Shown: positions 1-64,000 of the stretch, piece by piece
Layout of the letters: each line of letters begins with the position of its first letter
Numbering within the stretch: position 1 is the stretch's first letter
Assembly: GCF_055900595.2 (NCBI RefSeq)
Contig: NZ_CM148325.1
Reading direction: 5' to 3' (one strand)
DNA length: 64,000 nt
The notes under the pieces: generated by a model
Seen by the model: the letters and a program-made list of their open reading frames with translations, nothing else
Database searches by the model: none
Told to the model about the DNA's origin: nothing
Made by a program: the position numbers and the translations under genes

Positions 1-220
1 CAAAGGTATAAAGACTACGTAGTGCAACTTCGCCAAGGAAATCAAAAGGCACTTTATCAAATGCCATACGGTGGAGATCAAACGCCTTCATTTTTATGCT
101 CTTATCGTGGTTTATCCACTAAAAGCATAGTCAACAGTTCATCTGCCTGGCGGCGGTGATAGCGCCTTTGAGATAAAACCCGTATTATTGCGCGCTTTCC
201 GTACGACTAAAGTGATTTTC

Positions 221-1981
221 ATGACGCAAACATTTATCCCCGGCAAAGATGCCGCTCTGGAAGATTCCATCGCTCGCTTCCAGCAAAAACTTTCAGACCT
301 CGGTTTTCAGATTGAAGAGGCCTCCTGGCTGAATCCCGTGCCTAACGTCTGGTCTGTACATATTCGCGACAAAGAGTGCGCACTGTGTTTTACCAACGGT
401 AAAGGCGCAACCAAAAAAGCGGCGCTGGCTTCTGCACTCGGTGAATATTTCGAGCGTCTGTCTACCAACTACTTTTTTGCTGACTTCTGGCTGGGCGAAA
501 CCATCGCCAACGGTCCATTCGTGCATTATCCCAACGAAAAATGGTTCCCACTGACCGAAAACGACGATGTACCAGAAGGGCTGCTCGATGACCGTCTGCG
601 CGCATTTTACGATCCGGAGAATGAACTGACCGGCAGCATGCTGATTGACCTACAATCTGGTAACGAAGATCGTGGTATTTGCGGTCTGCCGTTTACGCGC
701 CAGTCCGACAATCAGATCGTTTATATTCCGATGAATATCATTGGTAACCTGTACGTTTCTAACGGTATGTCCGCTGGCAATACCCGAAACGAAGCACGCG
801 TTCAGGGGTTGTCCGAAGTTTTCGAACGCTACGTGAAAAACCGCATTATTGCTGAAAGCATCAGCTTGCCGGAAATCCCGACAGACGTGCTGGCGCGTTA
901 CCCAGCGGTGGTTGAAGCCATCGAAACGCTGGAAGCAGAAGGTTTCCCAATCTTTGCTTATGATGGTTCGCTTGGCGGCCAGTATCCGGTGATTTGCGTG
1001 GTACTGTTCAATCCTGCTAACGGTACCTGCTTTGCCTCTTTCGGTGCGCATCCTGATTTTGGCGTAGCACTGGAGCGTACCGTGACCGAGCTGCTGCAAG
1101 GTCGTGGCCTGAAAGATTTGGATGTGTTTACTCCGCCAACCTTCGATGATGAAGAAGTTGCTGAACATACCAACCTCGAAACGCACTTTATCGATTCCAG
1201 CGGTTTAATCTCCTGGGACCTGTTCAAGCAGGATGCCGATTATCCGTTTGTGGACTGGAGCTTCTCAGGCACCACGGAAGAAGAGTTTGCTACGCTGATG
1301 GCTATCTTCAACAAAGAAGATAAAGAAGTTTATATTGCCGATTACGAGCATCTGGGCGTTTATGCTTGCCGCATTATCGTGCCTGGCATGTCCGATATTT
1401 ATCCGGCAGAAGATCTGTGGCTGGCGAATAACAGCATGGGCAGCCATTTACGTGAAACGATTCTTTCACTCCCAGGCAGCGAGTGGGAAAAAGAAGATTA
1501 CCTGAACCTCATCGAGCAACTGGATGAAGAAGGTTTTGATGACTTTACTCGCGTGCGTGAGCTGTTGGGTCTGGCGACCGGGTCGGATAACGGTTGGTAC
1601 ACCCTGCGTATCGGAGAATTAAAAGCCATGCTGGCGCTGGCTGGTGGCGATCTGGAACAGGCTCTGGTCTGGACCGAATGGACGATGGAGTTTAACTCAT
1701 CAGTATTTAATCCGGAACGCGCCAACTATTATCGCTGCCTGCAAACGTTGTTATTACTGGCGCAGGAAGAAGATCGCCAGCCGCTGCAATATCTGAATGC
1801 GTTTGTTCGCATGTACGGCGCAGATGCCGTGGAAGCCGCCAGTGCGGCAATGAGCGGCGAAGCGGCGTTTTATGGCTTGCAACCAGTAGATAGCGATCTG
1901 CACGCGTTTGCTGCACATCAGTCGTTGTTGAAGGCATACGAAAAGCTGCAGCGCGCCAAAGCAGCATTCTGGGCAAAATAA
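221..1981 (+). CDS. ycaO: YcaO-domain protein (ribosomal protein S12 methylthiotransferase accessory factor)
   Basis: 586-aa ORF recognised as YcaO; start taken at MTQTFIPGKD inside the longer six-frame ORF; conserved position upstream of focA-pflB. Confidence 0.9.
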   Translation: MTQTFIPGKDAALEDSIARFQQKLSDLGFQIEEASWLNPVPNVWSVHIRDKECALCFTNGKGATKKAALASALGEYFERLSTNYFFADFWLGETIANGPFVHYPNEKWFPLTENDDVPEGLLDDRLRAFYDPENELTGSMLIDLQSGNEDRGICGLPFTRQSDNQIVYIPMNIIGNLYVSNGMSAGNTRNEARVQGLSEVFERYVKNRIIAESISLPEIPTDVLARYPAVVEAIETLEAEGFPIFAYDGSLGGQYPVICVVLFNPANGTCFASFGAHPDFGVALERTVTELLQGRGLKDLDVFTPPTFDDEEVAEHTNLETHFIDSSGLISWDLFKQDADYPFVDWSFSGTTEEEFATLMAIFNKEDKEVYIADYEHLGVYACRIIVPGMSDIYPAEDLWLANNSMGSHLRETILSLPGSEWEKEDYLNLIEQLDEEGFDDFTRVRELLGLATGSDNGWYTLRIGELKAMLALAGGDLEQALVWTEWTMEFNSSVFNPERANYYRCLQTLLLLAQEEDRQPLQYLNAFVRMYGADAVEAASAAMSGEAAFYGLQPVDSDLHAFAAHQSLLKAYEKLQRAKAAFWAK

Positions 1982-1989
1982 AATCAAAT

Positions 1990-2058
1990 AGCCTACGCAA
2001 TGTAGGCTTAATGATTCGTCTGAGTTATATTACGGGGCGTTTTTTTAATGCCCCGTTT
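1990..2058 (+). terminator. hairpins downstream of ycaO (AGCCTACGCAATGTAGGCT and ACGGGGCG...GCCCCGT)
   Basis: two inverted repeats directly after the ycaO stop, second with T-rich loop/tail. Confidence 0.5.
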
Positions 2059-2312
2059 TACATATATTTGCATTAATAAAATAATTGTAATTATAAAGTT
2101 AAATATCGGTAATTTGTATTTAATAAATACGATCGATATTGTTACTTTATTCGCCTGGTGCTCCCTTTTAATTAACTGTTTTAGCGGAGGATGCGGAAAA
2201 AATTCAACTCATTTGTTAATTTTTAAAATTTATTTTTATTTGGATAATCAAATATTTACTCCGTATTTGCATAAAAACCATGCGAGTTACGGGCCTATAA
2301 GCCAGGCGAGAT

Positions 2313-2327
2313 ATGATCTATATCAAT
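2313..2327 (+). promoter_or_regulatory. FNR-box-like site (aTGATctatATCAAt) in focA-pfl promoter region
   Basis: matches TTGAT-N4-ATCAA consensus with one mismatch, in the AT-rich region upstream of focA. Confidence 0.45.
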
Positions 2328-2386
2328 TTCTCATCTATAATGCTTTGTTAGTATCTCGTCGCCGACTTAATAAAGAGAGAGTTAGT

Positions 2387-3244
2387 GTGAAAGCTGACAA
2401 CCCTTTTGATCTTTTACTTCCTGCAGCAATGGCCAAAGTGGCCGAAGAGGCAGGTGTCTATAAAGCAACGAAACATCCGCTTAAGACTTTCTATCTGGCG
2501 ATTACCGCCGGTGTTTTCATCTCAATCGCATTCGTCTTCTATATCACAGCAACCACTGGCACAGGAACAATGCCCTTCGGCATGGCAAAACTGGTTGGCG
2601 GCATTTGCTTCTCTCTGGGGCTGATTCTTTGTGTTGTCTGCGGAGCCGATCTCTTTACTTCCACAGTGTTGATTGTTGTTGCTAAGGCGAGTGGGCGCAT
2701 CACCTGGGGTCAGTTGGCGAAAAACTGGCTAAATGTCTATTTTGGCAACCTGGTCGGCGCACTGCTGTTTGTACTTTTAATGTGGCTTTCCGGCGAGTAT
2801 ATGACCGCGAATGGTCAATGGGGACTAAACGTCCTACAAACCGCCGACCACAAAGTGCACCATACTTTTATTGAGGCCGTCTGCCTTGGTATCCTGGCAA
2901 ACCTGATGGTATGTCTGGCAGTATGGATGAGTTATTCTGGCCGCAGCCTGATGGATAAAGCGTTCATTATGGTGCTGCCGGTCGCGATGTTTGTTGCCAG
3001 CGGTTTTGAGCACAGTATCGCAAACATGTTTATGATCCCGATGGGTATTGTAATCCGCGACTTCGCATCTCCGGAATTCTGGACCGCTGTCGGTTCTGCA
3101 CCGGAAAATTTTTCTCACCTGACCGTGATGAACTTCATCACTGATAACCTGATTCCGGTTACGATCGGTAATATTATCGGCGGTGGTTTGTTGGTTGGGT
3201 TGACATACTGGGTCATTTACCTGCGTGAAAACGATCACCATTAA
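2387..3244 (+). CDS. focA: formate channel FocA
   Basis: 285-aa product from GTG start (MKADNPFDLL...), polytopic membrane protein; the 398-aa six-frame ORF is an upstream extension through the promoter region. Confidence 0.9.
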   Translation: MKADNPFDLLLPAAMAKVAEEAGVYKATKHPLKTFYLAITAGVFISIAFVFYITATTGTGTMPFGMAKLVGGICFSLGLILCVVCGADLFTSTVLIVVAKASGRITWGQLAKNWLNVYFGNLVGALLFVLLMWLSGEYMTANGQWGLNVLQTADHKVHHTFIEAVCLGILANLMVCLAVWMSYSGRSLMDKAFIMVLPVAMFVASGFEHSIANMFMIPMGIVIRDFASPEFWTAVGSAPENFSHLTVMNFITDNLIPVTIGNIIGGGLLVGLTYWVIYLRENDHH

Positions 3245-3298
3245 TGGTTGTCGAAGTACGCAGTAAATAAAAAATCCACTTAAGAAGGTAGGTGTTAC

Positions 3299-5581
3299 AT
3301 GTCCGAGCTTAATGAAAAGTTAGCCACAGCCTGGGAAGGTTTTACCAAAGGTGACTGGCAGAATGAAGTAAACGTCCGTGACTTCATTCAGAAAAACTAC
3401 ACTCCGTACGAGGGTGACGAGTCCTTCCTGGCTGGCGCTACTGAAGCGACCACCACCCTGTGGGACAAAGTAATGGAAGGCGTTAAACTGGAAAACCGCA
3501 CTCACGCGCCAGTTGACTTTGACACCGCTGTTGCTTCCACCATCACCTCTCACGACGCTGGCTACATCAACAAAGCGTTGGAAAAAGTTGTTGGTCTGCA
3601 GACTGAAGCTCCGCTGAAACGTGCTCTTATCCCGTTCGGTGGTATCAAAATGATCGAAGGTTCCTGCAAAGCGTACAACCGCGAACTGGACCCGATGATC
3701 AAAAAAATCTTCACTGAATACCGTAAAACTCACAACCAGGGCGTGTTCGACGTTTACACTCCGGACATCCTGCGTTGCCGTAAATCCGGTGTTCTGACCG
3801 GTCTGCCAGATGCTTATGGCCGTGGTCGTATCATCGGTGACTACCGTCGCGTTGCGCTGTACGGTATCGACTACCTGATGAAAGACAAATACGCTCAGTT
3901 CACCTCTCTGCAGGCTGATCTGGAAAACGGCGTAAACCTGGAACAGACTATCCGTCTGCGCGAAGAAATCGCTGAACAGCACCGCGCTCTGGGTCAGATG
4001 AAAGAAATGGCTGCGAAATACGGCTACGACATCTCTGGTCCGGCTACCAACGCTCAGGAAGCAATCCAGTGGACTTACTTCGGCTACCTGGCTGCTGTTA
4101 AGTCTCAGAACGGTGCTGCAATGTCCTTCGGTCGTACCTCCACCTTCCTGGATGTGTACATCGAACGTGACCTGAAAGCTGGCAAGATCACCGAACAAGA
4201 AGCGCAGGAAATGGTTGACCACCTGGTCATGAAACTGCGTATGGTTCGCTTCCTGCGTACTCCGGAATACGATGAACTGTTCTCTGGCGACCCGATCTGG
4301 GCAACCGAATCTATCGGTGGTATGGGCCTCGACGGTCGTACCCTGGTTACCAAAAACAGCTTCCGTTTCCTGAACACCCTGTACACCATGGGTCCGTCTC
4401 CGGAACCGAACATGACCATTCTGTGGTCTGAAAAACTGCCGCTGAACTTCAAGAAATTCGCTGCTAAAGTGTCCATCGATACCTCTTCTCTGCAGTATGA
4501 GAACGATGACCTGATGCGTCCGGACTTCAACAACGATGACTACGCTATCGCTTGCTGCGTAAGCCCGATGATCGTTGGTAAACAAATGCAGTTCTTCGGT
4601 GCGCGTGCAAACCTGGCAAAAACCATGCTGTACGCAATCAACGGCGGTGTTGACGAAAAACTGAAAATGCAGGTTGGTCCGAAATCTGAACCGATCAAAG
4701 GCGACGTCCTGAACTACGATGAAGTGATGGAGCGCATGGATCACTTCATGGACTGGCTGGCTAAACAGTACATCACCGCACTGAACATCATCCACTACAT
4801 GCACGACAAGTACAGCTACGAAGCCTCTCTGATGGCGCTGCACGACCGTGACGTTATCCGCACCATGGCGTGTGGTATCGCTGGTCTGTCCGTTGCTGCT
4901 GACTCCCTGTCTGCAATCAAATATGCGAAAGTTAAACCGATTCGTGACGAAGACGGTCTGGCTATCGACTTCGAAATCGAAGGCGAATACCCGCAGTTTG
5001 GTAACAACGATCCGCGTGTAGATGACCTGGCTGTTGACCTGGTAGAACGTTTCATGAAGAAAATTCAGAAACTGCACACCTACCGTGACGCAATCCCGAC
5101 TCAGTCTGTTCTGACCATCACTTCTAACGTTGTGTATGGTAAGAAAACTGGTAACACCCCAGACGGTCGTCGTGCTGGCGCGCCGTTCGGACCGGGTGCT
5201 AACCCGATGCACGGTCGTGACCAGAAAGGTGCTGTAGCATCTCTGACTTCCGTTGCTAAACTGCCGTTTGCTTACGCTAAAGATGGTATCTCCTACACCT
5301 TCTCTATCGTTCCGAACGCACTGGGTAAAGACGACGAAGTTCGTAAGACCAACCTGGCTGGTCTGATGGATGGTTACTTCCACCACGAAGCATCCATCGA
5401 AGGTGGTCAGCACCTGAACGTTAACGTGATGAACCGTGAAATGCTGCTCGACGCGATGGAAAACCCGGAAAAATATCCGCAGCTGACCATCCGTGTATCT
5501 GGCTACGCAGTACGTTTCAACTCGCTGACTAAAGAACAGCAGCAGGACGTTATTACTCGTACCTTCACTCAATCTATGTAA
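3299..5581 (+). CDS. pflB: pyruvate formate-lyase (formate C-acetyltransferase 1)
   Basis: 760-aa ORF, recognisable PflB sequence including the C-terminal glycyl-radical motif region (RVSGYAV). Confidence 0.95.
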
Positions 5582-5620
5582 TTAGTTTTGACTGAAATCG
5601 TACAGTAAAAAGCGTACAAT

Positions 5621-5650
5621 AAAGGCTCCACGAAAGTGGGGCCTTTTTTA
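5621..5650 (+). terminator. rho-independent terminator after pflB
   Basis: GGCTCCAC-GAAA-GTGGGGCC hairpin followed by TTTTTT. Confidence 0.6.
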
Positions 5651-5772
5651 GCACGAGAGCCTTTTTTGTCAGCTATCTATACTTTAAGGTGACTGCCAAA
5701 ACAGACTCGACGTAGCCTTCGAGCTGCGCACCAACACGGCCTCAGATGGGCCACATCTGGAGAAACACCGCA

Positions 5773-6513
5773 ATGTCAGTTATTGGTCGCATTCACTCCT
5801 TTGAATCCTGTGGAACCGTAGACGGCCCGGGTATTCGCTTTATCACCTTTTTCCAGGGCTGCCTGATGCGCTGCCTGTATTGTCATAACCGCGACACCTG
5901 GGACACGCATGGCGGTAAAGAAGTTACCGTTGAAGATTTGATGAAGGAAGTGGTGACCTATCGCCACTTTATGAACGCTTCCGGCGGCGGCGTTACCGCA
6001 TCCGGCGGTGAAGCAATCCTGCAAGCTGAGTTTGTTCGTGACTGGTTCCGCGCCTGCAAAAAAGAAGGCATTCATACCTGTCTGGATACCAACGGTTTTG
6101 TTCGTCGTTACGATCCGGTGATTGATGAACTGCTGGAAGTAACCGACCTGGTAATGCTCGATCTCAAACAGATGAACGACGAGATCCACCAAAATCTGGT
6201 TGGAGTTTCCAACCACCGCACGCTGGAGTTTGCTAAATATCTGGCGAATAAAAATGTGAAGGTGTGGATCCGCTACGTTGTTGTCCCAGGCTGGTCTGAC
6301 GATGACGATTCAGCGCATCGCCTCGGTGAATTTACCCGTGATATGGGCAACGTTGAGAAAATCGAGCTTCTCCCCTACCACGAGCTGGGCAAACACAAAT
6401 GGGTGGCGATGGGTGAAGAATACAAACTTGATGGTGTTAAACCACCGAAGAAAGAGACCATGGAACGCGTGAAAGGCATTCTTGAGCAGTACGGTCATAA
6501 GGTAATGTTCTAA
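5773..6513 (+). CDS. pflA: pyruvate formate-lyase activating enzyme (radical SAM)
   Basis: 246 aa from [20 protein letters not shown]; CxxxCxxC radical-SAM cluster motif ([10 protein letters not shown]). Confidence 0.93.
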
Positions 6514-6522
6514 TTTCCCCGT

Positions 6523-6552
6523 AAAGCGGCAACTTTATTGAGTTGCCGCTTT
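6523..6552. terminator. bidirectional hairpin between convergent pflA and ycaK
   Basis: AAAGCGGCAACT-TTATTG-AGTTGCCGCTTT inverted repeat. Confidence 0.55.
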
Positions 6553-6594
6553 GTTATTCCGCGCTTCATTCTGCTACAGCGTTTTTAACACATC

Positions 6595-7185
6595 TTATAG
6601 TGCATCTACCATATCCCGTACCTGAGATAATAACGACTGATAATAGCTCGCGTGAAGTTCTTCCCCATCGAATACCACTGTATTACACAAGAAAGTGACA
6701 TCGGCATCTTCAATACCAAGATAACTGCACATATTTATCAAATAATCGCTTATATTTTTTTCCCAGCCCATCTGGACAAATGATTCTTTGTCTCCTCCAA
6801 CCAGCGCCACCCAACGAACTTTATTGAATGGTAATTTGTGCCCATCTCCATAAGCCAGCCCATTATTCCATACTCTGTCAATATATCCTTTTAGCATTGC
6901 TGGGAAGCTGTACCACCAGAGAGGAAAAACCACCACTAACGTGTCATGTTCAAGCAGCTCTGAATAAAGCTGATGAACCTCTGGAGAATAACGTTTATCC
7001 ATATTCTTCCAGTCTGGTTCATCTTCCGGCGTCATCACCGGGTTGAAATTACGCCGATATAAATCGAGTTCCGTCACCTGTATTTTCCGCTCCATTGCCC
7101 GCTGATGGATCGCATCAGCAATATGTGCGGTCAATGAATCATGACGAGGATGGGCCCATACCAAATAAATACGTTCAGACTGCAT
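6595..7185 (-). CDS. ycaK: putative NAD(P)H-dependent oxidoreductase (flavodoxin-like fold)
   Basis: 196-aa ORF in the conserved position next to pflA. Confidence 0.8.
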   Translation of the reverse strand: MQSERIYLVWAHPRHDSLTAHIADAIHQRAMERKIQVTELDLYRRNFNPVMTPEDEPDWKNMDKRYSPEVHQLYSELLEHDTLVVVFPLWWYSFPAMLKGYIDRVWNNGLAYGDGHKLPFNKVRWVALVGGDKESFVQMGWEKNISDYLINMCSYLGIEDADVTFLCNTVVFDGEELHASYYQSLLSQVRDMVDAL

Positions 7186-7284
7186 AATTTTACCTCCACG
7201 TTAAGTTCTGGAGCGCACTTTACGCAGGCGGCATCATCCTGTAAACGTGATGATTCAGGATGAGTTAATGAAGGATTTTCACTA

Positions 7285-8193
7285 ATGCGGATGAATATGT
7301 CTGACTTTGCCACTTTCTTTGCCGTGGCCCGTAATCAAAGCTTTCGTGCAGCAGGCGATGAGTTAGGCTTATCTTCGTCCGCCATTAGCCATAGTATTAA
7401 AACACTGGAACAACGTCTTAAAATTCGCTTATTCAATCGGACAACCCGAAGCGTATCGTTAACGGAAGCGGGTTCTAATCTCTATGAACGATTGCGCCCA
7501 GCTTTCGACGAAATCCAGATCATGTTAGATGAGATGAATGATTTTCGTCTGACACCGACAGGTACGCTCAAAATCAATGCCGCCCGGGTAGCTGCACGTA
7601 TATTTTTAATGCCTTTACTGGTTGGTTTCACACGTGAATATCCTGATATTAAAGTCGAGCTCACAACTGACGACTCTCTTGTTGATATCGTCCAGCAGGG
7701 CTTTGACGCTGGCGTTCGACTTAGTGGCATCGTCGAAAAAGATATGATCAGCGTGGCGATCGGCCCGCCAGTGAAATTATGTGTAGCAGCAACGCCAGAG
7801 TACTTTGCAAGATATGGCAAACCCCGCCATCCTCATGATCTGCTTAATCATCAATGTGTTGTTTTTCGTTATCCCAGCGGCAAACCTTTCCACTGGCAAT
7901 TTGCAAAGGAGCTGGAAATTGCTGTCGCAGGAAATATCATTCTGGATGATGTTGATGCTGAACTGGATGCCGTTTTGATGGGTGCTGGTATCGGGTATCT
8001 GCTCTATGAACAGATCAAGGAGTACCTTGATACCGGTCGTTTAGAATGTGTACTGGAAGACTGGATCACAGAGCGTCCAGGCTTCCAGATCTATTACCCA
8101 AACCGCCAGTATATGTCCTGCGGCTTGCGCGCATTTCTCGATTATGTAAAAACGGGTCAGATCTGCCAGAGTCAGCGTCACCGACCACAATAA
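7285..8193 (+). CDS. ycaN: LysR-family transcriptional regulator
   Basis: 302 aa; N-terminal HTH (LGLSSSAISHSIKTLEQRL) and LysR substrate-binding architecture. Confidence 0.85.
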   Translation: MRMNMSDFATFFAVARNQSFRAAGDELGLSSSAISHSIKTLEQRLKIRLFNRTTRSVSLTEAGSNLYERLRPAFDEIQIMLDEMNDFRLTPTGTLKINAARVAARIFLMPLLVGFTREYPDIKVELTTDDSLVDIVQQGFDAGVRLSGIVEKDMISVAIGPPVKLCVAATPEYFARYGKPRHPHDLLNHQCVVFRYPSGKPFHWQFAKELEIAVAGNIILDDVDAELDAVLMGAGIGYLLYEQIKEYLDTGRLECVLEDWITERPGFQIYYPNRQYMSCGLRAFLDYVKTGQICQSQRHRPQ

Positions 8194-9624
8194 TTATTTG
8201 CTATTCGCTTTACGCGCCAGCAGCGGGAATATCAGCCCTAATCCCACCAGCACAAACGGCGTTGCAACATTCAGCGCCAACTGGAATGTCCACTCTGCGG
8301 TGAAGGCTTCCATTTTCGGGAAAATACCAGTCAGGCAGGCAAAAGCGGTAAAGGCAAAACACCAAATTCCGACGGTCATTGCCAGCGGCTTATTACGAAT
8401 AAAGACATATTCCGGCTTATATTTCTGCGCCAGGCGAACAACTGCAATAAATGCAACAAATACCCATAAATAACGCAGCGGCATCACTACCGAGTTAAGA
8501 TTCAACAGCCATTTATAGAGATTGTTCATATCACCGATGCTGAGAGTCGGCAGCATAATCAGGATCGCCACCAGCACCAGGGTCAGAAAATAGCCATTAA
8601 CGGGCGTACCAGATGCGTTGGTACGACATAAACTGGCAGGAATATATTTGCTGTCAGCATCGCCTAATAATACTTTAAGCGGCGCATCAATCGAGAATAC
8701 CAGCGCAGCTACTTGACCCAGAGTATTCGCAATGGCGTAAATCACCATTAAAGTATTACCCATGCTGTAATACTCGCCCAGCTTCTGGAAGGCGTAATAC
8801 TGGCCGTTGGTCATTAAGTCATCGGGAATATTGCGGGAGTCAAACATCATCCCCATTGCAAGCGATCCAAGGATCGCGCACACCGCAACCATCACCGCCA
8901 GGCATAACATCCCTTTTGGAAATTCTTTTCCTGGGTTGCGCGTTTGATTAACGTAGGGAGAAATCTTCTCTGCTCCACCAACCGCAAAGACCAGCATTGA
9001 AATAGTGGTAATGTAGGTAAAGTCGATATGAGGAATAAACGTTTCCCAGGTAATGTTTGTGGTCGCAATATGCACTTCAGTAATCGCAGGCGCGGTTACC
9101 GCCATCGCCACATACAGGAGCGACATAACAAACATCGCAATCCCTGCCACAGAACCGACGATTTTCAGCGATTTCATACCGCGTGAAGCAACCCACATAA
9201 AGAAGACAAACAGCACCAGCGTTAACCCCTGTAACGCTACGACGGAATATTCTTTGATTAACGAACCGTCGCCTTTCATCGCCCAACCGAGCGCAATCAG
9301 TATTGCCTGGGGTTTTTGTGCCAGATAGGGAATATGCACTACCCAGTAGGTCCACGCGGCGAGGTAAGCCAGTCCGGGTCCCATCGTGTGTTTAATCCAG
9401 GTACTGACCCCGCCCTTCCCATCTTTGAAGGTCGAGCCTAACTGACCAACAATTAGCGCATAAGGTGTGAAATAGAGCGCAAAGATAAACACCCATGAAA
9501 AAACAACCACCAGCCCCTGGTTGGCGTAGTTATTAACAACGTTGCCAAAACCCCAGACAGTGATAAAAGACATCAGCGCAATGTTGTACCATCGCAGCTG
9601 TTTTTCCTGAACATTCCCAGCCAT
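8194..9624 (-). CDS. ycaM: APC-family amino acid transporter-like membrane protein
   Basis: polytopic membrane protein; start set at MAGNVQEKQ (476 aa) rather than the longer six-frame ORF. Confidence 0.8.
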   Translation of the reverse strand: MAGNVQEKQLRWYNIALMSFITVWGFGNVVNNYANQGLVVVFSWVFIFALYFTPYALIVGQLGSTFKDGKGGVSTWIKHTMGPGLAYLAAWTYWVVHIPYLAQKPQAILIALGWAMKGDGSLIKEYSVVALQGLTLVLFVFFMWVASRGMKSLKIVGSVAGIAMFVMSLLYVAMAVTAPAITEVHIATTNITWETFIPHIDFTYITTISMLVFAVGGAEKISPYVNQTRNPGKEFPKGMLCLAVMVAVCAILGSLAMGMMFDSRNIPDDLMTNGQYYAFQKLGEYYSMGNTLMVIYAIANTLGQVAALVFSIDAPLKVLLGDADSKYIPASLCRTNASGTPVNGYFLTLVLVAILIMLPTLSIGDMNNLYKWLLNLNSVVMPLRYLWVFVAFIAVVRLAQKYKPEYVFIRNKPLAMTVGIWCFAFTAFACLTGIFPKMEAFTAEWTFQLALNVATPFVLVGLGLIFPLLARKANSK

Positions 9625-9833
9625 AGACAAATCCTTCGCCAAAATTAAAGGGGCATCTGTAAAACGAGGGATTATGCGCGGCAAATAAGAAGTGCGGAAA
9701 TAGCGAAATGCAAAATTATAACCTGCTGCACATTTTATTTTGAAACGAATAAAATTTTGAAAAAAGCAAGTCAGAGAGAAGAAACAAAAAAGCAGAGTGT
9801 GAAACAGTAAGTTCACACTCTGCGTTAATTCAT

Positions 9834-10982
9834 TTACACGTGAGCAACGGGTTTCGGCGTATGACCGGCGTTGCGAAGCAGCATCAGCAAATAGATAAAC
9901 GATACGCTGGCGATCATGATAAACAATAAATTATCGGAGAAATTCTGCATTAGCATGGCAGTAAATGACGGGCCAAGCAGACTTCCCACAGTATAGCTCA
10001 ACAGTAAGGCCTGGTTCATCGCCACCAGTTGATGATGTTCAACTTTCTCGCAAGCCCATGCCATCGCCACCGGATATAGCGTAAAGCCAGCGGCACCGAG
10101 GATGAATAACGCTGGGGCCATCGCCGCCTGGCTAAGCATCGCGATACTGCCGAGAATGACGACAAAGACCTGGACACGCAACACCAGCAGTCGACCAAAC
10201 TTATCCGCCAGACGTCCAATCGGCCATTGTCCAAGGATACCCGCACTGACCAGTACCGCCATCCAGAAACCAATGCTGGCATTGCTCACCCCTTTGTGAT
10301 TGAGGTACAGCGGCATCAGGCCATATAGAGATCCCAGAACGATTCCTGAGATAATGCAGCCATTCACGCCAAGCCGCGCCTGACGGAGTTTTAGCATGGA
10401 CGTAATTGACGTCGAATCATGGTTTTCAGCCTGCTGATTCAGCACACGCGTAAACAACAGCGGTAAGATCCCTGCCAACGTCAAACCTGTAACCCACGGC
10501 AATACGGACATCAGCTCGGTTGAAACTTTGCTGACCAGTAACTGGCCTAAAAACGTTCCCACGTAATAAACCATCATATACGCAGCAAGCAAACGCCCAC
10601 GGTTACGTGACGTCCCACTGCACATCAGCGCGCTCTCAACAACCACCCAAATCATGGCACAGCCGACGCCGGCGACAAAACGCCACGCCAACCAGCTCCA
10701 GAATCCAATCATCAGGCCAAGGCCGGCACAGCCAGCGGCAAAAATGAAGGAGGCCAGATAATAGCTGCGGTTAAAGCCAATGCGCTTAATGACATACCCT
10801 GTCAGCAATGTACCGACCAGGTTGCCGGTAAAATAGGATGAGCTGACAACGCCTACCTGCCATGTGGACATATGTTCCTGGGCGAGCCAAAGCGGCACGA
10901 GTGTATTTAACACTGCGATCGCCAAAGTCAACAAAAGCAGGCCAGACAGCAAAAGCATGACAGGCCGGGTATACGTGGACAT
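9834..10982 (-). CDS. ycaD: MFS transporter
   Basis: 382-aa 12-TM protein in conserved position. Confidence 0.85.
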
Positions 10983-11296
10983 GAATTAAAACCGTGAGGA
11001 AGTTCAAATTTCATGCGCATCATGCCACCGCCAAAAACATTGTCAATGGGTGAAAATACGCGCATATCGCAGCTGAGGTATTATCGATTTATATTACTCA
11101 TTCATAACGCTAATGCTGGAGAGACGATTAATCTCATCTGATTGTTTTTATTGATCTAACACAAATTTCATACGCTTCGTTCAGTCGAAAAATTTCATGG
11201 TCACAGCAAACTCATATTTCCCGTCTATGCTTTCAGAGCAATGCATCGCGTCTGACCGATTTCAGACGTACCGCTGACTCTCGAAAGGAGAAGAGG

Positions 11297-11923
11297 ATGA
11301 CCAAACCGTATGTTCGTCTCGATAAAAATGATGCTGCCGTTTTGCTTGTTGATCACCAGGCTGGTTTACTTTCCCTTGTACGGGATATTGAACCCGATAA
11401 GTTTAAAAATAACGTGCTGGCGCTGGGCGACTTAGCTAAATACTTCAACTTACCAACAATTCTTACTACCAGTTTTGAAACCGGCCCTAACGGCCCATTA
11501 GTTCCGGAACTGAAAGCACAGTTCCCTGATGCACCTTACATTGCTCGCCCGGGAAATATTAACGCCTGGGATAACGAAGATTTTGTGAAAGCGGTAAAAG
11601 CGACAGGTAAAAAACAATTGATTATCGCTGGTGTGGTAACCGAAGTTTGCGTTGCGTTCCCGGCACTTTCGGCAATTGAAGAAGGGTTTGATGTCTTTGT
11701 CGTGACTGACGCGTCAGGAACCTTTAACGAAATTACCCGGCACTCGGCGTGGGATCGAATGTCGCAAGCGGGTGCGCAATTGATGACATGGTTCGGCGTG
11801 GCGTGCGAGCTGCATCGCGACTGGCGTAATGATATTGAAGGACTGGCGACGTTGTTCTCTAACCATATTCCTGATTATCGTAATTTGATGACCAGTTATG
11901 ACACGTTAACGAAGCAGAAATAA
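11297..11923 (+). CDS. ycaC: isochorismatase-family hydrolase
   Basis: 208-aa ORF, conserved position between ycaD and dmsC. Confidence 0.85.
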   Translation: MTKPYVRLDKNDAAVLLVDHQAGLLSLVRDIEPDKFKNNVLALGDLAKYFNLPTILTTSFETGPNGPLVPELKAQFPDAPYIARPGNINAWDNEDFVKAVKATGKKQLIIAGVVTEVCVAFPALSAIEEGFDVFVVTDASGTFNEITRHSAWDRMSQAGAQLMTWFGVACELHRDWRNDIEGLATLFSNHIPDYRNLMTSYDTLTKQK

Positions 11924-11928
11924 AAGAG

Positions 11929-11950
11929 AACCGGGGCCGAAACCCCGGTT
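11929..11950. terminator. bidirectional terminator between ycaC and dmsC
   Basis: AACCGGGGC-CGAAA-CCCCGGTT hairpin. Confidence 0.55.
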
Positions 11951-11958
11951 GTTACTCA

Positions 11959-12822
11959 TTAACTTGCGACGGCCATCCCCACGGTCATATGCAAACCATA
12001 GAATACGCCACGACCGATTAATTCCCCTGCCAGAAGCAGAATGAATGATACGGAAAGTAGCGGAACCGCAGGCTGATAACCTTTTAGCTGTGGTGCAATC
12101 CACAAGCACAGGGCAACAGCCAAAAGCACGATCCGCCAGGACATCAGCGCACCATAGTCCGGCACCAGCGCTGCGGCCTGCTGCACAGAGCTATGAATAG
12201 TCGCCAGCTCTGCGCCCTGCATCACTGACACCTCGCCACTCACTACCAGGGCCAGTACAGAAATAGCTGGCAGCAGACGCATCGCCCAGCCATCGACGCC
12301 AGCCAGACTCAGTAACAGGTAACCCAGTAACGGGCCGCCCATGAACATCGTCAGGAAGAAGCCCATCGGTGTCCAGATGCTGTACCAGGTGGGTACGGTA
12401 TCGATGCTGTTATAGACACGCACCATCATCCAGACAAAGACTACGCCAAGAACCATCGTCACCACCAGCCACAGCGTACGCAATGCCGGTGACAGCTTTT
12501 TCAGCATTGCCAGTAACCAGCCGATGCCACCAACAGCAAAAAAGATCGAACCGCTGGCGATTTCGTTACTGAGTGCTGAAGCCCCTACCCGGTTGAGCGA
12601 GTTAAAGGCGCGCATCGGTGAACCAAGATGAAGCATAGAGGCGATAAAGCCAATACCCATCAGCACCCATAAGCCAAACATGCAGGCAATAACACGCTGC
12701 TGGGCTTCTGCTCGCAGGTCGCCTTTGAGCAGCGCCAAAGCCAGAACGATAAAACCACCTGCTACACATTGCCCGAAGACCGTGAAGATCATCAGCGGCC
12801 ATTCATGCCATCCACTTCCCAT
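11959..12822 (-). CDS. dmsC: DMSO reductase membrane anchor subunit
   Basis: 287 aa from MGSGWHEWPLMIF; 8-TM protein downstream of dmsB. Confidence 0.9.
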   Translation of the reverse strand: MGSGWHEWPLMIFTVFGQCVAGGFIVLALALLKGDLRAEAQQRVIACMFGLWVLMGIGFIASMLHLGSPMRAFNSLNRVGASALSNEIASGSIFFAVGGIGWLLAMLKKLSPALRTLWLVVTMVLGVVFVWMMVRVYNSIDTVPTWYSIWTPMGFFLTMFMGGPLLGYLLLSLAGVDGWAMRLLPAISVLALVVSGEVSVMQGAELATIHSSVQQAAALVPDYGALMSWRIVLLAVALCLWIAPQLKGYQPAVPLLSVSFILLLAGELIGRGVFYGLHMTVGMAVAS

Positions 12823-12823
12823 C

Positions 12824-13441
12824 TCACACCTCCTTCGGGTTTGCCAGATAGCCAGTGGTATCCCCGGTCGGGCGGCTGTTGGCATTGGGTTTGATCACAA
12901 TATTCGGTTTGGTAAAGTGAGCTCGCGGCAACGGCGCAACAGCCGCCAAATCGCCATGTTTTTTACGCAGCTCGTCGATAGGGCCGAAATCCAGCGCCCG
13001 CAGCGGGCAAGATTCAACACAGATCGGCTTCTTCCCCTCCGCAACACGGTCATAACAACCATCGCATTTGGTCATATGGCCTTTCGTTTCGTTATATTGC
13101 GGTGCGCCATACGGGCAAGCCATATGGCAGTAACGGCAGCCAATGCATACATCTTCATCGACCACAACAAAACCATCTTCACGTTTATGCATCGCACCGC
13201 TCGGGCAGACTTTAGTACAAGCCGGATCTTCGCAGTGGTTACATGAAATCGACAGATAGTAGGCAAACACGTTCTGGTGCCAGACACCGTTATCTTCCTG
13301 CCAGTCGCCGCCAGCATATTCATAAATGCGGCGGAAACTGACTTCTGGCGTCAAATCTTTGTAGTCTTTACAAGCCAGCTCGCAGGTTTTGCAACCGGTG
13401 CAACGGCTGGAATCAATAAAAAATCCATACTGGGTTGTCAT
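12824..13441 (-). CDS. dmsB: DMSO reductase iron-sulfur subunit
   Basis: 205 aa with four CxxCxxCxxxCP ferredoxin-type motifs. Confidence 0.93.
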   Translation of the reverse strand: MTTQYGFFIDSSRCTGCKTCELACKDYKDLTPEVSFRRIYEYAGGDWQEDNGVWHQNVFAYYLSISCNHCEDPACTKVCPSGAMHKREDGFVVVDEDVCIGCRYCHMACPYGAPQYNETKGHMTKCDGCYDRVAEGKKPICVESCPLRALDFGPIDELRKKHGDLAAVAPLPRAHFTKPNIVIKPNANSRPTGDTTGYLANPKEV

Positions 13442-13451
13442 CGGTTACTCC

Positions 13452-15896
13452 TTACACCTTTTCAACCTGAACAAGGTTTGTATGTGACGGATTCCCCTTA
13501 GCGAGAGGAGACGGACGTTGAGTGGTCAGTACGTTGATACAACCGCCCTTATCGACACGTTTTGCATCCGGGTCATACCAGGCACCTTCACCCAGTGCGA
13601 CCACACCCGGCATCATTCGTGGCGTCACTTTCGCCTCAATATGAACCTCACCACGATCGTTAAAGATCCTGACTTTATCGCCGTTGTTGATACCGCGTTT
13701 TTGCGCATCAAGCGGGTTGATCCACATTTCCTGACGGCAAGCCGCTTTCAGCACATCAACGTTGCCGTAAGTTGAGTGAACGCGAGATTTATAGTGGAAA
13801 CCCGTAAGCTGCAGCGGATATTGTTTGTTCAGCGGATCCTGATAACTTTCAAAGCCCGGCGTGTAGATCGGCAGTGGATCGATCACATCGCCTTCTGGCA
13901 ATTCCCAGGTAGCGGCAATGTCAGCAAGCGCCTGCGAATAAATCTCAATTTTACCCGATGGCGTGGTCAGTGGATTTGCCTGCGGATCTTCACGGAAGGC
14001 TTTATAAGCAACGTGATGCCCTTGTGGGTCGCGCTTTTTAAAGATCCCCTGCTTGCGGAACTCTTCAAACGTTGGCAGTTCAGGAATCGCTTCCCGCGAC
14101 TGGGCATACAGATGCCGCATCCACTCTTCCTGTGTACGGCCTTCAGTAAACTGTTGCTCAACGCCAAGACGTTTTGCCAGTTCGCTGGTCATTTCATAGA
14201 TGGTCTTACATTCAAAGCGCGGTTTAATCACCTGATCGTTGAAAATCACGTAAGACATATTCCCGCAGGATGCATCCAGTGCAAAGTCCATCTGTTCGGA
14301 AGCGGTGCAGTCAGGCAGCAGGATGTCAGCATATTTCGCCGATGAAGTCATGTGGCAGTCGATAACCACAATCAGCTCGCACTTCTTATCATCCTGAAGG
14401 ATTTCATGGGTACGGTTGATTTCAGAATGCTGGTTAATCAGGCAGTTACCGGCATAGTTCCAGATCATTTTGATCGGCACATCCAGCTTATCTTTCCCGC
14501 GCACACCATCACGCAGCGCTGTCATTTCCGGGCCTCGTTCAATGGCATCGGTCCACATAAACATCGAAATGCTGGTCTGGATCGGGTTTTCGAGGGTCGG
14601 CATACGGACAAAAGGTAAGCTGTATGAACCTTCACGCGCGCCGCTGTTGCCCCCGTTAATACCAACGTTACCGGTCAGAATCGCCAGCATCGAGATAGCA
14701 CGGGTTGCGATTTCACCGTTAGCGTGACGCTGCGGGCCCCATCCCTGGCTGATAAACGCCGGTTTGGTACTACCGATTTCACGAGCCAATTTGATGATTT
14801 TGTCTGCCGGAACACCGGTGATTTGCGAGGCCCATTCCGGCGTTTTAGCCACGCCATCTGGCCCTTCACCCAGAATATAAGCTTTATAGTGACCATTTTT
14901 CGGCGCACTGGCTGGCAGTGTTTTCTCGTCGTAGCCAACGCAATATTTATCGAGGAATGCCTGATCCACCAGGTTTTCGGTGATCATGACATACGCCAGA
15001 CCGTTAACCAGTGCGGCATCTGTTCCCGGACGAATAGGGATCCACTCATCTTCGCGCCCGGCACCGGTGTCAGTATAGCGCGGATCGATGATGATCATGC
15101 GAGCATTAGATTTCTGGCGCGCCTGTTCAAGATAGTAAGTCACCCCACCGCCACTCATTCGCGTTTCGCCAGGGTTATTACCAAACAGCACTACCAGTTT
15201 ACTGTTTTCGATATCCGACGGGCTGTTACCATCTGCCCAGCCGCCGTAGGTATAGTTCAAACCTTCCGCAATTTGCGCGGAAGAGTAGTCACCGTAATGG
15301 TTCAGATAACCGCCGCAGCAGTTCATCAGGCGAGCGACCAGGGTATTTCCCGGCGGCCAGGAGCGGGTCATGGTGCCGCCCAGCGTACCGGTACCATAGT
15401 TCAGATAGATAGACTCGTTGCCGTACTCTTTGATCAGGCGCTGCATATTGGTCGCGATGATGTCGTAGGCTTCTTCCCAGCTAATGCGCTCGAATTTGCC
15501 TTCACCGCGCGCCCCGACTCGTTTCATCGGATATTTCAGGCGGTCCGGATTGTAGACACGGCGACGCATGGAACGCCCACGCAGACAGGCGCGCACCTGG
15601 TGCAGGCCGTCATAGTTGTCATCGCCGGTATTATCCGTTTCAACATATTTAATTTCACCGTCCACAACGTGCATACGTAGCGGGCAGCGGCTACCACAGT
15701 TAACTGTACAGGCGCTCCAGATTACCTTTTCGTCTGACTTTGCCGGAAGGGCACTATCAACAGCGTGCGCAATCCGACTAAAAGGTAATGTTAATGCGCT
15801 GCTGGCCATTGCCAGGCCGCCGATCGCTGTCGTTTTTACCAAACCACGGCGACTCACCTCAGCAGCCAATACCGCATCAGGGATTTTCGTTTTCAT
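13452..15896 (-). CDS. dmsA: DMSO reductase catalytic molybdopterin subunit
   Basis: 814 aa; N-terminal twin-arginine signal (SRRGLVKTTAIGGLAMA). Confidence 0.95.
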   Translation of the reverse strand: MKTKIPDAVLAAEVSRRGLVKTTAIGGLAMASSALTLPFSRIAHAVDSALPAKSDEKVIWSACTVNCGSRCPLRMHVVDGEIKYVETDNTGDDNYDGLHQVRACLRGRSMRRRVYNPDRLKYPMKRVGARGEGKFERISWEEAYDIIATNMQRLIKEYGNESIYLNYGTGTLGGTMTRSWPPGNTLVARLMNCCGGYLNHYGDYSSAQIAEGLNYTYGGWADGNSPSDIENSKLVVLFGNNPGETRMSGGGVTYYLEQARQKSNARMIIIDPRYTDTGAGREDEWIPIRPGTDAALVNGLAYVMITENLVDQAFLDKYCVGYDEKTLPASAPKNGHYKAYILGEGPDGVAKTPEWASQITGVPADKIIKLAREIGSTKPAFISQGWGPQRHANGEIATRAISMLAILTGNVGINGGNSGAREGSYSLPFVRMPTLENPIQTSISMFMWTDAIERGPEMTALRDGVRGKDKLDVPIKMIWNYAGNCLINQHSEINRTHEILQDDKKCELIVVIDCHMTSSAKYADILLPDCTASEQMDFALDASCGNMSYVIFNDQVIKPRFECKTIYEMTSELAKRLGVEQQFTEGRTQEEWMRHLYAQSREAIPELPTFEEFRKQGIFKKRDPQGHHVAYKAFREDPQANPLTTPSGKIEIYSQALADIAATWELPEGDVIDPLPIYTPGFESYQDPLNKQYPLQLTGFHYKSRVHSTYGNVDVLKAACRQEMWINPLDAQKRGINNGDKVRIFNDRGEVHIEAKVTPRMMPGVVALGEGAWYDPDAKRVDKGGCINVLTTQRPSPLAKGNPSHTNLVQVEKV

Positions 15897-16066
15897 AATG
15901 GCTCACTCAAGCTTGCTCACGATTGATTCCAGTAACAAACCGTATTGTGTAATTATTTCTATAGCAGGTCGCTATATAGGCTTGTATATATCGAATAATT
16001 TGAAAATCAAAGAGATATGTAGATTTTCACTCGAAAGTAGTATTACGTGTAAGTGAGGAGTAATTA

Positions 16067-16080
16067 TTGTTCGGTATCAA
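16067..16080 (-). promoter_or_regulatory. FNR-box-like site upstream of dmsA (TTGATACCGAACAA on the minus strand)
   Basis: matches TTGAT-N4-ATCAA consensus with one mismatch; lies 12 bp from the prophage att core. Confidence 0.5.
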
Positions 16081-16091
16081 AGGGAGACAAA

Positions 16092-16106
16092 AAAAGCGCC
16101 CGCAGG
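16092..16106. repeat. att core copy, integrase-proximal
   Basis: exact 15-mer shared with 53386..53400. Confidence 0.8.
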
Positions 16107-16192
16107 AGATTTAACGGTACTTACTCCTCTTGCTGATTTCCTTATTTTTCAATAAGTAAACAAAAACAAGGGGAGCAAATTATCACAAATAA

Positions 16193-17197
16193 TTACTGGT
16201 CGATGGACAGTTTATGGACACTTTCAGCCAGCGGATTAAAGCTGATCGCATCCTGTAAAAAGTCCGGTGAAAAATGCGCATACGTCATCGTTTGCTGAAT
16301 CGTGGCGTGACCCAGGATCCTCTGCAACGTGACGATGTTCCCGCCGTTCATCATGAAATGCGTGGCGAACGTGTGCCGCATGACATGCGTGGCCTGCCCT
16401 TTGGGTAAGTCGGGCTTCACCTCCTGAAGGATCTCCCTGAAACTGAGATAATCAACCTGATATAACAGGCCGGTCCGGCGGGTTTTAATTAACGGCACAA
16501 CGGAATCAGCTACAGGAACCGAGCGCGATTTCCCGTTCTTTGTGTTAAAGAACGTCACCCTGTTACCCACGATGTGTTCCCCGCGAAGCGTTGACGCCTC
16601 TTTCCATCTGGCCCCGGTCGAAAGGCACAGAATGGCAATGCGTCGTGCATCACCCTCAAGCCGTTTCAGAAGGCGATCAATCTCGTCATCTGAAAGAAAG
16701 GCCATTTCTGTATTCTGAACCTTGAGTTTACGTATTCCGCGCACAGGGTTTTCGTTATGATAAACCTCCGCGTCAATTAACAACGAAAACATCGCAGATA
16801 AGGCGCACAGGTCGCGATTGATACTGGACGGCATCAGTCCCGCCTGCAACTTATCCGAGCGATACTCAATCACGAATTTTCGTGTCATCTGGCTGGCGCG
16901 CGGGTCCCCCATTTCACGTATCACCTTCTCCAGTCTGGTTCTGTAGGTATCACCATATGCCTGATTACGACCATCAAGCATCCACCACACCTCAATCAGT
17001 TCTGATAACCGCCGTTGATCGGCGGGCCTTGCCTGCCACGGGTTATTGTGGAAATTCTGAAGAACGTATCTTTCGAATTCCTGCGCCTTTGATTTCAGGG
17101 TGAAAATCTTACGAATCCGCCTTCCTCCCGCCCCCTGAGGCCTTACATCAACCTGATAACGTCCGTCTTTGAGTTGCTTAATCGACATGATCAGCAC
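16193..17197 (-). CDS. int: P2-family tyrosine integrase
   Basis: P2 Int-like sequence (KQLKDGRYQVDVRP..., ILCLSTGARW..., catalytic region HVMRHTFATHFMMNGGNIVTLQRILGH...YAHF); true start may be the MSIKQL Met. Confidence 0.9.
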   Translation of the reverse strand: MLIMSIKQLKDGRYQVDVRPQGAGGRRIRKIFTLKSKAQEFERYVLQNFHNNPWQARPADQRRLSELIEVWWMLDGRNQAYGDTYRTRLEKVIREMGDPRASQMTRKFVIEYRSDKLQAGLMPSSINRDLCALSAMFSLLIDAEVYHNENPVRGIRKLKVQNTEMAFLSDDEIDRLLKRLEGDARRIAILCLSTGARWKEASTLRGEHIVGNRVTFFNTKNGKSRSVPVADSVVPLIKTRRTGLLYQVDYLSFREILQEVKPDLPKGQATHVMRHTFATHFMMNGGNIVTLQRILGHATIQQTMTYAHFSPDFLQDAISFNPLAESVHKLSIDQ

Positions 17198-17257
17198 CTC
17201 CGACGGATAAACCTGTTAACCCCTGCTTACTGAACGCCGCCCGTTCAATATACAGCG

Positions 17258-17599
17258 TCAGCCAGCATTGCGGCCTGATTGGGGTGATTTTTGGGTATTG
17301 CGGGTTGAAACCTGATCGTCCTCCGACTGCGTGGAGCCATCAAGAGAGAGAGCCGGGGCGATCTGACCGGCAACAGGTAGCGTCTTATCTTTGATTAGCC
17401 AGAACATATATTTTTCAAACCGATCCACTTGAAGGACGGCCTCAACAATCTTTGCTCTGGCGATCTTTTGCCCTGACTCATAATTCCTGACAGTTGCCAG
17501 AGATAACCCTGTAATATCAGCAAATTGCTTTTGAGTTAGCCCTTCCGTCTTGCGTATCAAACGCAACTTTTTCGCATAGTCTATTGACAAGATACTCAT
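17258..17599 (-). CDS. P2 C-type immunity repressor
   Basis: 113 aa, HTH (LTQKQFADITGLSLATVRNYESG) and GQIAPAL motif resembling P2 C; divergent from the early operon. Confidence 0.8.
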   Translation of the reverse strand: MSILSIDYAKKLRLIRKTEGLTQKQFADITGLSLATVRNYESGQKIARAKIVEAVLQVDRFEKYMFWLIKDKTLPVAGQIAPALSLDGSTQSEDDQVSTRNTQKSPQSGRNAG

Positions 17600-17648
17600 T
17601 TGGGGATTAATCTCCTACAAAAGATAACCGTACGATTATCTTTACAAG

Positions 17649-17667
17649 TCATCAAAAATCATCAAAA
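17649..17667. promoter_or_regulatory. direct repeats TCATCAAAA x2 in the C/early divergent promoter region (candidate operator)
   Basis: two 9-bp direct repeats 10 bp apart between the repressor gene and the first early gene. Confidence 0.4.
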
Positions 17668-17702
17668 GGCGCAACAAGCGCACCAATGCAAGAGGATAAC
17701 AA

Positions 17703-18224
17703 ATGCGGGAGATTATTGCCGACAAAGAGTTATCTGGCGCTCAACCGGTTCAGGATGATGGCGCGGACAATGAATTCATTGAAGCTGCCAACGACAACGA
17801 ACACCTGGAAACCAAAACCAGACCGTCCTACAAAAAGGGCGCAACCCTACGACTGGACGGCCCAGTCGCAGGACTTGTGTCACTGGAAAAAGGGGCTGCC
17901 TATCTGGGGGTAACAAAATCTGCGCTACGCGCCGCCATTCAGCGCGGGCAGATGCCGGGTCACAAAACGCGCTCAAATCCCGAAGATGAAAAGTCAGACG
18001 GTACATGGTGGTTTAACGCCAAAGCCTGGGACGAACTAGCCGACGAACTACTGGAGTGCGAACCGCCAGAGTGGCACAACTGGAAAAGCTACTGGACGTA
18101 CGACCGCAAGAAAAGAAAGTTTTCACCGGCAAACAAGGAGGACTGCCAGACCGTTAAAGGTAAGCAGGTTTACTCCCCCAGAGTTTCAAAACTGGAGCAA
18201 CTCAAAAACAACCAGCCCGGCTAA
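17703..18224 (+). CDS. first early-operon gene, HTH protein (Cox/excision-control analogue, putative)
   Basis: position equivalent to P2 cox; HTH-like segment LGVTKSALRAAIQRGQMPG; longer than P2 Cox. Confidence 0.5.
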   Translation: MREIIADKELSGAQPVQDDGADNEFIEAANDNEHLETKTRPSYKKGATLRLDGPVAGLVSLEKGAAYLGVTKSALRAAIQRGQMPGHKTRSNPEDEKSDGTWWFNAKAWDELADELLECEPPEWHNWKSYWTYDRKKRKFSPANKEDCQTVKGKQVYSPRVSKLEQLKNNQPG

Positions 18225-18232
18225 ACACGAAA

Positions 18233-18439
18233 ATGACCAGCAATATCATCAATGCCGTTTTGAACATTATATTCCTGGAATTAGGCGTAGTGGTGATTTA
18301 TCTGCTTGGCAAGCTAACAGGACAAAAAGAACGTTTTATTGTCCTCAACGTTCATTACGTCGCAGCTTATTCTAAAGGGCTTTTTCCAATAGTTGTTGGC
18401 GCGGGACTTACAGCGTTTGTCATCTGGCTCATCAGGTAG
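18233..18439 (+). CDS. small membrane protein (2 predicted TM)
   Basis: 68-aa hydrophobic ORF in early operon. Confidence 0.4.
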   Translation: MTSNIINAVLNIIFLELGVVVIYLLGKLTGQKERFIVLNVHYVAAYSKGLFPIVVGAGLTAFVIWLIR

Positions 18440-18721
18440 AGGCACACAACGTAATCATTCGTAGCTATATTTCCGCAATAGTATTCAAGTAAAGGAAGAC
18501 AACAACATGAAACCAAGACAAAGATTAACCTCCAGAAGTAGTGACGCATTGCACTTTAAAGCAAAAGACATAATAGCCACAACAAAGGTAGGAGCATAAG
18601 TCTATATACACTTTCAGAATTTCTATCTGGAGAGAACATTAAAAACGGAAGAGGAAGCCAATGAGTATTTGTTATTCATGAAAGATTGCATAGAAGGAAA
18701 AATAAGCGCAGGAGATAAATA

Positions 18722-19030
18722 ATGCGAAAACATTATTCACAGCCACATTTCCGCAACAGTGCACCACGCAGCAATAACCGCTGGAGCCTGCGCGAAACAC
18801 ACGCAACGCCGGGCGGTCATGCTGTAAAACAGACTGGTCAACACACCTGGCTGATTGAGCAGGCCGGACTCGTGATCCACAGATGCCACCGCAATCCGTT
18901 TACCGGAAACCGCATTTTTGCACTGAGCAGCGGCGACAATCAGTTCGGACAGGATTTCACACTGCACGAAGCCTTGCGAACTGCCGACCGCTTAATCGAG
19001 GGGCGCAGCTTTCAGCATACCGACTACTAA
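18722..19030 (+). CDS. hypothetical early protein
   Basis: 102-aa ORF with AGGAG RBS. Confidence 0.45.
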   Translation: MRKHYSQPHFRNSAPRSNNRWSLRETHATPGGHAVKQTGQHTWLIEQAGLVIHRCHRNPFTGNRIFALSSGDNQFGQDFTLHEALRTADRLIEGRSFQHTDY

Positions 19031-19068
19031 GGCAAAAGGAGTCTTAATAAGACAGAAGAGGCAGCAAG

Positions 19069-19311
19069 ATGAAAAGAGCCTATAAAGAACTCATTAACGA
19101 CGCGCTTCAGAATTACCATTACGGACTTACAAGCCGTGGCACTAACGGTGACGCTGTTTCACTTGCAGCACTGACTACAGCAATCAAGGGCCTGACCTGT
19201 TGCGCCTTTGGTTCCGGAGATAATGAAGCTCTGACGGAATTACAGGCCATTAATAAAGACCTGTCTGAAGGAAACGTAATAACCCCCTTTGTAATTCAGG
19301 AGGAAGCATGA
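19069..19311 (+). CDS. hypothetical early protein
   Basis: 80-aa ORF co-directional in early operon. Confidence 0.45.
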   Translation: MKRAYKELINDALQNYHYGLTSRGTNGDAVSLAALTTAIKGLTCCAFGSGDNEALTELQAINKDLSEGNVITPFVIQEEA

Positions 19312-19433
19312 GCGTATTTATGTCATGGTTAATTCTTATCCTTGCCATTATTTGCGCTGTGGAGATTATGCGGGTAATTAACAGCATTAACACCATTGAA
19401 TCGTTATTTACTGGCGATAAGCGCCGTAAATAA
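19308..19433 (+). CDS. tiny hydrophobic protein (41 aa, single TM)
   Basis: ATGA overlap with upstream stop; MSVFMSWLILILAIICAVEIM...; below six-frame size cut-off. Confidence 0.3.
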   Translation: MSVFMSWLILILAIICAVEIMRVINSINTIESLFTGDKRRK

Positions 19434-19513
19434 ACAGGCGTTTAACACCAGAAACAACCAGAAACATCCGCTCACGCGGAGGGGTTGACCCGCTCAAAAA
19501 GGAGAAATCAGGA

Positions 19514-19807
19514 ATGCTTAATAATAAAAAAAACCGAATCATTGATAACAGTGAACAGGTCAACAAAATAATCGAAGGCACAAACAAATTAATTAAGAAA
19601 AAAAACAAACTAAGCCGTGAATTAATGGAACATCCGGAAGAAATATTATTAGCCATGATGCACCAGACAGAAGCGATAGCCATCGCCCTTGCCGTGCAGG
19701 CGCTTTCTGAGTTCCGGGAAGAAAACATCAGGCTGGCTCAGGAGCTGAAAAACCTCAGACGTCAGCTTCAGAGCACTGAGGCTGGCACGTCATCACGAAT
19801 ACACTGA
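19514..19807 (+). CDS. hypothetical coiled-coil protein
   Basis: 97 aa, strong RBS AAAAGGAGA. Confidence 0.5.
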   Translation: MLNNKKNRIIDNSEQVNKIIEGTNKLIKKKNKLSRELMEHPEEILLAMMHQTEAIAIALAVQALSEFREENIRLAQELKNLRRQLQSTEAGTSSRIH

Positions 19808-19817
19808 GGGCCACACC

Positions 19818-20027
19818 ATGACTGCAATTCTGAGAAGACGCAATAAAACGCTTTTTACCGATACATCCGGGATGGAATACGAAGTGGAAAGCAGTGTCAT
19901 CGCCACCACCACCCGATGCCCGGCAGGTGACGAACTGATTTACGTCCACCTGACGGACGGGTCACAGATAACCGTCCTGACAGAGTCATGGCGCGAACTC
20001 GAGATAATAAGCGAGGTAAGAACATGA
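19818..20027 (+). CDS. hypothetical protein
   Basis: 69-aa ORF with GAGGG RBS. Confidence 0.45.
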   Translation: MTAILRRRNKTLFTDTSGMEYEVESSVIATTTRCPAGDELIYVHLTDGSQITVLTESWRELEIISEVRT

Positions 20028-20236
20028 GCAGCAAACACGATACCAACGCACGCAGACCAGGCAAAGAGGCGCGTCACCATATCGCCGTAATGCGCAACCT
20101 GCTTATGAGTGAAATCGACGATTTTGTGGCAGGCCTGGGGCAACCGGGCGAACCAGCAACACCAGGCCAGATACACAGGGAATTACGCCGCCGCGTGGAA
20201 AACGTCGTGGATTACGTCATAAACCCGAACGACTGA
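20024..20236 (+). CDS. hypothetical protein
   Basis: 70 aa from MSSKHDTNARRPG, ATGA-overlap with upstream gene. Confidence 0.45.
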   Translation: MSSKHDTNARRPGKEARHHIAVMRNLLMSEIDDFVAGLGQPGEPATPGQIHRELRRRVENVVDYVINPND

Positions 20237-20275
20237 CGGGAACATGGCGAGCGTCAGATGACACACGCAGGGCAC

Positions 20276-20758
20276 TTATCGGGAAAAACCGATCGTAATG
20301 GCAGCCATCATCTTTTCAGCGAAAGAGAGAGATTCACGATGACTGATATTCAGAGACATACAGGCTTTGTTGTACGCCACATTTTCCATGCATTCCAGGA
20401 CAGGAGAGTCATGCATCTCAAGCTCTGGAAGGCGTGCCAGCAGAGCTTCCGTACTGAGGAGGGCGCTTTTGGTAATCAACTCATTGTAGCGATGGGCATG
20501 CTCACTCGCCGCCTGCGCACGTTGCCCGAAACGACATATGAAATTACAGGCTCCGAGAACCACCACCACTGCCCCAAGCACCCAGCCGAAATGCCAGCCG
20601 GCTACGATGAACGCACCCGCCGCAAGGATCAAAATGTTGATGATCGCATCAAGGCGACGATTGAATACCGCCGCGATGCGCTCCAGCCAGTAGCTGTACC
20701 AGAGACGGAACATGACCTCATCCCGTTCTCTCGATTTTTTACGTTGGTTGTTTTGCAT
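20276..20758 (-). CDS. membrane protein encoded antisense to the early operon (moron candidate)
   Basis: 160 aa, RBS GAGGGAT, two hydrophobic helices (IINILILAAGAFIVAGWHFGWVLGAVVVVLGA) plus soluble C-terminal domain. Confidence 0.5.
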   Translation of the reverse strand: MQNNQRKKSRERDEVMFRLWYSYWLERIAAVFNRRLDAIINILILAAGAFIVAGWHFGWVLGAVVVVLGACNFICRFGQRAQAASEHAHRYNELITKSALLSTEALLARLPELEMHDSPVLECMENVAYNKACMSLNISHRESLSFAEKMMAAITIGFSR

Positions 20759-20992
20759 GGTGTTTTATCCCTCATCGTCATCGCTCTGCCCCTAATCAGC
20801 GCAGAGTGCAGGGTAACCTGGCTCGTGGAATTTTTGCAGCCAGACATCTTTACCCCCGGGCGTGTTGAACAAAGTGTCCGCCAGATCCACTGAACGGCGG
20901 ATTCATCAATGCTAACACGCCCTTCTTTTCCGGTTGAAGGCGAAAAAACCGGACCATTACCCCGACACAAAACAGAACAACGGAGAACAACT

Positions 20993-21547
20993 ATGCCCGC
21001 ACTTAAACCTATGGGTGTATCAGGTGTACCACCGAAGCATGTCAGAGCCTGGACACAACAGGAAGATGCTCTACTGGTCGGTTTATACCCCTCCCACACC
21101 GTACCAGAACTGACAAAACACTTTCAGAGAACCGGGCCAGCAATACGAAGCCGCATCCGTCTTTTGCTCTCTCAGGGGGTTATCCACACCAAACAACCCC
21201 CCCTGAATACAAAAGAACTCAACACGCTCATCAGGAATCGCCACACAAAAACCATCCGGGAACTCGCGAATGAACTGGGGCGCTCGACATCCACGGTGGG
21301 ACTGAACCTGAGAAAAAGAGGGTACCGGTTCAGGAAATACGGGGAACTCCACCACAGAGCCAGATACAGCGATCACCTGGTGGAGTTGGTAACTGAACTG
21401 CGCGATGAACAGGGGATGACATTCAGCGAAATCAGAAAGTACATCCGGGACACGGCCGGGATATCCCTTAAAAGATGGGTCCTCGCCCGGCTTTACGCAC
21501 GATATACCGCCGCTGACACCGTGCTTTGCGAACTGCTACCGGACTGA
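20993..21547 (+). CDS. putative DNA-binding early protein (HTH)
   Basis: 184 aa from MPALKPMG with GGAG RBS; HTH-like TIRELANELGRSTSTVGLNLRKRGY. Confidence 0.5.
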   Translation: MPALKPMGVSGVPPKHVRAWTQQEDALLVGLYPSHTVPELTKHFQRTGPAIRSRIRLLLSQGVIHTKQPPLNTKELNTLIRNRHTKTIRELANELGRSTSTVGLNLRKRGYRFRKYGELHHRARYSDHLVELVTELRDEQGMTFSEIRKYIRDTAGISLKRWVLARLYARYTAADTVLCELLPD

Positions 21548-21638
21548 GTAACCACTATGCACACACAAAAAAACCGCTTGCCATGCCGCAATCAGTCAGG
21601 TTACATTTCCGCTGCACCTCATAAAACGGGTGCCGGGA

Positions 21639-21833
21639 TTGCAACCCCCGCTGACAACTACAGCGCACAACCGCGCCAGCGGTTTTTTTGTGCGTACCGT
21701 ATCGCCACGTCTTTTTCGCGCCAGAATTATGGCGGGGCGTATGGGGCCGACTTCGGTCGGGCCGGTTTCTGTAGTTGCCGGTGGTTGCAACCCTGTACGT
21801 CTCGCCACCCAGAATTGCAACCTCTGGATGGTG
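21639..21833. repeat. TTGCAAC direct repeats (4 copies; three at ~30-bp spacing upstream of the 21868 gene)
   Basis: copies at 21639, 21766, 21796, 21827 in a ~320-bp noncoding stretch. Confidence 0.6.
21669..21690 (+). terminator. hairpin plus T-run (ACCGCGCCAGCGGTTTTTTT)
   Basis: GC stem followed by seven T. Confidence 0.45.
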
Positions 21834-21867
21834 AGTTTTCAAAACTTGCAACTACAGAGGCCACACC

Positions 21868-22092
21868 ATGGCAAACCGCAAACAACAGCGCGCATACGCT
21901 GCGCGTCGTCACATCCAGACTGAAATCAACCGCAGACTTTTCCGCGCATTCCGCGTCGCGCATATCATGCACATCAATATGCTGCATGAGCGCAGCCACG
22001 CACTGTCAAACATGTATTCCGCCGCTGTATTCAGCTACCTGGCGGATGACCTGCGCGAGCTGCAGGACCTCATTAACCAGCACCACCACTAA
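21868..22092 (+). CDS. hypothetical small basic protein
   Basis: 74 aa, RBS AGAGG, preceded by the TTGCAAC repeats. Confidence 0.45.
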   Translation: MANRKQQRAYAARRHIQTEINRRLFRAFRVAHIMHINMLHERSHALSNMYSAAVFSYLADDLRELQDLINQHHH

Positions 22093-22160
22093 TCAACATC
22101 CCGGAGCCATCCCGCCCCCGTACGCGGGAGGCTTCCGCACGTCCGTTTCCGGAGGTTCTC

Positions 22161-22574
22161 ATGAAGAGCGTTAAGGGACTTTCAGATATTCAGGATTTTT
22201 TTAACTGGATGTGGGCGGTGGATCCACGCCTCGCTTCCCGTCTCAATGACCTGCACGACTATTACCGCCGCGCCTGTAAACAGGCAGCCCGCAGCGCTGC
22301 CACATACGGGGATTTTTCCTTCACCGTTGACGACCGTTACCGCGTGGATGTCAGAGACCAGAACCACAGCCTGGAGCTGGGCCTGTTCCACATCAACGGG
22401 TGCGACAGCAGCGTTATCAGCTGGTCATCGTCAGAAATGGTGCTCGTTCTGGAAATGACCACCCACAGCGTGGTCGTGAAAGGGATTAAAACAGCAGAAG
22501 ACTTTATCGCTGAATACCAGCGCCTTCTTGTGCTGTACCGGGCTGCATTTCAGAAGGCAACAGCAGGGGAGTAA
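22161..22574 (+). CDS. hypothetical early protein immediately upstream of A
   Basis: 137 aa, RBS GGAGG. Confidence 0.5.
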   Translation: MKSVKGLSDIQDFFNWMWAVDPRLASRLNDLHDYYRRACKQAARSAATYGDFSFTVDDRYRVDVRDQNHSLELGLFHINGCDSSVISWSSSEMVLVLEMTTHSVVVKGIKTAEDFIAEYQRLLVLYRAAFQKATAGE

Positions 22575-22579
22575 GCGGA

Positions 22580-25090
22580 ATGAGCCATCACCACACGCAC
22601 CTGGCGTACCCGTGGAACGCCCCGCTGCCGGTTATTGATCCTGAGACATTCGGCAGAGCATTACCGCAGAAGCCAACCGCATTACAACGGGCAATCCGTG
22701 ACTACCTCACCGAAGACATTCGCACTGAGGCCCGGCTGGATGAAGAAACCGTGGCCTTCCTGACAACCACGGACAAAGGTAAGCAAATTAATTCACACCT
22801 TCACCGGGACGAAGAGCGGCAGATAAGGCTGGATAAGCTGGCACGACACAGACGCGAAAATCCGCCAACGGCGGTATCGGAGGCGATAGCCGAACTTCGC
22901 ACCCTGCCCTCGTTTCTTGCCAGTGTGTTGATCCGTGATCTGGCACGACTGAACCGGAAACAGCAAAGTGCCCGCAGTGAAGGTGTAAAAAACAACAGCG
23001 CATACGTGGCCGATAATTTCGTTCGCCGTGGACTGCGTGCGCGCCTGAAACGTATTGAAAGGGTTAACGACCGCTTTGCAACGCCGGCATTCAAAACCAC
23101 CGTCGTGCGCCATCGCCTTGAAGAACTGCTCACACTGCCGCAACTCACCCGTGACGAAATCCAGCGCATCGCCACACTGACAGCCCAGGCATTCGCCGCA
23201 GAATTTGAACGCATATGTGATGAAGTTCTTGAACGGACAGGCAAGGATAATGACAGCCCGGTTATCTGGCTGCTGGCCTACCAGAAGGTGGCACGCACAG
23301 CCTTAATTCTGGGCATGGTCCCGCCATACTGGCCGGAACTCGAAATCAGGCACAACCGACGCACACCGCCGGACCCTGAACGGGTTCCGGGTGCGGTACT
23401 GCGCATCACCTGCGCGACCTGGTGGAACAACCAGTTACGCCACGTCGCCGATCTCTGGCGGGAGGAGTTACTGCGCGCCGCCGGCAGAGTGTCACGTAAA
23501 CAATCCCCCTATATCAGCCATGAGTCACTACTGGAGTTCCGCGAGAAGCGCCAGCGCACCTGTGACTTTCTCAAAAGCTGGGATATTGAAAACGAAGACG
23601 GCGAGCGCCTGAGTCTGGAGGACGTGTACTGGGCTGGCCTGGGTAATCCACGCAACCGCCGCAATGAAATGATGGTCTGCGTCAGAGGGATGGAGATGGT
23701 GGCCGAATTACGGGCTGACGTCGCATTCTTCATCACAGTAACCACCCCTTCCCGCTTTCACAGCGTGAACGAGAACGGCAGCCTGAACCCGAAATACAAC
23801 GGTGCCACAGTACGAGATGCCAGTGATTATCTGGTTTACGACTTCTTCGCAGCCGTAAGAAAAAAAATAAAAAAAGAGGGGCTGGGCTGGTACGGCGTGC
23901 GAACCGCTGAGCCACACCATGACGGCACGCCACACTGGCATATGCTGGTATTCACTTCCCCGGAGAACGCAGAGCGCATCATCGAAATTATGCGCGAAGC
24001 AGCAATTAAATCAGATCGCCACGAACTGGGGGACGATATTTCACCGCGCTTTAAATGCGAGAAGATAGACCCGGAAAAAGGCACACCGGCAAGCTATATC
24101 GCAACCTATATCGGTAAGAACCTGGACGCCAGCGCTTTCCACAACAATGATCCGAAAACCGGAAAACCTTACGTTGATGAGGAATCCGGGAAAACCATGG
24201 CGGAAACCGTGGAGAACGCCATTGCCTGGGCAAGCCTTCACCGCATCCGTCAGTTCCAGTTTTTCGGCATTCCGCCCCGCCAGGTATGGCGTGAACTCCG
24301 CCGCCTTGCAAGCCAGATGGAGCGCAACCCGGCATCACCGAAGCACCTCGATCATGACGATATTGACGCCATTATGGCTGCCGCAGATGTGGGATGTTTT
24401 GCCACCTACATCATGAAACAGGGTGGTGTGCTCATTCCGCGCAACCAGTATCTGGTCCGCACCGCATACGAAACCGCAGACGAAGCCAACGACTACGGTG
24501 AACTCCCTCAACGTATCTACGGAATCTGCGCCCCGTCGCTCGGAGAGCGGTACACCATATGCACCCATCCGGACGAGTGGAAACTGGTTAAAAAAGAAAC
24601 AATACCAGACAACCGCACGGGCGAGGGTTTTGACCTTCAGGGCGACCCCGTCGCCCCTTGGACTCGTGGCAATAACTGTCCCCGGGATGAAAAAACAGAC
24701 AATCACGGACCAGAAAACAGGCAGGACCCCGGACGACTGACGCTTCCCGAAGAGAACCTGGAAAGCTGGCTGAATACGTTAAGCAGGGGCGATCGGAGAA
24801 AACTGCGTAATCAGATTAAAAATCAGCCGTCGGGCGCAAAAACCGGACAAAACGACACCACACCGGCATCTGACACCCCTGTAAGGGTGGGGATTGTCGT
24901 GCCTGCGGATACCGCGACGGACACGCAAATCGCCCGCGAACTTGATGCGCTGGGTGTGCAGTTGCCTGACGCGGCCATCATCTCCGTGCGTAACGGTGCC
25001 CGTGTGCGTCTGGATAACGGGGGAACAGCGTACTGGGATGAGTCAGCCCGTCACATCATCACAGAGCAGCCAGTGGAGGCGGGAGCATGA
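22580..25090 (+). CDS. A: P2 gpA-family rolling-circle replication initiation protein
   Basis: 836 aa; HWHMLVF histidine motif and catalytic Tyr region (YIATYIGKN) typical of P2 A. Confidence 0.85.
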   Translation: MSHHHTHLAYPWNAPLPVIDPETFGRALPQKPTALQRAIRDYLTEDIRTEARLDEETVAFLTTTDKGKQINSHLHRDEERQIRLDKLARHRRENPPTAVSEAIAELRTLPSFLASVLIRDLARLNRKQQSARSEGVKNNSAYVADNFVRRGLRARLKRIERVNDRFATPAFKTTVVRHRLEELLTLPQLTRDEIQRIATLTAQAFAAEFERICDEVLERTGKDNDSPVIWLLAYQKVARTALILGMVPPYWPELEIRHNRRTPPDPERVPGAVLRITCATWWNNQLRHVADLWREELLRAAGRVSRKQSPYISHESLLEFREKRQRTCDFLKSWDIENEDGERLSLEDVYWAGLGNPRNRRNEMMVCVRGMEMVAELRADVAFFITVTTPSRFHSVNENGSLNPKYNGATVRDASDYLVYDFFAAVRKKIKKEGLGWYGVRTAEPHHDGTPHWHMLVFTSPENAERIIEIMREAAIKSDRHELGDDISPRFKCEKIDPEKGTPASYIATYIGKNLDASAFHNNDPKTGKPYVDEESGKTMAETVENAIAWASLHRIRQFQFFGIPPRQVWRELRRLASQMERNPASPKHLDHDDIDAIMAAADVGCFATYIMKQGGVLIPRNQYLVRTAYETADEANDYGELPQRIYGICAPSLGERYTICTHPDEWKLVKKETIPDNRTGEGFDLQGDPVAPWTRGNNCPRDEKTDNHGPENRQDPGRLTLPEENLESWLNTLSRGDRRKLRNQIKNQPSGAKTGQNDTTPASDTPVRVGIVVPADTATDTQIARELDALGVQLPDAAIISVRNGARVRLDNGGTAYWDESARHIITEQPVEAGA

Positions 25091-25518
25091 CGCGATTTTG
25101 CTGCACCATGCAGCGCCCACAGTTTGAGGCCATCATGCGCCAGCGTATGCCGGTGCTGACACTGTTCAGGCCTGCCACAAGGCCACAACCGGGCGACGAG
25201 CTGGAAATCACGATAGTCAGCCCCGATCGCACCACGGAGACCACCATCGCCGACATACTCAACAGGCGGCCGGGCAGCGAGAGCCATAGCTGGACTGTCG
25301 TCATTCGTCCGCGCCGTTCGCCGGAGGAACCGGAGCCGTGCACGCCTGCCGGGAAAATCATGCAGAGATATCACGAAGAGCGGACACGCAGGCACAACGG
25401 CGGACTGGCCAGAACACTGAACACAGTCAATCACAAGGCCGCGCTGGCGCGAATGGTCTTTTCACCACAACGCAATTCATTCGCCAGACCAGCACAGAAC
25501 GGGAGGAAACAACAGTGA
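25087..25518 (+). CDS. hypothetical Arg-rich protein, translationally coupled to A
   Basis: 143 aa; ATGA overlap with A stop; RBS GGAGG. Confidence 0.45.
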   Translation: MTRFCCTMQRPQFEAIMRQRMPVLTLFRPATRPQPGDELEITIVSPDRTTETTIADILNRRPGSESHSWTVVIRPRRSPEEPEPCTPAGKIMQRYHEERTRRHNGGLARTLNTVNHKAALARMVFSPQRNSFARPAQNGRKQQ

Positions 25519-25709
25519 GCAGAATATTACTTTTTCTGCTGTTTTTCGCGCCATTCGCACAATCAGCCACGCCGAACTGCGTAGCGAAAAAGAGCAACAC
25601 CGTTGTCATTGTCCAGTGTGATGACGGCACGGTAACAATCACCGACTCGAGCAAAGGAAGCGTCATTGTCTGCCGTAAAGAGAAACCCTGTCAGCGAACC
25701 GAACTTTGA
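25515..25709 (+). CDS. small secreted Cys-containing protein (64 aa)
   Basis: GTG start overlapping upstream stop (GTGA), RBS GGGAGGA; N-terminal signal peptide ILLFLLFFAPFAQSA; 4 Cys. Confidence 0.45.
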   Translation: MSRILLFLLFFAPFAQSATPNCVAKKSNTVVIVQCDDGTVTITDSSKGSVIVCRKEKPCQRTEL

Positions 25710-25720
25710 AGGAAAAATAT

Positions 25721-26035
25721 ATGAACAGGAAACAGAAGCAGGAACTGAAAGGCTTCTTACGTAAAGAAATTGCCAGGCTGGAAGATGTGGAATCTCAGTC
25801 ATCAGATATTCCATTCGGAATGGATATCAACGACGCCTGTATGCTCCAGGTATACCGCATAGCTCAGGCTGCACTACAGGCAAAACCGTCAGATGGACTG
25901 GTTAGAGCAGTACGTTTCTATGAACTGGTAAAGCGTGAGAATCCGCCAGTCGAAACCGGAGCATGGCAAGACGCTGTTGACTGGGTGCTCAAAGAGGCTT
26001 GTCAGGTTGTAAACACTGGCATCAAAGGAGACTGA
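25721..26035 (+). CDS. hypothetical protein (104 aa)
   Basis: co-directional, 12 nt after upstream stop. Confidence 0.5.
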   Translation: MNRKQKQELKGFLRKEIARLEDVESQSSDIPFGMDINDACMLQVYRIAQAALQAKPSDGLVRAVRFYELVKRENPPVETGAWQDAVDWVLKEACQVVNTGIKGD

Positions 26036-26036
26036 T

Positions 26037-26246
26037 ATGGCTATTGCCGCAAGTTACACCATGCATCTCTATTGTGATTGTCGCCAGTGTACAAATGGTA
26101 AATATCAAACGCCAGACTTCGGTGAATATATCGGTACGTCATGGACTGGCTGTGCAAAAGAGGCGCGTAAGGATGGCTGGCGAATAAGCAAAGACAAAAC
26201 TCGTGCTTTTGCGCCCGGGCATAAAGTTTTGAGGATTAACAAATGA
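26037..26246 (+). CDS. small Cys-rich (putative zinc-binding) protein
   Basis: 69 aa with CDCRQC...C; starts 2 nt after upstream stop. Confidence 0.5.
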   Translation: MAIAASYTMHLYCDCRQCTNGKYQTPDFGEYIGTSWTGCAKEARKDGWRISKDKTRAFAPGHKVLRINK

Positions 26247-26644
26247 CCACTATAACCAAAGAGCGACTACTGACAATCAGGCAGTGGCGCGAAACATACG
26301 GACCTGGTAGCAACGTTGTACTGCCAGCCGAAGAAGCGGAAAAACTGGCACGGATTGCTTTGGCATCGCTGGAAGCAAAACCAATAGGTGCTTTCCACAT
26401 TGCAGAACAGCAGGTCGATGGCACAAGTGACTACATCAAGGATGGGGAGTACCGCTTGCTGACATCTGAAGAACAAAAGATAGCCCAACTTTTAGGCGAT
26501 GCATGGAACCTGTATTTTACATTGCCAGTTGAGCATCCAATGGGTAGAGATGAATTTTGCCGGGCAATTCATCATTGCCAAAATATGGTGTTGGCACGCC
26601 CTGCCATCAGGGCGCTGGCCAGTAAGGGGCAAGGCTATAAATAG
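26243..26644 (+). CDS. hypothetical protein (133 aa)
   Basis: overlaps upstream stop by 4 nt; followed by terminator. Confidence 0.5.
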   Translation: MTTITKERLLTIRQWRETYGPGSNVVLPAEEAEKLARIALASLEAKPIGAFHIAEQQVDGTSDYIKDGEYRLLTSEEQKIAQLLGDAWNLYFTLPVEHPMGRDEFCRAIHHCQNMVLARPAIRALASKGQGYK

Positions 26645-26650
26645 ATGAGC

Positions 26651-26679
26651 AAAACGCCCTCCTCCAGGGCGTTTATTTC
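26651..26679 (+). terminator. rho-independent terminator ending the early/cargo operon
   Basis: AACGCCCT-CCTCC-AGGGCGTT hairpin followed by TATTT. Confidence 0.6.
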
Positions 26680-26681
26680 AA

Positions 26682-26708
26682 TGCACAATAGTGCACAAAT
26701 TTGCACAA
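26682..26708. promoter_or_regulatory. three TGCACAA direct repeats at exact 10-bp phasing
   Basis: copies at 26682, 26692, 26702. Confidence 0.5.
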
Positions 26709-26856
26709 TTTTTTTGAACGACTTTTTGCCCTTCCGGCCCGTGTGGCGTCTGGATCCGTCGGGGATCCGTGCGTGCACGAAAAAAGGCCTTTTTCTGCGC
26801 GCAGGTGACGGGGGAACAGCCCGCGTTTCAGGGGGTAAATAGCATTCCCTGAACGA

Positions 26857-26874
26857 TGTTGCAGCGACACAACA
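26857..26874. promoter_or_regulatory. TGT-N12-ACA dyad (candidate Ogr-type late activator site) upstream of the 27137 gene
   Basis: TGTTGCAGCGACACAACA; a bare TGT-N12-ACA match is expected by chance several times per 64 kb, so support is weak. Confidence 0.3.
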
Positions 26875-27136
26875 GAATGGCTGTATTTCTCACGCTGAGC
26901 GTAAAAAAGACGTAAAAGCTTGATTTGATGGGGGTGAAAGATAAGGCCGTCAAAATCGCACTGAGGCAGCGAGAATATGTCGTCAGAGTTGCGGGGTTGC
27001 GTAAGCATCCGCCCGGCGATGATGGCTACAAGGTTGGAGATGTTGTGAAATTATCTGAAGGAATAACCAGCTTGCAGGAGAACCCGGGCAAAGTCAGAAT
27101 AGCGGCAGGCATCAACTCAAAAGAGGATAATGTCAT

Positions 27137-27638
27137 GAGCCACTTTAATGATTTATGCCAGATCAATCGTGAAGCTGAAGAAAAACGCGCTGAGGCAGCT
27201 CAAATTTTGCGGGATGAAGCGGCAAGGCTGATTGATTTCTATGAAGAATGGCTGGGGCTTCCATCCATGTACTGGGAAGACGATGATGGCGACCTGCACC
27301 GCTACGTGGAGACAGGCTTGCCATGTAAGACAGCGGCGGATTTTAGTCCTCTTTCAGTCCACAATATCGCATCTGCACCAGACAATATTTTCCGCATGGC
27401 CGTGCGAACCTGGGTTAAGTCATCTGACAGCAGCTACCCGGTAAGCGTGGTTATTGCACTTGAATTATATTCAGTAGATGCGGAACGGGTGTCTCTGAGA
27501 GTCCGGGTGGAAGACGATATTTCTGTTCGCGTATTTATCAATAAACCCAGCGAAGAAGCCTGGGGCGATGTTGTTATGCACATGAAAAAGCACATCGCTA
27601 ATCACCTGAAAAAGCGAGCGCCATCAGCACTTCGTTAA
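27137..27638 (+). CDS. hypothetical cargo protein (167 aa; possibly 237 aa from 26925)
   Basis: strong RBS AAAGAGGA before MSHFNDLCQ; occupies the P2 tin/old position next to the portal gene. Confidence 0.5.
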
Positions 27639-27654
27639 GCAGAGCTGGAGAGTC

Positions 27655-27677
27655 GGGGCATAAATTTTTTATGCCCC
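27655..27677. terminator. hairpin GGGGCATAAATTTTTTATGCCCC between cargo gene and portal gene
   Basis: perfect inverted repeat between convergent genes. Confidence 0.5.
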
Positions 27678-27704
27678 GGCGAAGCAGCAGACAAGCGAAG
27701 CGCG

Positions 27705-28760
27705 TCAGGATATGGGCTGGGTGTCTAACAGTGCGTAAGGGTTAAAACGGATCACCTCTTCGCCCAGCCAGTCGTTGACGTGTTTCATTGCTTCCATGAC
27801 GGGCATCAGTTCGTTAATGGCAAACACACGGGCTGCCTTCTCCACATCCCCGAATGACCCCTTCTCACCCGGCATGGCCCCCATCAGCTGCGGCGGTACA
27901 CGGTGCACGGACAGCACATCATCACGCGATGCAGCCTTGACGTTCATGAACTCATCCTTTGCGGTGATTTGCTGAAACGGCAAAATCTGTACGCCATCCT
28001 TACCACCTCCCGCCGCGTGGATGAGCAGATTTTTAAACGCCCCGCCACCACGCGCGCTTTGCAGTGTTTCCCGCAGTTTTTCCATGCTTTCACGGTCAAC
28101 CTGCGCCGCACCGATGTAGACAATACAGCCCGCGTGTGAGCCGTTATCGTAGTAGAGCTTGCGGAAGATATCGGCGGAATGTGACAGGCTGGCAGACAGC
28201 AGGCCGCCCAGGTAATCCGGCATCCCGTAAATCTCCTGGTTGATATCAGGATTCATCAGGTGGCATATCGTCCCCTCACGAAAGCGGTACTCTTCCTGTC
28301 CTTCCTGTATATACCACCATGATTTCATATCGCTGCCACGTCGCATGTATTTCGCCAGCGCCCGGCGCAGGGCCAGCGGTTCGCCAAGCATGTTGCGCCG
28401 CAGCTCAAGACAGGCATTACCGAACACAAACCAGTCCATCGCCACCCCGGCGAACTCCTGGCGGGACAGCAGAGGATGTGGAATATAGCAGCCCAGCAGC
28501 ACATTACGTTTGAAGCTGAGCGCCGACTGGTGCCAGGACGTCTGGCGGGCAGCCCGTGCCAGTCCGTACCAGTCAACGGGCGTTTCAAACCACCGCCCGT
28601 TGTCGGCGCAGTACATGCTGTCCAGCAGGTCGGCCCCTGACAGCCGGTAAGGTCCTTCAAACGTGAAGGCACTCAGTGTCGGGTCGCTTCGCAGGGAATC
28701 CGCAAGGCTGCCCTGCGCTGCGCGGGCGTTCGTACGTCGTTGTTTATTTTTTCTGCTCAT
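27705..28760 (-). CDS. Q: portal protein (P2 gpQ family)
   Basis: 351 aa, size and position match P2 Q upstream of terminase P. Confidence 0.8.
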   Translation of the reverse strand: MSRKNKQRRTNARAAQGSLADSLRSDPTLSAFTFEGPYRLSGADLLDSMYCADNGRWFETPVDWYGLARAARQTSWHQSALSFKRNVLLGCYIPHPLLSRQEFAGVAMDWFVFGNACLELRRNMLGEPLALRRALAKYMRRGSDMKSWWYIQEGQEEYRFREGTICHLMNPDINQEIYGMPDYLGGLLSASLSHSADIFRKLYYDNGSHAGCIVYIGAAQVDRESMEKLRETLQSARGGGAFKNLLIHAAGGGKDGVQILPFQQITAKDEFMNVKAASRDDVLSVHRVPPQLMGAMPGEKGSFGDVEKAARVFAINELMPVMEAMKHVNDWLGEEVIRFNPYALLDTQPIS

Positions 28761-30511
28761 CAGAACTCCGTAACACTGAAGGGGGCGGCATCATGTTCAC
28801 CGCCGACAGGTTCGTTGATAACGGCCAGCATGGTGGCCCATGCAAGATCGCCATGGCTTACGCCTCTTGCGCGATCTGTTTCGTAGGTGATAAATCCGGC
28901 CTGCGTTTTTGTTTTGCGTACCGCGTTAAAGGCGCTCACCAGTTCGCGCTCGCTGCGGTCGTACTCCCACCGCCCGGCGCGCATGAGCTGCAGCATCTTC
29001 AGAACCAGCGTGCGCTTTGATGACAGGGTGAAGGTGTAGGGAATGGCTGCCGGAAAAAAGCGCTTCACAATCTGATACACCGCATCCCCGTGACCGCCGG
29101 TTACGTCAATACCGATATGCTCAACGTTATAGCGAAAGGTGAACTCTTCAATCACCTTCGCCTGCGCCTCAAACTCCAGCCCCTGCACCCGCCGCGTCTC
29201 CACGGTGCGAAAACGCCCGCCCGGTACGGCTGGCGGCACCACCACGACAACCGCCCCGCTGTCACCGTTCCCGCTACTGCCGTTGGCGTCGTACCCAATC
29301 CACACAGGGCGGTTCCCCATCGGACGCGGTGCAAACGGCTTCCAGTCCGGCCACTCGTCGTATCCGTCAACACCGCAGCCAATCAGGATATTCAGGTTAA
29401 ATGCCGATTCCCCTTCGCGAGCAAATTCACACATGTAGAGATTGCGGAACTCGTCTTCAGTGTTATTGCGCCGGATTTTGTCAATGTTGGTTAACGTCCA
29501 TCCCTGACTGACCACATCTTCCAGCGTCACAATTTGCCGCCAGATATAGTCAGGACAGATAAGGCCGTTATGAAGCGCATTCCAGCTCACATCAAAATGC
29601 TGACGTTTATGAGTACGAAGCCCTTCATTCCAGTGATCGCCGTTCCAGTATGCATACGCCTCATGTGTTTCACTTGATGGCGTGGAAAAATAGGTACACC
29701 GCAAACCATCCAGCGTTGCCATAGCAGCAGCCACCTTGCGCAGCTCTGCGAAACGCCCCGTCCAGAAAAACTCATCAAAATACAGATTCCCTGTGTACGC
29801 TTGCGCGGTGGCCGCAGAAGTGCCGAGAAAATGCAGCTCTGCACCGTTGGAGAGGATGACTTTATCGCCCCCTTTCAGTTCCACATCAACTTCAGATGCA
29901 GCCTTCTGAATAATGCTTTTAAACTGGAGCGCCTGACGACGAGACGCAGACAAAAAAATCTGGTTACGCTGGTAAGGTTGTGCCACATCGTCACGCAGCG
30001 CCATCAGCAGCGCTTCCTGCGCAAAATACCAGGTCGCCCCAATCTGGCGGGATTTCAGGATCATCCTGTCAGTAATTCCGGCACGCTCACAGGCACCGAT
30101 AGCATCAAGCCATTTGCGCTGGTGTCCGGCCAGCCTGTCGGTAATTTTTTCCCGCAGCGCCGCGATCTGTTCCGGCGTGAAATGATTTTTGTGTTTTTTC
30201 GCCCGGCCTTTCTTTCCTGTTGCCGTCTCATCCGGCAGACCGTCATGCAGCTTTTTAAGCTGACGGGTCAGCAAATCAATTTCCTTAAAGTCCCCGCCTG
30301 TTTTATTCTGTTTTTCCGTGAGCTGAATGAGTCGCGCATCCATGGACTGCGTGACACGCTGAACCGGGGGCGTCTCATCCCACTGGTCGCGTTTTTTCCA
30401 CGAATGGATCGTGTTCTGGTTGATACCCATAAGGCGGGAAATTTCCGCAACAGGGTAACCCTGCCAGTACAGCTGGCGTGCCCGCTGGCGAACAAATGTA
30501 TCCTGAATCAT
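28760..30511 (-). CDS. P: terminase large (ATPase) subunit (P2 gpP family)
   Basis: 583 aa, P2 P-like sequence. Confidence 0.85.
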   Translation of the reverse strand: MIQDTFVRQRARQLYWQGYPVAEISRLMGINQNTIHSWKKRDQWDETPPVQRVTQSMDARLIQLTEKQNKTGGDFKEIDLLTRQLKKLHDGLPDETATGKKGRAKKHKNHFTPEQIAALREKITDRLAGHQRKWLDAIGACERAGITDRMILKSRQIGATWYFAQEALLMALRDDVAQPYQRNQIFLSASRRQALQFKSIIQKAASEVDVELKGGDKVILSNGAELHFLGTSAATAQAYTGNLYFDEFFWTGRFAELRKVAAAMATLDGLRCTYFSTPSSETHEAYAYWNGDHWNEGLRTHKRQHFDVSWNALHNGLICPDYIWRQIVTLEDVVSQGWTLTNIDKIRRNNTEDEFRNLYMCEFAREGESAFNLNILIGCGVDGYDEWPDWKPFAPRPMGNRPVWIGYDANGSSGNGDSGAVVVVVPPAVPGGRFRTVETRRVQGLEFEAQAKVIEEFTFRYNVEHIGIDVTGGHGDAVYQIVKRFFPAAIPYTFTLSSKRTLVLKMLQLMRAGRWEYDRSERELVSAFNAVRKTKTQAGFITYETDRARGVSHGDLAWATMLAVINEPVGGEHDAAPFSVTEF

Positions 30512-30573
30512 TTCTCCCCCTCATGTGATTCAGGCAGTTTACTCACCCCTTACAGGCCTCCTGCCATGCCCGG

Positions 30574-30597
30574 TGTTGTCGGCATTCGCTTACAACA
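30574..30597. promoter_or_regulatory. dyad TGTTGT-N12-ACAACA (inner TGT-N12-ACA) between divergent P and O
   Basis: perfect 6-bp inverted repeat centred about 55 bp from inferred starts of both P and O. Confidence 0.55.
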
Positions 30598-30665
30598 AAC
30601 GCACTTTGTCTGTCCCTGCCCCGTTTTGCCATCATGAGACAAACGATCATCACGAGGGCCCGACA

Positions 30666-31502
30666 ATGCCTGAACAGAAAAAAACATCCCGTAAAACATT
30701 CCGCGTGGCCGTTTCCGGTCCCACCGCAGACGGTCGCGAAATCAGTGCCGCAGATTTGCGCGCGGCGGCCAGTAACTTCAACCCTGAGATTTACGGCGCA
30801 CGCGTGAACGTGGAGCACTGGCTTTCACCGGTTCCGTCCAGTGAATTTTCCGCCATGGGTGATGTGACGGCACTGAGCACAGAAGAAATCACCGAAGGTC
30901 CGCTGGTCGGTCGTACTGCGCTGTATGCGGAAATCGAACCCACCGACCGCATGAAAAATCTGGTCTCCCGGGGTAAGAAAATTTACTCCAGTATTGAGCT
31001 GGCACGAAATTTCACCCCTACGGGCACCCCGTATCTTATTGGCCTTGCCATGACAGACACCCCGGCAAGCATCGGCACGGAGCGTCTTCAGTTCGCCCTG
31101 CAGCAGCGCCGTTCGGTCATGACCTTCAATAATCAGCAGACGGAAGCACCGATGTTCTCTGACGCCATTGAGGCTGAAGTGATCGAACTGACGGAGCGCC
31201 GCAGCGAGGAAGGTGCGCAGTGGCTTAACCGCGTGATGAACATGATTGGGCGAGGACGCAGGGCTGACGACACCCGGTTCTCCCGCATTCATGACGCCGT
31301 TGAGGGGATAGCCTCATCGCATGCCGACCTTCTCGACCGCTTCAGTGCACTGGAATCGCGCCATCAGGCAGACAGACAGAAAATCGCCACCCTGTCCACT
31401 GAGCTGGCAGAGCTGAAAAACAGACTGCGCGGACTGGACGCTGATCAGGAAAGTCGTTTTACGGCAACCGGCGGGCAGTCCAGACAACTGGCTGACTACT
31501 GA
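30666..31502 (+). CDS. O: capsid scaffolding protein (P2 gpO family)
   Basis: start at MPEQKKTSRK within the longer six-frame ORF; position between P and N. Confidence 0.8.
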   Translation: MPEQKKTSRKTFRVAVSGPTADGREISAADLRAAASNFNPEIYGARVNVEHWLSPVPSSEFSAMGDVTALSTEEITEGPLVGRTALYAEIEPTDRMKNLVSRGKKIYSSIELARNFTPTGTPYLIGLAMTDTPASIGTERLQFALQQRRSVMTFNNQQTEAPMFSDAIEAEVIELTERRSEEGAQWLNRVMNMIGRGRRADDTRFSRIHDAVEGIASSHADLLDRFSALESRHQADRQKIATLSTELAELKNRLRGLDADQESRFTATGGQSRQLADY

Positions 31503-31530
31503 CAGAAATAACCACAAGAGGTGATAACCG

Positions 31531-32670
31531 ATGAATCTGATCATGAGCGATGCCGCGCGGGCCGAGCTTTTTGCTTACCAGGCACAACAGGCGGAGATGA
31601 ATAACATCACGATATCTGCGCTCTCCTCCCGCTTTTCGGTACAGCCGGCAGTGCAGCAGAGATTTGAAAACGCATCAAAGGAAAGCCATGATTTTCTTCA
31701 GAAAGCCAACAGCATTGGTGTGACAGAGCAGAAAGGTGAAAAGGTACTCCTGGACACCACCGGGCCGGTTGCGCGCACGAACAGCAGTTATGACGGTACA
31801 AATCGTCGTAACCCGCTGAATGTGGTGGACATGAAAGCGCGACGCTATGAGTGCGAGCAGGTGAACTACGACACCTTCATCTCCTACCCTCAGCTTGACA
31901 TGTGGGCCGGACACCCTGACTTCCAGCTGCGTGTGAGTCGCCAGATTGCCAGACAGGTGGCACTTGATCGCATCATGACAGGTTTTAACGGTACGCACCA
32001 TGCGGAAGTCTCGGATATAAAAAAACACCCGCGACTTGAGGACGTCAATAAGGGGTGGCTGCAGGATATCAGGGACCAGGCCCCGCAACGCGTCATGAAA
32101 GACGTGATGCTGACTGCGCGCAATATGGACAATTCGGTGGCATACACAGGCAGATACGCCAATCCCGATGCACTGGTCCAGGATGCACGCTCATCCCTGC
32201 TTGATGAATGGCACAAGGACGCAGACGACCTCGTTGTCATCATGGGGCGAAACCTCTTTAACTCCCTGCGCCTGCCGGTCCTGAACAGTATCAGCATGCA
32301 GAATGCGAATGCCGAACTGCTTGCCGGACAGCTCATTGTGTCAACGCGGACCATTGGCGGCCTTGATGTGTACCTTGCGCCATTTTTCCCGGCTCAGTCA
32401 ATGCTCATCACCTCATTCAGCAACCTGTCGGTTTACTGGCAGAAGGGGTCCATGCGTCGTCTCATGAAGGATGAGCCCGAATACAACCGTATCGCCATCT
32501 ATCAGTCCGTTAACGACTGCTATGTGGTTGAGGACCATGGTAAGTGCGCACTGATTGAGAATATCAGCTTTGCCACATATGACCATGACGCGCCGGACTG
32601 GTACCGGGAGGGCATAAAAGCACTGTCAGCGCAGGCTGAAGACAAGGATGCAGGGGAAGAGGAGGATTAA
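31531..32670 (+). CDS. N: major capsid protein (P2 gpN family)
   Basis: 379 aa with clear similarity to P2 N as recalled. Confidence 0.85.
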   Translation: MNLIMSDAARAELFAYQAQQAEMNNITISALSSRFSVQPAVQQRFENASKESHDFLQKANSIGVTEQKGEKVLLDTTGPVARTNSSYDGTNRRNPLNVVDMKARRYECEQVNYDTFISYPQLDMWAGHPDFQLRVSRQIARQVALDRIMTGFNGTHHAEVSDIKKHPRLEDVNKGWLQDIRDQAPQRVMKDVMLTARNMDNSVAYTGRYANPDALVQDARSSLLDEWHKDADDLVVIMGRNLFNSLRLPVLNSISMQNANAELLAGQLIVSTRTIGGLDVYLAPFFPAQSMLITSFSNLSVYWQKGSMRRLMKDEPEYNRIAIYQSVNDCYVVEDHGKCALIENISFATYDHDAPDWYREGIKALSAQAEDKDAGEEED

Positions 32671-32672
32671 CC

Positions 32673-33449
32673 ATGCTGACACCGGCACAGGCTCATTTCC
32701 AGCACGTGATGGCTTTACGGGCAGGAACGGCAGCAGAAAACGAGGATATCGTGGCCCGCACGGCTCATGAGCAGGTCCTTCACCGTCTGCGCCTGGCACA
32801 GCAACGCATAAAGGGCGTCCAGGCAAAAGCGGCAAAGGCCGCGCTCAAGCGTGAAATGCTGCCGGGTTTTGCAGGCTGGATAGACGGCACGCTGGAAGCC
32901 GACGGCGGACAGCAGGATGAGGTGATAGCCACACTCATGGTGTGGGCCGTGGACTGTGGCGACCTGGCGCTTGCACTGCGCATCGGGGATTATGTGGTTC
33001 GCCACAACCTCACGATGCCTGACAACTTCGGGCGTACGGCAGCCACGGTACTGACCGAGGAAATCTGCAACCCTGTTCTGACACAGGCCGGAACGGATGC
33101 ACACGCCGATTTGTCCGGCTACATCGAACCGCTGGACACCCTCTGGCAAATTGTCGCGAACCGGGACATGCCCGATGAGGTCCGCGCCAAGCTGTGCAAG
33201 GCATGCGCCTTTGCCCGTCGTGGCCTGACCGATGCCGACAGCATGGCGGTGAGTCTGAAGCTGTTCCGTGAGGCAATGCACCTTAACCCGAATGCGGGGG
33301 TAAAACGTGAGATTGCCACGCTTTCACGGGCCCTGAAAAAGGCCGGACAGGATGAAGCCGCTGCCGCACAGGAGCCTGCGGCACAGAAAGATACAACCAG
33401 AGAACAGACCACGACGCCGAAGGCGAAAGCGAAGGCGAAACGTGGTTAA
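32673..33449 (+). CDS. M: terminase small (endonuclease) subunit (P2 gpM family)
   Basis: 258 aa, position after N. Confidence 0.8.
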   Translation: MLTPAQAHFQHVMALRAGTAAENEDIVARTAHEQVLHRLRLAQQRIKGVQAKAAKAALKREMLPGFAGWIDGTLEADGGQQDEVIATLMVWAVDCGDLALALRIGDYVVRHNLTMPDNFGRTAATVLTEEICNPVLTQAGTDAHADLSGYIEPLDTLWQIVANRDMPDEVRAKLCKACAFARRGLTDADSMAVSLKLFREAMHLNPNAGVKREIATLSRALKKAGQDEAAAAQEPAAQKDTTREQTTTPKAKAKAKRG

Positions 33450-33550
33450 CGGCTGACCCCGTCAGAAGGCGGCGTGCCGGGCGTTCCGGTTACGGTTTTC
33501 CGTTCCCCTTACACCCGGCACCCACCGCTTTTTTTCTGAAGGAGCGATTT

Positions 33551-34045
33551 ATGAGCATGGTCGCAAGACCGGAAGCCGCCCCTGCACGGGACGATATCCC
33601 CGACACCGACGACGGCGACGCCACCATCACCGCCGGGGCATTCTGGCCGGAGATTGTGCTGCGGGAGCTGCGCCTTGCAGTACGCCTGCCGGGCCGCATC
33701 ACCTCCACACGTCTGGCGCACGTTGCCACGGGAGCCGTGGCTCACGTCACGCGGGAGCTGGAAGAGTGGCAGAAGGCGCAGTCTGCCGCAGGGTTCAGCA
33801 TCCTCGCAGAAGTGCCTGCCGCCACCATCAACGGTGAGAGCGTCAACGTATGGCATTACCGCAACGCCGTCTACAGCGCCACCCGCGCCCTGATTCTGGA
33901 ACGCTGGCGGGATGTGGACACCACTGATAAAGGGGACCGCCGGGCTGACGCACTGGATGAGCAGATGGAAGACTTATGGCGCGATGTGCGCTGGTCCGTG
34001 GCAGATATTCTGGGTCGCCCCCGTCTTTTTGCGGAGCTGGTGTGA
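33551..34045 (+). CDS. L: head completion protein (P2 gpL family)
   Basis: 164 aa, position and size. Confidence 0.75.
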   Translation: MSMVARPEAAPARDDIPDTDDGDATITAGAFWPEIVLRELRLAVRLPGRITSTRLAHVATGAVAHVTRELEEWQKAQSAAGFSILAEVPAATINGESVNVWHYRNAVYSATRALILERWRDVDTTDKGDRRADALDEQMEDLWRDVRWSVADILGRPRLFAELV

Positions 34046-34242
34046 TGAAAGTGAGGGCACTCCAGGGGGATACCGTCGATTTACTCTGTTTCCGGCACTA
34101 CGGCACCACGCAGGGGGTGACCGCACAGGTACTTGATGCCAATCCAGGGCTCTGCCGCCAGGTAATTCTGGAAGCGGGACAGGAGGTGGAGATGCCGGAG
34201 CCGGAAAGGAAACAGCAACGCGAAAAGGTAAAGCTATGGTGA
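34045..34242 (+). CDS. X: tail protein X
   Basis: 65 aa from MKVRALQGDTVD; ATGA-type coupling to L. Confidence 0.7.
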   Translation: MKVRALQGDTVDLLCFRHYGTTQGVTAQVLDANPGLCRQVILEAGQEVEMPEPERKQQREKVKLW

Positions 34243-34526
34243 CGGGATTTTTTCAGCGCGTCAGTGACTGGATCACCTTCTGGGCGTCAGTGACGGCAAC
34301 AACCATTGGTGTTATGACCATCAGCGAAAAAATTGCGCTGGCCGGGCTGCTTCTGGGGTCACTTTCCGCCATCCATGCCTGGTGCCACCGCAGGCGTACG
34401 GAGCAGGCAATGAAGCGCCGCAATGACCTTATCGCCCGCATCCTGGCACGTTCAGAAAACCGCGAGCTTCACGACGGTGAGAGACGGGCACTGGACAGCG
34501 TGAGACAGGACGGAGAAGAGCGGTGA
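34236..34526 (+). CDS. holin (putative)
   Basis: 96 aa, hydrophobic helices followed by charged tail, directly upstream of endolysin. Confidence 0.65.
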   Translation: MVTGFFQRVSDWITFWASVTATTIGVMTISEKIALAGLLLGSLSAIHAWCHRRRTEQAMKRRNDLIARILARSENRELHDGERRALDSVRQDGEER

Positions 34527-35068
34527 AACTGCCGGTAAAACGTTATGCGGTGGCGGCCATTGTGGCGCTGGGCGTCTCCATGGCACCCGGTGAACTGAGA
34601 ACCTCACGGGAAGCACAGATAAAAATCGCCACCCGGGAAGAGTGCCGGGCGACACCGTACCGTGATATTGCAGGAGTAATGACCGTGGGATGTGGTTCAA
34701 CAGGGGGCGTGGAGAACCGGGTTTACGGAGAAAAGGAGGTGGCCCGCCGCTGGGTGAATGACCTGCGGCACGCGGAAAACTGTATCAACCAGAACTTCAG
34801 CGGTGCCGCCATGCCCCAGTCCGCCTTTGAGGCGATGACCGACGCGGCGTTCAACGTCGGCTGTACCGGCCTGATGTGGTACCGGGACAGGAGCGGCAAC
34901 CGGCAGCGCACCACCATCTGGAAGCACGCACAGGCGCACCGCTGGGTGGCGATGTGCGGGAGACTGACCGATTTTGTCAACAGTGGCGGACGCCGCTCAC
35001 AGGGGCTGGTTAACCGCCGGGAGGAGTTCAGACAGTGGTGTCTTCGCGACACGGGAGGCAGCACATGA
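34523..35068 (+). CDS. signal-anchor-release (SAR) type lysozyme endolysin (putative)
   Basis: 181 aa; N-terminal hydrophobic segment YAVAAIVALGVSMAPG followed by E-8-D-5-T catalytic pattern (EECRATPYRDIAGVMT). Confidence 0.7.
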   Translation: MKLPVKRYAVAAIVALGVSMAPGELRTSREAQIKIATREECRATPYRDIAGVMTVGCGSTGGVENRVYGEKEVARRWVNDLRHAENCINQNFSGAAMPQSAFEAMTDAAFNVGCTGLMWYRDRSGNRQRTTIWKHAQAHRWVAMCGRLTDFVNSGGRRSQGLVNRREEFRQWCLRDTGGST

Positions 35069-35472
35069 GACCGGTTTACGCCGTGATTGTTGCCCTCATG
35101 GTGACCACCCTGACGGCGGCGGCCATGTGGCAGTCATACCGGCTGGGGCGTGCCGGTGAGGCACGTGACGCCGCAGAGCAGCAGCTGGGCGAATACAGCC
35201 GGGCGCTGCGTGAGTCCTCCGCCGTTATCAGCGATGCCTCCGCCGTACTGCATGAGGTGATGACGCAGCGACAGAAAAGGGCACAGGAAGGAGAAGTCAG
35301 ACGTGAACAGCTTCGCGAAATTGCTGCGACGGATGAGTGCGCCGGCACTCTTCCTGACCACCGTTTTACTGACCGGCTGCGCGAACACACGGAACGCGCC
35401 ACTGCCCGCGCCCTCCTTCCGGTTCATTCCGGCGGGACTGACGACGGGAACACGGCCCCCGCCCTTCCCTGA
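35065..35472 (+). CDS. i-spanin (Rz/LysB-like)
   Basis: 135 aa from MRPVYAVIVALMV, N-terminal TM then charged coiled-coil domain; ATGA overlap with endolysin stop. Confidence 0.65.
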   Translation: MRPVYAVIVALMVTTLTAAAMWQSYRLGRAGEARDAAEQQLGEYSRALRESSAVISDASAVLHEVMTQRQKRAQEGEVRREQLREIAATDECAGTLPDHRFTDRLREHTERATARALLPVHSGGTDDGNTAPALP

Positions 35473-35617
35473 ACACCCCACCTGGGGAAATATCGGGATA
35501 TGGAGCGACAGCCTCCTGGATGCACTGGAAACCTGCAACGCAGACAAACGGGCCATTGAGGCGATGGAGCGCCGGAGACTCAACCGACAGAACGGAGAGG
35601 CGCATGCTGAAAAGTAA
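35333..35617 (+). CDS. o-spanin lipoprotein (Rz1/LysC-like), overlapping the i-spanin gene in another frame
   Basis: lipobox LLTGC, Pro-rich; starts inside the i-spanin gene and extends past its stop. Confidence 0.6.
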   Translation: MSAPALFLTTVLLTGCANTRNAPLPAPSFRFIPAGLTTGTRPPPFPEHPTWGNIGIWSDSLLDALETCNADKRAIEAMERRRLNRQNGEAHAEK

Positions 35618-36068
35618 ATCCCTGAGCACACACATGAGTACAGCGTGCCGGTGGTGCAGGGCCAACCCGGAAAAGTTCACCGTGTTCATTGAACGTGGCG
35701 GGATAGAGACCACCGGCGAGACGCCGACGTTCGTGTACAACTACCGGCTGGTGATGTTCGTGATGGACTACACGGGCGATCTGGACAACCTGACGCTTCC
35801 ACTGATTGTCTGGCTGGCAGAGAACCAGCCGCAGTTGCTGCTTAATCCTGAGCGCAACAACGATATTCAGTTCACGGCGGCCATTAACGACGACGACAGC
35901 GCGGACGTGCTGTTTGAGCTGCCGTTACGTGAACGCGTGCGCGTCACCCGCAGGGATGACGGCACCCTCATGACAGAACATCTACCGGAGCCGAAATCAC
36001 GCATCCCGCAGGACGGCGACTGGTCACACATTCTGGAGGATGTGACGTGGAACATTGTCACCGGATAA
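35604..36068 (+). CDS. R: tail completion protein (P2 gpR family)
   Basis: 154 aa from MLKSKSLSTHM; position. Confidence 0.65.
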   Translation: MLKSKSLSTHMSTACRWCRANPEKFTVFIERGGIETTGETPTFVYNYRLVMFVMDYTGDLDNLTLPLIVWLAENQPQLLLNPERNNDIQFTAAINDDDSADVLFELPLRERVRVTRRDDGTLMTEHLPEPKSRIPQDGDWSHILEDVTWNIVTG

Positions 36069-36083
36069 CACGCGGAGAATGTT

Positions 36084-36740
36084 ATGGGGAAACTGAGATA
36101 CCGTAACCTCGTTCCCGCTGAAGGAATGAGTAACATGTTTGTCAATATCCGGCTGGCAACCAGCCCGCAGGCAGTGAAGCGCATTGCCGCGCATGTGGGT
36201 AAGGAGCTGCGGCGCGTGAACCAGAGCCGGATGCGCGCCCAGAAAGCGCCGGACGGTTCGGTGTGGACACGCCGTAAACGCCGTATATCACGCCTTCAGG
36301 AGCGCATCAGCTTTATCTGGCAAAACCAGAACCGCACCCTGAAAAACTGGCATCACGGTTCAGGAAAATACGGCCAGACCATCACCGGCTGGGATGAAGA
36401 CCGGAGCGGCATACGTACCTTTTACCGGAGTGATATCCTCCGTTTCCTTGAAATCAGGACACGCCGCATCAACCGTGACACCACAAAAACGGTGCCGATG
36501 TTTGCGAAGCTGCGCACGGCCCGTTATCTGAAAGTGAAGGCGGACGCATCAGGCGTGACGGTGGGCTACAGCGGCGTGGCGGCACGCATTGCCCGCGTTC
36601 ACCAGTTCGGGGAGCGCGACCGGGTGGCCGCAGGGATGTATACGGATTATCCGGCCCGTGAACTTCTTGGAATAACACCGGCAGATGAACGACTTATTCA
36701 GCGTATCATTATGGACAATATCGCGAGGGCTGTGGCATGA
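36084..36740 (+). CDS. S: tail completion protein (P2 gpS-like)
   Basis: position between R and V; start uncertain. Confidence 0.6.
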   Translation: MGKLRYRNLVPAEGMSNMFVNIRLATSPQAVKRIAAHVGKELRRVNQSRMRAQKAPDGSVWTRRKRRISRLQERISFIWQNQNRTLKNWHHGSGKYGQTITGWDEDRSGIRTFYRSDILRFLEIRTRRINRDTTKTVPMFAKLRTARYLKVKADASGVTVGYSGVAARIARVHQFGERDRVAAGMYTDYPARELLGITPADERLIQRIIMDNIARAVA

Positions 36741-37318
36741 ACGCGGAATTAATGCGCCTTATCAGCAACATCATCAGAACCGGCGTGATTTTCGACGTGA
36801 ACCCGCAGACCTGGGAGGTCCGGGTGCGCAGTGGCGGACTGGAGACAGGCTGGCTTCGCTGGAGCACCGCGCGGGCGGGCGCGTTCAGTGTCTGGGTGCC
36901 GCCAGCCACCGGTGAACAGGTGGCGTTCGTCTGTATCGGTGGTAATCCCGAAACCGCGATAATCATCGGCAGCCTCTGGAGCGATGATATCCCGGCACCG
37001 GGCAGCACACTGAAGGAAATCATCATGACAGCACCGGACGGTGCGGTATTCCGCTACGATGCAGACGCCGGTGCACTGGAGGTTAAGGGGATTAAAACAG
37101 CCAGCATTCAGGCCGACACGCGCATCACCCTGGACACGTCGGAGGTGGTGTGTACCCGCAAACTTATCACCGCCACCCTGGAGGTGCAGAACGGCGGCGA
37201 GATGCGCGGCAGCATATCCCACAGCGGCGGCAGCCTGACATCCAACGGTATCACCGTTCATACGCACACCCACGGTGGCGTCAGGACGGGCCCGGGCACC
37301 ACGGGAGGCCCGCAATGA
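36737..37318 (+). CDS. V: baseplate assembly protein V (spike)
   Basis: 193 aa, P2 V-like. Confidence 0.8.
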   Translation: MNAELMRLISNIIRTGVIFDVNPQTWEVRVRSGGLETGWLRWSTARAGAFSVWVPPATGEQVAFVCIGGNPETAIIIGSLWSDDIPAPGSTLKEIIMTAPDGAVFRYDADAGALEVKGIKTASIQADTRITLDTSEVVCTRKLITATLEVQNGGEMRGSISHSGGSLTSNGITVHTHTHGGVRTGPGTTGGPQ

Positions 37319-37665
37319 CCGCTGTTTACAGGGGGATGAACCCGCAGGGAACCGGCACGCTGAGCGACAGCGAACACCTGAAAAACAGCGTGCGGGATAT
37401 CCTGACCACACCGCCAGGCAGCCGGGTGATGCGCCGCGAATACGGCAGCCTGTTACCGGACCTCATCGACGAGCCCATGAACGACACCACGCGTTTACAG
37501 TGCATGAGCGCCACGGTGACTGCGCTGGCGCGCCATGAACCCCGTATAGCACTGCAGAACGTCGATGTGAACTGGCGGGCTGGCGGACGCGCCGTGGTGA
37601 CGTTATCCGGCATCATCACCGAAACCATGCAGAACATCACATTCAGTATCACCCTGAGGGAGTAA
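37315..37665 (+). CDS. W: baseplate protein W (gp25-like)
   Basis: 116 aa from MTAVYRGMNPQG; overlap with V stop. Confidence 0.8.
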   Translation: MTAVYRGMNPQGTGTLSDSEHLKNSVRDILTTPPGSRVMRREYGSLLPDLIDEPMNDTTRLQCMSATVTALARHEPRIALQNVDVNWRAGGRAVVTLSGIITETMQNITFSITLRE

Positions 37666-37668
37666 ATC

Positions 37669-38565
37669 ATGCCTTCCGTTGACCTGTCACAGTTACCGGA
37701 ACCGGCCATCATCGCGCAGCCGGATTTTGAGTCCATCCTGGCAGACATTAAAACCATGATGGTGAGCTCCTTCCCGGAAGAATACCGCGCCGCCGTCACC
37801 CGTGCCCTTACTCTGGAATCCGAGCCATTGAACATCATTTCCCAGGCCATGGCCTTTCGTGAAATGCTGCTTCGCCAGCGCATCAATGAAGCCGCCCGCG
37901 CCTGCATGCTCAGCCTCAGCCGGGGCAGTGACCTGGACAATCTGGCCGCCAACAACAACACCCGCCGCCTGGTCATTCATCCGGCCACTGATACCACGGA
38001 AGCAGTGATGGAAAGCGACACATCGCTGCGTCTGCGTGCCCAGTCAGCCTGGGACGGCCTGAGTGTGGCCGGACCGTCCGGCGCGTATGAGTATTTTGCC
38101 CGGAGCGCAAGCGGTCTTGTCCGTGATGCGCGCGCCATCAGCCCGTCACCGGCCACAGTCACCGTCTCCATCCTGTCAGCAGACGGTGACGGCACCGCCG
38201 GTGAGGCGTTACTGAACACGGTGCGCACCGCCCTGAATGCCGAGAACGTGCGCCCGGTTGCCGACCGCCTGACTGTGCAGAGTGCTACCATCGTGAACTG
38301 GGTAATGGAAGCGAAGCTGTATTTTTATCCAGGGCCGGAGTCTGAACCCATGCTTGCGGCCGCTGACGCCGCTTTCCGTGCATGGCTGGCAGACCAGGGC
38401 CGTATCGGTCAGGACGTGGCCCTGTCAGCCATCACTGCAGCGCTGCATGTTCACGGTGTCCAGCGCGTTGAGGTCATAAAACCCACGCAGAACATCACCA
38501 TCAGTGACACTCAGGCAGCCAGATGTACCACATTCAGCATCAGCGAAGGAGGACGCAATGAGTGA
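37669..38565 (+). CDS. J: baseplate assembly protein J
   Basis: 298 aa, P2 J-like. Confidence 0.8.
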   Translation: MPSVDLSQLPEPAIIAQPDFESILADIKTMMVSSFPEEYRAAVTRALTLESEPLNIISQAMAFREMLLRQRINEAARACMLSLSRGSDLDNLAANNNTRRLVIHPATDTTEAVMESDTSLRLRAQSAWDGLSVAGPSGAYEYFARSASGLVRDARAISPSPATVTVSILSADGDGTAGEALLNTVRTALNAENVRPVADRLTVQSATIVNWVMEAKLYFYPGPESEPMLAAADAAFRAWLADQGRIGQDVALSAITAALHVHGVQRVEVIKPTQNITISDTQAARCTTFSISEGGRNE

Positions 38566-39121
38566 CAGGAAAAAAACAGACAGCGCACAGCACAGTACAT
38601 CACTGCTTCCACCGTCCGCAGGGCCATTCATGCGCGCCACAGAGGCGACAGGAGTACGCATCAGTACCATACCGGTGGACGCCGACACCCTGTGGTCGCC
38701 GGACCGCTGCCCTGCTCACCTCCTGCCCTACCTTGCATGGGCATGTTCCGTTGACTGCTGGGACCGCAACTGGCCGGAAGAGACCAGGCGACAGGTGATT
38801 CGGGACGCATGGATGATACATCGCCACAAAGGGACCATCAGTGCACTCCGCCGCATCGTTGAACCACTGGGCTACCTCATCCGTGTATCAGAATGGTGGG
38901 AGTTTGACGGCTCGCCCGGGACCTTCACCATTGAGATTGGCACACTTGAAACCGGAGTAAGTGAAGAGCTGCATGAAGAAATGGAGCGTCTGATTGCCGA
39001 TGCGCGCCCCGTCAGCCGCCACCTCGTGGGGCTTAGTATCATCCAGGAAATACACGGTGCCATTTACGACGCTGCCGCAGGTTACGACGGCGACATCATC
39101 ACCATTTACCCGGAAGACTGA
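38558..39121 (+). CDS. I: baseplate/tail fibre-associated protein I
   Basis: 187 aa from MSDRKKTD. Confidence 0.75.
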   Translation: MSDRKKTDSAQHSTSLLPPSAGPFMRATEATGVRISTIPVDADTLWSPDRCPAHLLPYLAWACSVDCWDRNWPEETRRQVIRDAWMIHRHKGTISALRRIVEPLGYLIRVSEWWEFDGSPGTFTIEIGTLETGVSEELHEEMERLIADARPVSRHLVGLSIIQEIHGAIYDAAAGYDGDIITIYPED

Positions 39122-39124
39122 ACC

Positions 39125-41359
39125 ATGAGCACGAGAAAATTCAGAACCCTTATCACCGACATCGGGCTGGCAAAGCTGGCCGCAACAACGGCGCCTGGCG
39201 GTAGACCTGTACGCCTTACGCACATGGCTGTAGGGGACGGCAATGGAGAGCTTCGTCAGCCGCAGAAAAACCAGACATCGCTTTACAATGAGGTTTGGCG
39301 CCAGTCTGTCAACCGCGTCTTCACCGACCCGGAGAACCCGAACCGCCTCATCGCCGAACTGGTCATTCCTCCTGAAACCGGCGGATTCTGGGTGCGTGAA
39401 ATTGGTGTGTTTGATGATACAGGTACAATGATTGCAGTAGGAAATACCGCTGAAAGTTACAAGCCCACCAGAGAGGAAGGTTCAGGGCGGGCGCAGATAT
39501 TCCGTGCAGTAATCACCGTCACCTCCGACGCCGTGGTGGAACTGGTCATGGACACAACAACAATTCTGCCGACCACGGACTACATTGATGAGAAAATGGC
39601 GGAACACGCACGTTCCCGTAACCACCCTGACGCGACACTGACAGAAAAAGGATTCACCCAACTGAGCAGCGCCACAAACAGCACCTCTGAAACACTGGCC
39701 GCCACACCGAAGGCCGTCAAGGCTGCATATGACCTTGCAGCCGGTAAAGCACCCGCCAGCCACACCCACCCGTGGAATCAGATAACTGGTGTGCCATCAG
39801 CCTCGCTGACGGCAAAAGGCACCGTACAGCTGAGCAGTGCCACAAACAGTGAGTCAGAGACTGAGGCGGCCACCCCCAAAGCGGTTAAAGCCTTACACGA
39901 TATGGTGACGAGCAAGTATACAGGACAGGATGCAACCACCGGACGCAAAGGCATCGTACAGCTGAGCAGCGCCACAAACAGCAATTCCGAAACACTGGCG
40001 GCCACACCGAAGGCAGTAAGTGATGCACTGAGCATGGCGTTCGTGAAGCCAACAACATCCCTGGGGGAAACAGACCTGAACACTCTGGGGCGTAAGGAAG
40101 ACGCGGGAGATTATTACCAGCAGAGTGACTCAGGTGCGAGAACAGACAGAAACTATCCTGTAGAGAAGGCAGGAGAGTTACGCATCCGTGTTGGTGCATG
40201 GGGATTCTGCCAGCATGAATACACGAGCTGGGATCCGCCACGAAAATTTATCAGGACAGTTACCGGAAACTTTAACGGTAACGGCCCATGGTCAGAGTGG
40301 GTGGAGGTGACAAACACAGATGCAACAACTGGACGCAAAGGCATCGTACAGCTGAGCAGCGATACAAACAGCAATTCCGAAACGCTGGCGGCCACACCAA
40401 GAGCCGTCAAGGCTGCATATGACCTTGCAGCCGGTAAAGCACCCGCCAGCCACACCCACCCGTGGAATCAGATAACAGGTGTGCCATCAGCCTCGCTGAC
40501 GGCAAAAGGCACCGTACAGCTGAGCAGTGCCACAAACAGTGAGTCAGAGACTGAGGCCGCCACCCCCAAAGCGGTTAAAGCCTTACACGATATGCTGACG
40601 AGCAAGTATACAGGACAGGATGCAACCACCGGACGCAAAGGCATCGTACAGCTAAGCAGCGCCACAAACAGCAATTCCGAAACGCTGGCGGCCACACCAA
40701 AAGCTGTTAAAGCTGCGTATGACCTTGCCAACAGCAAAGCCTCGGCAGCCCACACTCATCGCTGGGCTCAGATCACAGACGCCCCTGTTTTTTCGTCTGT
40801 TGCCCGCGTCATCATGGGTAAACAAAGCATAAAAGATATTCTTGATTACTTTGGTTTAGGAGAAGGCTCGACGCTGCCAGTTGGCGTACCCGTTCCGTGG
40901 CCTTCGTCAAGACCACCTGAGGGGTGGTTACAGTGCAACGGTGCCGCATTCACGCGTACAAAATACCCAAAACTGGCGGTGGCCTACCCTGACCTCAGGC
41001 TACCAGATTTGCGCGGGGAATTTATTCGTGGATGGGATGACCTGCGAATGATTGACAGGGGACGCTTATTGTTATCCACACAGGAAGCAACATATATTTG
41101 TACCGCCATACAGGCGTACCACGGCGTAGCGGGAGGTGCAGATATTCAGGCAGGGATTTCATTTGCATCACATGATAACGACATCATAAACATAACCCCT
41201 GATCAACCCAGAACCGGTAACGGCATCCTGTACGGCACAAAACCAGTTGACAGATGGGCAATAGCCAGAGCCGGTAAGCTGGTGAGTAATGAAAAAGACA
41301 GATGGATAGCGATCAGACCGCGCAATATCGCTTTTAATTATATTGTGAGGGCAGTTTAA
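39125..41359 (+). CDS. H: tail fibre protein (P2 gpH family) with internal repeats
   Basis: 744 aa; repeated GxVQLSSATNSxSETxAATPKAVK units. Confidence 0.85.
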   Translation: MSTRKFRTLITDIGLAKLAATTAPGGRPVRLTHMAVGDGNGELRQPQKNQTSLYNEVWRQSVNRVFTDPENPNRLIAELVIPPETGGFWVREIGVFDDTGTMIAVGNTAESYKPTREEGSGRAQIFRAVITVTSDAVVELVMDTTTILPTTDYIDEKMAEHARSRNHPDATLTEKGFTQLSSATNSTSETLAATPKAVKAAYDLAAGKAPASHTHPWNQITGVPSASLTAKGTVQLSSATNSESETEAATPKAVKALHDMVTSKYTGQDATTGRKGIVQLSSATNSNSETLAATPKAVSDALSMAFVKPTTSLGETDLNTLGRKEDAGDYYQQSDSGARTDRNYPVEKAGELRIRVGAWGFCQHEYTSWDPPRKFIRTVTGNFNGNGPWSEWVEVTNTDATTGRKGIVQLSSDTNSNSETLAATPRAVKAAYDLAAGKAPASHTHPWNQITGVPSASLTAKGTVQLSSATNSESETEAATPKAVKALHDMLTSKYTGQDATTGRKGIVQLSSATNSNSETLAATPKAVKAAYDLANSKASAAHTHRWAQITDAPVFSSVARVIMGKQSIKDILDYFGLGEGSTLPVGVPVPWPSSRPPEGWLQCNGAAFTRTKYPKLAVAYPDLRLPDLRGEFIRGWDDLRMIDRGRLLLSTQEATYICTAIQAYHGVAGGADIQAGISFASHDNDIINITPDQPRTGNGILYGTKPVDRWAIARAGKLVSNEKDRWIAIRPRNIAFNYIVRAV
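39690..40010 (+). repeat. internal direct repeat copy 1 within tail fibre gene
   Basis: near-identical to 40350..40690. Confidence 0.7.
40350..40690 (+). repeat. internal direct repeat copy 2 within tail fibre gene
   Basis: near-identical to 39690..40010. Confidence 0.7.
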
Positions 41360-41970
41360 TGAGTAACACTGCAGTTCTGGATGAAAACGGTATCGCCACT
41401 TTCGCAGGCGATATCACTGTATATCACTATGATGAGGAAACCCGGGAATACACCTCATCCTCTGTGGAGTATCTCGCCCTGGGGGTGGGTACCCCGGCAC
41501 ATTCATGCGCCGATGCCCCGCCAGAGGCAATGCCGGGTTACGTGATTTGCCGGACGTCCACGCTGGACGGGTGGGAGTATGTCCCCGATCATCGTGGAGA
41601 GACGGTATACAGCACAGAGAACGGTAATCCGGTCCAGATTACCCAACCAGGTGACTACCCGGAAGGGACAACGACAAAACAGCCTGCCACACCATGGGAT
41701 ACCTGGAACGGTGAGGCGTGGGTAACCGATACAGAACGGCAGCAAGCCGAAGAGCTGGAGGTTGCCAGACAGCAACGCAAGGAACGGGTGGATCAGGCGA
41801 TGAAGTCCATCGACCTCATCAACCTTAAGTTGCGGGCAGGTCGCAGTCTGACACCAGAAGAAACGGCAAAACTGAATGCCGTGCTGGATTATATCGACGA
41901 GCTGAACGCACTGGATATCAGCACGGAGCCTGAAATAAGCTGGCCGGAAACACCACCAGAAATGGAATGA
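41359..41970 (+). CDS. G: tail fibre assembly chaperone (P2 gpG family)
   Basis: 203 aa immediately after H with ATGA-type coupling. Confidence 0.8.
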   Translation: MSNTAVLDENGIATFAGDITVYHYDEETREYTSSSVEYLALGVGTPAHSCADAPPEAMPGYVICRTSTLDGWEYVPDHRGETVYSTENGNPVQITQPGDYPEGTTTKQPATPWDTWNGEAWVTDTERQQAEELEVARQQRKERVDQAMKSIDLINLKLRAGRSLTPEETAKLNAVLDYIDELNALDISTEPEISWPETPPEME

Positions 41971-42023
41971 GCGGGGAAAAGGAACGGGCATTCATAAATA
42001 ATTCATCATGCAGGTGCCGCAAG

Positions 42024-42043
42024 AATGCGGCACATTACCTTCA
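42024..42043. terminator. bidirectional hairpin between convergent G and U (GTGCCGCA-AGAA-TGCGGCAC)
   Basis: perfect 8-bp stem. Confidence 0.5.
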
Positions 42044-42529
42044 CATCAGATCATTTACGCCGCTTACTGTGGTATTCCAGACCGAACTTAACTTCCCTTT
42101 CATTCCCGAAAGCATATCAGACACCGGCGACGAGGCCATACTCTCCCGCAAATCCTCATCACAGCGTTCCAGACTGACAGTGAACTCAATTTTTTTGGCC
42201 TTACCGTGGCGGTCAAGTTCGCTTCGCGTTGTGCGGACAGCCGTTATCACATACATGCCGTATATCTGCCCCACACCGTCAATCAGCGGCCATGGGCGAC
42301 CAGTGTAAGCCTGCGTCGTTAAAAGGCTGAGGGAAACCTCACCGCCGGTAATTTCGGGATAAAGCACACCGGACAACGTGATCTGGTCGTCACCCGCCCC
42401 GATATACTGCCAGCTGGCCGAACGATTGATGCGTTCATTTTTAACGTGGCGCCAGGTTTTATTATGTTGCAGTTGTTGATGAGGCAGCGTACGCAACTCA
42501 AAAACAAACATGCCGTAAATCATCATCAT
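42041..42529 (-). CDS. U: tail protein U
   Basis: 162 aa, P2 U-like (MMMIYGMFVFELRTLP...). Confidence 0.85.
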   Translation of the reverse strand: MMMIYGMFVFELRTLPHQQLQHNKTWRHVKNERINRSASWQYIGAGDDQITLSGVLYPEITGGEVSLSLLTTQAYTGRPWPLIDGVGQIYGMYVITAVRTTRSELDRHGKAKKIEFTVSLERCDEDLRESMASSPVSDMLSGMKGKLSSVWNTTVSGVNDLM

Positions 42530-42540
42530 GCGAGGTACTC

Positions 42541-45500
42541 CTAATCTCTGTCACGGAAACTACCGACTGTCTGGCGGATACGGCGTTCCATTTCCGCACG
42601 GACGGCATCACCCACCATTTTTGCCAGTTCGCGCGGGTTTTGCGTGTGAACATCATGCAGGTGAATATGCAGTTCGCCAGTTAATCCCCATGGTGCCGGC
42701 TCACTCTGGCGCGGTCGGGGCGATGCGGGGGATATGGGCTGGCGCACAGCCTCAACCACCGGACGGGATGTTGCCGCCATCACTGGTGTCATTAGCGGGG
42801 AGAACGTCGGCATGACATCGTGAGTCATAACCGGTTTGATCACCGGCGGAACCACTGGCGTAATATTACCGGACAGTACCGGACGGACGACCGGAGGAAT
42901 AACCGGCACATTATTCACGGACACCACCGGCTTCACGACCGGCGACACGTTCGCCGTGGTGGATATCAGCGGCGAAACACTGACAGGCGGTGGCGCTGGC
43001 AGCGGTGGCAACGAAGGCACACTGACCGACGGCACCTGCGGCAGTCTGACAGGTGGCTCACTGACACTACCCGGTAACAGGGAAGCTGCTCGGTTAAAGC
43101 GTTCCTCCTTCCACTCACCACGAACGGCCAGCGCTTCCGGCAGGTTTTTAAAGATAATATCGCCGGGACCAGCGCGTTTTTTCGCCTGTTTCGCCTCATC
43201 CAGCAGACCACCGGTGTTATCGACGATTTTGTTCAGGCGGCGCATAGTGCCGGTATTCTCCCCCGTCAGGGGTGGTTGCCCCCCTTTGGGTTTTTCGCCG
43301 TCTTTTTTATCCTCGTCCTTTTTCGGCGGATTAATGACGTTAACATCCGCCAGAAGCATGGCAGCTTTCTCGTTCAGCAACTCCTTCTGTTTTAGTTCTT
43401 CCGCCTTTTTCCGGGCGCGCTCAACCGCCGACGGAATCAGCCCGAGTTTTTCCAGCACCCGGGTTAATGAGTCAATCAGCAGCGTAACCGGACCGGTCAC
43501 CAGATTGCTGATAAACTCCCCGACCTTCTGCCCGAACGTACGCCCGGCTTCCGTGCACTTGTCCAGCTCATCCTTTGTTGTGCTTACCGGCGCGAACAAA
43601 TCCACGAACCACTGCCACACACGCCCGATTGTCTGCCCGACATACTCAAACAGCGGTCCCAGTGGTGCCACAGCCTCGCGCAGTGGCGTAAGCCCCTGCC
43701 ACAGGCCGGACAAGAACCCGCCCACGACAGCCTTCAGCTGGTCCCAGTGCCGCCAGATAAGCACTGCCGCACCGACCAGTGTCGCCACCACAAGGCCCAC
43801 CGGACTTAACAGAAAACCCAGCGCCCCGCCAAGTGCGCCCACCGCACCACTCACCATCCCCCACAGTGCGGGCAGACCTGACAGTCTGAGCGCCAGTATT
43901 CCGATACCGCGCCCCAGTGAAATCAGTGCGCCGCCAGGTGAAGTGAACGCAGCCAGCAGACCACCACGCAGCGCGCCAAGTCCCGCCTGCACACCACGAA
44001 GCCGCCCCGCAACTACGCCCAGCAGTGCAGCAAACCGTCCGGCACCGGAGGTGATACCGACAAACAGCACGCGCCAGCCACCGATACCGCCCAGCGGACC
44101 ACCGAGTACGCCGCGCAGCTGCGTCAGTAACGGCAGCGCACGACCGAGGCCGGATGTGCCGGTCAGCAGGGCAAACCCAAGACGCAGTTTTGCCAGCGGC
44201 CCCATCAACACACCAGTGGCAAGTGACAGCGCCCCCATGGCCGCAACCGCAGCCAGCAGTACACCACCGGCAATCAGCAGTTGTTTTGTCAGTTCAGGGT
44301 GCGCCTGAGCCAGCGCGGTGACTTTCGCAATAACCCGGGTGAACGACTGCGTGACAGAACGCAGCGGCCCGTCAACGAGGTCAGCGACACGGATACGCAG
44401 TCCTTCCCATGCGCTGTTCAGTGATTTCAGGTCACCGTCCAGGTTATCAGCCATAACACGGGCAGTGTGATTAAGTTCCCCGGTGGCCAGTTCAATCTCC
44501 TGCGTAAGACGGGGAAGATTATTTTCCCCCGCCGCAGTGACAAGATTCATCAGGGAAACATAGGACTCCTGCCCGGCAATAGCCCTGAAAAAGGAGACCT
44601 GCGCGGCATTACCGTATTTTCGGGTGGCCTGGTACAGCTCATTCAGGATATTTTCCATCCGGCGCATGTTCCCGTAAGCATCCTGCGTCTCCACGCCAAG
44701 CTCTTTCAGTGCCATTGCAGCGGCCTTCGGCGGATCAACCAGACGTGACAGACTGGCACGCAGCGCCGTACCTGCATCACTTCCACGGATCCCCACACTG
44801 CCAAGGACACCCGTCATGGCTGCCGCCTGTTCAAGGGACAGGCCAAGTGAAGCTGCAACCGGACCCGTGTACTTCATGGTTTCACCCAGCGAACGGAGAT
44901 CCGTATTGGTTCGTGTGAAGGTGGCGGCCAGCGTGTCACCCACGCGATCCATCTGGTCAGCGGACAGACCAAACTGTGTGAGGATATTCGAACTGATATC
45001 GGCAGTCTGTCCCAGGTCCATCCCTGCAGCCATTGCCAGATCAAGCACGCCGGGTAGCGCCGCCTGTATGGCCTGTGGTGTGAAGCCGGCCATGGCAAGG
45101 AACGCCTGACCGCTGGCAGCATCACCGGCGGTAAACTGCGTTTCAGAGCCCAGCTTAATGGCCTGTTCGCGCAGCGCCTTAAACTGCGGACTGTTTTTGT
45201 CAATACGGGTCAGCGCCTGGACGCGCGACATCTCCTTACCAAAACTGACCGCCGGTTGCAGGAAACGTCCGGCCGCATAGCCGCCTGCCGCCGCCGTACC
45301 AACCGCCGTAAGTCCGACCGTTTTAAGTTTTCCCGCCGTCTCCTGAGCACGGGAATATTGCTGGCGTGCCTGCGTGACACGTGCCAGCGCCTGCCGTTCG
45401 CGTTCCAGCTGGTCGTTGTATTGCTGTGTTCGCCGTATGGCCTGTTGAATGGTGTTGTCACTGCCGGAAAGCGCAATACCGTGGCGCCGCAGCTCACCAC

Positions 45501-45852
45501 CCAGTTCGCGCATTCGCTGAACTTCACGCGCACGGACCTCATTGAGACGCTCAAGTTTGAGGCTCAAATCGTTCATCAGCTTTTTCTGTTTGTCAGACAG
45601 CACGGTTCCGGCGCGCTGAATTTGCTGAAGTGCGCTTAACTGGCGTTGCGCCCTGACAATGCCGTTTCCGGCCTTGTTTGCAGCCTCGCGGGCGCGATCA
45701 AATGAACGGGCGTGGCGTTCCAGGTTTTTGATCGCACCCTGCGTTCTCTGTATGGAGTCGCCAAGCTGGCCCATCATGCGACGGGCGTTTTCGGTGGGAC
45801 GGGTCAGCCTGTCAACAGCGCTGAAGGCGACCCGTATATCAAGCGTTTTCAT
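42541..45852 (-). CDS. T: tail tape measure protein (P2 gpT family), extended
   Basis: about 1100 aa; start taken at MKTLDIRVAF where E' terminates; C-terminal Pro/Val-rich repeat region. Confidence 0.85.
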   Translation of the reverse strand: MKTLDIRVAFSAVDRLTRPTENARRMMGQLGDSIQRTQGAIKNLERHARSFDRAREAANKAGNGIVRAQRQLSALQQIQRAGTVLSDKQKKLMNDLSLKLERLNEVRAREVQRMRELGGELRRHGIALSGSDNTIQQAIRRTQQYNDQLERERQALARVTQARQQYSRAQETAGKLKTVGLTAVGTAAAGGYAAGRFLQPAVSFGKEMSRVQALTRIDKNSPQFKALREQAIKLGSETQFTAGDAASGQAFLAMAGFTPQAIQAALPGVLDLAMAAGMDLGQTADISSNILTQFGLSADQMDRVGDTLAATFTRTNTDLRSLGETMKYTGPVAASLGLSLEQAAAMTGVLGSVGIRGSDAGTALRASLSRLVDPPKAAAMALKELGVETQDAYGNMRRMENILNELYQATRKYGNAAQVSFFRAIAGQESYVSLMNLVTAAGENNLPRLTQEIELATGELNHTARVMADNLDGDLKSLNSAWEGLRIRVADLVDGPLRSVTQSFTRVIAKVTALAQAHPELTKQLLIAGGVLLAAVAAMGALSLATGVLMGPLAKLRLGFALLTGTSGLGRALPLLTQLRGVLGGPLGGIGGWRVLFVGITSGAGRFAALLGVVAGRLRGVQAGLGALRGGLLAAFTSPGGALISLGRGIGILALRLSGLPALWGMVSGAVGALGGALGFLLSPVGLVVATLVGAAVLIWRHWDQLKAVVGGFLSGLWQGLTPLREAVAPLGPLFEYVGQTIGRVWQWFVDLFAPVSTTKDELDKCTEAGRTFGQKVGEFISNLVTGPVTLLIDSLTRVLEKLGLIPSAVERARKKAEELKQKELLNEKAAMLLADVNVINPPKKDEDKKDGEKPKGGQPPLTGENTGTMRRLNKIVDNTGGLLDEAKQAKKRAGPGDIIFKNLPEALAVRGEWKEERFNRAASLLPGSVSEPPVRLPQVPSVSVPSLPPLPAPPPVSVSPLISTTANVSPVVKPVVSVNNVPVIPPVVRPVLSGNITPVVPPVIKPVMTHDVMPTFSPLMTPVMAATSRPVVEAVRQPISPASPRPRQSEPAPWGLTGELHIHLHDVHTQNPRELAKMVGDAVRAEMERRIRQTVGSFRDRD

Positions 45853-46002
45853 GCTCTGCGTTCCCGCTGCGAAGGGCCGCCCGCTCACGCCAGGCGACCA
45901 CCTCGCCGGGATCCATCAGGAAGATTTCAGCGGGAGACCAGTTGAAAATAACGGCGATATCCGCCACAAAGTCTTCAATGTGCTCAAAGGGCACGACGGT
46001 TA

Positions 46003-46365
46003 TCAGCCTGCCGTCGCCGCCCCACTCTTCCCGCCAGAGTCCTGACCGGCCAAAAAATTAACCGCCACCCCGCACAGCTGAATAAAATCAGCGGACCCCA
46101 TGCGCTTAAGCAGAACCTCGTCCAGTCGCGGCGAAGTGACGCGCGGGAGTAACTCAAACATCGCGTCCGTTTTCATGTTCAGCACGTCAAGCAGTGACAG
46201 CCCGCGCAGTGAACCGGCCTGCTGTACAGCAGGCGTGATTTCCACATACGTGATTTTTTTGTTACCGAGCACAAGGGGCGTTTTCAGCGTCACGCCGCGC
46301 TCACTGGTCACGTCCGCCGCATCAGCACCGTCAGTAACAGGGGCAACAACCGGATTTTCTTTCAT
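46003..46365 (-). CDS. E: tail assembly chaperone E (E' produced by -1 frameshift, extending to 45839)
   Basis: position between FII and T; slippery TTTTTTG near 3' end; -1 frame stays open until overlapping the T start. Confidence 0.75.
   Translation of the reverse strand: MKENPVVAPVTDGADAADVTSERGVTLKTPLVLGNKKITYVEITPAVQQAGSLRGLSLLDVLNMKTDAMFELLPRVTSPRLDEVLLKRMGSADFIQLCGVAVNFLAGQDSGGKSGAATAG
46051..46057 (-). other. programmed -1 ribosomal frameshift slippery heptamer TTTTTTG (E/E')
   Basis: heptamer 14 codons before the E stop; -1 frame open for about 70 codons. Confidence 0.65.
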
Positions 46366-46415
46366 GCATAAAACCTCAAATCAGGGGGCGACGCCGCGCG
46401 CCGCCGTGGGAAACA

Positions 46416-46934
46416 TTAACCACCAAGACCAATCGCCGAGCGCACGCGGTCCGGGAAGACGTTTTTGCCGTCCTTGCGTTCGATGTGGTTCAGTAAATCA
46501 ATCTCCAGCACCGGACGGTCGTTAATGCTGAGTTTGTAGTAGGTACTCCTGACCGCATAGGTGTGAGACGTGACCTCACCCTGTTTTGCCTCCCCCGTAT
46601 CAATTTCCGTCACGCGGCCGCGAAGCTCAATTTCATACAGGTCGCTCTGCTCTTCATCGTTGTAGTACTCACCGACAAAGCGCAGCAGCGTACCGTCGAT
46701 CGTGCCGCCGTACTTAAGGAACAGTTCGCGGGTCGGCCCGCCCATGGTGAAACTCGCATCCAGCGCGCCGTCATCCAGACCAAGGTCGATATTCACCGCG
46801 CCGGCCATACCACCACCGCGATAGGCTTCCGTTTTACGGGTCAGTTTGGGGGGGGTGAAGCCGGTCACCCTGCCAATCTGGTTCACCCCGTCAGTAAACA
46901 GCGTGAACACCCTGAGATTTTTTGGTACGGCCAT
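46416..46934 (-). CDS. FII: tail tube protein (P2 gpFII family)
   Basis: 172 aa, P2 FII-like. Confidence 0.85.
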   Translation of the reverse strand: MAVPKNLRVFTLFTDGVNQIGRVTGFTPPKLTRKTEAYRGGGMAGAVNIDLGLDDGALDASFTMGGPTRELFLKYGGTIDGTLLRFVGEYYNDEEQSDLYEIELRGRVTEIDTGEAKQGEVTSHTYAVRSTYYKLSINDRPVLEIDLLNHIERKDGKNVFPDRVRSAIGLGG

Positions 46935-48127
46935 TAAGCACCTCCAAGCGTCGCAAATGCAGGACCAAAGAATTCATCAGTAAACGTCTGGTAAAGTTCC
47001 ATATCCTCAAGCGGCGGAACGGGCGTGTACTTGTAGCGGATACGCACGCGTCCCTGACGAAGTTCCGTGGTGCTGTTATCCACCACGTCATACCAGCACT
47101 CCGCACCAATGAGACGTCCTGACGTAACCAGCGCATCCAGTTTTGCGCGAATTGCGCTTAACACGTCTTTCACATTAGCAGGGGTCAGCGGGGCATCAAT
47201 CGTTTCAAACTGCGCTTCCGCAATGGAATCAGCCAGCACCTGAGCGGTTCGCGTGTACACCTCAAAGAGATACGCCTTCGTTTCCGGCGTACGGTTGCCC
47301 CAGAAGCGGAAACCGTTACGGCAAATGATGGTAGTGATTTCCTTGTTGTTGAGATTGTTGGCATCGCTGTCTTCGGACTGAAGGGACCAGAACACCGGGC
47401 TGGAAATACCCAGCACATTTCTTACCGGCACGTTGGACAGCGATTTATGCCAGCCCTGTTCGTGGTCAATACGTGCACGTAAACCGCAGGCGTACGCCGC
47501 AGCCGGGAAGACCTCATTAGCGCCGGATTTCGGGTTATGGGCGATGAAGTCCGGCCAGACCAGCATAAGTTCGCGCTCGTTAAATCTGGCGCGGTAGCTG
47601 ATTGCATCGGCGGGCTTCTTGCAGTTGTGACAGCCCGCGTAGACAAATGCGCGAAGTTTTTCTGCAATTACACACAGGGATTTTGTGACAGCTTCAGTAT
47701 CCAGTCCGGGAGCTGCGATGATGCGCGGACGGTAACCGATGGCATCATCCTGTTCAGCTATCAGAAGTGCATACATGCCGGTATAGTTTCCGTCATCATC
47801 AGAACCACCGATAACGAGTTTGTCCTGGGTTTGTCCTGAATGCGTCTCTTCCTTAAATTCAGGAACGCGCACCACAATCACCTTCGTGCTCACCTGGTCG
47901 GCGACAGCCTTAAGCGATTTGTAAAGCGTCCCCTTTGTGCCGGCCTTACCCAGCACATCACTGACGCGGGTCAGCAGTGTGGGTTTGTTCAGCGGGAACA
48001 GAGTTTCATCCGCGTCATCTGCCGTAGCCACAATACCAATAACACTGGAATCCACATCATTAATGGCGGTGGCAAGGCCGGTACTTTCCCTTACGCGCGC
48101 ACCATGAAAGCGTGTTTCACTCATATG
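46934..48127 (-). CDS. FI: tail sheath protein (P2 gpFI family)
   Basis: about 397 aa from MSETRFHGARV; the six-frame ORF extends further upstream. Confidence 0.85.
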   Translation of the reverse strand, partial: HMSETRFHGARVRESTGLATAINDVDSSVIGIVATADDADETLFPLNKPTLLTRVSDVLGKAGTKGTLYKSLKAVADQVSTKVIVVRVPEFKEETHSGQTQDKLVIGGSDDDGNYTGMYALLIAEQDDAIGYRPRIIAAPGLDTEAVTKSLCVIAEKLRAFVYAGCHNCKKPADAISYRARFNERELMLVWPDFIAHNPKSGANEVFPAAAYACGLRARIDHEQGWHKSLSNVPVRNVLGISSPVFWSLQSEDSDANNLNNKEITTIICRNGFRFWGNRTPETKAYLFEVYTRTAQVLADSIAEAQFETIDAPLTPANVKDVLSAIRAKLDALVTSGRLIGAECWYDVVDNSTTELRQGRVRIRYKYTPVPPLEDMELYQTFTDEFFGPAFATLGGA

Positions 48128-48198
48128 TTTCACCCTTGTCTGGCTGGTTGATTTTGCGTAATCATTACCCACACACGCGGTAATCTCACCCCTTTGAT

Positions 48199-48220
48199 GT
48201 TGTCTCCTGACAGCGACAAC
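48199..48220. promoter_or_regulatory. dyad GTTGTC-N10-GACAAC (contains TGT-N12-ACA) in divergent FI/D intergenic region
   Basis: inverted repeat centred about 55 bp from inferred starts of both FI (minus) and D (plus). Confidence 0.55.
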
Positions 48221-48285
48221 AAAACAGCCATTCAACGCCGCTGCGGTGCATGAAACCATTACAGAACGCACCAGGAGAGAACACC

Positions 48286-49377
48286 ATGAAAGAGCTGTCA
48301 GTTACCGTTCCGTCACCGGATATCGACATCACCATCAACAACAACACACTGGCAAACCTCACAGAGCGACTCATGACGCTGACCCTGACGGATAACCGGG
48401 CCTTTGAGGCAGACCGCGTCACCCTCACCCTTGACGATACGGACGGGCAGTTACAGTTGCCACCACGTGGCGCACGCCTGAGAGTGATGATTGGCTGGCG
48501 AGGAGAATCACTGGTTAACAAGGGCACCTACGTCGTTGATGAGGTTGCGTGGGAAGGACCTCCAGATAAACTGATCATCACCGCCAGCAGCGCAGATTTT
48601 CGGGAAGAGTTCAACGTGAGGCGGGAGGTATCCTGGCACGACGTGACCGTAAAACAGGTTGTGTCAGCCATCGCTCACCGCTACGGCCTGAAGACACAGA
48701 TAAGCGAAATCCTCATGGATATCGAAATTGACCACGCTGACCAGACCGAAGAGAGCGATATATCCTTCCTGACCCGCATGGCTGAAATGCTGGGTGCGAT
48801 TGCCACCGTAAAAAACGGCAGCCTGTTATTCATTCTGCCGGGTGGCGGAACCGGGCCGGACGGAAGAGCCCTGCCTTCGTTCGCCATTACCCGCAGCAGC
48901 GGCGACAGTCACCGCTTTCGCATTGCTGACCGTGATGCGTATACGGGGGTCCGGGCGCACTGGCTCGATCTGAAGTTCGGGCAAAAGAAAAAAGTGAACG
49001 TGAAGCGACGCAGGGAAGCCGGGAAACAGAAACAGGAGAAGAGCAGCAGCCGGGAGGGTGATTACATGGAAGGCGCGGAAGGGAACGTCTACGTTCTGCG
49101 CAGGACTTACCAGAATGAAGAAACCGCACGACGTGCAGCTGCGGCAAAGTGGCAGGAGTTACAGCGGGGAGCAGCGGCATTCTCCATCACTCTGGCACGG
49201 GGTCGTGCCGACCTGTATCCCGAAATGCACGGCAGGGTAACAGGTTTTAAAAGCGAGGTGGACAATCAGGACTGGATTATTGCCAGGGTGGAGCACATCA
49301 TAGATGAAAGCGGCTTCACCACACAACTGGAGCTGGAAGCGAAAATCCCCGAATGGATAGCAGATTCAGGCGGATAA
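48286..49377 (+). CDS. D: tail protein D (late control D family)
   Basis: about 363 aa from MKELSVTVPSP (ORF opens at 48250). Confidence 0.8.
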   Translation: MKELSVTVPSPDIDITINNNTLANLTERLMTLTLTDNRAFEADRVTLTLDDTDGQLQLPPRGARLRVMIGWRGESLVNKGTYVVDEVAWEGPPDKLIITASSADFREEFNVRREVSWHDVTVKQVVSAIAHRYGLKTQISEILMDIEIDHADQTEESDISFLTRMAEMLGAIATVKNGSLLFILPGGGTGPDGRALPSFAITRSSGDSHRFRIADRDAYTGVRAHWLDLKFGQKKKVNVKRRREAGKQKQEKSSSREGDYMEGAEGNVYVLRRTYQNEETARRAAAAKWQELQRGAAAFSITLARGRADLYPEMHGRVTGFKSEVDNQDWIIARVEHIIDESGFTTQLELEAKIPEWIADSGG

Positions 49378-49420
49378 AATTAAAATGAGCCATCTCCACT
49401 CAGCCAGATAAGGAGAAGCC

Positions 49421-49672
49421 ATGTTCCGTTGTCCCCTATGCGGTGCATCCGCACGTATCCGCACCAGTCGCAATGAAAATGATTCAGGCACAGTTCGCCT
49501 GAAGTACTACCAGTGCAATAACCTCGAATGCGGGATCGGCTTTACCACACTGGAGGGTTTTAACAAATTCACATCAAAACGCGCCCCGTCGCCGCAGGGT
49601 ACAGAGCGGATACCGTGGGAAGATTTTCCGGGATCTCACAGGGGGAATACTCAGATTAATCTTGATATTTAA
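49421..49672 (+). CDS. ogr: Ogr/Delta-family zinc-finger late transcription activator
   Basis: 83 aa; CPLC...C..NLEC zinc-binding arrangement like P2 Ogr. Confidence 0.85.
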   Translation: MFRCPLCGASARIRTSRNENDSGTVRLKYYQCNNLECGIGFTTLEGFNKFTSKRAPSPQGTERIPWEDFPGSHRGNTQINLDI

Positions 49673-49784
49673 GAACAATAATCAGGTTGAGAGGACATCA
49701 TAAGGCAAGTAGATTAACGGCAGATACTTTCCCGCAACCACGGGCAAGTATTTAATTATCCATGATGAAATATGACCTAAATTG

Positions 49785-49817
49785 TTTTTTGCCCGCCGGA
49801 AAGCGGGCATTTTTTTA
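49785..49817 (+). terminator. terminator hairpin copy 1 (GCCCGCCGGAAAGCGGGC plus T-run)
   Basis: first of nine near-identical hairpins in 49.8-53.0 kb. Confidence 0.7.
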
Positions 49818-50030
49818 TTCTTTTGTGGTTATGGGGTCATCAGGAACCACGTGCAGATTATATTTTTGTTTTTTTGGCGTTCCTCCGGCAGCAACGAGTT
49901 CATCAATAAGACACTGACACGCCTGAACATCCCGGGCATGTCTTAGTTTCACCTTTATTGATTTAACCTTATCCTCACCGGAGGAGAAATGCAGTTCAAT
50001 CTCAATATCGTTTCTTCGGAACAATCTCAT
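49815..50030 (-). CDS. 71-aa hypothetical protein, intact copy of a repeated gene
   Basis: MRLFRRNDIEIELHFSSGEDKVKSIKVKLRHARDVQACQCLIDELVAAGGTPKKQKYNLHVVPDDPITTKE; decayed paralogues at 51101..51199 and 51784..51855. Confidence 0.55.
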   Translation of the reverse strand: MRLFRRNDIEIELHFSSGEDKVKSIKVKLRHARDVQACQCLIDELVAAGGTPKKQKYNLHVVPDDPITTKE

Positions 50031-50123
50031 ACGCCCCCTGAATATATCAGAAATACTAGTATCGAAAAATGAGAAAACAGTTAGACAGGAGAAACATATT
50101 AACACAAATCATTTATACCTATA

Positions 50124-50141
50124 GATGAAATTATAATTTCA
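50124..50141. promoter_or_regulatory. perfect 18-bp palindrome ATGAAATTATAATTTCAT with embedded TATAAT
   Basis: about 95 bp upstream of the 71-aa gene; related imperfect palindromes upstream of the decayed copies. Confidence 0.55.
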
Positions 50142-50250
50142 TTCATGAATATGATAGATAACTATATTGTGAACAAAATGAAAAATGGCTAAATTAAAAA
50201 TGGGCATGGAGGAATGCCCGGTTATCAATATAATGTGACGTAGATCATTG

Positions 50251-50281
50251 TTTTGCCCGCCGGAGAGCGGGCATTTTTTTT
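50251..50281 (+). terminator. terminator hairpin copy 2
   Basis: GCCCGCCGGAGAGCGGGC plus T7. Confidence 0.7.
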
Positions 50282-50450
50282 GCGCCTGCCATCGAGGCGC
50301 CTTCCCTGGCGCACACAAAGCAGCCCTGATTTTCCATGAAAACTTCAGGGTTGAGCTGCGGGCACAAAGTGAGTAGATTAGCTACGGGTACCTCCCCCTG
50401 ACAACAGGAAGGGTGTCCATTATCCATGATATACAAACGAAAAGTCTTGT
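50282..50450 (+). ncRNA. repeated ~170-nt structured module S1 (candidate small RNA)
   Basis: bounded by terminator hairpins; internal hairpins (GCGCC..GGCGC, CCCTGA..TCAGGG, CCTTCC..GGAAGG); four paralogous copies. Confidence 0.35.
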
Positions 50451-50481
50451 TTTTTGCCCGCCGAAGCGCGGGCATTTTTTT
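50451..50481 (+). terminator. terminator hairpin copy 3
   Basis: GCCCGCCGAAGCGCGGGC plus T-run. Confidence 0.7.
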
Positions 50482-50607
50482 ATGCATCAGACAAGATACA
50501 GCCCACCCCAACTGACACCTGAAATATTGCCGCAACAAAAAGAAACAGTTAAATTACGCGCGGGTGCCTTTCGGCTGATGGCCGGAGGGAAAACCTGAAG
50601 GCCGGAT

Positions 50608-50841
50608 GTGGAAAGGCCCCGGAAAACATTTCTGTTTAACCGAGGCCCTAACCGCATTACCTTGACAAGTGAAAGGTTAGCGCCTCTCCGGAAAAGGAGC
50701 AAGTGCTATGTCGCAAAAATCGCTTACGGCCATCACGTTCTGCGTGACGGCAATCCTCATCATCTGGATATTGCACGGTTCGCTGTGCGAAATACGGATG
50801 AGCTTCTGGGGAGCGGAGTTTGCGGCGTTCTTACAATGTAA
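50608..50841 (+). CDS. mok-like overlapping reading frame of hok locus
   Basis: 77-aa ORF starting upstream of and overlapping the hok-like frame, as in hok/mok/sok loci. Confidence 0.5.
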   Translation: MERPRKTFLFNRGPNRITLTSERLAPLRKRSKCYVAKIAYGHHVLRDGNPHHLDIARFAVRNTDELLGSGVCGVLTM

Positions 50842-50848
50842 GAAGTAA
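50708..50848 (+). CDS. hok: Hok/Gef-family type I toxin (intact)
   Basis: 46 aa MSQKSLTAITFCVTAILIIWILHGSLCEIRMSFWGAEFAAFLQCKK; single TM plus conserved SLCEIR motif; 5' GGGTGCCT (50552) complementary to 3' AGGCACCC (50906). Confidence 0.8.
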   Translation: MSQKSLTAITFCVTAILIIWILHGSLCEIRMSFWGAEFAAFLQCKK

Positions 50849-50934
50849 GGAAACCGCGACGGGGGAGCAATCCCCCGTCAATCGGTTGCCAGGGTAAGGT
50901 CGATAAGGCACCCTATCTCACAGACATGAACAAC

Positions 50935-50970
50935 AAACCCGCAGCATAAAAACTGCGGGTTTTCTTTTTG
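50935..50970 (+). terminator. rho-independent terminator of hok transcript
   Basis: AACCCGCAG-CATAAAAA-CTGCGGGTT followed by TTCTTTTT. Confidence 0.7.
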
Positions 50971-51100
50971 GTGTCCTCACCGACTTGAAACAGTGATCAG
51001 ACTATAAGACAAAGCCCGCAATGTTGCGGGCTTACTCTACCTCTCGAAAATGTGGTCACTGCGTGGACATACGCTGATACAAATCCTTTATATCAATAAA

Positions 51101-51199
51101 TTAAATCTTTGTTTTTTTCATCAACAATGATTTAACCTTATCCTCACCGGAGGAGAAATGCAGTTCAATCTCAATATCGTTTCTGTGGAACAGCCTCAT
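51101..51199 (-). pseudogene. truncated paralogue of the 71-aa gene
   Basis: MRLFHRNDIEIELHFSSGEDKVKS then divergent and stop after 32 codons; retains AGGAGG RBS. Confidence 0.55.
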
Positions 51200-51414
51200 A
51201 AGACAACCTCCTGAATTCATCAGAAACACAGTCAACTGAAAACCAGAAAGCAGACAAACAGTGGACACACATTAATACAAATCATTTATACCTATAGATG
51301 AAATTGCAGTTTCATCTATAACATGACAGGTAACAATATTGTGAAAAAACTCAAAACTCGTTAGATTAAAGACGGACAGAGCAATGCTACTTTATCAATA
51401 ACATGTAACCTGTA

Positions 51415-51445
51415 CTTCCTTATTTTGCCCGCCGAAGCACGGGCA
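51415..51445 (+). terminator. terminator hairpin copy 4
   Basis: GCCCGCCGAAGCACGGGC plus T-run. Confidence 0.7.
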
Positions 51446-51621
51446 TTTTTTTTGCGCCTGCCATCGAGGCGCCTTCCCTGGCGCACACAAAGCAGCCCTG
51501 ATTTTCCATGAAAACTTCAGGGTTGAGCCAAAAGCACAAAGACAGTAGATTAACCACGGGTGCCTTCCACCTGACAACAGGAAGGGTGTCCAGTATCAAT
51601 GACAGACAACTCACATTGCTG
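51446..51621 (+). ncRNA. structured module S2
   Basis: paralogue of S1. Confidence 0.35.
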
Positions 51622-51651
51622 TTTTGCCCGCCGGAAAGCGGGCATTTTTTT
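51622..51651 (+). terminator. terminator hairpin copy 5
   Basis: GCCCGCCGGAAAGCGGGC plus T-run. Confidence 0.7.
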
Positions 51652-51783
51652 ATTCTTTTGTGGTTATTGGGTCATCAGGAACAACATGCAGATTATGCTT
51701 TGATTTTTTTGGTGTTATTACAGCAGCAACGAGTTTATTAATAAGACACTGACATGCCTGAACATCCCTGACATATCATAATT

Positions 51784-51855
51784 TCACTTTATTTTTTTAG
51801 CTTGTCCTTTCTGGAGCAGAAATATCTCAACATCGTTTCTGTGGAACAACCTCAT
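51784..51855 (-). pseudogene. decayed paralogue of the 71-aa gene
   Basis: MRLFHRNDVEIF then frameshift; 3' region still alignable to the intact copy. Confidence 0.5.
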
Positions 51856-52071
51856 TTGCCCCTGAATGTATCATAAATATCAGCATCGGAAAACCAACAG
51901 CAATACAGAAGAAACATGTTAATGCAAATCACTTATACCTATAGATGAAATTACAGTTTTGTTCATAAATATGATAAGTAACTATATTGTGAATAAAATG
52001 AAAACTAGCTAAATTAAACGTGGGCATGGTGGAATGCCTCGTAATCAATAATACATGATCCGTACTTCCTT

Positions 52072-52102
52072 GTTTTGCCCGCCGGAAAGCGGGCATTTTT
52101 TT
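52072..52102 (+). terminator. terminator hairpin copy 6
   Basis: same hairpin. Confidence 0.7.
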
Positions 52103-52270
52103 GGCGGTTACCATCGCCTCACCTTCCTGGTTCACATGAAGCAACCCTGATTTTCCATGAAAACTTCAGGGTTGAGACAAAAGCACAAAGACAGTAGATT
52201 AACCACGGGTACCTTCCACCTGACAACAGGAAGGCTGTCCAGTATCAATGACAGACAACTCACATTGCTG
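52103..52270 (+). ncRNA. structured module S3
   Basis: paralogue of S1/S2. Confidence 0.35.
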
Positions 52271-52299
52271 TTTTGCCCGCCGGAAAGCGGGCTTTTTTT
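52271..52299 (+). terminator. terminator hairpin copy 7
   Basis: same hairpin, T-run after GGGC. Confidence 0.7.
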
Positions 52300-52471
52300 G
52301 GCAGTTATCATAGCCGCACCTTCCTGGCACATATGAAGCAACCCTGATTTTCCATGAAAACTTCAGGGTTGAGACAAAAGCACAAAAACAGTAGATTAAC
52401 CACGGGTGCCTGCCACCTGACAACAGGAAGGGGTGTCCATTATCCATGATATACAAACGAAAAGTCTTGTC
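52300..52471 (+). ncRNA. structured module S4
   Basis: paralogue, 3' end like S1. Confidence 0.35.
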
Positions 52472-52501
52472 TTTTGCCCGCCAAAGCGCGGGCATTTTTT
52501 T
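52472..52501 (+). terminator. terminator hairpin copy 8
   Basis: GCCCGCCAAAGCGCGGGC plus T-run. Confidence 0.7.
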
Positions 52502-52712
52502 ATGCATCAGACAAGATACAGCCCACCCCAACTAACACCTGAAATATTGCCGCAACAAAAAGAAACGGGTGCCTTTCGGCTGATGGCCGGAGGGAAAACC
52601 TGAAGACCGGATGTGGAAAGGCCCCGGAAAACATCTGTGTTTAACCGAGGCCTGACCCTTCCTACCGTGACAAGTGGAAGGTTAGCGCCTCTTTGTAAAA
52701 GGAGCAAGCGCT

Positions 52713-52853
52713 ATACCGCAAAAAACGATTATTGTTGGCATTTTATGCCTGACAATAACCCTGGTCATCTGGATGGTCCACGATTCGTTATGTGAATTCA
52801 GCTTTGATATCTGAGGAGCGCGTTTTGCGGCGTTCTTGCAGTGTAAACCGTAA
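52713..52853 (+). pseudogene. hok-like toxin pseudogene (second copy)
   Basis: paralogous to 50708..50848 but start codon is ATA and an in-frame TGA replaces the Trp codon; mok-like frame 52613..52795 retained. Confidence 0.7.
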
Positions 52854-52948
52854 GAAACCGCAGCGGGGGAGAAATTCCCCGCTATCCGGTTGTTGGGGTG
52901 GGCCGATATGGCGCCCTTTCCCTGTAGAGACAAAACAAAAAACCAGAT

Positions 52949-52975
52949 TTGCCCGCCATTGAGAGGGCTTTTTTG
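52949..52975 (+). terminator. degenerate terminator hairpin copy 9
   Basis: GCCCGCCATTGAGAGGGC plus T6. Confidence 0.45.
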
Positions 52976-53003
52976 TCACCCTCACCAGTGAGGGCATCAT
53001 CAT

Positions 53004-53231
53004 TCAGAGGCGCGTAAGCCACCCGGCGTTAACATCCTGCCTGTCAACCCTGGCCGCAGAGTCTGAACGGCAGGTACCGGAAGGAGTACCAAAAACATCC
53101 CTGACAAGTTCCGCCACCTTCCCGATATCATCAGGTGTCACATTCCTCACCTCGGCCGTGATCCGTGGCGTACCATCATCGTTAACAAGAGTGGCTTTAA
53201 AGCTGGTGCGAAGGGAAAACAACATCAACAT
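53004..53231 (-). CDS. hypothetical small protein at prophage end (75 aa)
   Basis: RBS AGGGAGGGG upstream of ATG; last ORF inside the att boundary. Confidence 0.4.
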   Translation of the reverse strand: MLMLFSLRTSFKATLVNDDGTPRITAEVRNVTPDDIGKVAELVRDVFGTPSGTCRSDSAARVDRQDVNAGWLTRL

Positions 53232-53385
53232 CCCCTCCCTTTGGTTCGTTGCACTGACGGCACGACACCATCAGGAAAAAGAAAAGCCCACAACGTCAGT
53301 ATTGTGGACTTTTTTCTTCAAAGATGGACATTATCTGGACACATGAAAATAAAATCCATTTATTTTCATATAGTTAAGTACCATG

Positions 53386-53400
53386 CAAAAGCGCCCGCAG
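53386..53400. repeat. att core copy, serS-proximal (forms the serS terminator hairpin)
   Basis: AAAAGCGCCCGCAGG identical to 16092..16106; continues as GCGCTTTTT. Confidence 0.8.
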
Positions 53401-53429
53401 GCGCTTTTTAGATTCAGAAAAATTGGGTA

Positions 53430-54743
<1,314 letters not shown>

Positions 54744-54812
54744 TTAAATGGGAGATGTGGCCACAGCCTGCGACCACAGGGATACAGTAACAACATTACC
54801 GCAACGATAACA

Positions 54813-56156
54813 TTAACGGTAGCGTTTTATGGGGCTATTTTGATCCTGTTCAGCCAGCCAGGCGAGCTTTTCGCCAATCTTGCCTTCAAGGCCCCTGTTT
54901 GTCGGGAAATAATAGCGTGTTTGTGCTATTTCCGGCGGGAAGTAAACCTCACCGGCAGCATAAGCGTTTGCTTCATCATGAGCATAACGATATTCCTGAC
55001 CGTAGCCCATTTCCTTCATTAATTTCGTCGGCGCATTACGCAAATGAACCGGCACGTCATAATCCGGACGTTCGCGAGCATCGGCCAGCGCGGCTTTAAA
55101 TGCGGTATAGACAGCGTTACTTTTTGGCGCGCAGGCCAGGTAAACAATCGCCTGAGCAATGGCACGTTCACCTTCAGCCGGACCAACGCGAGTAAAGCAA
55201 TCCCAGGCCGCAATTGCCACCTGCATCGCCCGTGGGTCAGCATTACCCACATCTTCAGACGCAATCGCCAGGCAGCGACGCGCGACATATAACGGATCTC
55301 CACCGGCGGTAATAATTCGCGCATACCAGTACAGCGCCGCATCGGGTGCGCTCCCACGCACCGATTTATGCAGTGCAGAGATCAGATCGTAAAAGCGATC
55401 GCCTTTGTTATCAAAGCGGGCGCTACGCTCACCGGCGATTTCGGTCAGTAATTCAGGCTTCAGGACTCGCTTACCGCTATCATCGACTTCAGCCATATCC
55501 GCCATCATTTCCAGCGTATTTAACGCGCGGCGCGCGTCGCCATTCACCAATTCAGCGATGGCGCGTCTTGTTTCACCCGGCAGAACGATATCCTGACCAC
55601 CATAACCGCGGGTTTTGTCTTCCATCGCCTGAGTCAGTACCTGTTCGATATCCTCTGTACTCAGGGATTTCAACAGGTAGACACGGGCACGGGAAAGCAG
55701 TGCCGAATTAAGCTCAAATGACGGGTTTTCAGTGGTTGCACCAATAAAAGTGATGGTGCCGTCTTCGATATGTGGCAGAAATGCATCCTGCTGACTTTTG
55801 TTGAAACGGTGAACTTCGTCAACAAAAAGAATAGTGCGGCGACCAGCATTGCGGTTTTGCCGAGCGCGCTCGATCGCCTCGCGAATCTCTTTCACGCCAG
55901 AGGTGACGGCAGAAATACGTTCCACATCAGCGTTCGCATAACGGGCTATAACTTCAGCGAGGGTTGTTTTGCCGGTACCCGGTGGCCCCCAGAGGATCAT
56001 AGAATGCAAATGCCCAGCTTCGATAGCGCGCGGCAATGGCTTCCCGGCAGCCAGCAAATGTTGCTGGCCGATATACTGTGCTAAATTTTCTGGCCGCATA
56101 CGCGCGGCCAGAGGTTGAAAAGTATTATCCGAAAAATCGAGCGACAGATTGCTCAC
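54813..56156 (-). CDS. rarA: replication-associated recombination protein A (AAA+ ATPase)
   Basis: 447 aa; Walker [10 protein letters not shown]. Confidence 0.93.
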
Positions 56157-56166
56157 TCAGGTGCCT

Positions 56167-56781
56167 CTACTTACGTTGATCATCTACCGTGACGCCTTGC
56201 GGCGGGGTGAAGGTAAATTTCGCTGCATCCACAGCCCCATTTTGCTGGGATTTCAGCTGATAACTGCTGCGCTGATCGTCCTGCTCCACCGCGCTAAACT
56301 GATGGATTGTGCCATCACGCCCTACGTTAATGGTGAACTGCTTCAAATTGCCATTGCTGGCTTTCGGCGTCAGGACAAAGTCATCGCCATTCTGTTTGAT
56401 ATTGTACTGCTGCCAGTCGCTGGACTGGTTGCGGGCAATCAGCATAAACGGCGTATTACCGGTGGCATCTTTCAGCCAGGTTGCCGTAGCTTGCTCAACG
56501 AACGGGTTATAGAACCACAGTGTTTTACCGTCAGAAACCAGAATGCTTTCGTCAGGTTGAGTCATATGCCAGTTGAATAAGTTTGGACGTTTCACCCACA
56601 GATCGCCCTGACCTTCCTGCACCGCAGCGCCGCTACCGTCAGTCACTTTTTGTGTGAAACTGGCGTGGAAGCTGCTGACTTTATCCAGACGGCTTTTCAG
56701 ATCGCTTGCGGCATCAGCCCAAACACTGGACGCCACTAAACTTGAGAGTAATGCACAGGTGATGGCAATTTTTTTCATCAT
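56167..56781 (-). CDS. lolA: outer-membrane lipoprotein carrier protein LolA
   Basis: 204 aa with signal peptide. Confidence 0.93.
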
Positions 56782-56890
56782 TGTTCCTCAAATTACGTCA
56801 CTCCCGATCGGGAGTTCCCTCTACTCTCTATTCCAGGCTAATAATCAGCTTGAGGAAAGAAGAAAATACTGAATTTTCAGTTGATAGAGT

Positions 56891-56926
56891 GCCGGATGCA
56901 ACGCTACCTCGCCTTATCCGGCCTAC
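56891..56926. repeat. REP (repetitive extragenic palindrome) element
   Basis: GCCGGATGCAACGCTACCTCGCCTTATCCGGCCTAC in the ftsK-lolA intergenic region. Confidence 0.75.
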
Positions 56927-56936
56927 GATGCATTAA

Positions 56937-59900
56937 TTAGTCAAACGGCGGTGGGGCCAGCACTTCACGATTACCGTTGTGCCCCTGTTCGCTGACAATC
57001 CCTTGCGCTTCCATCTGTTCGATAATACGCGCTGCACGGTTATAACCAATGCGGAACTGACGCTGTACGCCTGAAATTGACGCTTTGCGTTTTTCAATGA
57101 CAAACTGCACCGCCTGATCGAACAACGGATCCAATTCTTCAGCGCCATCGAAACCACCCGCACCACCTTCGCTTTCGCTGTCGGAGGTGATGCCGTCAAC
57201 ATACTGTGGGCGACCACGCGCTTTCCAGTCCTGCACCACGGCATGAACTTCCTGATCGCGAACAAAAGCACCATGAACACGTACCGGCAACGTGGAGTTC
57301 GGCCCAGAGTAAAGCATATCCCCCATACCCAGCAGTGATTCCGCGCCAGCCTGATCAAGAATGGTACGGGAGTCAATCTTGCTGGAAACGGTAAAGGCAA
57401 TACGGGTCGGAATATTCGCTTTAATCAGACCAGTAATAACATCAACCGATGGACGCTGCGTTGCCAGTACGAGGTGGATACCTGCAGCACGGGCTTTTTG
57501 CGCCAGACGTGCTATCAGCTCTTCCACTTTTTTACCTACCGTCATCATCAGGTCGGCAAATTCGTCCACCAACACCACAATGTACGGTTCTTTTTTCAGC
57601 ACCGGATGCTGGGCATCCATACTGTCACCCGGCTTCCAGTACGGGTCTGGAATCGGACGCATCATGCGATCGGCTTCAGCAATTTTTTCGTTATAACCCG
57701 CCAGATTACGCACACCCAGTGCAGACATCAGTTTATAACGACGCTCCATCTCGTTAACACACCAGCGCAGCGCGTTGGCGGCATCTTTCATATCGGTAAC
57801 AACTTCCGTTAACAGGTGCGGAATGCCTTCATAAACCGAAAGCTCCAGCATTTTCGGGTCGATCATGATGAAACGCACATCTTCTGGCTGTGCTTTATAA
57901 AGCATGCTCAGGATCATCGCGTTCACACCGACAGATTTACCGGAACCGGTAGTCCCCGCAACCAACAAGTGCGGCATCTTCGCCAGATCGGCAACCACCG
58001 GCTCACCGGCGATATCTTTACCCAGCACCACGGTTAATGGCGACGGATTATCGCGGAATTTGGCGTTATCCAAAACTTCGCGCAGATAAACGGTTTGTCG
58101 TTTTTTATTCGGTAACTCCAGACCTACATAAGGTTTGCCAGGAATAACTTCAACGACACGCACCGCGACCGTCGAAAGTGAACGGGCAAGGTCACGAGAC
58201 AAGTTAGAAATGCGCGCCGCTTTTACGCCCGGTGCCAGATTCAATTCAAAGCGAGTGATAACCGGTCCCGGAGAGTAATTGACGACATCGGCTTTAATAC
58301 GGAAATCAGCCAGACGCGCTTCCACCAGACGCGCCATTTGTTCAAGCGCAAAGGTATCTACCGGTTCCACTTCGCTCGGTGGCGGTGTCAGCAAATCCAG
58401 AGAAGGCAGCGGCGTCGTCGGTTTATGCAACGGACGGCTGTCGCCATTACGCATCAACAGCGGATGAAGCAGGGTATCCTGCGGCTGCGGCGCAACCGGT
58501 TGTTGTGGCTGCTGATACTGCGGCTGCGGCGCAACTGGCTGTTGCGGCTGCTGATATTGCTGCTGTGGTGCAACCGGCTGTTGCGGCTGCTGATATTGCT
58601 GCTGCGGTGCAACCGGTTGTTGTGGCTGCTGATATTGCTGCTGCGGCGCTACCGGTTGTTGTGGCTGCTGGTATTGCTGCTGCGGCGCTATCGGTTGTTG
58701 CGGCTGCTGATACTGCGCCTGTGGCACTACCGGTTGTTGCGGCTGCTGTACAGGTTCAACAATTGGCGTAAACAGCGGTTCGTGTGGCCCATCATCCAGC
58801 AAAGCTTTCATTGGCGAAAATTCGAAATCATCCAGCGAGAACGGATTCGCCCCAGCCGGTTGTTCGCCCGAATAACGTTGCTGTTGAGTTTGAGCAAACT
58901 GACGAGCCAGTTCTGCCTCTGCTGCAGCATCTGTATCTTCTGCGTTGACTGGCACATCATGTTGATACTGTTCGCCATAGCGTTGCTGCTGCGTCTGGGC
59001 GAACTGACGCGCCAGTTCATCCTGCTGCATCGCATCGATTTCATCATCGTTATACTGATCGCCGGAATCGTACTGATTGCGCTGGGCTTCACGGGCTTTT
59101 TCTTCTGCTGCACGCTGTGAGGGCAGCTTAATGCCATATGACGCCAGTTCACGACGAGTTGGCACCCGGATACGTTTCGGTCGTGGCAACTGCGGGCCAA
59201 TCCCCTCTTTAACCTGCGGACGCGGTCCACCGCTATTTGCCAGACTGAAGACTGGTGCGGCAACGGTTGCGGCAGCCCCCGTCGCCAATGTCGCTTTTTT
59301 CACGCCAGATGCCAGCGGAGAAACAGCGGCAGCGGCTTCTACTGGAGGTACTGCTGTAACAGAAGGTGCTTTCAGCGATGATTTAATCGGTTCTGGTTCT
59401 TTAACCGGTTCAGGAATCGGTTGATACCAGGCCGCAAGTTGTTCACGTTCACGGGCACGCTTCTCTTCCACTTCTTCAAAATAGTAAAGCGGCGGACGTG
59501 CGGGTTTTGTCTCTTCTACAACGGGTTCAGGCTCCGCAACAGGCTGCTGTTCAACGGATTGCGGCTGTTGGTATAACGGTTCTTGAGCGGCTGGCTGCTG
59601 ATAAGTTTGCTCCGTCTGGTATGTAGACTGTGGAGCAAAAGTGGATTGCTGCTCTTCGGCTTGCCAGGCGTTACCTGCCACCGGTTGTTCTGGCGCAGGG
59701 GCGTAATACGGCTGTTGCGCAGACTGTTCCGGCGCAGGAGCGTAGTAAGGTTGTTGCACAGGCTGTTCAGCTGCAGGCGCATAATACGGCTGCTGTGGCT
59801 GTACAGGTTGTTGCAGCGGCTCATTATATTGCACTGCAGGCTGCGCATATTGTGGCTGCTGAGGGTAACCTTCCGGTGCAGGAGCAATAACCGGCTCTCC

Positions 59901-61004
59901 CGTTTGTGGCCCCGGTACAGGCTGCCAGGCTACTGTAGGTTGCGCAGGTGGAACATCAACAGAGGCAACTGGCGGCGTCTGAGTCACAGGTTCAACCGGT
60001 GCAGCCCAGCTTTGTGTCGCCGTGGTAGCAGCAGCTGCTACAGCAACAGGTTCGGTAATTGGCGCACCGTTTAATAATGGATCGTATTCGTCATATTCTG
60101 GCTGCGTTGCACGATTGCCCGAAAAGAGGACGTCGTCAGGGTCGGCAGCCACACCGCGTGCAGTGTAGGTAATCTCTTCTTCATCATCCATCCGCTTACC
60201 GGAGAACAACGCAGCATCTGTTTGCCGCCCCATCGGATTAATGAATTTTTCCGCCAGACGTTTACGACGTGCTAGCGCGCCGCGAAGAATACGGGCACGG
60301 CGCGATTCATGCTGTTTGCCGCGATTTTCATCTTCATATTCTTCGTCGTCTTCATACTCATCTTCATCGACCCAGGTATCATCGCGACGGGTACGATTAC
60401 TGGCGAAGGTGAGAATGTTTAAAATCCAGCCGCCGAGTTTTTCAGCAATGGTCACCCATGACCAACCGGTGAACAGCGTCAGGCCCGCTGCCCAAACGCA
60501 GAGCAGCGCAATAGTTCCCCCGCTACTGTGTAGCAGTGGTTGTAGCGTAGTGCTTAGTAAGCTGCCGATGACGCCACCAGAGGCAAAATACCAGATATCG
60601 TCAGCGTTGATTGCCGCCAGACCACAAGAGGTAAGGATGAGCGCCAAAACGCCAATGATGCGTAGCGAAACGGCAAAATAATCAATGTATTCGTCACTGG
60701 ACTGATGACGCCAGGCAAACCAACAGCCGCCGACGATAATGACGGGAATGGTGTAAGCCATCACGCCAAAAATAAAGAACAGCGTATCTGCCAGCCACGC
60801 ACCGGGCATTCCACCTAAATTATGGATAGGCTCATGCCAGGCCGTTTGCGACCAGCTGGGGTCCGAAGGGTTAAAGCTTAGTAAGGCAGCCATCAACCAG
60901 ACGGCAAACAGGACAATAAGGATCAGCAACGCCTCCAGAAGGCGGCGGCCGCTACTTAACTTTGTCAATGTGACTTCTTTGTCTTCAGTGTATTCCTGGC
61001 TCAA
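56937..61004 (-). CDS. ftsK: DNA translocase FtsK
   Basis: 1355 aa; N-terminal TM domain, Pro/Gln-rich linker with tandem repeats, C-terminal motor with Walker A (GTTGSGKS). Confidence 0.95.
58478..58750. repeat. 39-bp tandem repeats (about 7 units) inside the ftsK linker
   Basis: repeating CTGCGGCTGCTGATATTGCTGCTGCGG units encoding [13 protein letters not shown]. Confidence 0.8.
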
Positions 61005-61137
61005 GAAAGGCTCTCCAGGTTACAGGCTTTTCCTGCCCGATGCTAAAACGGACAACAGTACCAGGTTACCCCAGTACTGTTGCTGTATGGATTAACAGGA
61101 GTGTAATCAAAATACGCCGATTTTGCACCTGTTCGTG

Positions 61138-61632
61138 TTAGCGCGTCTTAATAACCAGACGATTACTCTGCTTGACTTCTTCCATAACAACGTATGTCCG
61201 TGTGTCATTGACGCCAGGCAGACGCAGCAGGGTTTCCCCCAACAACTTACGGTAAGCTGACATATCCGGCACGCGTGTTTTCAACAGGTAGTCGAAATCA
61301 CCGGATACTAAATGACACTCCTGAATTTCTTCAAGTTTTTGTACAGCGGTATTGAATTGTTCAAACACATCCGGTGCGCCACGATTCAGAGTAATCTCAA
61401 CGAATACCAGAAGTGATGCATCCAGATAATGGGGGTTCAGCAGCGCTGTATAGCCCTGAATAAACCCTTGTCTTTCCAGCCGACGCACACGCTCAAGGCA
61501 CGGCGTTGGGGAAAGTCCCACACGTTTAGAAAGCTCGACGTTAGAAATACGCCCATCCTTTTGCAACTCATTAAGAATGTTACGATCGATACGGTCGAGA
61601 TCTTTGCCAGGGCGCTTCTTGCTATCTACCAT
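61138..61632 (-). CDS. lrp: leucine-responsive regulatory protein
   Basis: 164 aa from MVDSKKRPGKDLDRIDRNILNELQKDGRISNVELSKRVGLS. Confidence 0.95.
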   Translation of the reverse strand: MVDSKKRPGKDLDRIDRNILNELQKDGRISNVELSKRVGLSPTPCLERVRRLERQGFIQGYTALLNPHYLDASLLVFVEITLNRGAPDVFEQFNTAVQKLEEIQECHLVSGDFDYLLKTRVPDMSAYRKLLGETLLRLPGVNDTRTYVVMEEVKQSNRLVIKTR

Positions 61633-62059
61633 TATTATTGTCTCTCTGTATTCCTTCCCTACTCCTGTCTGACCCTGAAACATCACTGTTCAGAGTCGCT
61701 ACCCGTCACGATAGACCGAAATCATTAAGATTCACGGCGCGCAATGCCTGGTCTACGGTGAGAAGACCGTTGCCTGGTGGCAGCTATCGACATCACGAAT
61801 GGCGTCTGTCCACGCCATACGTAGATTTCACTAGCACGGTAAACATGGTATTTACATGCATGGTTATGCGCATATAAGAATACTGTTTTTTTTCTTCCTC
61901 GAATGTTTTCGCAAAACACCAGGGGATTGTCAAAGCAAAACATCGATTTTTAGTACAACATGCCAGATATTCATTAACAGGGGCGTTTATTCATCATTTA
62001 ATCGGCTTATAACGCGGGAAATTTAAGTAGCAGAGGTGATAATGCCGGAGGGAGTTTGA

Positions 62060-63142
<1,083 letters not shown>

Positions 63143-63170
63143 TTTTACAAATCAGTAACAAAAGTAAAGA

Positions 63171-63210
63171 AGGCGACACCATGCGACTATGGGTCGCCTT
63201 TATTTTTTCC
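63171..63210 (+). terminator. terminator after trxB
   Basis: GGCGACACC..GGTCGCC hairpin followed by TTTATTTTTT. Confidence 0.55.
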
Positions 63211-63264
63211 CCGTTGTAACATTGCTCTGCAAATAATTCTGATAACTCACCTGCTAAGCGTGCA

Positions 63265-64000
63265 ATGAATAAATCCCGTCAAAAAGAGTTAACCCGCTGG
63301 TTAAAACAGCAAAGCGTCATCTCCCAACGTTGGCTGAATATTTCTCGTCTACTGGGCTTTGTGAGCGGCATATTGATCATTGCCCAGGCCTGGTTCATGG
63401 CGCGAATTCTGCAACATATGATTATGGAGAATATTCCCCGTGAAGCCCTGCTGCTTCCCTTTACGTTACTGGTTCTGACCTTTGTACTGCGCGCATGGGT
63501 GGTCTGGTTACGAGAACGGGTGGGTTATCACGCCGGGCAGCATATCCGCTTTGCCATCCGACGTCAGGTTCTCGACCGTCTGCAACAAGCAGGGCCAGCG
63601 TGGATTCAGGGTAAACCGGCGGGGAGCTGGGCGACGCTGGTACTCGAGCAAATTGACGATATGCATGATTACTATGCGCGCTACCTGCCGCAAATGGCGC
63701 TGGCAGTGTCGGTGCCGTTGCTGATTGTGGTGGCTATCTTCCCCTCTAACTGGGCTGCGGCGCTCATTCTGCTGGGCACTGCTCCGTTAATTCCGTTGTT
63801 TATGGCGCTGGTTGGAATGGGGGCTGCCGATGCTAACCGACGTAACTTTCTCGCTCTTGCTCGCTTAAGTGGGCATTTTCTTGATCGCCTGCGCGGCATG
63901 GAAACATTGCGTATTTTTGGTCGTGGCGAAGCTGAAATTGAAAGTATTCGTTCTGCTTCGGAAGATTTCCGCCAACGGACAATGGAAGTGCTACGGCTGG
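63265..64000 (+). CDS. cydD: cysteine/glutathione ABC exporter CydD (5' part; continues past window end)
   Basis: MNKSRQKELTRWLKQQSVISQRWLNISRLLGF; ORF open to window edge. Confidence 0.85.
   Translation, partial: MNKSRQKELTRWLKQQSVISQRWLNISRLLGFVSGILIIAQAWFMARILQHMIMENIPREALLLPFTLLVLTFVLRAWVVWLRERVGYHAGQHIRFAIRRQVLDRLQQAGPAWIQGKPAGSWATLVLEQIDDMHDYYARYLPQMALAVSVPLLIVVAIFPSNWAAALILLGTAPLIPLFMALVGMGAADANRRNFLALARLSGHFLDRLRGMETLRIFGRGEAEIESIRSASEDFRQRTMEVLRL

Follow-up and report, generated by a model that had tools for sequence, protein, structure and literature searches.

In the hok/sok (parB) system of plasmid R1, a small Hok/Gef toxin is encoded on an mRNA that is locked by pairing of its 5′ and 3′ ends, and the promoter of the antisense RNA Sok overlaps the hok ribosome-binding region. 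The loss-of-function positions of R1 hok have been mapped experimentally and include the –10 box, start-codon positions 2 and 3, and 18 of the 20 possible premature stops (PMC9841398). In this FASTBAC-Seq work, mutations of the –10 box abolished transcription, while mutants in the third position of the start codon survived without Sok (PMC9841398). For HokB, a Cys29-Cys46 disulfide has been reported as essential for toxicity (bioRxiv 10.1101/2025.08.07.668861).

Phages carry hok as well. In the P88-like phages (Xuanwuvirus P88, Chuche and 500465-2), a PHROG 251 gene labelled ‘MokW-like host killing’ lies after ogr and before the attachment site, and the isolated phages P88 and Chuche have one hok each, in the gene order ogr, hok, int. 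On the chromosome of Escherichia coli K-12, Pedersen and Gerdes are said to have found in 1999 that hokA-E have mostly lost function through IS elements, point mutations or rearrangements. The inactivation of hokA-E is also summarised in a survey which found that hok is enriched in prophages, that 5.3% of loci have no start codon or Shine-Dalgarno sequence, and that hok can form ‘islets’ of 2-6 loci within 2 kb, with 98% of islets made up of a single 60%-identity peptide cluster (bioRxiv 10.1101/2025.08.07.668861). In the hokW-sokW pair of the Sp5 prophage, hokW was shown to aid phage release (PMC8621323).

Here we analysed a 64,000-nucleotide stretch of DNA (the window; contig NZ_CM148325.1 of assembly GCF_055900595.2), which derives from an E. 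coli chromosome and includes a P2-family prophage inserted between dmsA and serS, and which contains two hok loci in total, hok1 and hok2. As in R1, these loci combine a small Hok/Gef toxin frame, a Sok promoter overlapping the hok ribosome-binding region and a 5′-3′ mRNA lock, and the lesions of hok2 match the classes mapped in R1 (–10, start codon, premature stop; PMC9841398). Unlike R1 hok, which is plasmid-borne and 52 aa long, the window locus is phage-borne, belongs to a clade with 46 aa and includes a dead copy; its Rfam sok score is below the gathering threshold and a conserved mok frame is not evident. Like hokA-E of K-12, hok2 resides in the chromosome and is silenced by ordinary mutations, and an IS element in the 3′ end of the copy in the sister strain GF4 has its parallel in several K-12 loci; in contrast to hokA-E, hok2 sits in a mobile prophage that occupies at least three different attachment sites and combines a promoter deletion with two point mutations. 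The P88-like phages have one intact hok, whereas the triplicated cassette of the window prophage includes an intact hok (hok1) and a dead one (hok2). Over the mRNA, hok1 shares 89-93% identity with the P88 and Chuche loci. Position (ogr to att) and PHROG family are also those of hokW-sokW. As in the hok islets, the two loci are Escherichia prophage genes spaced ~2 kb apart, but the identity of their peptides is just 52% and argues for assembly from different alleles over local duplication. Overall, we put at roughly 85% the probability that hok2 is an ordinary multi-hit pseudogene of a known toxin-antitoxin family, carried as cargo of a P2-family prophage.

Prophage setting and cargo region

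Both hok loci are located between ogr and the right attachment site of the prophage, which is P88-like (Xuanwuvirus, Peduoviridae). The ogr/Delta-like late-gene activator itself (49421..49672, plus strand; PHROG 603 and RefSeq annotation of the identical sequence) starts the cargo region. P88, Chuche, E2348/69 and others likewise link ogr to hok, with many E. coli hok genes directly 3′ of ogr. The block from ogr to hok2 (to ~53409) adjoins zapB/glpF in SCU-115 and ihfB/rpsA in other assemblies, and its occurrence at differing sites therefore marks it as phage cargo, not host DNA; the closest intact hok2 allele is found in the same kind of prophage, adjoining copA. We place the right end of the prophage at ~53409, as prophages from other attachment sites are similar only up to 53408-53409. 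In GF4 the prophage extends from int, adjoining dmsA, to serS, and is without window segments 22043-24092 and 30560-37454. A 75-codon ORF (53004..53231, minus strand) follows the terminal hok at the extreme right of the prophage, and gave no NCBIfam or PHROG match; a 73-75-aa ORF is found at the same position in loci L007-L014 and L017-L027. The Rfam family STnc130 has a full match at 15987-16121, between dmsA and the integrase end, and a partial match of its 3′ end at 53387-53407, adjoining serS, which suggests integration of the phage into the 3′ end of an STnc130 sRNA gene. In the early region of the prophage, matches to Rfam isrK and C4 antisense RNA lie side by side (21614-21812).

Three diverged copies (80-88%) of one cassette make up positions 49787-52501 of the cargo, the middle one without hok. 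Each cassette is built from a minus-strand 71-codon ORF (49815-50030, with remnants at 51101-51268 and ~51800-51860), an inverted-repeat promoter region, a conserved plus-strand ORF of 13-15 codons (50144-50191, with copies near 51324 and 51968), a terminator, one or more sRNA-like units and hok. The first cassette, including hok1, is absent from some strains via recombination between the repeats. The sRNA-like units, five in number and all on the plus strand (49687-49816, 50350-50481, 51525-51651, 52172-52300 and 52369-52501), each combine a promoter-like TTGAGN-17-TAGATT with a ~35-nt 5′ hairpin, followed by a linker and a strong terminator (TGCCCGCC..GCGGGCA then a T run), and one of them stands directly 5′ of each hok. 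They had no match in Rfam, and of 5426 complete E. coli genomes just 30 carry them, each with 3-10 copies. The promoter and first ~20 nt of units 2-5 resemble the promoters and 5′ ends of hok loci, significantly so in units 3-5 (z ~4-10) and less strongly, mostly short of significance, in unit 2, and unit 1 keeps the hairpin shape with a different sequence and no similarity to hok. A derivation of the units as internally deleted hok loci was considered and rejected, since their 5′ similarity is significant but their 3′ part merely shares the terminator type.

The intact locus and the relation of the two copies

The hok1 promoter (50527..50561, plus strand) has a –35 TTGCCG (50527-50532), a 17-nt spacer, a –10 TAAATT (50550-50555) and, after 6 nt, +1 at the G at 50562. 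From there the intact hok1 mRNA (50562..50918) comprises the leader, the Hok coding sequence (50708-50848) and a 3′ fold-back for pairing with the 5′ end. The coding sequence is an intact 46-codon ORF which RefSeq, where the identical sequence occurs in other strains, annotates as Hok/Gef (WP_000078913), with matches to Pfam HOK_GEF (E=9.8e-7) and PHROG 251 (E=8.5e-22). The NCBIfam HokA model gave 30.7 and 39.5 bits, under its curated cutoff of 89; on sequence comparison, homology to Hok/Gef is thus clear while equivalence to HokA is not. Over the mRNA, hok1 is 97.4% identical to the ogr-linked hok of E2348/69. An intact locus of this kind would use a weak constitutive promoter to produce a stable mRNA locked by 5′-3′ end pairing, from which a membrane toxin of ~46 aa would be translated once the 3′ end is trimmed; Sok RNA would pair with the hok leader and lead to decay, such that toxin is not made.

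The pairwise alignment suggested in the original prediction shows that the two loci, within 50400-51060 and 52400-53060, are homologous, including the coding part, over ~600 columns with a mean column identity of 87%. The mRNA-equivalent of hok2 (52567..52920, plus strand) has a leader 89% identical to that of hok1 and a 3′ fold-back GGCGCCC at 52910-52916. In minimum-free-energy folds of both hok1 and hok2 the 5′ and 3′ ends are paired, and 12 end-to-end pairs persist in the consensus fold of 12 homologues, one of them varying between U-A, U-G and C-G; compensatory changes are seen in 18 of the 93 pairs of this consensus fold. By prediction, hok2 thus retains the family mRNA fold, both the 5′-3′ pairing and the 3′ hairpin. 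The Rfam sok family (RF01794), which covers the hok leader, matches over the full model length, beginning exactly at the inferred +1 of each locus (50562 and 52567), with 46.2 and 42.8 bits against a gathering threshold of 59 (E=2e-8 and 2e-7; 1.7e-7 for hok2); the Rfam scan at gathering threshold gave no match at the hok locus. Retention of a leader and a mok-like frame had also been proposed for hok2. The leader is retained, and an overlapping GTG-started frame of 60 codons does exist (52613..52795, plus strand), spanning the hok start as does a 77-codon frame in hok1, but such a frame is not conserved in the clade, being absent from 5 of the 12 homologues including P88 and Chuche, and its significance is doubtful.

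Identity between hok1 and hok2 is uneven along the locus. It amounts to 98% over 136 nt of upstream flank, 98% over the first 60 nt of the mRNA and 89% over the whole leader, and to 69% in the coding sequence, 73% in the 3′ UTR and 52% in the protein. The hok2 coding sequence and 3′ UTR are instead 93.7% and 98.4% identical to those of the allele at the copA site (P0002), in which ATG, TGG and promoter are intact. Since the proteins are only 52% identical and the nearest alleles differ, hok2 is not a recent duplicate that then decayed. Judging from these comparisons, hok1 and hok2 are distinct alleles of a phage cargo gene, joined in a triplicated cassette and partly homogenised by recombination. 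‘Decay of a duplicated toxin gene’, as hok2 was originally described, is therefore right as to decay, even understated given three independent lesions and the IS421 added in GF4, but only loosely right as to duplication.

Lesions in the coding remnant and promoter of hok2

The coding remnant of hok2 (52713..52853, plus strand; homologous to PHROG 251) was originally described as a hok paralogue with ATA in place of ATG and TGA in place of TGG, each by a single-base substitution. Alignment to hok1, codon for codon, bears this out. The start position is ATA (52713-52715), where every other homologue examined has ATG, and codon 34 is TGA (52812-52814), where hok1 has TGG (50807-50809). Each is a single G>A change relative to the nearest alleles, with ATG present in loci L007 and L029 and TGG in L001, L002 and L017-L025. 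No in-frame ATG, GTG or TTG was found 5′ of the ATA, because the frame is closed by a TAG at 52683-52685, and an intact toxin ORF with a canonical start is thus present in hok1 and not in hok2. The conceptual product still matches PHROG 251 (E=2.1e-17) and is 91% identical to the intact P0002, though a read-out of hok2 would end after 33 codons and lose Cys44, the partner of Cys27. By analogy, Cys44 is the equivalent of the HokB disulfide cysteine.

A third lesion, missed in the original account, lies in the promoter. The hok2 promoter remnant (52547..52566, plus strand) keeps the –35 TTGCCG (52547-52552), but its –10 and discriminator are gone through a 15-bp deletion with its junction at 52566/52567. 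The missing segment, AGTTAAATTACGCGC, occupies 50547-50561 in hok1, directly 5′ of the inferred +1, and includes the –10 hexamer TAAATT. In all 12 other homologues the arrangement TTGC(C/G/A)N-17-TA(A/G/C)ATT-6-GGGTGCC is conserved, while upstream flanks are otherwise unrelated. A consensus scan of 52500-52570 gave no replacement plus-strand promoter, and a strong terminator, GC-rich with seven pairs and a T7 run, is found ~70 nt upstream of hok2 (52475-52494). With the –10 assigned from conservation and the R1 analogy, we infer that hok2 has no toxin-mRNA promoter of its own; read-through from the promoter of the upstream unit (52369-52397) past the terminator could still give some hok2 RNA.

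As these lesions match the loss-of-function data for R1 hok and HokB, hok2 has one lesion for each experimentally defined class. Transcription would be lost with the 15 bp that include the –10 hexamer, initiation would be lost through AUG>AUA, and UGG>UGA at codon 34 would shorten any protein by its C-terminal third, with the second conserved cysteine.

Allelic states and order of events

ATA is found in all 26 complete E. coli genomes that have the hok2 allele and in all 13 further hok2 loci inspected. TGA is rarer than ATA and is limited among complete genomes to GF4, but is also found in assemblies L026-L028 and in a metagenome contig (L035), so that a TGA private to the window strain is rejected. 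The 33-aa product of the form with ATA and TGA (P0005) accounts for 176 blocks of a public protein collection, and is found in prophages adjoining serS and ihfB/rpsA as well as in a metagenome contig. Assembly GCA_029324695.1 (L026) differs from the window by one base in 8102, which places the window in the L026 lineage. There are two further G>A changes in the window lineage, at 52606 (common to L026 only) and 52534 (window only), the former disrupting one pair of the hok2 5′ hairpin.

Five states of the allele are present in public data. The 15 bp of the promoter are still present together with ATA and TGG in L036, a metagenome contig. The promoter is deleted in all other states, with ATG (within a hok1-like patch) and TGG in L029, with ATA and TGG in the majority form (P0004, 1668 blocks), with ATA and TGA in the window, GF4, L026-L028 and L035, and with an additional IS421 in the 3′ UTR of GF4, at the equivalent of window position ~52880. 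Lesions would thus have accumulated stepwise through intermediates with ATA only, deletion only, both, both with TGA, and all three with IS421. The ATG of L029 suggests gene conversion, as it lies in the hok1-like patch. These sequences are most simply read as neutral decay in steps, with hok1 occasionally donating sequence by gene conversion.

In our search for an ATG version of the hok2 allele, only L029 carried one; IMG/VR had none, and the metagenome scan gave two contigs, both with ATA. P0001 was rejected as the intact ATG ancestor, as its DNA begins with ATA, which the pipeline rendered as Met. We also rejected the idea that the G>A changes cluster because of selection or editing (3 of 11 differences in hok2, P~0.07, not significant and post hoc), as well as A-to-I editing of the mRNA restoring AUG or UGG. 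The contexts for the latter are UACC, paired in the consensus fold, and GAGG; known TadA editing sites are UACG in a loop.

Sok RNAs and alternative readings of hok2

Predicted Sok promoters are found on the minus strand of both loci. Sok1 and its promoter (50610..50702) comprise an RNA from ~50667 to 50610, a –35 TTGCTC (50702-50697) and a –10 TAACCT (50679-50674). Sok2 and its promoter (52615..52707) comprise an RNA from ~52672 to 52615, a –35 TTGCTC (52707-52702), a 17-nt spacer and a –10 TAACCT (52684-52679). The hexamers are identical in hok1, hok2 and the intact homologues, and the corresponding blocks of the 12-homologue alignment are invariant, except for the –35 block of BEC1. The predicted Sok2 RNA has a 5′ tail and a hairpin, the latter nearly identical to that of Sok1, and the 10 of 58 nt that differ between Sok1 and Sok2 fall mostly in the 5′ tail, where pairing begins. 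The best promoter-like match of the region, TTGTCA-16-AATAAT (10/12), lies inside the hok2 remnant and faces Sok2 (52728-52768, minus strand). The copA-site allele has AATGAT in place of its AATAAT, and the site may be a chance match in AT-rich sequence.

With an unchanged Sok2 promoter and RNA, the hok2 locus probably still encodes an antitoxin RNA, one that would have no toxin of its own to control. It is possible that Sok2 has been kept for use, either damping hok1 or neutralising the hok of related incoming phages and plasmids (anti-addiction or cross-immunity). Three to four lesions have struck the toxin side while the Sok2 promoter and hairpin are intact, and the Sok2 region is 82.5% identical to Sok1 and only 63.5% to the Sok of the allele that shares the hok2 coding sequence. 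However, the 10 differences from Sok1 weaken the predicted tail duplex from about –49/–54 kcal/mol for cognate pairs to about –24 kcal/mol for non-cognate ones, the window-lineage G>A at 52606 falls just 3′ of the predicted Sok2 end, and chromosomal Sok RNAs gave no protection against R1 hok (PMC9841398). Moreover, because the Sok promoter shares sequence with the hok Shine-Dalgarno region and the lineage is young, its intactness may reflect too little time. Conservation of Sok2 is no proof of selection, since the allele is too young and a handful of SNPs separate its carriers. On balance, we consider retention for use unlikely. A broader version, in which the whole ogr-to-att cargo is a phage-borne RNA array that has discarded the hok2 toxin and expresses Sok2 and the five neighbouring units, with promoters and first ~20 nt of hok origin, against the hok/sok of the same or competing phages and plasmids, would imply cross-immunity or anti-addiction if true; we regard it as quite improbable.

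ATA is allowed as an initiator in bacteria, yet it is a very weak one. Low-level initiation at the ATA, perhaps coupled to the upstream frame, might have left the TGG allele as an attenuated live toxin, with the deletion, TGA and IS421 then selected against residual toxicity. Successive lesions within one 400-bp locus would fit such a history, as would the acceptance of ATA as a start by NCBI pipelines and the finding that hok2 accounts for three of the 11 differences that separate the window from a TGG strain of the same background (~0.9 expected, P~0.07). This enrichment is neither significant nor other than post hoc, however, R1 hok mutants in the third position of the start codon survive without Sok, and the window allele has no –10 and stops at codon 34 regardless, leaving the attenuated toxin very improbable.

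The original prediction also raised the possibility of a regulatory RNA decoy, in which an untranslatable hok2 mRNA absorbs Sok RNA and so tunes hok1. Its leader, Sok target included, is indeed 89% identical to that of hok1, but the Sok-target region is where hok1 and hok2 diverge most within the leader, and a sponge for Sok1 would raise hok1 toxicity, with no obvious benefit. What is broken is the promoter of the hok2 mRNA, with its –10 missing and a strong terminator at 52475-52494 just upstream, while the antisense Sok looks intact, which is the opposite of a decoy; we find the decoy not supported and extremely improbable. Finally, sequencing or assembly error at the start codon and codon 34, the hazard named in the original prediction, is for practical purposes ruled out, as we found no point in its support and identical bases are present in many independent assemblies and two metagenome contigs.

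Implications

Silenced hok loci have been known in E. coli since the 1990s and the presence of hok in prophages is well documented, so that hok2 as an ordinary pseudogene matters little by itself. The main practical point concerns inconsistent public annotation: in GenBank, ‘Hok/Gef family protein’ is the name of the ATA-started ORF and even of the 33-aa stump, and RefSeq is blank at hok2. Survey tallies of ‘Hok homologues’ include dead copies, of which hok2 gives a warning. For the Hok/Gef family, hok2 offers a clean natural series of stepwise toxin inactivation, echoing laboratory suppressor screens.

Follow-up and report, generated by a model that had tools for sequence, protein, structure and literature searches.

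A small open reading frame in a variable slot beside the attachment site of a P88-like prophage at serS of Escherichia coli

Is the last small open reading frame (ORF) before the attachment site of an Escherichia coli prophage a gene, and is it cargo that the lysogen expresses? The ORF concerned lies within positions 53004-53385 of a 64,000-nt stretch of DNA (contig NZ_CM148325.1, RefSeq assembly GCF_055900595.2), which is analysed here as a whole and called the window in the following. An initial annotation had placed there a minus-strand ORF of 75 aa with a ribosome-binding site (RBS), as the last ORF between a repeat block and the att core, and had proposed that it is cargo expressed in the lysogen. 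The ORF is indeed present as described (53004-53231, minus strand). It is flanked by the hok/sok repeat block on one side and, on the other, by the att core at 53387-53401, which was found as a repeat; no other ORF stands between it and att. It is encoded on the same strand as serS and is read into the prophage.

The right end of the window represents the ftsK-lolA-rarA-serS region of the E. coli chromosome, with serS at 53430-54722 (minus strand). A 15-nt direct repeat, AAAAGCGCCCGCAGG, occurs at 16092-16106 and at 53387-53401, and these are the two copies of the att core. When the outer flanks were joined to reconstruct the empty attB, the resulting sequence was present without interruption in 5076 of the 5426 complete E. 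coli genomes (100% identity for the best match); the segment 16107-53386 is thus an insertion into the serS terminator. This segment is a P88-like prophage (genus Xuanwuvirus, P2 family). Its gene order is that of the P2 family, with int (16193-17197, minus strand) followed by a gene of repressor size and then by the structural genes. In RefSeq, an identical copy is annotated with tail sheath, tail tube, late control protein D and an Ogr zinc-finger protein, and after them a 71-aa hypothetical protein and Hok/Gef. The closest sequenced phages are P88, P884B11 and 500465-2 (Peduoviridae, genus Xuanwuvirus), and the similarity to these phages ends at the end of the hok locus, short of the ORF. 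Searches of the literature by accession number, and on P2-like phages inserted at serS, gave no match. The features found between the hok locus and serS are as follows.

52951-52994, no strand assigned: hairpins in the gap that separates the stop codon of the ORF from the 3' end of the degenerate hok locus, which converges on it
53004-53225, minus strand: small ORF of 73 aa (75 aa if started at 53231), without indel and intact in both alleles
53226-53274, minus strand: structured 5' leader with two hairpins
53232-53240, minus strand: Shine-Dalgarno sequence AGGGAGGGG, directly abutting the first ATG (53231)
53274-53319, no strand assigned: bidirectional Rho-independent terminator (stem 53286-53309, flanked by an A-run and a T-run)
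53325-53341, plus strand: tandem pair of TGGACA repeats in the P arm of attP, integrase arm-binding sites of the P2 type (starts 53325 and 53336, 11-bp spacing)
53342-53386, no strand assigned: AT-rich attP-arm spacer from the arm sites to the core
53387-53401, no strand assigned: att core, attR copy, which supplies the 3' half of the hairpin that terminates serS

The 155 bp upstream of the ORF comprise, from the att side, the attP arm, a strong bidirectional terminator, a small hairpin and the RBS, and are not a promoter region. Arm sites of the P2 type follow the consensus tgTGGaCa, with directly repeated copies flanking the core on either side (PMC3448106). In the prophage, the tandem TGGACA pair of the P arm recurs at 16204-16220 (starts 16204 and 16215), where it falls within the final codons of int, a placement known from P2-type phages. 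This is the P2-type organisation of attP: tandem repeats flank the core, the core is duplicated, the empty attB is confirmed and int is adjacent. No match to the IHF consensus with at most one mismatch was found in the arm spacer (53342-53386). The attP that P88-like phages use at serS is hence defined by this locus; its arm sites are of the P2 type, and one pair of them is embedded in the 3' end of int. This att-proximal anatomy is a more solid and more useful result than the ORF itself.

The terminator has a folding energy of -19.7 kcal/mol (z -5.1; -22.8 kcal/mol in the second allele described below), stands ~35 nt upstream of the RBS and is conserved in the related loci L005, L006 and L007. 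Pairing in its stem is kept between the alleles through changes from U-G to C-G and from A-U to G-U, and G-U pairs make it fold better on the minus strand. In the leader, the hairpin 53274-53254 (21 nt) carries one compensatory change from A-U to G-C as well as wobble changes, and a weaker hairpin (53251-53226) covers part of the Shine-Dalgarno sequence and the first ATG. Compared with shuffled sequences, the minus-strand RNA of the region 53205-53345 is significantly structured (z -3.05), in contrast to the plus-strand RNA (z -0.99, not significant). Searches of the segment 53238-53338 against Rfam gave only sub-threshold, attenuator-like matches (Thr_leader, 23 bits versus the required 55), which are due to the terminator hairpin. 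The hairpins on the other side of the ORF (52951-52994) are a possible shared 3' end of the ORF and hok transcripts.

Integration also alters the end of serS. The U-tract of the serS terminator is shortened from seven residues in the empty site (GGCGCTTTTTTTG) to four at attR (GGCGCTTTTGCATGG; positions 53387-53409 and 16085-16106), and the insertion probably weakens serS termination. The phage terminator, located ~75 nt beyond that of serS, acts as a second barrier in the lysogen.

With this anatomy in place, two readings of the ORF carry most of the weight. According to the first, which we prefer with evenly balanced confidence, it is a genuine orphan accessory (cargo) gene of the P88-like prophage, translated from position 53225. 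According to the second, which we hold to be distinctly less probable, although it deserves serious attention, the ORF is non-functional, i.e., a chance or decaying frame in spacer DNA that was acquired between the hok module and attP. The function of 53004-53385 would then be entirely non-coding and would consist of the attP P arm, the terminator on the int/serS side and the 3' end of hok.

The length of the ORF does not decide between the two, as dozens of spurious ORFs of 60-110 aa surround the locus and length alone is therefore not beyond chance; the abundance of such frames is what a non-coding origin would lead one to expect. The start signal, in contrast, is unusual within the window. 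A perfect GGAGG precedes by 4-10 nt only 12 of the 637 ATG codons of the window that have at least 60 codons downstream. Visual comparison of the remaining 11 with the ORF list and with the sizes expected of P2 genes led us to regard ten as true gene starts and one as an in-frame ATG inside gene D. Such a signal, perfect, conserved and optimally spaced, thus otherwise marks real genes in the window, and its rarity argues against a chance ORF. The minus-strand sequence preceding the ORF is CCAAAGGGAGGGGATGTTGATG; its GGAGG core is separated by 2 nt from the first ATG and by 8 nt from the second one (53225). The first ATG is replaced by GTG in the diverged allele, the second one is kept, and 53225 is also the start used by PGAP where the gene is called (WP_089623492.1). 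On account of the 8-nt spacing, the retained ATG and the PGAP start, the product is most likely a protein of 73 aa rather than 75 aa. Codon usage was scored as log-odds with the prophage's own genes as the training set. On this scale the ORF falls at the 10th percentile when set against windows of real phage genes and within the highest 2% when set against non-coding frames; this score again speaks for coding. Note also that four of the 73 codons are the rare AGG.

The distribution of the ORF is narrow. DNA of the segment 52990-53345 is present in 28 of the 5426 complete E. coli genomes, and seven more possess only the terminator and the arm. Among the data searched, the ORF is confined to E. 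coli; a scan of representative genomes of 100,044 species gave no match to it. PGAP annotates it in three of the 28 genomes and omits it in 25, in line with a non-functional frame. All five complete-genome copies that were translated (L001, L002 and L014 to L016) are intact, and the remaining 23 copies of the serS type are 99.7-100% identical to the window at the DNA level, which a decaying frame would not lead one to expect. One of the five, from E. coli SCU-115 (L014, NZ_CP054368.1, 2855239-2855794), has the identical ORF protein, arm and 15-nt core and adjoins chromosomal sequence other than serS. This junction indicates a secondary attachment site having the same core.

A second allele, in which the ORF is 92% identical, is the last gene of a related prophage at a different att site. 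This prophage (L003/L004, E. coli CM2, NZ_CP158308.1) is located between glsA and copA. Its 20-nt core, CCAGCAAGGGGAAGGTCAAG, differs from that at serS and its integrase is 51% identical, whereas the P arm is similar; arm and cargo are thus common to both prophages, and the specificity for the core differs. The CM2-type allele was also found in three draft genomes and one IMG/VR contig, and all four translated copies at the copA site (L003 and L010 to L012) are intact.

Selection on the protein was assessed from these two alleles. They differ by 17 substitutions, distributed over the codon positions 1, 2 and 3 as 7:4:6, and the resulting dN/dS of 0.61, which derives from only two independent alleles, is equally compatible with neutral evolution (i.e., it is indistinguishable from 1). 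Moreover, the C-terminal third carries a frameshift in two further protein clusters. Both observations would suit a frame without function. On the other hand, the alleles, although 8% apart, have no indel in the 222-nt ORF and four in its flanks. The initial annotation had named absence of conservation as a point that would count against a gene, and here the outcome is weak: the ORF is intact and kept in a second allele, but it is restricted to E. coli, has a dN/dS of ~0.6 and occurs in two frameshifted variants.

The homology search proposed for the ORF revealed no relatives beyond its own E. coli variants. With the ORF protein, nothing was found at E < 0.09 in profile searches of Pfam, PHROGs, NCBIfam and PADLOC; in particular, there was no match to the Hok/Gef type I toxins (PF01848) in Pfam or to known anti-phage defence profiles (PADLOC-DB). 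Neither the ORF nor the arm was matched by tblastn and blastn in 50,697 phage records and 72,556 plasmids. A word-indexed search of 5.8 billion predicted proteins returned four E. coli clusters only, two of them being the frameshifted ones, and exhaustive phmmer against 1.84 billion representatives returned the E. coli variants and repeat proteins only. The top match of the latter search, a 2203-aa FG-GAP-like repeat protein (E 8.6e-43), was rejected as an artefact, since its score is the sum of a short motif, NxDGTP(K/R)RT, over 21 stretches. The AlphaFold model of the ORF protein is of low confidence (pLDDT 57) and has a beta-beta-alpha core (beta-hairpin and helix, residues 7-45) and a disordered C-terminal third. 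The protein is predicted to be soluble; with Foldseek, no entry of PDB or BFVD matched the model at E < 0.1. The lack of homologues beyond a few E. coli prophages is a further feature expected of a chance ORF. It is equally a feature of prophage ORFans, with which the ORF shares its short length, high dN/dS, inconsistent annotation and restriction to one species. Note that ORFans are a category, not a family, and suggest no mechanism for the ORF.

The relatives compared possess the same att arm and terminator, and what varies is the slot between the hok module and the terminator. Its contents in these relatives are the following.

L006 (at serS): no ORF; hok locus 83 nt from the terminator
L007 (at serS): no ORF; hok locus 45 nt from the terminator
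L005 (at ytfP): full-length phrog_14142 protein of 138 aa
phage P88: gp53 (YP_009113096.1), 80 aa, DUF4177-like (21 bits, below the Pfam cut-off)
phage Chuche: com and a DNA methyltransferase gene (Com/Dam pair)

The small genes of L005 and P88 are on the same strand as the ORF; their starts follow the hairpin at distances ranging from a few nucleotides to a few dozen, and each has a Shine-Dalgarno sequence of its own. They share with the ORF the slot, the strand and the layout (att core, TGGACA arm sites, hairpin, Shine-Dalgarno sequence, small ORF), but not the sequence; furthermore, their families are found in sequenced phages, whereas the ORF is found in none. A true cargo slot, variable in content but recurring in layout, hence exists between the hok/sok module and attP, and the ORF represents a rare occupant of it. 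The part of the initial proposal that concerned att-adjacent cargo therefore holds, as the contents of the slot vary among relatives, but expression in the lysogen, the other part, is unsupported, as detailed below. The gene-free slots of L006 and L007 would in turn suit a frame without function.

P2 carries non-essential genes for lysogenic conversion (old, tin and fun/Z), often called morons, which have their own promoters, confer exclusion phenotypes and are located in hot spots near cos and at the tail fibre genes. Like these, the ORF is accessory, occupies a variable position and stands outside the conserved structural and regulatory set; as with morons, it is present or absent at the same map position among close relatives. 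Unlike these, it is situated behind a terminator in the slot between hok and attP, and no promoter is detectable for it. By analogy with such cargo, one might guess at a role of the ORF in phage-host or phage-phage interactions.

How, then, could the ORF be transcribed? A consensus scan of the minus strand from serS to the ORF found no sigma-70-like promoter. The best minus-strand candidate of the weight-matrix scan, TGGATT-17-GATAAT, lies inside the integrase arm sites, with its -10 element between the two; the terminator is downstream of it, and it is not conserved in the other allele. A search of the att arm for a promoter, and inspection by eye for a P2 late-promoter element (TGT-N12-ACA), revealed none. 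Hence, in the scans, which covered sigma-70 promoters, the ORF lacks the unit of own promoter and terminator by which a moron is expressed from a repressed prophage. With no conserved sigma-70 promoter and a terminator directly upstream, the proposed expression in the lysogen lacks support. In fact, the anatomy argues against strong expression there, because, barring a promoter of a type other than those scanned for, the ORF can be reached only by read-through of a terminator, and the absence of a promoter in this arrangement also fits a frame without function. Low or conditional expression may nevertheless be compatible with it.

If the ORF is the accessory gene that we favour, we infer the following route. 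Located in the variable slot, with the hok/sok module on one side and the P arm of attP on the other, and having no promoter of its own, it would be transcribed by read-through of the upstream terminator. In the circular phage genome, the order on the minus strand would be int, attP, terminator, leader and ORF, and the source would be the repressor-integrase transcript (Pc: C-int) crossing attP, for which the hairpin would be the first terminator. In the lysogen, the order would be serS, the weakened serS terminator, the arm, the phage terminator and the ORF, and serS would be the source. Integration would thus switch the transcription unit upstream of the ORF. As only read-through transcription is envisaged, expression of the ORF would be low or conditional. 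A comparable arrangement is the sib/tI region of phage lambda, which lies beyond attP and serves the retroregulation of int. Like sib/tI, the hairpin at serS is located across attP from int, is linked to it only in the circular genome and is split from it by integration. Unlike sib/tI, it shows no sign of RNase III processing or of an effect on int, and the feature considered here is a coding ORF downstream of it rather than the hairpin itself.

Taken together, the reading as a gene is favoured by the strong and conserved RBS, its ideal spacing, the ORF free of indels, the codon score and the analogous genes in the same slot, as well as by the structured minus-strand RNA of terminator and leader with its compensatory pair. 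It is weakened by the neutral-like dN/dS, the frameshifts, the rare PGAP calls, the AGG codons and the lack of relatives, and likewise by the lack of a conserved promoter, the terminator upstream and the weak structure model.

A more elaborate version of the gene reading appears improbable to us. Here, the gene would depend on the state of integration, being co-transcribed with int only in the circular genome and receiving read-through from serS in the lysogen; its protein would act on the decision between lysogeny and excision or on hok/sok and might be under antisense control. The antisense component can also be considered separately. A promoter-like site, CTGACA-19-TATCAT, is present inside the ORF on the opposite strand (53101-53131, plus strand) and points toward the plus-strand face of the bidirectional terminator. 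A plus-strand RNA from this site to the terminator (~53315) could be ~175 nt long and antisense to the start of the ORF. Such an RNA would span the RBS and the first 30 codons and would control translation of the ORF in cis, similar to type I toxin-antitoxin pairs with non-membrane toxins. Within the window, the score of this site is at the 99.985th percentile, and the site falls in a 35-nt block without substitution between the alleles, the terminator is bidirectional, and type I modules (hok/sok) are the neighbours. However, the 19-nt spacer is poor, the plus-strand RNA lacks the significant structure of its counterpart, the G-U pairs of the hairpins favour the minus strand, and the ORF protein is not hydrophobic and is unlike any known toxin. 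A cis-antisense pair of this kind is, on balance, an unlikely one.

It is very unlikely that the ORF is a highly diverged member of phrog_14142, a family that occurs beside hok modules (at 49815-50030 in the window): the position and orientation are those of the L005 member, the predicted beta-beta-alpha order is alike by eye and a short motif (LV..GTP..V.PDD) matches WP_001236182 with a shuffle p of ~0.004-0.009, but the matched motif does not fall in step with the secondary structure, the L007 member, compared likewise, yields p = 0.26, and the homology, plausible by eye, was ruled out by hmmscan (no match even at E = 10) and hhalign (probability 0.2%).

If the accessory gene that we prefer is real, it adds one more small prophage protein restricted to a single species and mostly missed by standard pipelines, and would be a candidate for catalogues of small proteins; beyond annotation, its importance is little. 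Of wider use are the variable cargo slot, the definition of attP and the serS U-tract that is shortened by integration and backed by the phage terminator.

The region on the hok side of the slot has several features of its own. Two hok/sok modules are present (50562-50848 and 52567-52868), whose sok matches in Rfam (46 and 43 bits) are below the gathering score of 59 bits. The first module encodes an intact Hok (PF01848; gene at 50708-50848). The second one has no ATG and contains an in-frame stop; it is a pseudogene and is missing from the prophage allele at the copA site. The 71-aa hypothetical protein WP_001236182 (49815-50030, minus strand) matches only the C-terminal half of PHROG 14142 (128 positions), and a truncated second copy of its gene is present 1.2 kb away (51101-51268, minus strand). 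Furthermore, a unit of ~270 nt is repeated three to four times in 50211-52500, each copy having a terminator-like GCCCGCC..GCGGGC hairpin followed by 7-8 T. One copy has weak, sub-threshold Rfam matches to the small RNAs AgvB and RyhB (51597-51651, 23-24 bits), and the units may be small RNA genes or mere terminator cassettes.
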